Assembly: GCF_030684315.1 (NCBI RefSeq)
Contig: NC_081385.1
Location: 12,558,606 to 12,622,605, forward strand
Source of the DNA: Stegostoma tigrinum
Taxonomy: Eukaryota
Direction: 5' to 3'
DNA: 64,000 nucleotides
Both the position numbers and the translations under genes were made by a program. The notes under the pieces are model-generated. The model worked only from the letters and a program-made list of their open reading frames with translations. It did not search any database and was not told where the DNA came from. Position 1 is the stretch's first letter. Each line of letters begins with the position of its first letter. This document shows positions 1 through 64,000 of the stretch, in pieces.

Positions 1-904
1 GGTGGTAGATGCATTCATTATAAACTTCACAAGTTTCTGAAAAGGCCCCAGCAGATTGGAAAATAGTAAAGGTAACGTCTTTATTCGTGGCAGAAAGCAG
101 GCCGTAGTAGGCCACGTAGCCTCACATCTGTCACGGGAAGATGCTAGAATTCAATACTAGAGAGGTTATAACAGGATGCTTCAAAAGTTATGATTTGATC
201 AGGTAAAGCTAACATGATTTGGTGGAGGAGAAATCACGCCAATTAATCTATTAGAGTTTTTTCTGACAAAGTAACATTCAAGGTGAATAAAGGGGAACTG
301 GTTGATTTCCAAAAGGCATTGATAAGATATCACATTAAAAGTCACTGCACACGACAAGAGCATAGTGTGGTAGTAACCTATTAGCATAGCAACTTCAGAG
401 TATGACCTCTGCGTTCTATTTTTCTTACATCCCCCCAGGCCTCCAGGTCAGAGCTTGTTGGTTTTGCTCTCACCAGACTGGTCCCATTTTCTCCTTTCCA
501 GAACAAGCATCTACACCTATTATACATCTGTCTTTCCTTCACTACCTTCAGCACCGTCATTGCCTTTTGCTCCGTGCATCCTCACAAGCTGTTCCACTTG
601 CTTCCCCCCCACCCCCGCCAACACCACTTGCCAGCTCTTTTCAGTTCCAAAGAGGACTCAAATATCAGCTGTGTTTTTCTCTACACAGATGCTGCCAGAC
701 TTGTTAAGTTTCTCCAGCACTTACTGTTTCAATGTGATTATCTCGCCAGACCCAGTGACAAAGCAATGAATATCTGCTGACATTGAATGGAAAGGGTCAG
801 ATCTCACTTTATACATCCTTACAATCGACTGCTGGTATCATTAGCAATTGGAACAAAACTGGTTTAAATATTACAGAAATTGGAGGGAAAGCAGAGTTTC
901 TGAA

Positions 905-1150
905 GACGGGTCATAGAGATGTACAGCAGGGAAACAGACCCTTTGGTCCAAATTGTCCATGCTGACCAGATATCCTAAATTAATCTGGTCCCATTTGTCA
1001 GCATTTGGTTTATATCTCTCTAAACCCTTTCTATTCAATAACCCATCCAGAAGCCTTTTAAATGTCGCAATTATACCAGCCTCCACTACTTCCTCTGACT
1101 GCTCATTCCGTACATGCTCCACTCACTGTGTGGAAAACACTGCCCCTTTT
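905..1150 (-). mobile_element. CR1-like LINE 3' terminal fragment
   Basis: EEVVEAGIIATFKRLLD and a 3' tail shared with the other copies. Confidence 0.8.
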
Positions 1151-2689
1151 AAATCCCACTGGACTCAGAACTTTAACTCTGATTTCTCTCCAGAAGCTAA
1201 CAAACCTGCTGAGTTTCTCCAGCAATGTTGCTCTTGTTTTAGATTTCCAGCATCCACAGTTATTTATTTGTGTTTGCCATAATTGAAATGTGCAAAGTCC
1301 ACTAGATCTAATAAATTGGGGCTCCTTCCCTTATCCTGCATTACTACTGTAATCATGGAGTTGCTTCCCAGATTGTGAGTAATTTGTAGAAGTCACGCAT
1401 CTGCTATTCCATTCATGTGTCTACATTTGTAGCAGATGACATATTGAAATAACACCAAGCAGGAAAGGTAGCTAGCACATGCAGAGTTTCACACACAGTA
1501 GATTGCTTCGGTTGCAAGCAGCCAAGGAAAGGGGATGGGGGTGGGTGCTGGAGTCATGACTCAACCTTCCTCCTCCAGTGTATAATTGAAGCTTATCCAA
1601 GATCTGCTTCCCAACCAGTTCTGCATGGCTTAAGCTGACAGACTAAAATCGAAAATGAGCAGGGACCAGATGCGTCACAGAGACAGCTGACTGAACAAGT
1701 GACGCACAGGTTTTTTTTAAAAAAGTGGTCAGTGTGTTATAGCCTGGTCTCTCCATTATGATTCACCTGTGCAAACAACCTGAAAATTAATTATTCACTG
1801 CCTATTCATTTACTGCTCAGGGGAATAGGTGTCAGGAAACAGTTGGGACTTAATAAAGATGGAAATCAGTTGCCAAAATATTTTCTACCTGCAAAATTGT
1901 AAACCGCTCAAAACAAGAAAGAAGCTTTTCATCCGTCTACAAGATTTGCTGGGAAATTTCTGGGACCCTTCTCTTATAGAAGCCAATCTTTACAGTTTAT
2001 GTTTTATTTCTGAAAGCACAATAATAAAACACATGTATAAGCAGGGATGCATAAATGTACGTGCACAAACACTCACTTCCTCTTTTTAATTACTTTAAAT
2101 CAAAACAAAAGAACAAGCGAAGACTCTTCAAAAAAAGACTGAGTTATTACAATTAAGATTGCAATGCCTGAAAAGTATTGTAGAAGCGTATTCACATCAA
2201 CTTTCAGAAGGGAATGAGATTATGAAGAATGCATCTTCCTATTGTCTTCATTTATTGAATGTGGACTGAAATGAGAAAAGGACTGTTTTAAACCCAAGCA
2301 CTGGAGAACAAGTTGCGGAGTTTTTAAAAACAAGTTACAGAATGTCATTGTGAGTTGTGTTTACACTGCTGCCTTTGCAAGCTGTGAGGGAGGAGAGATA
2401 GGACAGGGGCGTATTTGTGCATGTCTATGTGTACACATGGAGTGTGACTCAGCTGGAGACAGATTACTGATTTGTTTGTACAAAGATGGCCAGTTCTGGA
2501 TGCCAGAAGTCATCAGCCTGATGACAACTCTCCATACGATGGAACTTCTGTTTCTGTGCAACTGAACAGCTGGTACATATGAATATTGGAGAGCCAGATA
2601 ATCTCCAAAAGGAGAGAAGCAGGGCCTGTTTCTGTCTCCTTGTAATAAAGTAACTCAAACTTAGGGATGGTTAGGTATTTTCTCCGACC

Positions 2690-2901
2690 ATCATAGAATC
2701 CCTACAGTGTGGAAGCAAGCCATTCAGCCCATCAAGTCCACAAGTGAGCCTTTAAACAGGCTCCCAACCCGACCCACCCCTGTAACCCTGCATTTCCCAT
2801 GGCTAACCCACCTAGTCTGCACATCCCTGGGTGCTATGGGGCAATTTAGCATAGACAATCCACCATAACCTGCACATCTTTGGACTGTGCCAGGAAACCA
2901 G
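2690..2901 (-). mobile_element. V-SINE 3' portion
   Basis: Homologous to the 3' half of the 8950-9285 copy. Confidence 0.75.
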
Positions 2902-3639
2902 ATTACTCTGTATTTGCCTGGATGAATGCACCTCCAACAACATGCAAGAAGCTTGACACCATCCGGGAAAAAGCAACCTGCTTCACTGGGACCACATCTA
3001 TCACATTCAATTTTCACTCCCTTCAACATCGATGCTCAGCGGCAGAAGTGTACACCATCCACCAGATGCACTGCGGCAACTCACCAAAGCTCCTTTGATA
3101 AAATCTTCCAAACTCCTCACCTCTACTGTCTGGAACAACATGGCCAGGGTGATAAATGAAACATGACTAACTCCCTCTTCAAGCCATACACCATCCTGAT
3201 ATGGAACTGTATTGTTGTTCCTTAACTGTAACTCTGTCAAAATCCTGGAACTCCCCTCCTAATAGGTCAGCGATTGGATCTACACCCCAGGGGCTGCAGC
3301 AGCTCAAGAAGGCAGCTCACTACCTCCTTGACAAGAAAGGCCATTTAGGGATGAACAATAAATACCGGCCTAGACAGACCACCTCAATCTCATGAATGAA
3401 TAAAAAGGTGCTAAGTAAATGTAAACTCTTGTTGCAACATGTCTTTTCTGCTTTTTGCAAGAGGATGGCCAAAAGTATTAAAGCAGAAAACGTTTAAAGT
3501 TTTCAAAAGAAATAGAGATGCTGTGAATTGGGAACAAAAACAAAGTTGCTGGAAAAGCTCAGCAGGTCTGGCAGCATCTGTGGAGGAGAAAACAGAACTA
3601 ACGTTTTGGGTCCAGTGACCCTTCCTCAGAACTGCAGAA

Positions 3640-4256
3640 AACCTATGCTTGGTTCACACTAAACAACTGCACCTCCCAGTCACGAACCATTTCCACTCCC
3701 CCTCCCATTCTTTAGATGACATGTCCATCATGGGCCTCCTGCAGTGCCACAATGATGCCACCTGAAGGTTGCAGGAACAGCACCTCATATTCCGCTTGGG
3801 AACCCTGCAGCCCAATGGTATCAATGTGGATTTCACAAGCCTCAAAATCTCCCCTCCCCCTCCACATTCCAAAACCAGCGCAGCTCGTCCCCACCTCCCT
3901 AACCTGTCCTTCCTCCCACCTATCCCCTCCTCCCACCTCAAGCCCCACCTTCATCTCCTACCTACTAACCTCATCCTGACCCCTTGACCTGTCCGTCCTC
4001 CCTGGACTGCCCTATCTCCCCACTTACACTCGCCTTTACTGGCTCCATCCCTGCCTTTTTGACCTACGTGCTCCTCTATCCATCTTCTATCCGCCTCCCC
4101 CTCTCTCCCTGTCTATTTCAGAACCTCATTTCTGAAGGAGGGTCTTGGCCCGAAACATCAGCTTCCTGCTCCTCTGATGCTGCTTGGCTTGCTGTGTTCA
4201 TCCAGCTCTACACCTTGTTATCTCAGTTTGTCCAGCATCTGCAGTTCCTATCATCT
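3640..4256 (+). mobile_element. 5'-truncated Penelope-like element: GIY-YIG endonuclease C-terminus, pyrimidine-rich 3' UTR, terminal repeat with decayed hammerhead motif
   Basis: HLPVTNHFHSPSHSLDDMSIMGLLQCHNDAT*RLQEQHLIFRLGTLQPNGINVDF (TGA at 3763), followed by ctgaagg-agggtcttggccc-gaaacatc at 4132-4159. Confidence 0.8.
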
Positions 4257-5321
4257 CCGAAACATTTAGTCATGTAGCTTTTCATATTATAGACAAGTGC
4301 ATCTTGCTTTAGTCTCAAAGACACCATCTTGAGAAGAGAGAGCAACACAGCAGAAATAACAAAAGTTCCATCGTATAAATTAATCCTTTTCAGAATCACA
4401 TTGCTATTCATCCATCCAGCATATCCCATCATCCTGTTAGTGTTTCTTTTGGAGTTGTGCCATTTTACCAAGAAAATCACACATTTATACTTAGTATATG
4501 TAAAGCTGTATACATTCCTTCTTGCCTGGAGAGTTGGCTCAAGTTGTAATGCAGTTTCAATACCAGAATAAAACTCACATCTCTGGTCATTCTTCGTGTT
4601 ATGAAGCGAAAGAGTAAGTGCCAGAGAACTATCTGACCACAGAAGGCATCGCAGGCACCATTCTGCTCTCATGTGAGTGTCACAGACAAAAACATTTGCA
4701 TATTGCTTTTTCCAACCATCAGCTGTTTCAAACTGCTTTACAAACAGAAGGCTTCTTTGAAGTATAGTACTGCAATGAAACACGACAGACAATTTGTCCA
4801 CAACAAGATCTTTGAGTCATACAGCACAGAAACAGATCCTTCCGTCCAACTAGTCCGTGCTGACTAGACATCCCAATCTGCTCAGTAACAGCAGTGTGGA
4901 CTGTCAACAAGGTGCAAGGCAGAAATTCACCAAACATCCTCAGACAGCACCTTCCCAACTCATGACCACTTCCATCTAGAAGGACAAGGGCAGCAGATAT
5001 TTGGGAACACCACCACCTTCAAGCTCCCCTCCAAGATGGTCAGCATCCTGAATTGGAAGTATATCGCCATTCCTTCGCTGTTGCTGGGTGAAAATCCCGG
5101 AATTCCCTCCTTAATAGCACTGTAGGTCAACCCACAGCAAGGAGACTGCTGCAGTTCAAGAAGGCAGCTCATCACCACCTTCTCAATGGCAACTAACAAT
5201 GGGCAAGAAATGCTGGCCAGCCAGCGACACCCACATCCCACAAATAAATAGAAAAGAAATTGCCAGCAATCAGCCCATGCCCCTTTAAAACCTCCCCAAA
5301 AAGTAGAGTGATAACCAGGCA

Positions 5322-5439
5322 TAATGCAAACTACAGATGCTGGAGAATCCAAGATAACAAAGTGTGAAGCTGGATGAACACAGCAGGCCAAGCAGCATCT
5401 CAGGAGCACAAAAGCTGACGTTTCGGGCCGAGACCCTTC
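5322..5439 (-). mobile_element. Solo PLE terminal-repeat insertion, 11-bp TSD
   Basis: Same family as the 49474 element. TSD ataaccaggca at 5311-5321 and 5440-5450. Confidence 0.8.
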
Positions 5440-7517
5440 ATAACCAGGCAATCTGTTTTTAAGCTTTTCATTTGAGGGATGAATGTTTGGGCAGGACATC
5501 GAGTCTGTCTTGCCTGCTCTTCATCAAAACAGCAATGAGGGTATTTTTTAAATATCCACCTAAGCAGGTGAATGGATCCTCAGGTTAACATTCAGAAGAC
5601 AGCACTGCAGTCAGTTCAGTGCTTCTTCAATACTACAATGGACTGTCAGCATGAATTTCTGTGCTGAAAACCTGGAGTGGGATTTGCATGAGGAAATTTG
5701 TGATTCAAAGCTAAGTGACCCACCCATTGAGCAACAGCTAACACATTGCATAGGTTCTAGCAAATGCGATCAGGAGTTGCATCCCTGCTTTTTTTTTTAA
5801 ACCCCCTCTCACAAGAGCAAACATAGGTTCCCAGCAGTGATCTGCTCAGTCAGCATAGAACCCCTGGTTTATGGAAAGAATTTGGCCCTTGGCTCAAGAG
5901 AGCCACCTTGTGATAAAATGGCACACTGCAGCACAAATTAAAACTAAATTCCCACCAGAAAAGGTTCATAAACCTGGTGATTAAAATCAGTTCATACACA
6001 TTCCACTATGCTGTAACACAACCACTCCCAGTACATTAGTCCATCAATTATGGTATTCTTAACACACGCTTAACAGAAAAATTGAAACCTAACAAAGAAT
6101 ACTAGAGAAACTCTGGCAGCATCTGTGGGGAGAGAAACAGAGCTAAACAGTTAGTGATCACTAATCCTTAGAACCATAGTGGATTCAAAAAGTTTACTTG
6201 GTCTCGGTCTCTCTCCATAGTTGCTGCCAGCATTGCGGAGTTTCTCCACCATTCTGTGTTTATTTCAGATTTCCAGCATCCATAGTCTTTTGCCTTCAGC
6301 GCTTCACATGCCTCATGTTCTACTTGCTATCTCAACGTAGCAATATTAACAACTGGTTCGTGAGGTCAATATTGGTGTTTCATAAAAGGAGGGGTAGCAA
6401 ATATACGAGCAATTATACTGAACTTACTAAAAATGATCTCCACCACCCAGGTCAGTCTACAGAGGCAAATTTAAACGTACTGTACAATTCATCAACAAAA
6501 GTATCAGCATTTGGGTTTATCACCAACATCAATTTGGTTTCGCGGAGAATTCTTCTCAAATTACTATTGCCCCATTAGCACAGTATCACTAGCAGACTGC
6601 AGAGGTGAAAGGAAGATGATCCCAACTTACTGCACCATCCAGGCCAAGTAAATTAGATTAAAAACTAAACACAATCCATTGTTATTCAAGGTTAGCCAGT
6701 TCAAATTACTGGATAATAATGGAAAACAAAGAACGATGTATTGGGAATATGCAGTCAAAACAAAACAGATAGATGTGACCCCTGGGTCTTTAATCTCCTC
6801 CCTCTCTAACCCTTCCCTGACCCTTGAGTTTTGTTCCAATCACTCCTGCCCATTTTCTTAACACACATCACTTTTCCACCTCTCTCCAATTCTGAACAGG
6901 ATTTATGTCAGATGTGAAAAGTCAACCATCTTTCTCTTTCCACAGATGCTGAGTTGCTTCAGCACTTGGTTTGCATTTTAAAACAGAGATTTAATCAAAA
7001 TAGTTTGCGTTATTTATTTAAATTATTTGTATTAAATTGCATATTTTTGCAGAAAATTAGAAACCCAGACAGACGATTCCCAACTCATTCAATTTGTTCT
7101 CACTAGATTAATTTAATCTGCATATAGAATTGGCTTCACTTCATTTTTGTTCTGCTTCGAATTTTATTTTAAAATGATAGTTTAATGCATTTTAGGACAT
7201 AATAACAGAAGCGGCCGCAACTAACCATAAATCAAACATTTCTGATAGATCTTGGTCTCCTGCTTGTTTTGATCTTTATTTGAAATGGTAACACAAATAA
7301 AGGGTCAAAATCGTTAGGATGCACTCATTTAAGCTCCTTAAAGAACACAATGTCTAAACTGAGCTATCACCGCTTTTATAGATCAATGCCAAACTGGCTG
7401 TGACTCTCATAAGACGTATATCTCAACATGCACACATTGCTATTTGCAATATTTGATCTTATTCTGTAAAGAAACCTTTCACAAACACACACCAAATATA
7501 CACAGGCAAAAGCTTAC

Positions 7518-7623
7518 CATAAATATCAGGTCCGTGTGGGGTAAAAACGTTGTAAGTAATTATTCTCAAGGGAGTAACCACCAACTTTCCATAGTAATAG
7601 CTGTCCACTACAACAAGGGGGAG
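7518..7623 (-). CDS. ALG9: ALG9 coding exon 8 (later exons not found in window)
   Basis: gttgcag acceptor, GTAAGC donor, 106 nt. LPLVVVDSYYYGKLVVTPLRIITYNVFTPHGPDIY(G). Confidence 0.96.
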
Positions 7624-7976
7624 CTGCAACACAAACAAAGACGTCCGAATTTTTAGATCCACATTCTCTGCATGGGGTTAGCATTACCCCCACCCAACAA
7701 ACAGGCCGTTACCCTTACCACAATCTAGCAAGAACAACTGTGCAGTGCTTTCAGGCCTTCATGAAAGCGATTTGCCAACCGAAAGCAGTGAGGAGCAGGA
7801 GGAGGAAGGAAGGAGGTTATCCTTCTAGGAAGTTCTTGAGGAGCAGGTTGCCCACTGTCTATTCAAGAAGCTCCTTCTTAGGTGCATGAATGAGGCGTTG
7901 GCACAAAGCAGCATACTTAGAACTCGGACAAAACCTATCTTGCAAGTTATTATGGATTAATTTCCTTGATACCTAC

Positions 7977-8064
7977 CAGAAAAAGCAGCAAAGCCACCAC
8001 CGTCCATATAAAAAAACTCTGGAACCTTCTCTTCAGTACCACCAGGTCAAATGCTATTGGCAAA
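7977..8064 (-). CDS. ALG9: ALG9 coding exon 7
   Basis: ctcttattag acceptor, GTAGGT donor, 88 nt. LPIAFDLVVLKRRFQSFFIWTVVALLLFL. Confidence 0.94.
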
Positions 8065-8949
8065 CTAATAAGAGGAGAAAATTAATCACAGGATTAGATA
8101 TGCAAAACACGCATTAAAGTAAGAATTTAGGTATCTTAAATTTACTTCAAAAATACAGCTCAGACAACATATTTTATTTAAAATAGATAAACGGTGAGGC
8201 TTAACACACAGCAGTTTGGGAAAATACACTGGATACTTTTTATAAGACTAAATGCAATGGATTTGTAGGCTGACAGTAACATCGCAATGATGTTACTGTG
8301 TCAGTAAACCAGAGGAACATGCTAGGGGGGAGTTCAAATCTCTCTGCAGTAACCAGACTTCAACAAATTAATCAATAAATCTGGAATAAAATATTAGTCC
8401 CATTAATAATACTTATGAAACTACTGAATTGTTGCAAAAATCTTTCTGGTTCACTAATGTCCTTTTTAAAGTCAACCTTACAGGTGACTCTTGGTCCACA
8501 GCAACCTACTTGACTCTTCATTGCCATCAGAAATGGCAGCTATAAAAAACAAGCCCTGTGGCCAAATACCTTCTCAAGGGTTCAAACAGATGGTCAATAA
8601 GTGCTGGCACAGCAAAACATCACAGCCCAAGAACAAAATAAATTAAAAGGCCCTTTAAAACAAAACATTAGCAGGAAATGCTGAAAATATGTAAGAATTC
8701 TGCCCACATCTGCAAGGAGACAAGGAGTCACAAAATATTCCAGGCTAGACTCTTCTTCATCCAAGTCCTCTCCCAAATATTAACCGAATAATCTTCCTTT
8801 TTCATTTCCAAATCCAATACAATTTTCCTTAGCCAGTCATAAAATTTTCTGTTCCATTAGAAAGGGCGAACAGCAACAATGGGAGGAAGGGGAAGAAAAT
8901 GGGGAGGACTGTGTACTGCAAGCAACCAGTTTCACTCACAAGAACAGAC

Positions 8950-9285
8950 AGAATCATAGAATCCCTCAGTGAGGAACCAGGCCACTGAGGCCATCAGGTC
9001 CACACCAATCCTTGGAAGAGCATCCCACCTAGATCCAACCCCCATCCTTGCAACCCTGCATTTCCCATGGCTAATCCACCTAGCCTCCACATTCCTGGAC
9101 ACTTTGGTTCAATTTACCATGGCCATTCCACCTAACCTGCACATCTTTGAACTGTGGGAGGAAACCCGTGCAGGCACAGGGAGAATGTGCAAACTCCACA
9201 CAGGCAGTCGCCCGAGGCAGGAGTTAAACCCGGGTCCCTGGTGCAGTGTGGCAGCAGTGCTAACCACTGAGCCACCGTGCCGCCC
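8950..9285 (-). mobile_element. HE1-like V-SINE (tRNA-derived head, V-domain, LINE-derived tail)
   Basis: Minus strand starts gggcggcacggtggctcagtggttagcactgctg (A box), followed by a B-box-like ggtttaactcc, tgtgtggagtttgcacattctccc, and a gattctat tail. Confidence 0.85.
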
Positions 9286-10216
9286 TTAGACAGGCTGAGT
9301 ATTTCAAGTTGGATACTTCTAATTAACGCATTATTTTTCAAGAACTGTTGGAGTTCAAATAAAATCGTTGAGAAGAGTTATCATTGCTTACTGCTCAACT
9401 CTTCCACTCCTTTGTTTTAACCTGGACTCTGGAGGCACCAGAGACCGTCCAGAGGTAAGACAATGCAAAGGGGTCAAATTAATATCATGACTAACATTAT
9501 TCTTGCATCTTTGTAACCAGCAGCTTTTCCAAATCAGTGCTTTGCCCTCCCTCTTTCCCCCAAATACTGTTTTATTTTTATTGCTTCGTGGAACGTGGGT
9601 GCCACTAACATTTCCATCTTTAACTTCCTTTGAGTTCACTGCTGGTCGGGCCATTATTCCCTTCTGACTCAGTGTTAACGGTGACACATGGTGTGTGACT
9701 TGCCCACAGGCACTTGCCTATAAGCCAGTGGAAGATTCAATGATAATACTGAAAACAGGATTGGATAAATAGCTGACGGGGTAAAATAAAACTATTCACC
9801 CCTTTTCCACGTACTTGTCCCTGGTCAGGGCTGCTTTTCTCGGCTCCTGTTCACTATTTATTAACTTTCCCTTGCGATCCATCAGGAGACACGCAGGATA
9901 GTAAAGCTATATCTGGCTCAGTAGAAACTGTGTGACCCATAGTTGTCAAAAGGGAAAAACCAAGGGACTTTCTTCAGGGCGAGGGGTAAGACCGGAAAGA
10001 GCCTGAAAAGTTCCACTAAGACGCACAGGCGTGATAAACCCAATGCCGCCGCCACCGCCGCCGCTGCCCCAGCCCCACCCCCGTTCTAGGGTTATGCGCA
10101 TTCCACAAGGACTGGTAGCTTCAAGTCTGACAATTCCAACATTGCTGCTTCAGAGTCAGGCACTTATAACATCGTTGCTTCAGGGTGCCCTGGTAAGAGG
10201 CTCTTGATGTCCTTAC

Positions 10217-10352
10217 CCAAGGGCTGCACTGAAGGGCCATCCCAAAATGGCTCCAGCTGCCACTCCCAGTATAGCCACAGCATTCATATCCGTAAACCAG
10301 CCAGTCATTGCAATTAGAGTTGTGTTCATGCAGAAGCTACTGGGGAGGAATG
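10217..10352 (-). CDS. ALG9: ALG9 coding exon 6
   Basis: tttttcag acceptor, GTAAGG donor, 136 nt. (A)FLPSSFCMNTTLIAMTGWFTDMNAVAILGVAAGAILGWPFSAAL(G). Confidence 0.96.
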
Positions 10353-10946
10353 CTGAAAAAGAAGGAGAGAAAATGAGAAGGCATCAAATAAAAATTAGTC
10401 ACCTTACCACATTACTGTTCATGGGTATCAACGTTAAAAATAACCCAACAACAGAAGGATAAATCTAAACTGCAGCCCATTCAGGGCAATCAGGCTCCTG
10501 AAGGACAAATGCCATAGCCTTTTCATTGCTTTATCTTTTTAATCACGGGTTTGCTTCTTTAGAACTTTGTGGTTTGGGATGGTCTTACTTAGTGCTATTG
10601 CCTTGGAAACGTGCAAGCCCTAAATCACAACCCTTGACACCAGTGACTGGAGATAGTTGCAAATAAACAAGAACATGGAGCAGGATCTTAGCAGCCACGG
10701 AACGCTGTGCGCGTTGGTGAGAATGTTGGGAAAATTGAGAGAGGTCGGCTGCAAGGAGATCCCTGATCCACAACAGAAACCCACAACTGTGAGTAGATGT
10801 CACCCTCAAATTGAGGGGTGGGCAACCACTTCCCTCACTGAAATACCAAGTAAGAAGTTGAACTTGTGTTTGTTTCTTCCAGCACTGTTCCTGGTCTTAC
10901 ACGTAACTTTATGCTCTCATTTCCATAAATGCAAGTCTTTACTCAC

Positions 10947-11035
10947 CAGCTGCGGAGCAGAACATCCCAGTACTCAAAATCATGAACGCCAACATTAATC
11001 GCCCAACATGGAGCCCAAACTTCTTGCAAACAGCT
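10947..11035 (-). CDS. ALG9: ALG9 coding exon 5
   Basis: ctag acceptor, GTGAGT donor, 89 nt. AVCKKFGLHVGRLMLAFMILSTGMFCSAA. Confidence 0.95.
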
Positions 11036-11382
11036 CTAGAGCACAACCAGAGTACATACTTTCATTGATACATTATACTAAAATCATTAAATTGCAACTA
11101 GTTAAAAGACTTTTTAAAACACAAGCTCCAAGTATGCAGCAGGTCTGTCAGCACCCTGAATGCTGGATATTTGAGCGTCCAGGGAACAGTTCTATATTGA
11201 AAACTTTACATCTTTTTTGCATCAGCACCAAATTACCTGCTGGATAATTTTCCTGAATTAACTATGAGATATTTTTCCAGCATTCCCTCTTCTTTTCTGC
11301 AACTTTCCAACAGTACCAATTCTTATTAAATTACCAAAACAGGAAAGCTATATAGGCTGATAGATAAAAAGCATTGACTTAC

Positions 11383-11453
11383 TTGTAAAAGTACAGCTCG
11401 CAAATGCAGCAGAAAAAGGCTAAGAGGCATCGTAAGAAATAGAAGACAAGAAC
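11383..11453 (-). CDS. ALG9: ALG9 coding exon 4
   Basis: tgtccag acceptor, GTAAGT donor, 71 nt. VLVFYFLRCLLAFFCCICELYFY(K). Confidence 0.95.
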
Positions 11454-14400
11454 CTGGACAAGACGACACTTCACGTTAAATGCAAGTAAGTTGGCAAGGT
11501 CAAACATCAACCACTAAACTAACATCAATGTAGTATTCAGAGTAATGTAATTAAGGACAATTCTATAAACCCCGTAAAATGAAACAAAGAACTGAAGATG
11601 CTGGAAATCTGAATGAAAAACAGAAGTTGCTGGAGAAACTCAGCAGGGTCAACATTTCGAATCCTGTGACACTTCTTCAGAACTGTTCAAAATGTTAACT
11701 GTTTTCCCTCTACAGATGCTGCCAGAACTGCTGAGTTTCTCCAGCAACTTGTTTCAGCACCCTTTAAGTTTCCAATGTTGTTTACATCCTCAATGTTTGG
11801 ATGCCCTTAATTAGCTGTCACCTCACTAATATTACAGTTTGTATAACAAAAACAAAGAACATATGCATGGGAAAGGGAGTTTGTTGGTCAATCTTAAAGG
11901 GCATGGGAGTAATCTTCAAAGTTATTTATCTTCTAAAAGCATAGCGTGACTTACAAATGGATTGCAAAGTATTTTTAGTTGTTTTAATTAGTTAATAGGA
12001 AGGTACTTTTGCCACATTGGTACATTAACGGACTACTAATTAATGTAAGTAAGAAATGAACATGTTTAAAGGTGACAGATCTTGTATCATTGGAAGTAAG
12101 AACGATGTGCCCTTTCGGTTCGAAGAAGGGCCTAGGCCTGAAGTGTCAGCTTCCCTGCTCCTCTGATGTTGCTTGGCCTGCTGTGTTCATCCAGCCATAC
12201 ACCTTGTTATCTCAGATTCTCCAGCATCAGCACTTCCTACTATCTCCAGGATAAGATACTTCAATTAAGTTTTTTCAATCACTCCTCCATTCCTAATTGT
12301 CCCAGAGAATTGAACTGTTAAAGTCATTGGGAGAGAGGGACACTCCCTGGCCAGTTACAAAGGGAGCTATGGGATTTAGAATAGTGATAGTGAAGAGACA
12401 GCACTGCAGTCTCAAGTCAGGATAGTAAGAGACTCGGAGAGGAGCTGCTGTATTGACCATTGTTGTTTCCAATGGCAAATCTAATTTCATTCTTTCAGAT
12501 TTTGTAGTGGTTTTTATAAAACTGCACAGTTGTTTTAAGGTGCAGTTGACAGCCTGGAGTGTCATAAGATTTTCCTTCCCTGAGGGTATTCACAAACCAG
12601 ATGAGTTTTTAACAACAATCAACTTGGTTACAAAGTTAGACTAGCTTGTAATTCCATATTTTTTTTTTAAATTCAAATTTCACCACCTCCCATTCCGGGA
12701 TTTGAACCCCTGGGATTTCCAGATTATTAACAGTGATATTACCACTATGCCACTGCCTTCGTCCCGTGAACGGGCTAAAGAAGCTGAGATGCCTCTCCTT
12801 AGAGCAGAAAAGGTTAAAGAGGTTTAACAGCGGTTATGAGTTTTGAGGAAACAATAAGGAAAAACTGTTTCCATTGGCAGGAGGGTCAGTTACCAGACTC
12901 TCAAATTTAAGATAATTAACAAAAGAATCAGGGAGTTTCTTTTGCAGCAAGTTGTCATGATCTGGGATGTACTGCAGAAGAAATGCTGATAATGATCCAA
13001 TAATCATTTCAAAATGGAATTGGATGTTGGAAAGGAAACATCTGCAAAGGTCTGTTGAAAGAGCAGACACAGTACAACTGTTCTTCCAAAATGCTGACAA
13101 AAGTCTGCAAGAAAGCACCATTACAGAAACATATGAAATAGCAGCAGGAGTAGGACATCTGGCCCATCAAACCCGCTCTGCCATACAATAAGATCAGGGC
13201 TGATCTAATCATGGACTCAGCTCCACTTACCCGACCACTCACCAAAACCTTTAATTCCTCTCCTGCTCAAAAGTCTATCTATCTTTGCTCATTTTAGCTA
13301 GTTTCCTAGAGGATGCAAACACCAGATTCGAACATCATTCTGAGATACTATTAATGCTGGGGTCTGGGGTGGAGCCTGTTAAACTGCTGCTAAGGACATG
13401 GAGAGTGAACAATATAGTGTCAGCAAAAAGCAAGACTCCATCTGAAGGACATGAGTAAACCAGACACTCTCCCAATAACCTTGCAACTTTCAAGCTCATT
13501 TCTGTCCTGGTGATGTCCAGATTTATTTAATTCTCTCCCATGAACGATCACAATGGAATTTGAGAATGTAACTTGCAGGTTGTAAATACACCTATAAATA
13601 TGTACCAATCTGGATAAGTCAATTCTAATTTTGAGTGGCTGATGGGTTATAGAAATATAACTAGGGTGCCAATTCCGATCACAATGCAACATCACGAGCT
13701 GGAATCTGGTCTCCCTTGTCAAAGAGCCTGCCAGCAAGATCTGTTGAGGTTTATAGGTGATAAGTAATCATTCGGCCAGGCTGAGAGGTAGAGGTCACAT
13801 CACCAGACTGACAATCTGGAGTCCTAAGTATTCTAAGGAATGAGTTTGAAAACACCTCATTAGACAGTGAAATTTTAATTTTAGTGTTGAATTAAAAGCT
13901 AATTTAGTTCTAATTGTGACAATGTAAAGATTGCCATGAAAAGCTCACCTGGTTCACTCTAGTCCTTAAGGGAAGGAAATCTACCACGCTGGCCTACATT
14001 CAATTCTTAACTGCCCTCTGAAATTGTCTATCCAGGCCAAGGGCAGTAAAAGATGGGCAATAAATGCCTAGCCCAGCTTGTAATGTTTTACTTCCCATGA
14101 AAGTACTTTCAAAAATTCAATCTAACTATCAGCAAGAGGAGTACAGGTGCAGAGGGACATCAGATTCCCATGAATGATTCTCTGAAGGTGGCCAGGCATG
14201 CTAAAACACACTAAAACACACTTGTTAAGATGAGTAAAGGATCCTTGGGTTTATAAGCAGAGGCATAGTGTATGAAAGCAAGGAATTGATGCTACAACTC
14301 TACAAATCTGGGCACTTTATTTAAGGAAGGATTTTAAAACCCTGGAGAGAGTTTGAAGATTTACTAGAATGACACCAGGAAAAAGAAATTTCAAACATAA

Positions 14401-15222
14401 GGAAATATTACAAAAATTGGACTTATTCTGCATGGAGAAGAGAACATTAAGAGGTGATTTTATTGAGGTGTTCAAAATTATCAACAATTGTGTCAGGGTA
14501 AAGAGGATATTCTGTTTCCATGAGGTGACGTATCAGAGACTAGGGATCACATTTTAAGATTGTTAGCCAGACAGCTAGGAGTGAGATGAGGAGAAACTTC
14601 TCTCCTCAGAGCTGATGGAATTTGGAATGTGCTTGATGGGGGATTGGTGGAGGCAGAGTTTTTAAAAGAGAGCTGGATATATATTCGAAAGTGATTAATT
14701 TAGATGACTAATGGAGAATGGCACTAGCCGGGTAGCTCTTTCAGGAGCTGATATAAATACAGTTGGTCAAATGGCCTCCTTCTGTGCCGTACAATTCGAT
14801 AATTCTATATCCTGGTATCCATGAAACCCACAGCCTGCACCTACAGGAAAGATGAACTAATCAAAAGAAACAGTGGACTCTCTGACATGAATAACTTCAA
14901 AAGCACAACTGGGCTGAATGGGGATGATGGTAGCAAGCACTTTCTTACACGAAGATGTGTGAAAATCTGGAATGCTCTCCAAATAAAAAAAGTCACTAAG
15001 ACTCAAACGATTAAATTAAGTTTCAAAACCAGGATTGACGGATTTTTGTTATCGAGGATATTAAAGGGGTGTGCAGCAAAGGCAATAAAAATGGAGTTGA
15101 GGTGATTGAACTAAATAGCAGTGCAGGCCCAGGAGTGAAATGACATATTTCTGTTCCTCACGCTCCTCAGATCAGGTGAGCAACCAAAGCTTAGTACTCT
15201 TCTATTTTTAAAATGAAAGCAC

Positions 15223-15357
15223 CTTGTTGGTTTGCAGAACTCTTGCATGGAACCAAGCAGGTAAAACATGTAGCCAAAGATAAGCGTAGGAGCGAATGGC
15301 ATAGGCTGGAGAATATTCCCAGGTCTGGAATCCTGTTCCATACAGCAAAAAATGTGT
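15223..15357 (-). CDS. ALG9: ALG9 coding exon 3
   Basis: ttcacag acceptor, GT donor, 135 nt. THFLLYGTGFQTWEYSPAYAIRSYAYLWLHVLPAWFHARVLQTNK. Confidence 0.97.
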
Positions 15358-15904
15358 CTGTGAACAAAGAAATGAGATGTGAGTAACCAGATTAATTATC
15401 TCCAAGTAGGTCATATTTTCTCCTTTCCTGACCCTTCCTAAAGCTTTGGTTTTTTTTAAAATACAATGTAAAATAACCCCATTGCAAGTTACATAAATTA
15501 TGATTTTGTTACAGTGCAATTTTAGTGTGTTTTAGTCAACCTTCAGTCACAGTATTCTCTTCTGGCAGCCCGCCCCCTTATTCCATATATTTACTGGTGC
15601 CACAGATCATCACTGATTCAGTCAAAACCAGCAAATGCTCTTTTCCATCCGTGTACTTTTTCTGTCTTTTTCCCTTCAATCCAGCAAAGTGCTTTAACTA
15701 TTAGCGTCACTGGTTGAGAACAGGTTCATCTGCAAACTCAAAAGGGACTGAACTATGTCTTCAGACAGTTTACATAATGTACTAAAGCATGTGGGTGAGG
15801 ACAGGAGAGAGAACACCCTCAAGGGGCTGTTCAGTAAACATCTACTGAACCAAAAAAAGCCAGTATTAAACACTGAGCAATTACACATTGCAACTAACTG
15901 AGAC

Positions 15905-16762
15905 AGCAGAATATAGATAGGCTGGAGAGTTGGGCAGATAAATGGCAAATGGAGTTCAATCCGGGCAAATGCGAGGTGATGCATTTTGGAAGATCAAATT
16001 CAAGGGCGAACTATACAGTAAATGGAAAAGTCCTCAGGAAAATTGATGAACAGAGAGAGATCTGGGTGTTCAGGTCCATTGTTCCCTGAAGGTGACAACG
16101 CAGGCCAATAGGGTGGTCAAGAAGGCATATGGCATGCTTTCCTTCATTGGGCGGGGTATTGAGTACAAGAGTTGGCAGGTCATGTTGCAGTTGTATAGGA
16201 CTTTGGTTTGGCCACATTTGGAGTACTGTGTACAGTTCTGGTCGCCACATTACCAAAAGGATGTGGATGCTTTGGAGAGGGTGCAGAGGAGGTTCACCAG
16301 GATGTTGCCTGGTATGGAGGGTGCTAGCTATGAAGAGAGGTTGAATAGATTAGGATTTTTTCATTAGAAAGACGGAGATTGAGGGGGGACCTGATTGAGG
16401 TCTACAAAATCATGAGGGGTATAGACAGGATGGATAGCAAGAAACTTTTTCCCAGAATGGGAGACTCAATTACTAGGGGTCATGAGTTCAAAGTGAGAGG
16501 AGGAAAGTTTAAGGGAGATACGCGTGGAAAGTTCTTCACACAGAGGGTGGTGGGTGCCTGGAACACGTTGCCAGCGGAGGTGGTAGACGCAGACATGTTA
16601 GCGTCTTTTAAGATATATCTGGACAGGTACATGGACGGGCAGGGAGCAAATGGACACAGACCGTTAGAAAACAGATGACAAGTTAGACAGAGGATCTTGA
16701 TCGGTGCAGGCTTGTAGGGCCGAAGGGCCTGTTCCTGTGTTGTAGGTTTCTTTGTTTCTTTG
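15905..16762 (+). mobile_element. Relatively young 5'-truncated CR1-like (HER1-type) LINE
   Basis: ORF2 C-terminal motifs LYRTLVWPHLEYCVQFWSPHY, LERVQRRFTRM, RGDLIEVYKIM, FFTQRVV. ttctttg-type tail. Confidence 0.92.
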
Positions 16763-16927
16763 AGACAAAAGTTTCAAAGGTTACTGCAATCAAGTTACGG
16801 TAATTAAAAAAAACCTCAAATTTGTCTTTACTTTAGCATCACATCTTCTAGCATTACTAAACATTAAAGAAACTAACTTCAAACAGCTTTCTAATAGCAA
16901 TTGTAAAATGCAGATTGCAAAACTTAC

Positions 16928-17066
16928 TGGTTCCCAATAGTTGAATGTTTCATCGCAGTCTGAAATGTTACTGAGTAATGCTGCGCAGAACCTTGCAGAG
17001 ATGAGACATTTAAAGGCTGTCGAACCCTCGGGTGCCCACACTTGTCCTGCTTTAGCACCTGATTGC
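16928..17066 (-). CDS. ALG9: ALG9 coding exon 2
   Basis: cctttccag acceptor, GTAAGT donor, 139 nt. QSGAKAGQVWAPEGSTAFKCLISARFCAALLSNISDCDETFNYWEP contains the Glyco_transf_22 DCDETFNYWEP motif. Confidence 0.97.
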
Positions 17067-19084
17067 CTGGAAAGGGGCAAATATCGATGGTAAGGGGAAA
17101 TAAAGTGGGCTGGGCACAAGCTAAGAGATTAAAGGAATGACAGGATTTGGTACAGTACATAGAACAGTAAACTGTTAGAAAAGCAACAAGACCATCTTAT
17201 GTCAATATATTTTCTTCTCTTATAATAATGACTCAAAATACTTAACCAAGTGGACTGCTTGTTGCAACATGGATTTTTTAATCAGGCACATTTGGCAACT
17301 TGTTTGTGATTCATGATAAATCCCTTTACTTTTAGTTATATTGTTTCAAGGGATAAATGTTGGTTAGGACACCAGGGGATTTCTCTGGACCTCTTCGATT
17401 TACATCAGGTGATCACAACAAGTGAAGTGGCCTCACTTTAACAATGCATTCAAAGGATAGTGTCTCCAATCATGTATCCACACTCCTGGTCACTTCATAG
17501 GACAGAAATTCATTTTGCTGAAAGAGAAGGCATTCAGTCAAAGCTTATCACCTTGTGTTCTTCAGGAAAGATGCATGAGTTGAAAACTTCAAAGCAAACA
17601 AGTTATACTGCAGGAGAATTATTGTGCTGATTGGTTGGCATGTGGAGTCTGATGTAAAATTGCTAGTCCCTTTGTAGACTTGGTATTCTCGAATCTGTCC
17701 TGATGAGTGAGAATGAAAAGCTTCAGCATATCATTCTATTAAGCAACATTTCTGCTTCTGTGTCACACCAGTCATTTGTCTATAATTCAGCAAAATATGA
17801 TTAGATTCCAACGTTATATATAACTGTCAATTACAAAGGTACCACTTCAACCACATGAAGTCTGCCATATGTTCCAGTCAGTAAAAGCTTTTCATCTGTA
17901 TTCAAGTGTAGTTATCCTCTATTTTACATTGCAGATACTGATTTATAGTTCAAAAATTTCATACTGATAATGGATCTCAAGTAAAGAGCTGCAAAAATCA
18001 CTAAACTTTGAAGGTATGAAACCCCTAGGATTCAGAAGATGACACTGACAAATGGAGTCTCCTTACCATCTTGAAAGTAAGAGAGGTATCACACTGCCCT
18101 GATAAATAGATCACTGACAGCAACAGACTAAGTGTAGTATCTCTCTCTCTCTACAGAATGGATACAGAGACAAGGTTGACTTGGTAAACTGATTAATATG
18201 GAGAAAAAGCACTGTGTTGCAATAGTAAGTGTCAGAAGAGAACATGGCCTCTGGTCTTACACCACTCCATGAAATATTAACTATTTAACATCACCAACGA
18301 TCTCTCAAGTGCTGCTTAATTACAGCATTGTAATTGGCAGAGTACAAACTGCAGTCATTTAACCCATGCTAGCAAAACCCAAAAAGCAAAATCTGCTAGA
18401 CATGAATTGGGCACCACTAGCTGAACAATTTTGATTGCATTAATTTGTAATATTTATGCTTGCTTGGAGGTACATATATTCATTGGCAGCAACCCATTCC
18501 TCGCAAATCAAAGGAATAGCTCGAAAACTTATGCCTGTTTTGGCTTACACATGAGCTTGGGCACTCTACAGTTCCCCATTACCTTACCCATTGCATCACG
18601 TCAGCCAATCAGAGTCACTTACAAACTAATTAACACTGTTCTCTTGAAGTATAAAATTACTATGATCCTTTGAAATTTGGCATTCTTGCACTTATCCTGA
18701 TGCAAGCAAGGCAAAAGTGTTCAGCCACAAGTTTCTCTTTGGTGGCTTTCCCTTTAATTTTCCACTTACTTTGAATGTATCCAGGTATATGAAAAATATT
18801 TGAAAAAGGTCTTTTTGAGCAATGCAATTACATGACAAGAGGAGGAGGAAGAAGCCAATTGCTGTCAATATTGCTCTTTAGCCCTTTGGGATACAAGAGA
18901 TTAAAGCAACTTTGTACTTCCTCATGAAAAATGATCCAATCTGTATTCAACCAAATTACAGGGTCAGCAAGACTATTGCAAGCCATGAGTCTCAACTTGT
19001 CTCTTCCCTCTCCACGTGCAAGTACATTAGACACACAGCTCGGAAGACTTCACTGTCTTATTACTATTTAAATTGCAAGTTATA

Positions 19085-20455
19085 GAGTCATTGAGATGCA
19101 TGGCACAGAAACAGATGCTTTGGTCCAACTTGTCCATGCCGACCAGACAACCTAGATAAATCCAGATCCATCTGTCAGCATCTGAAAAATATCCCTCTTA
19201 ACCCTTCCAATTCATACACCCATCCAGGTATCTTTTAAATGTTGTAATTGTACCAGCCTCCACCACTGTCTGGCAGCTCATTCCATACATGCACCAAACT
19301 CCACGCGAAAAAGTTGCCTTTAGGTCCCCTTTAAATCCTTCCCCTCCCATCTTAAACCTATGCCCTCTATTTTTTTGATTCCCCAAAAATACCTTGTCTA
19401 TTTACCCTATCCATGCCACCCATGATTTCATAAAATGCTATAAAGTCACCCCACAGCCTTCGATGCTTCAGGAAAAATAGCCCCAGCCTATTCAGCCTCT
19501 CTCTATAGCTTAAGCTCTCCACACCTGACAAAATTCTTGTAAATACTTTCTGAACCCTTTCAAGTTTCACAACATCCTTTGTATAGCAGAATTGCACACA
19601 GTATTCCAAAACCAATGTCCTGTATGGCCACAATATGACCTCCCAACTCCTACACTCAATGTTCTGACCAATAAAGGTATGCGTACCAAACACTTTCTTC
19701 GCTATCCCATCTACCTGCAACTCCACTTTCAAGGAACAAAGAGCCAGCACTCAAAGGTCTCTTTAATCAGCAAGACTCCCCAGGTCTTATCATTAAGTGT
19801 ATAAGTCCTGTCCTGCCCTGATTTGCATTTCCAAAATGCAGCACCTCACATTTATCTAAATTAAACTCTATCCGCCACTCCTCAGCCATTGGCCCATGTG
19901 ATCAAGATCTCACTGTACTCTGAGGTAAACATCTTCCATGTCCAATGCACATCCAATGTTGGTGTTATTTGCAAACCTACTAACCATACCTCCTATGTTC
20001 ACATCCAAATCACTTATATAAATGATGAAAAGCATTGGACCCAGCACTGATCCTTGTGGCACACCACTGGTCACAGCCCTCCAGTCTGAAAAGCAACCCT
20101 TCACCACCAAGCTCCTTCTCCTACCTCCAAGTGACTTCTGTATCCAAATGGCTACTTCTCCCCATATTCCATGTAATCTACCCTTCCTAACTAATCTGCC
20201 ATGGGGAACTTTGTTGAACGCATTAGTGAAGTCCATATAGATCGTAACTACCACTCTGCACTCATCAATCCTCTTCCTTGCTTCTGCCAGGAAAACTCAA
20301 TCAAGTAAGTGAGACATGATTTCCCAAGTATAAAGCCATGTTGTCTCTCCCTAAACAGTCTTTGCCTTTCCCTCAGAATTCCGTCCAACAACGCATCAGC
20401 AAGGGACCCAGCAATCACTACCCACAGAGTCCGAGGGTACATCTGATCAGGTCCC
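19085..20455 (-). mobile_element. Decayed CR1-like LINE (RT fragment plus 3' end)
   Basis: YMDFTNAFNKVP, VTSGVPQGSVLGP and decayed FADD (FANN) motifs, with frameshifts. Confidence 0.9.
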
Positions 20456-20790
20456 CCAAGTTCAGCCTAAGAACTATCAAAAATGTTAATCAGAAACCTG
20501 CAGTCACTTGATTCTGGTACAGCAAGAAGCAGAGGGCATGGAGCAGCTGTGAAGAAACCAATAATTAATTCTGACAACTTAAAAGAGGCTGAAATCTCCA
20601 AGGATATATTCAAATAGGGTTGGCAACAGATTTTTACCTTAAGGGTCACCACACCTTAGGCAAGGAGAGAGATTCAGAAGGGAGGTACTTCTTGGTAACC
20701 TCAGCCAGAGTGGGAATTGAACGTATGCTGTAGGTATCACTATGCATCACAAACCAGCCATTCAGCCAACTGAGTTACCCAACAACCATA

Positions 20791-20932
20791 ATAACAAAGT
20801 GTGGAGCTGGATGAACACAGCAGGCCAAGCAGCATCTCAGGAGCTCCTGAGATGCTGCTTGGCCTGCTGTGTTCATCCAGCTACACACTTTGTTATCTTG
20901 GATTCTCCAGCATTTGCAGTTCCCATTATCTC
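20791..20932. mobile_element. PLE-derived element forming a loopless ~106-bp palindrome
   Basis: Arms 20791-20843 and 20844-20896, centred on gagctc, with one mismatch. Confidence 0.85.
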
Positions 20933-21038
20933 TAACCAACAACCATGCCACATTTGCCAACAGTGTTTTTTTGTACAGGACTCACCCCTGTTAGAATTGA
21001 AAATTAAGGCTGATAATTTGCGTGTAGCAAGGTCACTC

Positions 21039-21069
21039 ACACAGACACAGACAGAAACATACACACACA

Positions 21070-21107
<38 letters not shown>
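21039..21107. repeat. (CA)n microsatellite, interrupted
   Basis: Direct observation. Confidence 0.95.
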
Positions 21108-21111
<4 letters not shown>

Positions 21112-21837
21112 AATGACAGTGACACTTTTGTTTGATCAATCCCTTCCCTGAGGGTCTGACTCAATCTGACAGCGTAATTCCACAAGGACCCTTGGTCCTC
21201 TAAGGGAGCAAAATGGGGTCAGATATCACATACACGTTCAATTCATCTGGACCCAATGCCAAGAGCTGATATGCTTCACTCTCATTGTTGGAGGATGCGG
21301 AGGCCAATTGTCAGGTCCTACCCCAAATAAAACAAGATGATGCAACACGAGGGGATAGGTGAGAGGAAGAACAGGTTAGGCAGGCGGGGATGAGCTGGGC
21401 TGGTTTTGGGATGCCATGGCGGGGGAGGGAAGCTCCTAAGATGTTGCTTGGCCTGCTGTGTTCATCCAGCCCCTCACTTTGTTATCTATGATGCAATACA
21501 GACTGAGGATTAAACATGGGATGCAGAAATTCCAAGTGTTCCACATTTGCAAGTTCTGGCTATTTCAACGAAGATAGGTCAGAACCATTTTTCTCCACCT
21601 TCACCATACCTACTATATTCTCCCTTTTCACAGCTAATCTGCCTTGAATTATTTGAAGTCTTGGCCCCATTCATCATTTTCAATTGTACCCATCACAACC
21701 TTTGCCAATGAGCAGCCCATTAACATACAGACCTAAATGTAAACAGACGCCAAGTGTAAAAGAAAGGGCAGCAGCTGCGTAAAATTATGCAATATGTGAC
21801 ACACAGAGAGGCCATTCAGCCTAACCAGCCCATGACA

Positions 21838-22170
21838 GGGGAGGCAATGGCCTAGTGGTATTATTGCTAGACTGTTACTCTAGAGATCTAGGTTCAAATC
21901 CCATCATGGCAGATGCTGGAATTTGAATTCCATAATAATTTGAGATAAAAGAATCTAATGATGACCATGATTCAATTGCCTGCAAAAACCCACCTGGCCC
22001 ACTAATGTCCTTTAGGGAGGGAAATTGCCATCTTTACCTCGTCTAGCCTACATGTGACTCCAGACTCAAAAGAGATTTCAGTGTCTCTTAACTGCCCTCT
22101 GGGCACCTAGGGACAGACAATACATAAAAGCCCAGCCAGCAATGCCCTCTTCTGTGAATGAATAAAAAAG
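21838..22170 (+). mobile_element. tRNA-derived SINE (second family; related copies ~8270-8640, 13780-14110, 29430-29800)
   Basis: A/B-box-like tggcctagtgg...ggttcaaatccc, shared body ggttcactaatgtcctttagggaaggaaa, aataaaaaa tail. Confidence 0.7.
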
Positions 22171-23489
22171 AATTATGCTCCACTCAAACCTCCTCAACTT
22201 TTCTCATCTCAATCAACTAATATAACCAGCTGGTTCTCCCTCCCATCCTGTTTAGTCTTCCCTTCATTGTATCTAATCTCCTTACCTCAACAACCTTCTG
22301 TGCTGCATTCGCATTATTCCTTGGGTGAAGAAGCCTTTTTCTGAATTCCCTAGTGTGTTTCTTGGGGACTATCTGATACTGATGGCCTCCATCTGTGTTC
22401 TTCCTCACAAGGAAGAAATAATTTTAAATACCGCTATTGGGTCTCTCCTCAATTGTCTATTTTTTTGAAATGGAGAATGAAAGCTAGTCCAGCTATAACT
22501 GAATATAATAAGGAAGATTATCACAGCCCTGTGTCTGAGGTTGTGGGTATCCCAGCAAAGACCCAGGAAAACCTCCTCTAAAAGGGAGATTATCACAGAT
22601 CTGCATCCTTGATTGTCTGAATCCCAGCAAAGAAGCAGGTAAACCTCCGTTAGTCTTGCAACTCCTCCCCCAAATGCCAAATGTTCACCAATATCTTAGT
22701 GGTGTTGGAGGTTAGCAGAATGAAACTTGATTTTTTTGAAATATACAAGATTCGAGGAAGTAGACTCTGAGAGGATGTCTCCTTCTTCAGGGTGCACTAA
22801 GAACTAGAATTAAGGGGCATCATTTCAAAGTAAGAGGTCTCCCATTTGACTGAAATTCAGAGAAATTTTGTCTGAGTCATTAGACTTTAGAATGTACTAA
22901 ACAGAGAGAACAAGGGTTGTGTCAATAAATCTAATTCAAGACTGATTTTAAATTCAGATTCTCAGAATTCACTAGAGGCCACTCAGTCCATTCATCCCAT
23001 CTGTATCTGTTCTATTATCTGGTAATCTCCTGCCTTTCTCCATACCCTTTTACACCACTTGTATCCAAGCAATCATCCAATGCCCCTCTTGGATGCTTCA
23101 GTTGAATCTGTCTCCACTTCACTTCCAGGTTGTGCACTACTCGCTACGTGAAAATGGTTTTTTTTTCCTCCTCACACATTATCATTCCTCTTTTGCATTT
23201 CACTTTAAACTGGCATGGGAATAAATGGGGGAGCAGGCAGGAAAGTGGAGGTAAGGCTCCCCTCAGATGAGCCAATATCTTGTTGAACAGCGGGGGCAAG
23301 TTCTAGGGACTAAGTAGCCTACAGTTGCTCCCATTTCTTACGTAGTGCAAAATATATGCTTCTGTTCTTTAAAAAGAATGTAGAATTTAAAAAGGAGAGC
23401 ACTCGCCTAGATAAGCAGGGTCCGTCGGAGTGAAATATCTCTGGATTGAGTGAGTAACAGTGGCATGGATACATTGTAACAATGAATGA

Positions 23490-24050
23490 ATGATTGTAGC
23501 AATGTGGGCGCACAGGCGCAGTGCAGTCACCCCGGGTCGGGGGAGAAGAGTGCCGGCCGCCGGCCCTCCGGTAGCAGCTCAATATTTAACCGGGGAAGCA
23601 GGGTCATCGCTGAGCTGTGCAGCCGGTACACCGGGCCAGGTCAGCCTCGGCCAGCTACTCACCCCTCCCTGCTCTCTGGGCCTCTGTCCTCCGCCTTGCT
23701 CTCCCCTCGGGCCAGCCGGCTGCTCTCTCCCCCGGGAGGCAAGCTCCCGTCCTGCGACTGCCTGCTAGAGGCTGCCCCCCTGCCGCTGGCTCGGTGCCTC
23801 AGCTTCGAGGCCATTGCCTGTCAACCAGGACTACGGTAACCGGCGAGGCTCAGCCCGTCCCTCATACGGCAGTCTCAGAGGCTCAAAATGCACGCTCGGA
23901 GCGGTCGCGTTGCAAAGCTGTTGCTGCATCTATCTGGAGCCCCTTCGGAAAACCAAGCGTGAGCCTCCCGTTGCTGAAAGGCTCGCAGAGAGAAAAAAAG
24001 TTCAGCGCATATTTCTCTTTGGCAGTTGAATACTTAACGCCCGCCGATCT
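23490..24050 (-). promoter_or_regulatory. CpG-island-like ALG9 promoter / first exon region
   Basis: Strong local GC and CpG enrichment around the ALG9 ATG against an AT-rich, CpG-depleted background. Confidence 0.7.
23663..23814 (-). CDS. ALG9: ALG9 alpha-1,2-mannosyltransferase, coding exon 1
   Basis: ATG at 23814 in a CpG-rich region. Translates MASKLRHRASGRGAASSRQSQDGSLPPGGESSRLARGESKAEDRGPESRE, then a GTGAGT donor. 152 nt, phase 2, in frame with exon 2. Confidence 0.85.
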
Positions 24051-26788
24051 CTCATCTTTATAGATAAATCAGAAACAAAAACAGAAATTATTGGCTGAGC
24101 CTCCAACAATTTCTGTTCTTGTTTATGATTTATTGCAGTTCTTTTGGTTTTTACTTTGCAGATAGTTCTGCTGGAATTTTTATTTTGTGTGTGTTGCATC
24201 GTTTTTTCGAAGACTCTACCACTATGCAGCTAGAGCAATTAAGATACCTTGTGTCTTTAGTAGTTCACTTCTATCCATGCTCTCTTTTCAATATAATTGC
24301 ATATCTGTTATAAATATTTTACTGTGTAATTAACAGCTTGCCCGCTGTTTCACACTTCCTGGGATCTCAAAAATCATGGTATTGCCTCAAAACCTTAGGA
24401 CCAATGAAAGTTCATGAAAAGAAGTCTATGTGACCGATTCTAACAATTTTACGTTTCTGCTTTGTGTAGAACGCTTCTATTTGCGGCTAACTTGGTGCAG
24501 TCTGCATTCTGAGACAGCATTGGCTCCGTGCCCTCAACCATAGTCTCTGCAAAAAAAATAAAGCGACATCTGCAGCAACTTCAGCTTTAGAACCTGCATA
24601 GATATCATGCTCCTGTGCAATATCAATTCTGCGATTCAAGTACATTTTACTTTTCCAGGTCTGAACAAGCGTATCTACTTTAGAAATATATTTTTCTTCC
24701 GCACTTGATGCATTATGTTGTTTCCTTTCTAAGAGACCGCTGGAACCTAAATACTTCAACTTCTGTAAGAATTTCTGTTCAAATCAGGTCTGTTGTTTTC
24801 TCAAAGAACTGAATTAAATTCATTCAATAAAACATTTCTCCTATAAATCCATGCTGAGTCCTTATAATCCTTTGATTTCAGAACGTCTTCTAACACTCTC
24901 TGCCCAATTTCACTGCCTGCACTCCTTCATAGCCCTTTTAAATGACTGGTTTGGTTAATGCGTTAAACACTGTCCAGTCGTCCTTCACCATTCAGGATTC
25001 CATCGAAATAAAGAACAGTCATGACCAAATTCACAGGTATGGAGCCTTCCAGTCCCTATTCATTTGTCTTCCTTTAGGAACCTCGGCAAAGCTGTGATCA
25101 AACTGTCTCAAATTTTACTGCTTTTTGTATTTGCAGCATCAACATTCACCCCCCCCCCAAAAAAAATCAAGCCTTCTGTCATGCAGAGGCTGCTCCCAAT
25201 CTCGCCCATGAACACAACTCCAGCAATCTATGTCTGAGTACATCTCTTCAATTAGTGATCTCACTGGGAAATCCTGCAGGACCCTTGCTCCTGCTTCAAT
25301 TACATCACATTGTTAATATATGCTGCTCGAGACTTCCTTAATTTGAACTCAATATCTATATCTGTTTAGGGTTACAGATTCAACTCCCTCCATCTCATTT
25401 TGAACACTGTCCGAAACTATTTCCTTATCTTTGAAAGAAATATCCTCCTCCATTTTTCATTCTCTCATGAATGATACAACACCATGTGAAGGGAGAAGTG
25501 ATTTTCATAAATACAAAAAGCTAAGACAGTTGGCTGTTAACAGAGCGGGGTGGAACATACTGAATCTATCATTTGGAGTTCAACTGTTCCTATTAACATC
25601 TGAGGACTGGCATGAAGTTTGAGTATTCAAAGTTTAAGTGATCTTTAATTCCTGACGCCTGACTATCTTGATTCCAAGGTAGTAATGTGGCGTAACTGTG
25701 CTACTTTTAAAGGAACTGGATGGTGAAAACCTGCAAGTTTGTGTTCTACTTAAGGTGAAAATTATTAAGTTTGTAACAAATATGCCATGTGGGCTGGTTG
25801 CTTATCTGGGGTTTTTATCTCACTAGTTATGAGGACTGGAGAACAGAGAAGTAGCTGTGTTACATGTTTTAAAAAAAAACACTCAATGAGGCTGCCTAGA
25901 GACAACTAGTCAACTGCTAAGCCTCAAGAAGGCAGGTTCTACTAATTTGGAACAAATCACGTGTGGGCAGACACGGTAGCAAGCTATCCCAGGAACAGAT
26001 TAAGGTATTAATGCGTTGAAATTTACAGCCCAAAGGACATTAAGCCATTGACTCTGTGCACCTCTCGACTGAATCAAAGCAACGCTGATTCCACTGCCCT
26101 GGATTTTTCTTTACTTCATATATTCATCTAGGTTTTCCTTAAAATATGCCACGGCTTCTGCTTCAACTAGCTGCCAAGATAGTTTCAACAAATCTCTGGG
26201 TAAAAGAGATGTCACATAACTGCTCTCCTCACTACCACTTCCATTATCTGCAAGTGTATCATTGTTCTGTGCATAACATGCACTCAAGATGTTTTAGATT
26301 TCCTCTACAACAAAATTCTTTTGTATTGCTCCATCTTGTGTTGCAGTTGATTGCTCTAGTCATCTGTCACAGCACTAACAGTCAAATTTAATTCTAAAAG
26401 GTTATATGAGTCAGTTAATCAGTGAGATACTTGTAACAAGGGGAGTTATTCTTGATACAAGTTTGTAACAAGTGAAGTTTTTAATCTCATTCATGTGAAC
26501 TGTGAAAGACATTTAGCAGCACAGTTATAGATTTGAAAATCAGTTTTGGGTTATGTCTGGAAAGCACTTTGAATTAATTAACACAAATGTAGCATATTAC
26601 TGGTTGCTAGTGTTAGCAGAAATGAGAGAAGTTTGAGGTGACATGGAACAAGTATATTGCAAACAATGATGTTTATTTGTTCAAATTTGTAAAACTTGCT
26701 GTTATCAACAGCTCAGTACATATAGTGCCAATCCTGCACTGCAAGCAATAAAAATATACATTTCTAACATGGGTCCAAATACTCATTT

Positions 26789-27998
26789 TTATCTAAGAGT
26801 TACTTGAAAATGTTTCTGTAATTCGTCTCGAAGATGCAGTTGCATTTCCAATGCTTGCTGATAAGACAGTGCTTTGTCACATGACTGGTAGGTTAGCCTG
26901 TAGCAGTAGCTCATACGTTTGGATTCAGTGTGCAAGAAACTGTCCATCAGCTTCATTTCTTTTACCGAATCTCTGCTTACCCGCCTTACAACTGCATGGA
27001 GCTCTAACTCATCCAGTTCCCCATTCTCATTGAACCAGAAGCTTACATCATGTGAATAAGTGGGTGGGTACAGCGAGAATGCAGAAAATGGTTTGAATTC
27101 TGTTGCGCTAATCTGGTTGAGGAAGCGTTCATCAAATGTCCATAGCATCCTCCAGTCACTTACATGATACAGCACCATGGACAGCAGGTCAAGATTTATT
27201 GATGTAACACAGACATTAAATTCACTGTTGCTCTGTTTATTAGGAGTGCAAACCAATTTTGCAACAGTTAGATCAGTAATTTCTCGGTGTTCCATGTCTT
27301 GAAAACAAATATTCCAGCTTTTCCCACTGCCCTCTTCTTTAAAAGTGATCAATTTTAAGTTCTTATCTATACAGGACGGGGCGCCTGATGCTGACTTAAC
27401 GAGGAATGAAATGGCCCTCTCCACAGAACACATAAATGGACTTAAAAAATCTGGATCCTTTTCGCTGTTGAAAGCACCAACTAAAACCATCTCATGGAAT
27501 ACTGGCATCATTTGCGGTCTAATCAGACACTTCCTGAATACGGGACCACTGAGTGCATAAATTACTCCAACTCTGAAGTCTGGTTTTCGTAAAATATCGG
27601 TGACATATCCTGTCAGAGTGGGCCGAAGGCAGTAGCTCCTGCAATCCTCACTCAGATCAGGGATGCCAAGCTGTTTCATGATAGTGCAGTCCATAATCTG
27701 TCCGCTCTTGTTTCCAAAGCTCCTGTCAAAGATTGGCGGAGGAACATCACAGCACTGAGGCTCAGGGCAGTCAGTACTTCTTGATTTATCCTCTTCAAGG
27801 TTGGAACAGCTCACCCAATAAAGTTCAGTTTGACAAACTTCAGATCCTGCACAGGCGCCATCAGGCTGAGGGCATTGTTTCAACAGCACAGGAAAGTTGT
27901 CCTCCAGTTCCTGTACATTCACTGTATCTGCAATCTGTTTTCTCAGCAACTTATCAATTATATTTACTGGATGGCGTGAACTTTTCTGAAGAAAATTC
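26789..27998 (-). CDS. FDXACB1: FDXACB1 last coding exon (PheRS-like region plus C-terminal ferredoxin-fold anticodon-binding domain)
   Basis: ttgttgcag acceptor, then an open frame to TAA at 26789. Ends YPPTYSHDVSFW...SYCYRLTYQSCDKALS...FQVTLR (FDX-ACB). Spliced CDS is 1905 nt (~634 aa). AATAAA on minus at 26672-26677. Confidence 0.96.
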
Positions 27999-29229
27999 CT
28001 GCAACAACCAAAAGCTCCATTAGTACAACTTTACATAAGGTTTGCATTTCTCCAGTTCTCTAAGGAGGATGGACTTCCCAACTAAAGCAAGCAACTCATA
28101 GAGTCTCCTTTCACATCACCTTCCAAACAGACAACTGTCACACTAGTTGAAATGGTTCGTGACTGGGAAGTGCAGTTGTTTGTGGCAAACTGAGCGTAGG
28201 TGTTCCGCAAAGCAGTCCCCAAGCCTCTGCATGGTTTCCCTGATGTAGAGGAGCCCACATCTGGAACAGCAGATACAGTATAACACAGATATTTCAGAAT
28301 CCCCTCCTCCTCCCCCATTTCTAAAGAAGGGTCTCGGCCTGAAAATGTCAGCTTTCCTGCTCCTCTGATGCTGCTTGGCCTGCTGTGTTCATCCAGCTCT
28401 ACACCTTGTTATTTACAGTAGTCATACATCCTGATTTGGAAATATATCGCATTTCCTTCACCGTTGCTGGGTCAAAATCCTGGAACTCCATTCCTAACAG
28501 CAATGTGAATACCTGCACTCCACAGATTGCAGTAGTTTGAGAAGGCAGCTCACTACAGCCTCATCCAAGGCAATTTTGATTGGGTAATAAATGCTAGCTT
28601 AGCGCGCAATGCTCACACCCTCTTCAACAAATTTTATAAAGTCTCTTAAGGCCAGATCTGGGGCAATCATTACATTGTGGCCATTGAAGCTCTCAAAGCA
28701 GCTTCTAAAGCATAGTAGCCAAGAAGATGCTTGATGCGTGAATGCCCCGATTTTATCTTCCCATAAATTACCTTCTGGTTTCATGCGAAAGACATTTCTC
28801 TGGCATGAAATTAGAGACCTTTTGAAACAGTTGTCAGTTTAAGGTAAATTCTTAATATTTCTCCTGGTTGTACCCTCCTCCAATCCTGGTCACAGTCTTC
28901 GATGCCAACAGAATTGCACACCTTTTTGGGGATATCAAAATAATGTTTCTTAGAATTGGGACACAAATTGCCAAACAGAAGGGTTCAACCAAAACAAAAT
29001 ATTACCACCAGTAGTAAAGCAAAACACTGCAGATGCCAGATATCAAATGAAAACATTGGCAGTTGTTGGAAATACTCAGTAGGTCAAGCAGTATCTGTGG
29101 AGAGTGTCAACATTTCAGGTCAATGACCTTTCACCAGAATGAGAAAAGAGTAGGTAGTTTTATTAGTTCAATGGCAGAAAAACATTTTAAGTCAAAAAGT
29201 CTCATTTAACTACCACATAAAGTGGTATC

Positions 29230-29410
29230 TGCTTTATTGCTGCACTGTCAAAAGAATTGTCTGCCAGATCAATCATTAAAGTGAGTGCCCATTTGCCCCC
29301 TCAGGTAAATGTAAAAGGTCACGTCACTTTTTTTAAAGTGACATGCGGGAGTTGTTCCTGGTGTCCAAGCCAATATTTATCCCTCAACCACCAATACTTA
29401 CACAGATTAT
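29230..29410 (+). mobile_element. Ancient DeuSINE-like fragment (related ~5490-5740 minus, 17340-17480 minus, 58130-58210)
   Basis: gcactgtca...ctcaggtaaatgtaaaag...gggagttgttcctggtgtcc...ccaatatttatccctcaacc resembles the Deu-domain SINE body. Confidence 0.5.
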
Positions 29411-30175
29411 CTACATCTGTATCATAGTGATAACTCATCCAGACAAATTAATCCAGAGACACAAGCTAAAGTTCCAGTGACGTGTGTTTAAATCTCACCA
29501 TGGCAAATGGTGAAACAAATAAAATCTGGATTTAAAAAGCTGTTTTAATGACAATTGGGTAACCTCTGTCAATTGTTATAAGAGCCCATCTGGTTCACTG
29601 ATGAACTTTATGAAACCAAATCTGCCATCCTTAACTGATCTGGTTTACATGTGACTCCAAACCCACAGTAATGCAGTTGTCTTTTCATAGCTCTCTAAGA
29701 TAGCAAAGGAATGCCATTCAGTTTGAGGACAATTAGTTATGGGCAACAAATGCCAGCCTTGCCAACAATGCCCACATTCCACGCTAGAATTAAAAATAAA
29801 ATCTTTTTGCCATTCATGTGACCTTGAAATGTGCAATTTGATCACACATTTCCTGAAGTGTGCAGGAAATAACACCATTTTGTACTTTTTGGATTATAAC
29901 TTCCTTTTTGTGTGTTTTATAGGAAGTTATGATAGACGAAAGATTAATTCAAAATGAATACTTAGGACAAATGCCATTTGTGATTAGAACCAGATGTAAT
30001 ATAAACTGACACTGTGAATTGCAAAAATAGGTGAATGCCCGCATTGTTTCCAATGGTAAAAGGTATACTTTGAAATGAACAGATCAATGGATTTTACAAC
30101 CAGAACTAAATGAGTATAAAGCTAACTAAGTGCATAAATGGTTATACAGGAAAAAGTCAGCAGCATCTAGGCTTT

Positions 30176-30333
30176 AAGCAGCATCAGAGGAGCAGGAAGG
30201 CTGACATTTTAGGCCTAGACTAGGCCTGAAACGTCAGCCTTCCTGCTCCTCTGATGCTGCTTGGCCTGCTGTGTTCATCCATCTCTACACCTTGTTATCT
30301 CAAGATTCTCCAGCATCTGCAGTTCCTACTATC
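30176..30333. mobile_element. Fold-back PLE-derived short element
   Basis: Inverted arms aagcagcatcagaggagcaggaaggctgac / gtcagccttcctgctcctctgatgctgctt. Confidence 0.75.
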
Positions 30334-31240
30334 TTTGAGTTTATCCTGTTTGATTTCTGATTCTGGGACATTTGTCTATAAGAAACGTTCAAAGCTCTAC
30401 AGCATTATTAGAATCCAGCAAGAACTCTGGGAAAGGGATTTTAAAAAAACTTACCTGAAGATGCTCTTTGCACAGATTTTAAGAAAGACAGACACAATAG
30501 AGAAGAACCATCCATCTCCTTAGTGCAGTGGAGAGAAAGAACCATCTGAAGTACAATTACAGCAGTCTTCATCTGTTAAGTATAACTTTCTTCGCTCAAT
30601 AAGTTGTCCAAATACCATTGTATTAAGAGTCTCCTCATTCTAAATGTATTACCTAGTCTTAAAACTTCTTACAATTAGGACACTGGCTACATATCAAAAG
30701 TACTTCATTGGTTCTGAACCATTTCGGGAAATCCTAATGTGGTATATGCATCTCAAATTCTCTCTCTCCCTGCCACTTTGAATGATCCAACAATCACAGT
30801 GCAGGCTCACAGAAATGCAATGTCCAATTAGATGAAATAGTAGAAAAGTATGAGGAACTCTATACCAGCAAGACTGTTGTCCTTAGAAAGAAAAGCACCA
30901 GGAATCAGGGAGGTTTCTGATCACAGTCATGCTTTTTGGAACAGACAGATAATCATCACAGGCTATTTGAACAACATCCAACAGAGAGTCATGAGAAGTA
31001 ACAATGGATTCAAGGTTAGTAATTATTCTTGGAAAAATACTTAAAAAAAGAGGCACTGAAGGTACAGTGTACCAAAGAGATAACAGAAGGTAAAAACTGG
31101 ACATTGAAATGAATTATTCTGAATTCTTCTAACACCTTTCTTTAAAGTCTGCACAATGCTTTTCTAAGGGTACCCTTATGTTACATTATATGAACATTTT
31201 AGAGAATATTTACTACGTCACAATAAAGTGTTGGTAAAAT

Positions 31241-32049
31241 AAGGCAGAGCTAGATAGATTCTTCATTAGCAACAGGTTAACAAGTTATCACAGGTCAGCT
31301 GAATGTGGAGTGATCAGATCAACCATGAGTGGCTTGAGTAGCCAAGTGGCCTCCAAATGCCACTTCAGTAAGATAATATAGATAACACCTAAAATATATA
31401 TCTGTTTGGAGCAAATCATAAGACTGTTATGCCCTCTCAGGAAATTAATATACTTAATAGAGGCTTTTGAGCTGCTTGTGCTTATTCCATCTAGAGCCAA
31501 AATAACACAGTTTAGACCAAAATTGAATAAAGAAATAGTGTGGACTTTGGGTCAAAATTTTCTATCTCTGATTGCTAATTGTGGGCAATTCTAGTCTTGT
31601 GGGCCAACTTAAATCGAAGTCTGGCCGACGGTGGAGATCTGAAATACAAACACAAACAAGCTGGAGAAATTCAACAGGTCACTCAGAGAGAAAAAGATTG
31701 AACTTCAAGTTTTCTATGAACTGCTGAGTTTCTCCAGCACTTTCTGTTTTACGGTGGCTGAACTTACCTTCCGTACTAATTTAATGGGAAAATGATCCTA
31801 TCTATATTGTTTGCTAAGAATGCACAGCAGAACTTTGCAAGATATTTTCCTTTGGCCTTGATAATGTCACCATCTCAGTAACTACTTTAACAATAACAAA
31901 GTTGGCACTGTTAGGCAGTGTCTGATAAGCTATATTTTGGCCACTTGGCTACTCAAGCCACTCATGGTTGATCTGATCACTCCACATTCAGCTGACCTGT
32001 GATAACTTGTTAACCTGTTGCTAATGAAGAATCTATCTAGCTCTGCCTT
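31241..32049. repeat. Perfect 111-bp inverted repeat (31241-31351 / 31939-32049), 587-bp spacer
   Basis: Base-by-base reverse-complement comparison showed no mismatches. Confidence 0.95.
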
Positions 32050-32067
32050 GTAATTCTCTTACTCCAC

Positions 32068-32226
32068 CTGTTAATCTTTTCAACAAGTTCCTCAGGGATA
32101 TGGAAGAAGCAATGCTCACTCCCAATCCTGGTTTCCATGACAACTGGCTTTATCTCACTGAAGGGTAGGCTTCTTGTGAACACATGAGTCAGAGCTTGGT
32201 CAACATGGAACGGCTTATCTTGACTC
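32068..32226 (-). CDS. FDXACB1: FDXACB1 coding exon 4
   Basis: tatttcag acceptor, weak GTGGAG donor, 159 nt. SQDKPFHVDQALTHVFTRSLPFSEIKPVVMETRIGSEHCFFHIPEELVEKIN. Confidence 0.92.
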
Positions 32227-32369
32227 CTGAAATATATTTTAAAAATCAGTTTAATACCATCAACAAAGGAAAGAATGTAATCAAAGCAATTTGAGAAATC
32301 TGCTTCTCATACACTGAATGGTAACTCCAACTTCAAAGACAGCATTTTGGCAGCACAGCAGGAAACTGG

Positions 32370-33540
32370 TGAGATCTTTATTCGTTTATGGGATGTGGGT
32401 GGCGCTGGCTGATCCAGCATTTATTACCCATCCTGCATTGCGCACTGGAGTCCTTGAGATGTAGATACACCCACAATGCTGTTAGTAAGGGAGTTCTAGG
32501 ACTTTGATCCAGGGAAAAAGAAGGATATATTTACAAGTAAAGATGGCGTGTGACTTGGAGAGGAACTTGTGCTTCTAGGTGGTAGAGGTCGGATTATGGA
32601 AGCAGCTTTAGTCTGTTGCTGCAGTGCATCTTGTAGATCTTAAACACTGCTGCTACTGTGCATTGGTGGTGGAGGAAATAACTGTTGAAGATGTTAGTTG
32701 GAGTGCCAATCAATTAAGCTGCTTTGTCCTAGATGGTTGGATTCTCTCTTGTTGGAGATGGTCATTCCAGGGACTTACTTGTGAGGCATGAATGTTACTT
32801 GACCTTTACCAACTGAAGCCCAAATCCTGTCCAGGTCTTGCTGCATCTAGATATGGACTGCTTCAGTATCTGAGGAGTTTTGAATCGTACTGAACATTAT
32901 GCAGTCATTAGCAAACATCCCCACTTCTGACCTTATGATGAAGGGATGGTCATTAATGAAGCAGCTAGTGGGCCTAGGGATCTACCCTGAAGAACTCACC
33001 ATTGTTGGCCATTTTGGCACTGCGATAATGTCCCTACATCAGGGCCAGAAGGCCTGGGTTCAAGTCCCACCTGTTCCAGAGGTGTTTAATAACGTGTCTG
33101 AAACAAGTAGGTTAAAAGTACCTACCCTGAGGAACTCCTGCAGAGATGTTCTAGGGATCAAGCGACTAACCTCCAACCACACAACCATCCTCCTTTGTGC
33201 TATGCATAACTCCAATCAGCAGAGAATTTCTCCCAATTCCCATTGACTCCAGTTTCACTTGAAGTCCTTGCTGCCACACTTGGTCAAAAGCTGACCTGTC
33301 ACCCTCGCTATCCCTCTCAAGTTCCCCTCATGTGTCCATGCTTGAGACTAGGACATAATGAAGTCAGAAGCTGAGTGGGCCTAGCGGAACCCAAACCGGT
33401 CAGTGCTCAGACTATTGTTGAGTAAGTGCCACTGGATAGCACTGTAAATGACCTCTTTCAACACTTTACTGATGATTGGGAATGGACCAATGGAATAATG
33501 ATTGCTCAGGTTGGATTTGTGCTACCTTTTGTGAACAGTT
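32370..33540 (-). mobile_element. Decayed LINE fragments (family shared with ~2900-3400, 4880-5250, 28420-28620)
   Basis: Recurrent segments (aaatcctggaactccct, ctgcagcagttcaagaaggcagctcac, ataaatgctgg) at several positions in the window. Confidence 0.6.
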
Positions 33541-33704
33541 ATTTCATTACTGTACTGAAATGAATAATATTTTTTGAAGGTGCCTGCTCCAGGACCTTTA
33601 CTTCATTTTACAGGTATGAGGAGGAAACAAAAATGAAATGCAGAACTACATGATATTACATTGCAAACTCCATGTATCCACATGTTAGCCTATTAATAAC
33701 CTAC

Positions 33705-33908
33705 CTATATCCAGTGCTGGTGTAGCCATAATACTGTGAGCAGTCAAACATCTGCACTTGACTTAAAATGAACCCAGCTCTTGCAGCCATAGCAACGACT
33801 TGCCAGCTGTTATGCCATGCTCTCATTGGTTGATCAGCAGCTGTCCCTCCCTGTCCCTTACACAGGGTCACATGAACATCACCTTTGGAAGTCAGAACAT
33901 CTGCACAA
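33705..33908 (-). CDS. FDXACB1: FDXACB1 coding exon 3
   Basis: ccctttcag acceptor, GTAGGT donor, 204 nt. CADVLTSKGDVHVTLCKGQGGTAADQPMRAWHNSWQVVAMAARAGFIL...STGY. Confidence 0.96.
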
Positions 33909-34091
33909 CTGAAAGGGAAGCCAAATAACATGATCACCATTATCAGCAGAGCGAATAATATTAAACCGAGGATGGTGAAGAGAAGCAAGAGGTTAAACTT
34001 CCACGGCTCCCAATGAGCTACTTTGCAGTCACTGAAACACTGAGTCCAGAAGCAGACATTGTCAACTTCCCTACATAACTTCAGAACTCAC

Positions 34092-34248
34092 CTCAGAAAA
34101 AATTTAGCCAGCAGCTCTCTGTTCTTCTTCACACCAGCCTTTCTGCCACAGTGAGGGAAATTGAAGATAATCCTGTCAAACAGCCTACCTTTCAAGTGTG
34201 GACAATCCTGGAGCTTGGTACAATCTACTTGAAAGTAGACTTCTGCTC
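34092..34248 (-). CDS. FDXACB1: FDXACB1 coding exon 2
   Basis: ctttcag acceptor, GTGAGT donor, 157 nt. GAEVYFQVDCTKL...FDRIIFNFPHCGRKAGVKKNRELLAKFFL contains the DUF2431 FNFPH motif. Confidence 0.96.
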
Positions 34249-36134
34249 CTGAAAGACAATTAATAGCCAAGGATTAAGTTTGGTCTCTGTACAGTATGTG
34301 GCAGGTTTAGAGCATTACAAAAGCTGTTTTATCACTATGCAAATTGGAAACGATATGATTGCCCAGAACATATTATTAATGCACAAAACTGAATATCACA
34401 ATATGCCATTTTATACAGCAGCCAGTTCTAAGTTTACAATATGCTAATCAACCTATAAGTATATTTAAATTAGCATAGCTGTCATGTGCAATTATGCCCC
34501 TGTAAGCCAACTCAGCAAGGAATTTTCATTATAAGATGAGCTCCCATTGTCACAGGCTCTCAGCAATTGCTGTCACTTCAACTACAAAGCCAACAGATTG
34601 CTCACCACAATTAATTCAAAAGCACTTCACAAACTTCCTAAAATCTTTTGACATTTTTAGCTTATTCAGTAAAACACGCTGGAGTTAGAAATTTAAACAA
34701 TGACAAACACTAATGCATTTTTTACATTCACATAAATAGTACTAAAACTGCTAATTTAACTCGACAATGTCACATTTCAGCAATAGTCATTTTGATTGTC
34801 AGGATGTTGGTATGTGTTTCAGTGAGGAAATAAAGTACAAATCCTTCTCGAGACTCATTACTCATTAAATTGTCTGGGAATGACAGCACAGTTAGATGGC
34901 ACACCAACTAAACTACAATATTGATATTTTTAATCGACTTTGTCAGACATGTTATGAGACATGTCTCAGGTTGGTGGGACTCGAACCCCGGCATTCCCAG
35001 CCCAGCAGCAGGGATACTACCATTGCACCTCAAGAGCCCCAACCTGGGATGTATTCTGCTAATGAATGATAGGACACGTTTGTAATTGAGTCAATTCAAG
35101 TGGGAAAGCTTAAAAATCAAGTTAGGCTGAGCGATCTTGTGCAGTGGTAATATCCCTATCTTTGAGCAAGGAGGACTGTGGGTTCATGTCTCACCTGCTC
35201 CAAAGGTATGTCATAACATCTCAGATATGAGTGTGACAAAGATGAAAGAGCCAAATGGAAGCATCACAATAAAACCCAAGGTACAAAATTGTCAATCCAT
35301 CATCTAAAAACTGAGCAATTCCTCAATAAAACAGATTATAGTAAGATCTTGTCAGCTTCACTGGTACAAATATCAAAAACACTCAAATCAAATCAGCCAC
35401 AGTTTACTTACTCAATTCTCTGTATGTGCAACCCAGCACAGAAACCTTCAATAGTAACAGAAAATACTGGAAATACTCACCCGGTCAAGCAGTGGCGAGA
35501 GAACAACAAAGAGCCAACATTTCCAGTCAATGACCTTTCATCAGAATCAGAAAATATTCAAATTGTAATAGGTTCTAGCCAAGTACAAGTAACCTCAGCA
35601 GCGTGAACACAAAAGAATGAAAGTGATAATGAGTCGTAAGAAAGCCGTAAGTAAGAAAGAGTCGTATTAGAAAAGAAAGAAACAGATGGAGTAGAGGTGC
35701 GGATTACAACACCAGAATCGGTAACACCAGCTTCTGGGCAGTTTCAAAGCTAACATTATTATAGATTTGAACTGGAAATTAGTTCATAAAGTGACTGGTG
35801 TGGAAGTCTAAAGTATTGATTTCCAAATCTTTTGTAGATCGTAAATGAATAACTCTAACACTATGTTACTTTCCACTTAAGCATCATCCCTTGTGAAAAT
35901 TAGTTTGAAACATGATACCAAATATTAATCAGACTCAAAACATTAAATGTGTTTCTCTCTCTCTGACACTACCCGACCTACTGAGTTTCTCCAGCACTTT
36001 GTTTTTATATCATTCAGTCTTCATTCTTCAGAGCAGTTATGCACTTCAATTTTTATTTCAGATTTCAATTTTTCTTCTATCGCACTCACTGCAATCAAAA
36101 CAACCCCTCTTACCCGTCAGTATTGCCTCCTCAC

Positions 36135-36309
36135 CTTTCTCTAACAGATAGGTAATATTTTTGGTTGCATTTTCATGCTTTGATATTTCATTTTCACTCT
36201 CGTAGCAGGTTGCAATGACCCGGGTGCCTGTGTCCATACGACTGTACAGTGATGAAGCAAAGGAGAAGTTCCCCTCAGCCACAAGCAAGGTGCTACCTCC
36301 CTGTGTCAT
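36135..36309 (-). CDS. FDXACB1: FDXACB1 first coding exon (DUF2431/BMT5-like methyltransferase domain start)
   Basis: MTQGGSTLLVAEGNFSFASSL...ATCYESE...NITYLLEK, GTGAGG donor, 175 nt, phase 1. The ATG lies 1 nt after a ttgtttacag acceptor, implying an upstream exon. Confidence 0.9.
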
Positions 36310-37589
36310 TCTGTAAACAAGCTGGGGAGACAATGAACAATACATTTTTCAAAAGCCTTCTCTGATAAACTAGAAGCATCACAAATTGAAATCTGTCTGT
36401 CCATCTTTGATCAGCCTCTGATCAGTGATGGAACCTTTACTTATCTTTCATATGTACCAGTGACATTTTGTTTTTGAATCCCAGCATCCCCTTCCCAAAT
36501 TCCATTGAAATCTTTCCGAGCCCTGCAACCCCCTCAGCTCCCTGTGATGTTCCAATTCAAGTCTCTTAAACACTCCTGATTCAATTTGCTCCACCACTGG
36601 CTGCCGTGCAGAAAGGTCTGTGCACGGCAGCAATTGTCAGAAACCATAAGTCAATGTGTCCTCTCACTGATGGGAGTGCAAGGAATTTCAGAGCAGCTGC
36701 ACAGCTGCCCACATTAAAAGGAAGATTGCTGTTTGCTGTATCTTTAGCTGCGGAGGCCTTATGCTCTGGAATTCTCTTCCTAAATCTCTTCAAACTCTCT
36801 CACCACCAAGGTACTCCTTAAAAGCTACCTTTTTGACCCAATGTTCTGGGCAGAGCTCCCAATGTCTCATTCTGTGGCCAGATTGTACTGGCCACAGACT
36901 ACACTCTTGGGACATCTGAATGTTATGGCCAAAGACCAACAGGACAAGAATCAGACTATTTAGTCATTTGAAGACCCAAGGTGTAAATACAAGACCCCAA
37001 GTGAATGTCATCTTTGAATGGTGGAGCAGTTAATGATGATAAAGTACTTTTGAGTGTTTTAGTACTCTAAAAGTAGGAGCAGAAATAGGCCTTTCAGCCC
37101 AATGAGTTTGTTCTGTCATTTAATAGGATAATAGCGGGTCTGATTATTGTAAACTTCACTTTCCTATCTTTCCCGCATAATCCTGGATTCTCTATAGATT
37201 AAAAGTCTGTGCATCTCAACCTTGGAAAGAATTAATTCAACACGCCCTCTGTATTAGAGAATTCCACAGATTCACGAGCCTCTGAGAGAAGAAATTACAC
37301 ATCTTTCATAAATGGACAACCCTTTATTCTGAGATAATGCCCTCTGGTCCTAGATAAGGGGAAACAACATTGCTGATTCTACCCTGTCAAGTCCCGTAAG
37401 AGTCTTGTACGTTTCAATAAAGTCACCTATCATTCTTTTAAACTCCACTGAATACAGCACAACCTACTTAACATCTCCCTGGAGTCAAGCTATTGAACCT
37501 TCTCTGGATTGCCTGCAAAAGTAATATAAATTTCCTTACATTAGGGGATCAAAATTGTTTGCAGTATACCAGCTGTGTAGATTCTAGTC

Positions 37590-37838
37590 ATGTTTCATGG
37601 GGTGGCATGGTGGCTCAATGGTCAGCACTGTTGCCTCACAGCACCAGGGAGCTGAGTTCAATCCCAGCCTCTGGCAACTGTCTTGTGCAGAGTTTGTGCA
37701 TTGTCTGCGTGGGTTTCCTTCCACCGTCCTTTGTAGGCTAAGTGGATTAGCGATGGGGTGGAGGGGTTTAGGTGGGATGCTCTTTGGAGGCTTGGTATGG
37801 ATTGAATGGCCTGCCTGCACATTGTAGGGATTCTATGA
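37590..37838 (+). mobile_element. HE1-like V-SINE (internally deleted)
   Basis: ggtggcatggtggctcaatggtcagcactgttgcctcacagcaccaggga...gattctatgatt. Confidence 0.8.
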
Positions 37839-37879
37839 TTTACTGTCTAAACGGCACTACCATAAGGAAGGTTGTTGTT

Positions 37880-38330
37880 GCAAGGTACTCCCGTCAGGCT
37901 GCAAGTTACCTAGTGTTGCACATGACCCAAAGCCAGGGCCAGCTCGGAGCTCACTCAGATCGGCGGTACAACAAATGGTTTGCCTCCTGTTTTTCACACA
38001 CACAAAACCCAGCACCTTGCGTAAGGCTCCTGCACCAACCTGGCCCCATTAACTGCGGGCCCGAAATAATTGCCCCGTTTAGTGCAGTGTGCTGCTCCTC
38101 CCAGGCTGCGGAGAATTGGCCTTTCCCACCCCGTGCAGCCCGAGGCCAGCGGCCTCACCGCTCCTGCTGAAGCTGACGGAGAAGCTTTCACTGCAAGCTC
38201 CCAGGCCCGCAAGCAGCAGCAGCCCCCGCGCTATCATAGAGAGACAGCCCCAATCTCAACTGCAGGGCCTGCCCGCCACAAACACAGCGACACCAGCCAG
38301 TGGTGCTGAAACTACTAAAGGTTAAATGCT
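37880..38330. promoter_or_regulatory. CpG-rich putative bidirectional promoter / 5' exons of FDXACB1 and CFAP68
   Basis: GC/CpG-rich patch between two divergently oriented genes. Candidate donors on both strands: minus GTGAGG at 38158, plus GTAAGG at 38021. Confidence 0.6.
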
Positions 38331-38689
38331 AAAAGGTTTTCTGAAGAAGGGTCCCGACCCGAAACTTCGACTCTCCTGTTCCTCTGATGCTGCCTGACCT
38401 GCTGTGCTCCTCCACTTCCACACTGTCTCTGACTGCAGCATCTGCAGTTCTTACTATCTCCTGCTAAACACACTGCCTGTCTCACTATTCACCATCCCCC
38501 CCTCGATGTAACTTTCAATCACTTTATTTGACTTTCGTCTCTCGATACATTAGTCCCAGCTACATTTCTTTTTAATACTTCCACGCTTCATGTTTCTTTT
38601 CAATCCTTTCATTCGTTTGATTTCAAGCTGGCTTTCTTGTTAATTTAACCGCAGGGTCTGGTTGGGGATCAGGGGAGGATCTGAATGGA

Positions 38690-40300
38690 GAGATATTTGT
38701 ATCATGGATAGTCACAGGTAAGGTGCTGGAAAACTGATGGGTGGCTAATGTGGTGTCACTGTTTTAAGAAAGTCAGTATGGGAAGTGTAGACCAGTGACC
38801 CTGAAGTCAGTAGTGTGTAAGTTGTTGGAGGGGATTCTGAGCAACAGGATTTACATGTATTTGGAAGGGCAAGGATGGATTAGGGAGAGTCAGCATGGCT
38901 TTGTGCATGGGAAATCGTGTCTCACTAACTTGATTGAGTTTTTTGAAAAAGTGACAAAGATGAATGCTAAAGGCAGAGCAGTTGACATTGTCTGTATGGA
39001 CTTTAGCAAGGCATTCGACAAGGTTCCACTGGTAGACTGGTTAGCAAGGTTAGATCACGTTGAGTCAAAGGGAGAGCTAACGATTTGGATACAAAATTGG
39101 CTCAAAGATAGGAAACAGAGGCTGGTATGGAGCATTGTTTTTTGGACTGGAGGCCTGTGACCACAAGGTTTGGTGCTAGGTCCACTGACTTTTTGTCATT
39201 TATACAAATTATTTGGGTGTGAATATAGGAGGGGTGGTGGGTAAGTTGCAGATGACACCAAATTGGAAGTGTAGAGGACAGTGAAGAAGGTTACCTCAGA
39301 GTACAATGGGACATTGATCCAACGGGCCAATTGGCCAAGGAGTATCAGATGCTGTTTAATTAGATAAATGTGAGGTGTTGCATTTTGGTAAGGCACTTAA
39401 TGGTAGGATCCTGGGGAGTGTTTCCAAACAAAGGGACCTTGGAGTACAGGCTCATAGTTTCTTGGAAGTGGAGTTGCAGGTGGACAGGGTAGTGAAGAAG
39501 GTGTTTGGAACGCTTGCCTCTATTGGTCAATACATTGAATATAAGAGTTGGGATGTCATGTTGCAGCTGAACAGGACGTGGTTTAGGCCATGTTTGGAAC
39601 ACTACATTCAGTTCTGGTCTCCTTGCTGTAGGGAAGATGTTGTGAAAGCTAAAGGATTCAGAAAAAATTTACAAGGATGTTGCCAGAGTTGGAGGGTTTG
39701 AGCTGCAGGGACAGGCTGAATAGACTGGGACTATTTTCCCTGGAGTGTGGGAGACTGAGGGGTGACCTTGTAGTGGTTTATAAAATCAGGAAGGGAATGG
39801 ATAGGATGAATAACCAAGGACTTTTTCCCTGAGAAGAGGAGTCCAAAACCAGAGGATTTAAGGTGAGAGGGAAAAGATTTAAAGGGGACCTAAGGGGCAA
39901 CTTTTTCACACAGAGGGTGGTGCATGTACAGAATGAACTGCCAGAGGAAGTGGTGGAGGCTGGTACATTTACAACATTTAAAAGGCATCTGGAAGGGGAC
40001 ATGAATAGGAAGATCAGAAGTCACATGATATCAGGTTTTAGTCCAACACGTTTATTTGAAATCGCAAACTTTCAGAGGGCTGCTCCTTTGTCAGGTGAAT
40101 GGACTATAACCTGGTATCATGTGACTTCTGACTTTGTCTACCTCAATCCAATACTAGTACCTCCGCATCATGAATTGGAAGGATATAGAGGGATATAGGC
40201 CAAATATTGGCAAAGAGGACTAGATTAACTGAGGATATCTAGTTGGCATGGACAAGTTAGATTGAAGGCCCTGTTTCTCTGCCAGACAACTCAATGATTA
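38690..40300 (+). mobile_element. Decayed CR1-like LINE
   Basis: QHGFVHGKSCLTNLIEFFE, MDFSKAFDKVP, FFTQRVV, with frameshifts. Confidence 0.9.
40013..40168. mobile_element. PLE-derived fold-back element of a different family nested in a CR1 LINE, 13-bp TSD
   Basis: TSD catgaataggaag / catgaattggaag (40000-40012, 40169-40181). Inverted agaagtcacatgata / tatcatgtgacttct. Decayed hammerhead-like core on minus. Confidence 0.7.
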
Positions 40301-40379
40301 TATTAGGGGATGGTCCAAATGGGGATCCAGGAGGATCTGTGTGAAGGTCAGGGTCTTTCAGATGCATGCTATTCAAAAA

Positions 40380-41950
40380 CAGAGGGAGACAGAAAGCAGG
40401 AAACTATAGACCAGTTAACTTAATATCTGTCATTGGGAAATTATTAGAATCCATTAAGTAAGATCAGGACTTTTTGAAAGACCAAATAGAATCCATCAGA
40501 GTCAGCATGGCTTAATGAAGGGTAAATCATGTTTGACTACTTTGGTAGAGCTTATTGAAGATGTAACAAGCAAAGTGGATAATAGGGACCCTGTAGATGT
40601 GGTGTATCTAGAATCTTTTGATAAGGTGTTGCCCAAAATTTTATTGCACAAAGTGAGATCACATGGAATTGGTGTAATTTATTAGCTTGGATGGAAGATT
40701 GGCTGACCAACAGAAAGCAGAAAGTTGGGATAAATGGGACGTTCTCTGGTTGGCAACATATAACTGGAGAGGATTCAGCCCTTGGGCCTCAACTATTCAC
40801 AATCTATATTAATTACTTGGATGCTGGGATGGAAATACTACAAACAAATTTGCAAATGACCTTAAAATAGTTGAAAAAGTAAGATGCAATAAAGAAATAA
40901 GAAGTTCACAATTAGATATGGATAGGGTAGGTGAATGGGCCAAAATCTGGCACATGGAGATAATAAGGACTGCATATGCTGGAAGCCCGAGTCTATGGGT
41001 GTGAGACTGGAAAAGGATAGCAGGTCAGATAACATCCAAGGAGCAAGAAAGTCAATGTTTCAAGCCAAAACCCTTCATCAGGACAGTCCTGACGAAAGGT
41101 TCAACTGGAAATGTTCTCCTTGGATGCCATTGACCTGTTATGCTTTCCCTGCCTCACATTTTTAGCAGATGGTGTTTAACATGAATAGTTATGAGGTCAT
41201 CCATTTTGGTTGGATGAATTGAAAGACAACTTAATATCCAAATGGAGAAAAACCTCAGTGCGCTTTGGTGCAGAGAGATCTGAGTGTCCTTAGACATGAT
41301 TCACCGAAATCAAAGTTCAGCAAGGTACAATGGAAGGCAGCTAAAATTTGGCATTTATTATTCAAGGAATAGAGGGTAACGTAGGGAAGTGTTGCTGCAA
41401 CTGTACAAGGTGTTAACTGCACCTGGAGTTTTGCATACAGGCCCCTTTACTTGAGGAGGGATATAGAAGAATTAGTGCTATTTGAAGGAGGTTTATTAGA
41501 TTGATTCCAGTGGTGAGGGGTTTGTCTTATGAAGAGAACTTGAGCAGTTTAAGCCTATACTCTCTGGAGTCTATAAGAATGAGAGGATGTCTAATTGAGG
41601 GATAAATGATGTTAAAGGGAATTGACAAAGTAGATGTAGAGGCGATGTTTCCTCATGTGGGGCAATCTAGAATGAGAGGTTTTAGCTTTAGGATAAGGCG
41701 GTGGCAGATTTAAAACAGAGATGGGGAGAAATTACTTTTCTCAAAAGATTGTGAATCTGGCCACAAGGGTGGTGGATGCCAGGAGATTAAGTACATTTAA
41801 AGAGGAGACAAACATTTTTAGTTAGTAACATATTAAAGGGTTATGAGGAGCAGACAGGAAAGTGGAGAAATGAGATTAACCATGATTGTATTCAACAGCA
41901 GATTAGGCTTGAAGAGCAGAATTGCCTATTCCTGCCCCTCGATCATACGT
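40380..41950 (+). mobile_element. Older decayed CR1-like LINE, interrupted by a fold-back PLE-derived element (~40965-41165)
   Basis: Degenerate RT nucleotide motifs (aactatagaccagtt, agtcagcatggctt, aaatcatgtttgact). The nested element is centred on cccttcatcaggac-a-gtcctgacgaaagg. Confidence 0.75.
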
Positions 41951-42758
41951 TCTAGCTTACTGCACTGTTCAATTTTCTCAGTATAATATCTCTGATCAGA
42001 TCAAAGTACTATTCACAGCAGCTGGACAAAAACCTGGATGCTGCCCTCGCAGAGTATGCCTGAAAAATTCATGTTCTAATTCCAGTGTTTGGTTTGAGAA
42101 AAGTCTACAGAGATTCACACTGAATTCCGCTTGATGTTTAAGCCAGTATAAATGCCAAGTACATTCACTGGTATTGTACGCAAATGAGTTTCTACTAAAG
42201 TTAACGCTGGTGGCTATGTGCTGTAAATTGCTGGAATCAATCTAGTAAACTTCTTTTGAATTGCACTTAAACTGTCTATATCCCTCCTCAAGTAAAGGGG
42301 CCTGTATGCAAAACTCCAGGTGCAGTCTCATTAACACCTTGTATAGTTGCAGCATACTTTCCTACTTTATACGCTATTCTTACTCCTATTCTTTGCATGT
42401 AAATTGATTATTAATTGGAAACACAGGTGATTTGATAATGGTCAACAGAGTTGGAAATTAACATGCGTTAACGTTTTATTCCCATCAACAAATTAACATG
42501 TCGATGGGAAGTAAAAGTTTAGTTGTGCATGAAAGCACTTCTGGATGTAAACAAAAAGGAGACTTTGTGCCCACAATTGGAAATCAATGTGTGACTTGTT
42601 TTGCTGGCTCTGTGATGTAATTAACAATGGAATTAAGTATCTGTCACCAAGTCCCATTTCCAAGGCAACCAATACCTCACACATTGTCGCGCAGGTTAGT
42701 TGCAGGGCTCTCACTCGGTTAGCTGCTGTGGCCAGATTATAGACATTCACACTTCATC

Positions 42759-42956
42759 ATGGCAGCCGATGACCAATTTTTCTCAGAGGAAGACACATGT
42801 CCAATTTACCGGGGTCCGTCGGATCGTTTCGGATCACATATCGAGTATAATCCTGACGGGGATAACCGCTATTCTCCTCAAACTCTCATTGGAAAATGGT
42901 TTGAAGAGAGGATTGGGATCAATGAAATTAGGAAACTGAAGCCTTTGAGATCACAG
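42759..42956 (+). CDS. CFAP68: CFAP68/C11orf1 (UPF0686, ciliary microtubule inner protein) first coding exon
   Basis: MAADDQ...NRYSPQTLIGKWFEERIGINEIRKLKPLRSQ resembles C11orf1 YSNRTLMGNWNQER...KPLPSQ. GTAAAC donor, 198 nt, phase 0. Syntenic position. N-terminal start is less certain. Confidence 0.8.
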
Positions 42957-44429
42957 GTAAACAATGTTTTTAACCTGGCTTCCTTCCTGGTTGGAGACAT
43001 GTTTTGTTTGCATTGGTTTGATAGTCATTGCTGACACAAACCACAGGTAAACAGGTGTGATGGGTTAAACTGACTTGACATTTAGTATTTGGGGATCTGT
43101 CTTGCACTGCGGACCGAGTGATCCCTCCATGTCTACTGCCAGTGATCTTATTGTGCATCATCTAGGTCTCTGCTTTACTTAAAGTTTGGCTGTTTTCTGG
43201 TTCTTGGAAGATCCAGCAGACCCCTTTACTTACACAGCGTAGTACATTAAGTTGATTTCTTCAATACAGCTCTCCAGGAGAAGTCATTCCATCCTCTGCT
43301 CAGTCCGAATAACCTGTGACTTATGTCACTGTTACATCTCCTAAAATTAACATATGCATTTTCATTATGCAACCTGTACTGAGGATTAATTATTCACTTA
43401 TTTTGAATTAAAAGAGAAATCCAAAAATGTACTGGGTAGGATGTGAAGTCTTTTTTAAAGTTCACAAGCCTTTAAATAAAGTTTTCTTTATGATTTTTTT
43501 TGGAGGGATACATCGTGGGCCTACACCATGTGAAGTTTAGAACAGTGAGAAGTAATTTAATAGAAATGAGCAAAATTCTGAAGTGGTTTCTTGCAGTAGA
43601 TACTGGCTTGGCTATCCAGAAAAGTGGGGAGGGTCATTGTCTAAGCATATGCGGCTGATCGTTTGGAATGAGAGAAGAAATTTCTTCACTCAAAGCATGA
43701 ATGTTTTAGTCCAGAGGGTTTTGACGGCTGTAGGGTATATTTAAGGCTGAGATTTAACCTCTCGGGGATCCAAGGGTTAAACACAGTGGGCATGAGAAAG
43801 GAACTGAGGCAGAAGATCAGCTCTGATCATTCTGAGTGTCAGAACAGGCTCAAAAGGCCTTGCTTCTACTTGTTAGATTCTCATGTTCTTATTTTTCTGT
43901 GTTTCAGTGATAGCAGAGTCAGAGAACTGTATTTAAGCCTCACAAGTCTCAGCTACCACTCTATCTCAGTTCTTATTCGGTCCAGAAGAGCAAGCCTCTT
44001 GGTTTCTTGACTGATATTTATCCATTTTGATAATAAGGTTAAACATAGTGATAGATTCAAGCAGAGACTTACCAGGGTGTAGCAGAAAGAGAAAGGGCAA
44101 CCAGCTTTGGCTCATAGATAAACTGGTATCTTGGAATAGTTCAGATGTTGCAGTGGTAGTAATGTTGAAGCTGTCAGTGTTTAGTGCCATTTCTCCACTG
44201 AAACTGACAGCAAATTTGAGAGACTGAAAATGCACTGGATAAAGTGGAAATCTAGAAGTCACTCTTTATGATTCTGTGACAACCCAAAGGGTGTGCTCTT
44301 GAGATTGTCCCTGACTCTGCAGAAATGCGATCGATGGGAAATCTATGAACTGACGCTACATTCCACGTTTGCTTAAAACCAAGTTACACCTTGTTGAATA
44401 AAATGTAGCTGGGTTAATAGATAATTACT

Positions 44430-45620
44430 GCTAAACACTCCCAGTGGCCGTAAAAGTCCATTTTTTTAATGACACACAGCTCCTGTTTATTGACTGCAAA
44501 GGTCTGCAAGTTTCCGTCAGGATGCTGCCTATCTTTTATCAGGACCTGATCAATGACTGGAACATGGGCAACTTGCACTGGGTCTTCCCACTGTCAGGAG
44601 TAGAGGTTACCCTCAGCATTCTGCACCATTGTGGGTTTGAGTGGCTAGCAGAGGGGAGGGCTGTGGCTGCAGGGGGTGTTACCAGAGTTGGGGATGTGTG
44701 GCTGGCAGAGGCCAGGGCTGAATGTTGCTCCAGGAATTGGGAAACAGGGCAGCAGTGGACATCCACCTCATTGCTGATGCCTTCCGTTGTCTGAAAAGGG
44801 CGTTGTTCGGACCTGACTTCATGTGCCAGTTGGGAGGATGTTCAGCTTTGCAGTGGAATCCCGTCTCCGTGTACCCCTATTTGAATGGAATTTCACACTG
44901 GTATCAGGATCATGTACCTCCCTTAGGAGCATGCATCCTACAACCTGAGCCAATTCCTGAATAAGTGTAGTGTGTCTTTCTACTTTCCGTAATGGTGGTT
45001 TTTGTACTGCTGCACACCATCCACCTCAAAGCTTAACACCTGCTGACGAGACACACCTTAGCATGTTAAATTGTCACCAGGTGAAGGGATCACCATTGGC
45101 GGGCCCTTTACACGGGAGTCCTCTCATTTTCCATTGGGGACCTGGGTTGGTGTGTGTATCATGCAGCAGTCCTGAAGAACTGCAGATTGCAGCAGTTCAT
45201 AGACTCACAGCTGAACTGATTATTTTGCAACACTGTGGAGTCTGTGGGCCCTGTGTATATTGGCCGTGGGGTTTGCACTCCTGTTATAGTTATTTGAAAA
45301 ATCTTTTGTTGTGTTTTTCGTTGTATTTTAGCTCCATGCTCCTGATCTTTGCACACCCAGTACTGAGGGGCGTGCGCAGATTGGAGGATCTCCTCATGGC
45401 TCTGGTCCTGGGCCTGTCCTGACTGGCTATAAGTGGACTGTGGGGGGAGCTGTTTCTGCTGATTGCCTGCCCTCTTCTGCAGTTATGTTTGAGCCTGCGT
45501 GTCATTGGAAAGGGAGCACTCAGAGTCCACTAACGCTCTTGATGCCTTTAGAGAGAGGTTGGCACCACAGAGGATGGACTGCTTTATTTTCCCCTTCAAC
45601 TCCATTTTAAATAGACCCCT
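44430..45620 (+). mobile_element. Decayed Tx1/L1-clade non-LTR retrotransposon 3' fragment
   Basis: Degenerate C-terminal peptides (LLMALVLGL, SLEREHSESTNALDAFRERLAPQ) reminiscent of Tx1-like ORF2 ends, with many stops. Confidence 0.55.
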
Positions 45621-45890
45621 CCTTTTCTCTCTATTCACCCCCATCCTCATATTTTTGATGTCAGCATTGCCCCTAACAGGCTTTGCTTGTAAATATATAA
45701 TGGGCTGTACTGTGTTTTCCAGGTGGTGGAAAAAATATTATAAGATCTATTCACAATGGTGTATTTTCTTCTGTCTCACTATGTATAAAACTACAGGTGA
45801 TTTGGAAAAATGAATTTAAAAAGTCAATTTTATATTAAGAGAATGGCACATTTCAATTATGATTTAAAAAAAGACATTTTTAGATTTAGT

Positions 45891-46101
45891 GATAATGGGA
45901 ACTGCAGATGCTGGAGAATCCAAGATAATAAAATGTGAGGCTGGATGAACGCAGCAGGCCCAGCAGCATCTCAGGAGCACAAAAGCTGATGTTTCGGGCC
46001 TAGACCCTTCATCAGAGAGGGTCTCGGCCCGAAACGTCAGCTTTTGTGCTCCTGAGATGCTGCTGGGCCTGTTGTGTTCATCCAGCCTCACATTTTATTA
46101 T
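45891..46101. mobile_element. Fold-back PLE-derived short element, 16-bp TSD
   Basis: TSD catttttagatttagt at 45875-45890 and 46102-46117. Minus-strand core CTGATGAAGGGTCTAGGCCCGAAACATC at 45988-46015. Confidence 0.85.
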
Positions 46102-46707
46102 CATTTTTAGATTTAGTTTTGTTTACCTTTATTCCAGCTTTTACCTTGATCCAATCATAATCATTTACTTTTCTATCTGAAAATATCTTAATTCAAAATG
46201 AAGGATAAAATATTTTAACTTCCTACTTTGTTGTCTTTGGGAATACTTCAATGTGATTGGCTATGTGCCCAGTTGCTTTTACTGCTGCTGGTTGCCTGGA
46301 GATTCCCTGGGGATGAAGTGTCGGTGGAAAAAACAAGTCCATACCACAGAGATTGCGAGATCTTTGTGGGCATTTGTCTTTGGGTCAAGGATAACATGAC
46401 AGCTTTGCAATTGGCCAGAAAATCCAGGCCTATGTTAAAAATGTAGGGACAATGATTTTTAACTAAAGCAGGAGACCTAATTTCAACTCAATTGTTGAAG
46501 ATCATCCTAGTACTCTCAAGTAGAAATTGTTCAGCTCATATCACTTAATAAGCTTTTGACACTAAATTCTCATTTTGTTGTGTTATTTCTGAGTGCATAA
46601 TTTAATGGAGTTTCTTTTGATTGCAGAAAAAGTGCTGCTTTCACAGAGGTGGACAATATTAGGTAAAAGCAGAAATTATTAACCTATTTAGTTCCCTTTA
46701 CTTGCAG

Positions 46708-46771
46708 TATGAATATGTCTATCGCACAATATATGGGGATTCCTATAACAAGGAAGAGAAGCGACATGAGT
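46708..46771 (+). CDS. CFAP68: CFAP68/C11orf1 second coding exon
   Basis: cttgcag acceptor, GTAAGT donor, 64 nt. YEYVYRTIYGDSYNKEEKRHE (cf. human HYFETTYDTSYN). Confidence 0.85.
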
Positions 46772-47114
46772 GTAAGTAGTAATAGATTGTTTATCATACA
46801 CTTAAACTAATAGTTAATCAAGAAAGTACCTTCCATCATGACTGAAGATGTCAGTTTTATTGGTGCTAATTATAAGGCCATTGTATTTTGAATTTGCAGT
46901 ACTTACCTTTCTAAACTCTTGGATAAAAAATTTATCTAATACAGTAATGAGAACTTATGTATAATTAGAGGGTGCCTTGGAACAGATGGGCATAGAATTT
47001 GGGAGTAATCACTGGTGATGGAAGGAAAGCTGCAAAAGACAAGGAGAGTCAGAAGAGAGAACAGTGTATGTAAGGATCTAACTAAAGAAAACCATAACCA
47101 AAGTAGGTTCAGGA

Positions 47115-47250
47115 CCTGAGGAAGAGTCACCAGGCCCGAAAAATTATCTGTTTTCTTCCTTCACAGATACTGCCAGACTTACTGAGCTTTTCCAGCAACT
47201 TTGTTTTTTGTTTTGTTTACAGCATTTGCAGTTCTTTCATTTTTTTTATT
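47115..47250 (+). mobile_element. PLE terminal-repeat insertion (acagatgctgccagac family), 11-bp TSD
   Basis: TSD taggttcagga at 47104-47114 and 47251-47261. Begins cCTGAGGAAGAGTCACCAGGCCCGAAA. Related copies at ~650, 1160, 3510, 6090, 6890, 8660, 11580, 29020, 31630, 35460, 35930, 56590, 62650, 62880, 63590. Confidence 0.75.
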
Positions 47251-48580
47251 TAGGTTCAGGATGTGCCGGGACAAGATTTGAAAACAAGTGTGTGTCAATG
47301 AAGTTGACAGAGTGGGTTAAAAGAAATTAGTGGCACTTAGGATGGTTGTACCTAGATTCCCTCATGCATTGGATATACATCACTAAACACTCTGTTTAAG
47401 TCATCAAAATAATCACTAAAATATAAAATGCTTCAGTGGTATGTTCAAATGTGCTCATTTGCCTGTTAATCATTCCAACTGTGATATCACTTGGCTATGT
47501 GGCTTTCTGAGTCAGGCCTTCTTACATGTCAGAAAATATGGTAATAACAGTAACATCATCTACTGCCAAATTGTGCCTTATATACTCTATTAGCATATTG
47601 ATATTAGCTGTACAAATGTCTTTGTGATGGAAGGAAATTGATCAGGTGAGTTGAGACAATATATGGAAGTAGATGGAAAGATTTAGTGGTGAAGACCTGA
47701 TGTAGCAGAAACCATACCATACACACAAATTGAACTATTTTATGCAAAACAATAATAAACACACAAGGCTGCATTAGGTACCAAATAATAACCTATGCTC
47801 ATTTTTAAAAGAGGGAATTAATCCAGAGTTTAGAGCCATGATTAGAATGTTCAGCACTCAGTGCCTTAAATAATGATAAAATTCTTAATTGGAGCTCTTT
47901 AATCTATACCCTATAACCATTTATTCAGCTGGGGAGGTACTGAACTCAAGTCTATGGAGAGGTACAGCTTATGCAACTGAAATAAATAACAGTAAAGTAA
48001 TTACAACCTTTTAAAGGCATATGTGAAGTACTATAAGTTGTACACATCTGTATATGTGTGGTTGAAATTGCTATGGTGTATTTTACTAAAAAAAGATGAT
48101 ACATACAAATCAAGAGCAGGAGTAGGGCATCCAGCCCATAGAGCCTGCTCCACCATTGAACAAAATCAATGCTGATCTGATTGCAATCTCAAATCCACAC
48201 TCCTGCCTCCTGCAATAACTCTCAAACCCTTGCATAGAAGAATCAACCGACTTCAACCTTAAAACTATTCAAGGGCTCTGCTTCCACCACCTTTTTAGGA
48301 AACAAGTTCCCAAGACTCAGAACCCTGTCAGAGAAAAATAGTCTCTGTTTTAAATGGGTGACCCAAAAGCAGTGACCCACAATTCTAGATATTCCTGTAA
48401 GTGGAGTCAGCCTCTCCATACGTACTGTGTCAAATTCCCAGGGTTTTATATATTTAAATCAGACAGCTTCTTATCCTTTCAAATTTCAGAGGATACAAAC
48501 CTAGTCTGTTCAACGTTTCCTCATAAGACAACCTGTCCATTCTAGGTATTAGTCTGGTAAATCTTTTCTAAACTGCCTTC

Positions 48581-48817
48581 TGAAATAGCACCACCGAGGC
48601 CTGTACCCCATCAGTACATCACCCTTTATTTTCAAAAGCATAGTACTTGACACTGGTCCCGGCTTCCTCAGAGCCAGCTCTCAGAGTGAATAGAACCTCT
48701 GATACTCCTGTTTACATCTGTCAGCCAGGGCTCCCTGATTGGAGCAGATTAACAGCCCCAATCAGGGAACTCATATTTTACACTGCCCGACTGGCTGACC
48801 CCATTATAATCACTACA
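48581..48817 (-). mobile_element. Solo LTR (~237 bp) nested in an old CR1-like LINE
   Basis: TG...CA termini (TGTAGT start on minus), AATAAA on minus at ~48625-48630, near-perfect 5-bp TSD ccttc/ctttc. Confidence 0.7.
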
Positions 48818-49570
48818 CTTTCAATATACTTACATCCTTACTTAAATAGGGTGTCCATTACTATGTACAGTACTCCAGACAGACTCATCAATGCCATGTA
48901 TAAGGGAAGCATATTGATATTAACTGTACAAATGTCTTTGTGATGGAAGGATATTGATAAGGTGAGTTGAGACAAGTTTTTGTGTCCAGTTCACCTTGTG
49001 ATAATTGCTAATATTTTATTAGCTTTCCTATTTACTCGTGCTTACGTACTAAAATTTTGCTGGGACTAAGTTTGTGCAGTTAGGTAAGAAAGTTTTCTTT
49101 TTACTTTGTAAAATCTAATTTAATTTGTATTTTGCACTTGGCATTGAACTGAATCTACAGTTTAAATTCTGTCAATGCAATCCTTAATAAATCGGTTTTT
49201 CTAAGGATTTCAGTGAAAGAGCAGTTTAATTAACAACCAGCTGAAACTGGATTCTCTTTAAGTGAGTTAGATGCCCTATTGAATTAGGATCATAAAAAAT
49301 TAAATAACTGAGTGTGACCCAACACTTGAATGCCATTGAGAATAGAGTTAAGAATTTCCAGGATTTAAGCTGAGAACGTGAAACAGGTGGTTTATTGCTT
49401 TTAACTGAACATTTTCAGCTTCCAGGAATTGATTATTGCAGTGCTGCAGAAGAAGAGTCTGGTGAGTATCTGGGATAATGGGAACTGCGGATGCTGGAGA
49501 ATCCAAGATAATAAAGTGTGAAGCTGGATGAACACAGCAGGCCAAGCAGCATCTCAGGGGCACAAAAGCT

Positions 49571-49598
49571 GACGTTTCGGGCCTAGACCCTTCATCAG
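49571..49598 (-). ncRNA. Minimal hammerhead ribozyme core (PLE type)
   Basis: On minus: CTGATGA-A-GGGT(CTAG)GCCC-GAAAC-GTC. Confidence 0.6.
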
Positions 49599-49606
49599 AG
49601 AGGGGT

Positions 49607-49634
49607 CTGATGAAGGGTCCAGGCCCGAAACGTC
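49607..49634 (+). ncRNA. Minimal hammerhead ribozyme core (PLE type)
   Basis: CTGATGA-A-GGGT(CCAG)GCCC-GAAAC-GTC. Helix I is very weak, so activity is unproven. Confidence 0.6.
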
Positions 49635-50422
49635 AGATTTGTGTTCCTGAGATGCTGCTTGGCCTGCTGTGTTCATCCAGCTTCACACTTTATTATCTTG
49701 GTGAGTATCTGGTAAGTGATTATATTCCTGAGGTTCCATATAGTAGAGCAGCTGGTGTTAAGCTTCACAAAATATGATGTGAATACAATGATTAATTAGT
49801 TCCCTAAAACACATTAAGAATGGCAGGTCAGGTGATATATCCCAGGTGCAGTGTGTGGAAGTTCCTGAATACCAGTTTGATTCATGTTTATAGCATGTGT
49901 TTGAAGGTCAAAAAGTTCTGATTCAGACGTTTTGAACAAGGTGCTGAACTACACACTATGGCACTTCAGGGATGGGGAAATTTACCTGCATTCTTTTCAC
50001 CAGGAGACAGCCACTGTTCTTATGGTTGGATTGTCTGATCTGGTCAGTGTTTAGGCACAGGAGGATATGACTATGAGTGAAGGAGATAAGGGGACCCAGA
50101 GGATAGGAAGGCAGATGCCTCAGCCTTTGTAATTGTCCATCGATCAGACGTTCTTTCAGCTTGTCTGGATGAAATTGAGGATGGCTAGGGGGAAGGAGCT
50201 AACCGACCACAGCACCATGTTATTAATAACAGTATAATAGAATAATTACAACACTTAAACAGTGTGTAACAAGGTATTGTAAGCTTTATATCCATTTGTA
50301 CATATGTAGTTGCAAGTGATTATGATATACATTGCTGTACACTGCTGAAAAAAATGATGAAATCCAGTTTAATGCAAAGGAATATTAAACATCACTGTCT
50401 TTGAAATGATTCTTTCCTTCAG

Positions 50423-50865
50423 TTTTTGAAACAGAGCCACATATTTATCCTACACACCAGCCAGAATTGGACCCTCCTCATACCAAACTAATCCCGAAAA
50501 CCTGTTACATGCTAGACTACGTGGATCCCGCACTCTTAATGTACCCTCCCTGCCCCCCTGATTTGAACAGGGTGGAGAACGAGCAGTTACAATATTGTGG
50601 ACCCCCTGCTCCACCAGACGCTGATGAGACAGCAGAGAACAATCAATTATGTGGTACTTACATCTCTTTAAATCCCAGTTGTCCGACAGATTCGGATGCT
50701 CTGCAAAACCAGCAGCCAGAAGTGCCAGGGTTTTGTGGATATCACCTCCCTACAAAAATGCCATTAGGATTGTGCACAGCCAGATTTTGTGAGCCATGCA
50801 AGCCTACACCATTATCTTCTTCAGGATCAGGTTTGGCAGTGTGTTGCTCATCCTCCAATCCCTGA
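50423..50865 (+). CDS. CFAP68: CFAP68/C11orf1 last coding exon with long C-terminal extension
   Basis: ttccttcag acceptor. FETEPHIYPTHQPELDPPHTKLIPKTCYMLDY contains the conserved HQPELDPP, then stays open to TGA at 50865. AATAAA at 50967-50972. Confidence 0.88.
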
Positions 50866-53058
50866 AGCAGTGATGAACGATCAGTGAAGAACCAAAATAA
50901 TGAAAACTGCAAGAGAATTTTAAAAAGACTCTGTTTTCTTTTAGGAGTGGATTGAAATGGCTGAATAATAAATAGGGAATGATACACCTGTTGTTCCTCT
51001 GTTATGAGATTTGTTTAATGTGTGAACAATCTGTTCCTGAGCCCATGATCAGCCGTCAGAAACAGAAAAACTGGAGCAAAATATTAAACTCATGAGTCAA
51101 TACAGTGAGTTAAATATCTGCACAGTTCTAAGTTACTTATAAAATGTCAAAGATGTTTGCATCTCCACCACCTGTGTTCCTGCAGGAATATTGAAAAGGA
51201 ATTCAGAAGCTCTTGTTAAAAACTGCATTAAGTACAAAAGCTTCACCATTACTACCTGCTTGAATATTTGGTCATTCTAGCTATTGGATTACTTTTTAAC
51301 TGATGCTCTCTTATTAAAATATGCAAAAGCTAACATTTGTTTGATTTTTATGGAAAATTTTACACAGCACACAAGAAAATTGGACTTGTTTTACACTTGA
51401 ATAAGTCTCTCTTTTCACAGCTTGAAGATGTAAGTTAATGGTAATTTTTAAAATCATGCATTTTTTTATGGTAAGGATAACTGAAGGTTATGATTTTAAG
51501 TGACACATTATTTTGCAAATGTAAAGACCAAAAACTCGTAACATCAATTTCTGTGTTTTTGCTGTGGCTGTGATGGGAGAAGTGTAATCATCTATAGAAT
51601 AACATTATCTTGAAATGTCTTTTTAATGTTATATTTTAGTTTTTTTTAAGTTCAGTGTTGCAATTTGATTGCACATTCTTCTTTAGGTCGGAGCACAGTC
51701 GATTTAAAACAGTGAATAGATTCACAACCAGTCTGTGACTGGTAAGAAAGAGAATCCAGAATATTTACATTGGGACTTCACACCTAAATCATTAAAACTT
51801 AAGCTGACTTCTATCAAAAGACATAGTAATTTCCCTTAAAAGTAAATGAAACAGAATGCTGGAAATTTGACATAAGAATAAGAAATACCATAAATTTGGT
51901 TAATAAGACTGAGGCTCTTGTACTTTCTAATTTATGAAAACATAGATTTGCTTATTTTTATTCTATTAGCTTTTCTGCTTTTCTAACTTTAGCAAGTCAT
52001 TCTCACTTACCAACTCTGACTGTAAGTGTCGTCACAGTCCTACCAGACCAAAAAGTTACACTTTCTTGAAAGGGACAAGTGGTAACGGGTTAACCTAAGG
52101 CTCACTCTGCCTCAGGTGAGGGGAGAGGTTGTAAAGGGGATCCTTCACAGTAACCTCTCCCATTAGGGGAACTGAACCCACACTATTGGCATCATGCTGC
52201 CAGTCCAACTGAGCTAATCGATCCCCATCTCTGACTGTACCCTGGTATTGTTCTACATTTCCAATGGCTCTATGTCAACATTCAAAAATCTTAGGTGATA
52301 TACCATCTGATCATTACAATGAGATTTAAGGTACATACTCTCTACTTCTTTAACAGTTACTCAGAGCATTGCCTCACTTTTCAGACAAATAAACCTCGTC
52401 TTCTGAACTCTTGATGGAATTTCATCTGACAGAATAGAACATTACATGGCTAGCTATAATTTGCAAAATGGTCATCTTCAGGAATTACTTAGAAAAGGAA
52501 ATTATGGACAACTAAAGACATATTCTAAAATACGAAATCTGTATTCCTATTAATGGTTACATCTGGTACTAAATGTATGCACGTAGTTCACATCCAGAAC
52601 CTCAACCTGAGCTACAAATCTTCTCAAAACTCGCTAGTAGTTCATTCATTAAGATATGTGTCATAATCATTGGTGGAACATTAATAAATGATTTATACTG
52701 AGCTATTGTTAAATTATCTCTAACGAAGAAAAAAACCTTAGCCCTGCTTAATGAGAAATGTATATAAAGGCAGTTAGTTTTACTTTATATTGTTTTGCAA
52801 TGGATTATTTAGCATTTTACAAACCCAGTGAAGCCAAAGACCAAAGTAAAAGAAACAGGAATTATGCAATAGGTTATTCATATAGTTGACTTTATTTAAA
52901 TGGAAATTTTACTAAGGCAGTGAGGATAAATGTTTATTGCAGGCTAACAGATTTTAAGGAATGTGTGATTATATAGCAAAACAAAACATGACATTTAAAG
53001 CAAAAGGCAATACTTTAATGGCTTGAAATCATTTCACATTGAACGGAACAGAAATGAT

Positions 53059-53262
53059 CTACTTTTGCTGAGCTCCAGCAACTGCAGGCTTTTCCTCTCG
53101 GCTGATGGGCACAGATCGCTCAGGAACATCAGCCAGCTTCCTGGGACCACAAATTGTAAGAACTCCATCTACTGACAGGGAGCTGGTGATCAGAGTTGGA
53201 TCAACTCCTGTTGGAATCTTGTACTTCCGGTGAAATTCTCTAGAAACATAGCCATGTTCATC
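53059..53262 (-). CDS. CRYAB: alphaB-crystallin exon 3
   Basis: ttctgcag acceptor, 204 nt. [76 protein letters not shown] on minus at 52933-52938. Confidence 0.98.
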
Positions 53263-54107
53263 CTGCAGAATAAAAGATTTGAGAATTAAAGACAGTATTC
53301 AATCAACTTTTCTATGGATTTTACAAGAGAAAAACTCATTCCATTTTCTTTTTGACTATCTCATACCCAGTCAAATAAACCGTAAGGCAAAATACCACAC
53401 AACCTAACTTTCACAAATTAACTTTCTCATTCATCAATGGGACAGTTCTGGAACTTTGGCAATTGTTTGAAATGCAAAGTGAAGGCCATTGTGCTCCCTT
53501 TCAGTGAAACTCCTTAAATTCTTTACAGGGAGTGCAGGTATTTACCACAGAATGTTTATATTTGTCTATAAATTCATATTTTATTAATTTACAGTGGATT
53601 CATGTTTGCAGCCATGTTAAATTCTGAGTATGGTGTTTATATATCAGAATTGTGAACATACAATTCAGACTAACACCTTTTCGACTGGATAAATATATTT
53701 TGCAAATACTCAAGAATTTCCAAGCACTCTAATTTGTATAAATCCAATGTAAAAGGACATGAACTGATAAGTGACTGGGTGGAGGAAAGAGAAAATAACA
53801 TTTGCGACATGAGAGAATACCCCTCCAATGCTGCATAAATTTCACATTCTACCATGAGAACTTTGGTTTCAATGGAATCTGCTTGAAGTTAAGACTGCTA
53901 AATATATCACATACTTTATTCCCAAAAAATATTATGTACAAATAATTGTTTTAACACTCAATATAATAATGGCAATGCTTATCAAAAATAATTTATTGAC
54001 CATGAAGCACTTTGGGGAAGTCCTATTATGAATAATGCTATATAAATGCAAGTCACCACAGGCCAGTAAGATCATTGTTTTAATATATATTTTGAGTTAG
54101 TTAATCT

Positions 54108-55005
54108 CATAGAGCCATAGAGATATACAGCACAGAAACAGACCCTATGGTCCAATTTGTCCATGCCAACCAGATATTCTAAATAAATCTAACAGTGTTT
54201 ACCAGCATTTGATTCCTATCCCTCCAAATCCTTCCTGTTCATATACTCATCCAGATGCCTTTTAAATTTTGTGTTTGTACTATCCTCCACTACTTCTTCT
54301 GGCAGCTCATTCCACAGACGCGCCACCCTCTGTGTGAAAATTTTGCTCCATAGTTCCCTTTTATATCTTTCCCCTCTCACCTTATACCTATGCCCCTCTA
54401 GTTTTGGACTCACCCACTCCAGGGAAAATACCTTGTCTATTTACCCTATCCATGCTCATGATTTTATGAACCCCTATAAGGTTATCCCTCAGCCTCCCAT
54501 GCTCCAGTGAAAATAGCCCCAGTCTGTTCAGCCTCTCCCTATTGCTCAAACACTCCAACCCTGGCAACATCCTTGTAAATCTTTTCTGCACCCTTTAAAT
54601 CTCACATCTTTCCTATGGCAAGGAGACCAGAACTGAACAGGGTATTCCAAAAGTGTCCTAACCAATGTCCTGTACAGCCACAACATGACATCCCAACTCC
54701 TATACTCAATGCACTGACCAATAAAGACAAGCATACCAAATACCTTCTTCACTATACTATCTACTTGTGTCTCCACTTTCAACCTATACTCCAGGGTTTC
54801 TTTGTTCAGAAATATTCCCCGGAAACTTACCATTAAGTTATTCATTCCTGCCCTGATTTGCCTTTCCAAAATGCAGCACCTCACATTTATCTAAATTAAA
54901 CTTCATCTGCCACTCCTCAGCCCTTTGGCCCATCTAATCAAGATCCCATTGTACTCTGAGGCAACTTTCTTTGCTGTCCACTACACCTCCAATTTTGGAG
55001 TCATC
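54108..55005 (-). mobile_element. Decayed CR1-like LINE 3' part
   Basis: LYRTLVRTLLEYPVQFWSP, RFTRMLPG, IFTQRV motifs on minus. Confidence 0.9.
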
Positions 55006-56132
55006 ACCAGTAGCCATTTTTTGCAAATGTTTTTCAATCAGCCTGTTCCAAGATGCTCCATACCTCTGGAGCAGATGGAACTTGAACCTGGGTCTGCAGG
55101 CTCAACAGTAGGAGCACTACCACTGCGCATCACAAGAGCTGAACAACAATGGACATTGAGTGAAGGCAGAGTTAAACTCATCTGTGATGCCCACAACAGT
55201 CAAACAATGTGCCAATTATCAATATAATGGCTATTGTTTGAACAATGATCCCCTAGATACAATTCAATCTTGAAATGTTAGATATTAACACAGGATTCAC
55301 TGTCAAGGTTTTTGGGGTTATCTATAGAACTTGGCCATATTGCAGTCTTGCAACTAAGTTCCGGGAATGATTCTATATTTAATTTTGTGCAGCAAGGGCA
55401 TGTGATGGCTTAGTTCAGCATAAAAGAGTGCTCAATTGCTACGTTTCAGTGGAGCGATAACATACCAGTCCTCAATTTAGACTGGCCTCTATTGGAGTAT
55501 CTGTTGGCTTGTTACACTGAGCCAATTAACTTTGTCATAAATATTATACTTTACTAAAACAAATTTTGGCTTTTTCAACATCCATACTGGTACATTTCAA
55601 TGTTTTTTATGATGGTTAGGAAATTTGAGAACATTTCACAAATGAATAAGAGATGTTAAAATGTTGTTAACGTATCTGGCATTGCTCCAATGATAATAGA
55701 TCCAGTTAATATTTTTATGCACCACTACAGCTGTGAGCAGTACCTTCTGTAGTAAACAAAGTTACTAAGTTGGTTGGAATAATTCCATTAATAAAGTTGT
55801 AATTAGAGAAATCACAAATCCTTCATTTTGTGTAAAATTGTGGTCTGATTTGGTGTGTTTTCCTTCAGTTGATTTCGAAATCTGATTATGGCTAGGTTTC
55901 AAATCTTGATGAGGAATCATATATTTAACCACTACAGTTTCAGCTGTCAGCCAAATCATCGCCCAGCAAAGGAATCAGCATATAATTTAACAGTCTCTCA
56001 CTCAAAATATGCTGCATTCAATTTAGACCTGACCAGCAATAAGCCAATAAGCTATCCCACCTGATGCAAGTGGCTGCAAATATAGGACAAATCAAAAATA
56101 AAGCAAAGGTAAGGAAAAATCTGAAATTGTAC

Positions 56133-56255
56133 CTGGCGTTCTTCATGCTGAGCTTGTATTTCAACAAAGTCACCCAGAACTTTCACACGGATTTCTTCAG
56201 GAGTGAAATGTTTGACATCAAGGTGAATAGTAAATTTATCCTTGTCCAGTCTCAA
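56133..56255 (-). CDS. CRYAB: alphaB-crystallin exon 2
   Basis: cttgcag acceptor, GT donor, 123 nt. [41 protein letters not shown]. Confidence 0.98.
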
Positions 56256-58995
56256 CTGCAAGAGAGACAGAGCACAGCACATCTATTTAGGAAAGAATGA
56301 ATGTCAAATTCCTAAGCTGTCTTCTTGACATCAATATTGGGAAGGTGATAAGGTGAACTGGGATCATGAATTTCTGCAGCTCAACACTAGTGGCAGGAAC
56401 ATCTCTTTCAAGATATTATTATAATACATGACCACTCACAAGCCAAAGTGTCACAGTAAAATTCTAATCAATTTTTCATTAGCTTTAAGTTTCAACCATC
56501 ATGACTGCCAGAGTGCAATATGTGAAAACTATATTGTTCTTTATAAACTATCATACAATACTCGCTATAATTAACAACATAAAGTTCTATCCTGAAGAAT
56601 TATTACTGAACATGAAACATTAACTATTTTTTCTACACAGATGCTACCAAAACTGTTGAATTCTCCGAACAATTTCTGTTTTAGTTTCTAATTTCCAGCG
56701 TCTGGGTTGCTTTCTTTTTGTTTTAAATACTGCGGTTATCCAAGTAAACTTGGGCTGAGATTACCAAAACACCTTAATCATCTCCCGTGAATGTTCCATG
56801 TTTAATAAAATCCACGCTGCTACATTAGCTTGCAAGCCACCGGTCCCTTGAAATTGCACCGATTAATCAGTCCTTTACTTGACCTCTCCCTTACAATATA
56901 CTCCCCAGTGTGAATTCAGGTATTTTCCTTCTCCACTTTAGCAACGTAAAACATTCTCTCCATGACATAAAACAGTCTTGCCTACTGACTTATGAACCTA
57001 CAAGTTTTATATCTGAGTTCATATCCCAGTGTAGAATTTGGAAACGTACAATGGAATTGCATAACAGATGTTTAGGTTTGTAAGAACATCAGGCGGTATT
57101 GCTCCCCTCTGTGCTGGAATTCCTGAGATTCACTTCTAATCTGTGAAGTACTGCTGAGGGACAGCAAATGTATAAGATAAACTAATAGCTTAAAGTAAAC
57201 ATTCACTCCTTCCATCATCAGCACATTCAATCTAGAGAATGCTTATTCAACAGCACCACTTAAATCTAAAACTTGCAACTGTTAGATGGAATTCTTAATC
57301 TAATAGCACTGTGAAAGTGTATACAGTGCATAGATTGCAGTAGTGTAAGGGTAGAAGATTCGTAGTTTTCTCATGTGCATCTAGAAATGCATAATAAATG
57401 CTGGGCTTGCTTATGATACCCATAGTCAAGAATTAGTGTAAATAAACAATGGATTAATGAAAGACCAGACTGTGATACATTAAATCTCAACAAGATAGCA
57501 GGGTGTAAATGCAGATGATTGAAAGCTAAATTTAAAGCAGTAGGTATACATTTTATTAAATTACAATGAACATTTGGAAAAATCATCATACAGGTTAATG
57601 GAGAAAAAAAATTGTGGTTATTCATCATGCAATTATCAGCTGTGAAAACAAGTTATACATTTTCTAGCCATTCATAGTCTTTTTTTGAATAAGTGAAGCT
57701 GTCTTAAAAAGGCTTAGGTGGTGGATGGCGTGCCGATTGAGCAAACAGCATTGGCCCGGATAGTCTGGGCATGAAGTGAGTATCTCAGCAGCCTCAACTT
57801 GTGTTTAGTAGATGATGGCAAGGCTTTAGGAATTTGGGGGCTGACTGCTGGCTGGCTCAAGAAACTACAGCATTTTGTTCTGGGCTGAATTGCTCGTCAA
57901 TTTCAATGGTAGAAGATTCAAAGATGGTCAGGTCAACAAATGACAAGGAAAGGTAGTTAGACTTTTATCATTAAGTAGTGACTACCTACTGCTTGTGTAT
58001 AAATCTAACTTGCCACTTGTTGATTCAAGCAGATGGTAATGAAAAGAATCTTTCTAGCAATAAGCACTAAAGCAATGAGTTCTAATGGTCCAACTTTTCT
58101 CATTCTGAGCTTTAAATGACATAGATTCACAACAATATTGTCAGAGGTGTCAAATGTATCTGATCCCTGGTAGATCATGAAAAGGAGATGATCACTCTTT
58201 TCAGAGAGTAACTAAGTCATCATAGAGAAAGAAGAAGCAAAAATCAGAGAATAAGATTCTTCTACACAAGTCCTAGCAGCTTGCCGGGTAATGGTACAGA
58301 GAAATTCAAATTTATTTTGCAATTTCATAACATTATTTAATTTAGATATCAGGATAATTGAGGGCACAATATTATGATTTCCATTAGCCGTAAATTGTTC
58401 CATGGTAATTTGTTGGCCAGCTTTCAGTGGGTCCTACCGGAACATTCTTTTCATAAACAACATTCTGGCATGTAAACTCAACCCACAGAGCAAAGAATAA
58501 ATAAAGTCATATGAACGGACAGATTGAACTGCACAAAGGCAGACATTGTTGAGAAATGTTAACTCATTCTAACGTGAAGCATTTTTACTAGAATTATAGA
58601 GAATGTACTCAGATAATATAAGGCCTAAGGTTTCAAACTTTAAAACTTCAAACTTTAAAACTTTCTTAAATTTAATTTCTAACTTAAAGGACAGGGATAC
58701 GGTCAATCTCCTATTTACCAGTTTGTTGGCATCTCATGATCTCCAGTAATGCTTGATTGCCCCTACTCCAACTGTGCAACTTAACACAAATTTAGAATTT
58801 TGATACTTCTCGAAGACAAGCAATCTTATGGTCTATTTGAGTGAGACTGCAATTGTTTCCAAATATTCATTGTTGCATTTGGAAATAAACCAGAAAACCA
58901 AAAAAACTCAAACCTACATCCTACATGTAATATTTAATCTTAAAGCAACTGGCTACTGGCATTGACAATATCGTTTGTAGAAGAGTCCGGTATAA

Positions 58996-59512
58996 GAACA
59001 AAGAACAAAGAAAATTACAGCACAGGAACAGGCCCTTCGGCCCTCCAAGCCTGCGCCGATCAAGATCCTCTGTCTAACCTGTCATCTATTTTCTAAGGGT
59101 CTGTGTCCCTTTGCTCCCTGCCCATCCATGTACCTGTCCAAATATATCTTAAAAGACACAATCATGTCTGCGTCTACCACCTCCGCTAGCAACACGTTCC
59201 AGGCACCCACTACCCTCTGTGTAAAGAACTTTCCGCGCATATCTCCCTTAAACTTTCCTCCTCTCACTTTGAACTCATGACCCCTAGTAATTGAGTCCCC
59301 CACTCTGGGAAAAAGCTTCTTGCTACCACCCTGTCTATACCCCTCATGATTTTGTAGACCTCAGTCAGGTCCCCCCTCAATCTCTGTCTTTCTAATGTAA
59401 ATAATCCTAAATTACTCAACCTCTCTTCATAGCTAGCACCCTCCATACCAGGCAACATCCTGGTGAACCTCCTCTGCACCCTCTCCAAAGCATCCACATC
59501 CTTTTGGTAATG
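58996..59512 (-). mobile_element. CR1-like LINE 3' end, same young subfamily as 15905-16762
   Basis: Near-identical translation (MGDSITRGHEFKVRGGKFKGD...HRPLENR) and 3' tail. Confidence 0.92.
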
Positions 59513-60830
59513 TATGAGTAAGGTTATCATAAATAAAGAGATAAGAAGGTATAGGGAATAGGTGGAAATGTGGAGCAATGAGATCACCCGGGATCTTATT
59601 AGCTGGCAGAGCAGCATGAGGAACCAAGTGGCTGACTCATGCTGCTAATCCACATATTTGTATCAGTAAGCATCTCACTTTGTTCCAAAGCTCAATCACA
59701 GGTATGTGCCCAATCAGCATCACAGGACATTGACTGCTTTAACAATTACCAACTTGTTAATTTAAGTTATTTAAATTTGAGCTAATTTTTACTATTAATA
59801 TTTGTATCCTCTTTTTGGAGGATGGAGAAAGTGGGGTACTTTGTAGTTACTTTGGGTTTTGCTGACCAAATACAAGACTGGATAAGGCAACATAGTGATT
59901 CATATTTTATTAGCTAAAGCAGAGTTCAAACCTTGATCAATAAATATTTATATTTTAATTAGCTTATTCAAACATGTTAGGATACACCTCTATGACAAGT
60001 AGGACTTAAACCCAGACTTTCTGACCCAATGGGAGGAGACTATCAAACTGCCACAAGATACTAAATTATTTTCAATGAAGCTGTACTGATGTATGATGAT
60101 ATACCCTCAGAATGGATAGGACGTGAGCCCTGGTGTAGGGATATTACCTTTGTGCACAAGAACCCCTCACCTTAGTCCTATATGTTACTTTGGAAGACTT
60201 ATCATGTACCAGTGAATCATATTTATTTGTAGCATTTCCTTTGGTTCTTTTCAGGTTACCAGCAATCAGAGATTTTCTTACTCTTGCTTTCTGGGGAATT
60301 AATGTGTTCAGATACAGAAAATTAAGCCTAAGCCTTTGGTCCTCATAACGTGCCTTGAGGTTACAGGGAAAAATCAATATTCCATTAACTTTCCTTTATT
60401 TCAATTTGCAGATGGTAACAGAGCTTACTGTTCCAGCTTCGGATTTATTTGTCAAAAAAACTTATTATTTACCATTAATTGCACTAATTAAGTGTATTAA
60501 TTAGTTATATATTTATGTGTATACAGATTCAATGTAAGAGCTTAAGAAATAGGTGCGGGACAAGTCCAGTCAACATTTCCAGCCTCCAGAGATCCTCAAG
60601 GTTATCTTCACTTTCCTAAAAGGCCCCATCCCCCCATTCACAAACACCCATCCTATCATGTCCTTTCATTCCATCAACTTGGTCTTGAATATAGTCTACA
60701 ACTACTCATCCATAGCCTTCTCAGATGGAAATTTCCAAAGGTCCACAAACCTCTTAGCAAAGAAAGTTCTTCAGAGCTCAGTTTGAAATGGCTGTCCCCT
60801 TATTCTGATATTATGTCCCCCCTTTCCTCA

Positions 60831-60945
60831 TTATCATATAGAGATACATATATGTTTATTTTCTTCCACTCTATCATATAGATAAACATGTTTATTTATC
60901 TTCCACTTCATCATACAGACCTATGTGTTTGTTACCTTCCTCTTT
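60831..60945. repeat. Degenerate ~38-40-bp tandem repeat (about 3 units) in CRYAB intron 1
   Basis: Recurring tatcatatag...atgtttatt...cttccact units. Confidence 0.65.
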
Positions 60946-61105
60946 ATTTTATATATATACACACATAGAACAATTAGGCACATTCGTTATTGTTATGAGG
61001 CAGGCAACACATCCACAAAGATTGATTCGAGTGGTGAAATTCAAATGTTAAACAAATATTTTAGGAAAATGCCACAACTTTAAGGATACTTTGCACCGAA
61101 CATAC

Positions 61106-61288
61106 CTCTGATAGTCCAGATTGTACCCAGCTTGGCATCCTGAACAATGATGATGGCATTCGCCAGTAGAAGGGGAAGAAGTCAGGATCGAGGTTTTCCC
61201 CAAAATGCTGGTCATAGATACGGGAGGGGAAGAGGAAATTTGGCATGAGGGAGCGCCGTAGCCATGGAGTCTGAACTGCAATGTCCAT
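61106..61288 (-). CDS. CRYAB: alphaB-crystallin (HSPB5) exon 1
   Basis: [31 protein letters not shown]...[18 protein letters not shown] donor, 183 nt. Confidence 0.97.
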
Positions 61289-61383
61289 CTTCACTTTCCT
61301 CTAAAATTAGCAGGATGTGTATCAGTGTGGTTGTGCTGTCTTCAGTCCAGGGGCTGGTTGAAGGCCAGTTGGTGTCTCAGTCC

Positions 61384-61426
61384 TTTATATACACAATGAC
61401 GCCGAACGTGTTGAACTTTCTGGAAA
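61384..61426 (-). promoter_or_regulatory. CRYAB core promoter: TATA box plus heat-shock element
   Basis: TATATAAA on minus at 61384-61391, ~100 nt upstream of the ATG. Perfect nGAAnnTTCnnGAAn HSE (tGAActTTCtgGAAa) at 61412-61426. Confidence 0.8.
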
Positions 61427-63286
61427 ACTGATGAAAGGCTGATTGACTCTGTCATGTGATTTCATTGTTTAGGGATTTATGTTTTAGGGGGGAGGATTAG
61501 AACTGACACAAGCAGTGGACCAGTCTCTGCGTTGCTGGATAAAGCTCTGCTGATCACTCTTTTCCTCTGCTGGCACTGCTTCAGAATGCCACAGAAGATG
61601 ACCTCATGGCATTTCAATAGGAGACCATTGTACTGAGAGGAATATTATGTTGTTTCGGGTTTTGTTTTAAAAAATGAATGATTAAAGATTTTATTTCCTT
61701 TTGTGTCTCTGTCTGATCGTTTATCTGAATGTTGAATTTAAACATTGAAGATGGCAAACAGAAGGATTGCAATTCAGAAATAGACTCCCAGTGATAAGCC
61801 TCTGATGTCAACTTTCTGGGTATGTGTAGTTTCTGGCAGTGACTGAATGCTTAACAGAGAATTATCTGGACAGAACTATTTCATTCTCTCGCCGTGTTTT
61901 ATGTCTTCCAGAGTCTTTAAAAAGTAAGGAAGACTGTAAGTGAAATAATTATCTCATAGAATAATTGTCTCATTTCTCCATACTGAAAAAAAAACAAATT
62001 AACCAGAGCAAAATAGCTATTTCAGAAGATGCTGGATTCCTTATACGTCCTTCCAAAATTGCAATGTAAAGTTACTCCAGTACTTACTCTTATAATTGCC
62101 CTTAGTAAGGACCGAAGTCGCTAACAGCTGTAATATTAAAATGTGCACTACACTAAAATTAGTACAAATGACTATGTACTTGCAGATAGAATTATCCATC
62201 ACAAAATAACTTTTAATGGCCAACTTTTAAAAATGTTTCGTTATATTTATTTTCATTGGGACATTCGAAGCATGGTTTTAAAGTTATTTTCTAAAAAGTT
62301 TTCTACAGAATTGACACTGCGCACATAGCTGGTCAGTGCAACGACGAGTCTGCCTCAACTTGGAAACCAGTGATAGATCGTTGTGATTTCACGTGGCTTG
62401 GAATGAAAGTAACACTTGGATGGTGCTTCTCTCTATGCAGCTGCCTCATGGTCATCCAGGAGAACTCCTTCTCTCGCTTTGTCCTTCCCACGGAAACAGA
62501 CCCGAGTAACCTACAGAAGGAATTTTATTTGTGAATCCTTACTGACCAAAAGTAGTTCAGCCATTTTTTTTAAAAAATTCTTTATAGATGAAGTGTTGTC
62601 GTATGTAATTTTGACCATTCGTCTCCGCATGTTTATAAACTTTTAATTTTACAGGAACTGAGAATGCTGGAGAAACTCGGCAGTTCCGCCAGAATCTGTT
62701 GGAAGGGTGACTGGACTTGGAATGTTATTTCGCTGTCCGTAGCTGTTGCCAGACCTGCCGAGTTTCTCTAGCTTTCTCTGTTTTCGTTTCAGATTTCCAA
62801 CATAGTTCTTTGTTTTATTTCATTTTACAGGTCGTCCTGAGTGGATTCTGAATTCCCTAACCAGAAGACAATGTGAGCAACCCACAACCAGGGCACAAAA
62901 CAGTATCTTGGAGAGAAAGCAGTGTTAACAGTTCCAGTACAGTCACCTCTCGGGATGATGCCAGACCTTGGAGAGTTTCTCCAGCAATTGCTTGTTGTGT
63001 TTCAGATTTCCAACAGTTCTTTGATTTATAAAAACAAGGTCCAGGGTGTAATAGTAGTGAGCATATGTGCTTCCCAGAGGAGATCTCCAGTGGTTTAGGA
63101 ACGTTCCCATTCTTTCTCAGTGTCCTAGTCTATTTCCGTCCTAGTTTAACAGCCCCCTCCCTCAGGAATGTCCAGACAGAAACCACGCTCAGCTTCCTGA
63201 GACGGAGTGACCTCAGTCTGCTGCTGGGTCAGGCTGAACAGACCAGTGTGTTTGGTGCTGGGCTTATGTGCTCGCTGACCCCTACA

Positions 63287-63380
63287 ATGGAGGACAAGAC
63301 CATCCCACATGCTTACCCGATGAGTGTAGAGTACGAGAAGGAAACACCGACAGTTATCCACGACCAGAACTTCGGGGAAG
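63287..63380 (+). CDS. HSPB2: HSPB2 (MKBP) coding exon 1; exon 2 beyond window
   Basis: MEDKTIPHAYPMSVEYEKETPTVIHDQNFGE(G) resembles HSPB2 VPHAHP...EYE...QRFGEG. GTTAGT donor, 94 nt. Head-to-head with CRYAB. Confidence 0.9.
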
Positions 63381-64000
63381 GTTAGTTTATTTCGGCTTTT
63401 GACAGTGAAGTTGTGCGTGACCATTGCATCCCTGTCAAGCACAGCTCTGTGTGTTTCAATAGTTTCGAATCCGGGCTGAGTGAATTTCCCAAAAATCCAC
63501 TGCTTGTAGTTGGGGCTACAGTAAACAGCCCTGTGTGTTTTGGAAGGACATGTGAATTCTTAAGTGAATTCGTACTAGTTATAACTTCAAATAGTGCTGC
63601 AGAGACTCAGCAGGTTTAGCAGCATCCGTACTGAGTCCAGTCTGACTTTTCGCGGTATTTACAGGTGATGTTGAACCCTGCTTAACGCGCCCTCTCTGAA
63701 AGTGCAGTGCAGTAGACCATGCATCCAGGAGCTGCTAACCACATCTTCCAGCGTACACTTCTCGCCTTCACCCTACAGCCTTCCGATCTCTGCTTTAAAG
63801 CCAGCACTGTATTCCCTGGACCCCACTATCCTTCAAAAATGATCAGAGCTGTACAGTCTGGAGGTGGCACCGAATGGCCTGACCGACCATCTTCTAACGT
63901 GTGTGTTTGGTGAGGGAGGGATATGTGCGTTTGAAGATCCGCAGAATACAATTCTGGGCCGTCTGTACATAACTGTGTAACTCCCAGGGCCCAGGGACAA

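Follow-up and report, generated by a model that had tools for sequence, protein, structure and literature searches.

A fold-back insertion at the CFAP68 locus of Stegostoma tigrinum is very probably a stub of an autonomous Penelope-like retrotransposon

The insertion and its host intron

The window, a stretch of 64,000 nucleotides from Stegostoma tigrinum contig NC_081385.1, carries CFAP68 on the plus strand, as originally predicted: matches to Pfam PF06608 (CFAP68) at 42861-42974 and 50419-50523 lie on either side of the insertion site. The exon downstream of the host intron starts at 50423 (50423-50523, plus strand; PF06608 positions 113-147), while the upstream exon is presumably the 64-nt segment 46708-46771 on the plus strand, the sole one of three candidates with a fitting phase. 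Given this putative exon, the element would sit in a CFAP68 intron of 3.65 kb. That the insertion had hit the donor of a coding exon was considered and dropped, 46708-46771 being the better exon. The same intron contains a 68-bp direct repeat (47592-47659 and 48908-48975; 96% identical, 1,316 bp apart), each copy of which has a donor-like GTGAGT near its end.

The insertion spans 49474-49698 (225 bp) and is flanked by an exact direct repeat of 14 bp (49460-49473 and 49699-49712). In the contig of a related organism, which is approximately 94% identical over the intron, position 49459 is joined directly to 49699 with a single copy of the 14-mer. Because this site is empty in the relative, the 14-mer is a true target site duplication (TSD), as had been claimed. 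The TSD doubled a donor-like GTGAGT (49462 and 49701; 49712 was also noted), and the plus arm holds an acceptor-like site; this site and the duplicated donor-like site delimit a candidate cryptic exon of 20 nt (49681-49700), which lies within the hairpin.

The two inverted arms described previously (49503-49599 and 49606-49701) align over 97 columns with four mismatches and one gap. They are not a chance pairing, given the empty site and the 185 matches that arms of this family have in 984 kb. Element positions were numbered from hammerhead C3, which was set to 0. In this numbering the minus-strand arm (49506-49605) corresponds to -7 to +92 of the terminal repeat of a Penelope-like element (PLE) and the plus-strand arm (49606-49698) to -1 to +92, the latter being unlike the minus arm at 5 of 94 positions. 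The insertion is lopsided, which had escaped the original prediction: a PLE tail of 32 bp (49474-49505, minus strand, +93 to +124) belongs to the minus arm alone. Both arms meet head to head at the junction 49605|49606, at an 8-bp centre (49599-49606) to which the minus arm gives seven parental bases and the plus arm one. Each arm carries a minimal type I hammerhead core, at 49571-49598 on the minus strand (nominal cut after 49571) and at 49607-49634 on the plus strand (nominal cut after 49634). The position of the cores and their spacing of 8 nt are as first written, and so is the length of helix I, stated as 1-2 bp: the minus core retains the parental 2 bp, whereas the plus core is down to 1 bp.

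The parent element and the census of fold-backs

To characterize the family, the genome (3.2 Gb, 835 contigs) was searched with the arm, which returned many near-full matches. Since query-driven hits would be a selected set, we also drew a sample of 10-kb stretches, placed at round-number coordinates on large contigs (92 obtained of 100 requested; 920 kb). Upstream of the arm, longer copies extend through a pyrimidine-rich 3' region to an ORF with reverse transcriptase (RT) and GIY-YIG matches. In all four long natural ORFs, a Pfam RVT_1 match (E 3e-7 to 4e-5) is followed by a GIY-YIG match (E 0.002-0.005); these matches are weak, the RVT_1 cut-off being passed by one of the four ORFs and the GIY-YIG cut-off by none. 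The ORF shows DKG and YIDD motifs, and the fully translated ORF of locus L097 contains a C-X4-C-X2-C linker before the endonuclease. A CX2-5CxxC linker between RT and endonuclease marks the Neptune and Nematis clades of PLEs (excerpts of PMC8557442), and the parent's linker, as read from the translation, would be the mark of Neptune/Nematis rather than of Penelope/Poseidon. Among 20 long loci, L084 and L085 are partial tandems with a unit of approximately 3.57 kb and an arm at both ends. Their tail continues into the 5' region of the ORF, with the main ORF apparently beginning downstream of the tail. For this reason a circular or tandem monomer, in which the tail end loops back to the arm start, was dropped. 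Because longer copies and tandems reach an ORF with RT and GIY-YIG domains, both arms at the CFAP68 locus are terminal repeats of an autonomous PLE, whose tail corresponds to 49474-49505; the terminal repeat of the parent carries the hammerhead motif. In both tandems the arm contains an ATG in the reading frame of the main ORF, but this frame is closed by a TGA where the tail ends (L085 ~2899-3020, L084 ~2744-2865). The next ATG follows 13 codons past this TGA, making the segment a candidate upstream ORF or read-through region.

The family accounts for 8.2% of the sampled DNA, and one RT-proximal fragment gave 69,516 first-look candidates in the genome. Many ORF stretches of 700-990 codons were also seen in the sampled DNA. 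Given these long stretches and the coverage of about 8%, the family may be recently or still active.

The sample contained 171 arms, among them 42 adjacent head-to-head pairs, a lower bound since pairs with broken alignments were counted among 95 unpaired arms. Extrapolation of the 42 gives ~146,000 fold-backs genome-wide. The sampled fold-backs range from 141 bp to 3.9 kb and share the same layout with arms of ~55 bp to more than 2 kb; their outer ends vary. In 41 of 42 the tail is present on exactly one arm. Both cores are intact in 5/42, and in 2 of the 31 short ones. The original prediction had taken the element for a replicating non-coding unit, as opposed to independent insertions with unique junctions. 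This view could not be upheld: junction coordinates are distinct in 42/42 sampled fold-backs, and among 6,189 cases of back-to-back cores within 14 nt genome-wide, the exact junction of the CFAP68 copy is shared by 16 (exact count). The 30 best hits of the genome search were kept out of the junction counts, as they had been chosen by the query.

The 16 same-junction copies also speak for a fold-back unit of retrozyme type, non-autonomous but passing as a whole through transcription, self-cleavage and re-insertion, for the tail lies on one side in 13 of them, on the other side in two and is absent from one. The overall layout recurs in 30/30 top search hits, which were query-selected, and both cores are intact in the CFAP68 copy. 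Yet the 16 copies differ in their outer ends and comprise several subfamily types, and neither the distinct junctions nor the rarity of double cores among short fold-backs fits a unit propagated as such. Moreover, retrozymes are tandem repeats (excerpts of PMC7229834), but the layout here is not head-to-tail: there is one core per strand, and only one short same-strand pair among 185 arms and no same-strand array were found in 984 kb. None of 75 young arms starts at the cleavage site, +28, i.e. no ribozyme-cleavage footprint was detectable in this set, and the ribozymes are predicted to be buried (see below). A retrozyme-like unit is therefore very unlikely, and we are highly confident that the element is a stub of a PLE; the 13:2 bias in tail polarity leaves a little room for limited re-mobilisation. 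The further claim that PLE machinery made the insertion was right. Metazoan non-LTR retrozymes, as described in parts of PMC7229834 and bioRxiv 10.64898/2026.07.22.740005, are likewise non-coding and kin to PLE terminal repeats with a type I hammerhead; they are arranged head-to-tail with canonical hammerheads and form circular RNA, in contrast to the head-to-head arms with one minimal core per strand seen here.

The layout itself, an inverted truncated copy with a one-sided tail, is already published in the accessible parts of PMC8557442 and PMC3846280. Insertions of endonuclease-positive PLEs (Pen2a_Av in PMC3846280; scheme in PMC8557442) likewise have head-to-head terminal repeats with a TSD around the whole unit, and an inverted 5'-truncated copy with a tail of 30-40 bp at one end, compared to 32 bp here; their parents also encode RT with a C-terminal GIY-YIG domain and form partial tandems with pseudo-LTRs. 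Unlike in the rotifer examples described there, no ORF is left here and both arms measure ~100 bp, the TSD is 14 bp rather than 8-10 bp, and copy number is far higher. Fold-back PLE stubs of cartilaginous fishes were the subject of none of the papers listed by our literature search; Repbase and Dfam, where the family may be catalogued, lay outside this search, and the supplements of PMC4209133 and bioRxiv 10.64898/2026.07.22.740005 may list motifs from cartilaginous fishes.

Further members were seen in the window. Fold-back stubs of the same PLE family or of older subfamilies occur at four other places, 45888-46102, 20791-20933, 30179-30338 and 40957-41103, with a different junction in each; of these, 30179-30260 draws false Rfam microRNA matches (MIR5229, mir-761). 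Single-arm stubs of the same PLE are present at 5321-5441 (with a 13-bp TSD), 4131-4267, 12122-12246, 21432-21487, 28290-28412 and 38340-38460.

The hammerhead cores

The motif fits the minimal PLE-type hammerhead that had been claimed, and its core is conserved across subfamilies. It shares with the minimal hammerheads of metazoan PLEs the extra base between 9 and 10.1, the pair G10.1-C11.1 and the palindromic 15.2-16.2, and the helix I of D. virilis Penelope also has 2 bp; helix II is shorter here (4-5 bp) than in Schistosoma hammerheads (7-8 bp). Pairs of opposite-strand hammerhead motifs 100-700 bp apart have already been noted for PLEs, a distance much larger than the 8 nt between the cores here (all from excerpts of PMC4209133). 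Compared with Rfam at E values of up to 1, the window matched no hammerhead family; two microRNA hits on the stub at 30179-30260 were all that came up.

Conservation beyond that of neighbouring bases was detectable in 52 older arms, in which non-CpG core positions are kept at 0.967 compared to 0.884 downstream (nominal p 0.003, the copies being related), with variation at position 7 (0.63 in this set) and in the loop. Core and downstream conservation did not differ in 66 young arms (p 0.24). The -2/+29 pair is present as C-G, U-G or U-A in 50/50 young and 21/24 old arms, and the 10.4/11.4 pair is kept as U-G or U-A. A third helix I pair was found in 0/50 young arms, the parental helix I having 2 bp. 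As core and helix I pairing are kept in the arms, selection has likely acted in the master lineage; that is, the core likely matters in the parent element and not in the CFAP68 copy.

Folding predictions argue against activity of the copy. The full fold-back RNAs are predicted to form hairpins of -207.8 and -190.6 kcal/mol, and forcing the hammerhead fold would cost +49 and +55 kcal/mol, compared to 8-10 kcal/mol in the parent context. On both strands the antisense arm is transcribed ahead of the core, and helix II receives a predicted probability of 0.0, for the full RNA as well as at four nascent lengths. The antisense arm would thus capture the ribozyme on either strand, and the switch between hairpin and ribozyme that had been envisaged is not supported. 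The same applies to the dimeric form, for which a single sense core per strand offers no partner in cis. Ribozyme activity at the CFAP68 locus is unlikely according to these models. Single minimal hammerhead motifs gave no cleavage in vitro (excerpts of PMC4209133), and the ribozyme of an anole PLE required protein and was dispensable for insertion (excerpts of PMC11167929). In this element, Poseidon of Anolis carolinensis (PAc), the hammerhead likewise lies in the pLTR just before the tail, the RT starts bound the tail and inserted copies are without a cleavage footprint, but the parent studied here differs by its C-X4-C-X2-C linker and by a main ORF apparently located after the tail (same excerpts).

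These results also bear on whether the host has adopted the element as an RNA switch or ribozyme controlling CFAP68 pre-mRNA. Its location in a CFAP68 intron, the duplication of a donor-like GTGAGT and the origin of siRNAs from inverted Penelope repeats in Drosophila (excerpts of PMC3681739) are compatible with such a role. But besides the predicted absence of helix II even in nascent RNA, the orthologous site is empty in a relative that is so similar over the intron, the arms depart from the family majority at 3 and 6 positions, including the lost helix I pair on the plus strand, and with the extrapolated number of fold-backs in the genome, an intronic one is expected. Adoption by the host is thus most improbable.

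Assembly of the fold-back and the 5' end of the PLE RNA

Our interpretation is that the CFAP68 fold-back very probably is a short insertion of an autonomous PLE, consisting of two terminal repeats head to head, which was likely assembled once on site; by prediction it can neither fold its hammerheads nor transpose any further. In the proposed pathway the PLE protein would nick both target strands, 14 bp apart, and each nick would prime reverse transcription within the PLE RNA, one at ~+92 and one at ~+125, the tail end. Both cDNAs would run off at or near the capped RNA 5' end, ~4 nt before the hammerhead core, which would explain that both arms stop there and that the cores are back to back. 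The two cDNA 3' ends would be joined via microhomology or end-joining repair, and the copy would then decay. Transcribed as part of the CFAP68 pre-mRNA, it would fold into a stable hairpin of ~95 bp and be removed by splicing. Arm 3' ends are concentrated in two places, at +89 to +93 and at +124 to +134. These match the two internal RT start sites of the anole PLE, for which cutting and extension on both strands have been described in vitro (excerpts of PMC11167929).

The same dead stub could also arise through self-priming, i.e. the cDNA folds back and is copied, and trimming of one end by the endonuclease leaves a one-sided tail (Arkhipova et al. 2013), a route argued for in the accessible part of PMC3846280. 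Junctions favour short palindromes, which speaks for self-priming: one palindromic junction that removes both cores is present in 257 copies genome-wide, and others occur too. Subfamily variants are common to the arms of one insertion at 0.93, compared to 0.60 in shuffles (n=20), implying that both arms derive from one RNA or one source locus. This concordance at diagnostic sites fits snap-back as well as two primers and does not separate the models. However, under self-priming the side of the tail should be tied to arm length in a constant manner. Among 41 sampled fold-backs the tail arm is longer in 9, within 20 nt in 25 and shorter in 7; of these 7, one is questionable (L098) and four others are old, with ill-defined ends. 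In seven long two-arm loci with a one-sided tail, the tail arm is shorter in 4 and longer in 3, and in L079, L081, L083 and L096 it is shorter by 0.5-2.4 kb. In addition, the arms of L159 are of two subfamily types, and it is common for both arms to end at one and the same position, the inferred RNA end. Tail polarity therefore favours two separately primed cDNAs; on balance we lean towards two primers rather than snap-back and regard self-priming as rather unlikely. At some junctions short templated fillers copied from the arms were observed (L079 9188-9416, L115 4201-4442, L059 5402-5633), which would resemble polymerase-theta end joining.

The proposal places an RNA 5' end immediately upstream of the core. 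Of 75 young arms, 23 start at -7 to +3, none at -224 to -28 and 27 further upstream, although alignment breaks may blur the long-arm class. At many junctions with back-to-back cores both arms start at -4 or -5. The base preceding -4 is G in 2,070 cases and A in 631, with point mutants of long copies making up 3/30 and 11/30 of the inspected -4 loci. When a T was fixed before this base, the TG:TA ratio was 772:108, compared to a background ratio of 1.46. Controls gave 53:47 at position 0 (first 100 of 195, hand count), where the ratio is diluted by point mutants of one subfamily, and 16:23 at +19 (39/39). One copy starts at -4 and extends ~245 nt into the 5' end of the ORF. The bases around -4 fit initiator consensus motifs, as we presume.

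Such an excess of G would be expected from copying of a capped mRNA end, and for L1 and SVA an untemplated G is known to betray the cap (PMC3287187). Against this, in the two solo copies whose TSD is clear, the G belongs to the target and thus counts as microhomology rather than as an addition. The pLTR of Penelope contains an internal promoter (excerpts of PMC2377424). Hence the stubs likely represent run-off copies of the 5' end of the PLE mRNA, and from the DNA sequence this RNA probably starts at -4. The arms of the CFAP68 copy itself end close to -4 without matching it exactly (-7 and -1), and extension of its minus arm to -7, 3 nt beyond the inferred start, counts against the -4 model. 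An intron ending at -27 of the terminal repeat was also considered and rejected, as three whole arms starting there are without a common upstream exon.

The complete sequence of events, in which a capped mRNA starts 4 nt before the core, both nicked strands prime near its 5' end, the cDNAs run off with a C copied from the cap and their ends are joined, is put forward tentatively, its chances being somewhat short of even. If true, the transcription start of a PLE would have been mapped from DNA alone, the hammerhead would be the first structure of the PLE mRNA, explaining its 2-bp helix I, and self-priming would be replaced as the source of PLE inverted repeats. The TG/TA count for a cap-derived G before -4 is the new contribution; our search of main texts found no paper on cap-derived G at PLE 5' ends.

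Taken together, the insertion at the CFAP68 locus is real, but as a PLE stub it is ordinary and its layout is known. For annotation it carries a warning, in that fold-back stubs of PLEs mimic MITEs, microRNA hairpins and double ribozymes. The origin of inverted, tailed PLE insertions is still called undefined in the accessible part of PMC8557442, and the estimated ~146,000 fold-back events of this family would provide coordinates for the RNA start (-4), the priming sites (+92 and ~+125) and the joining step.
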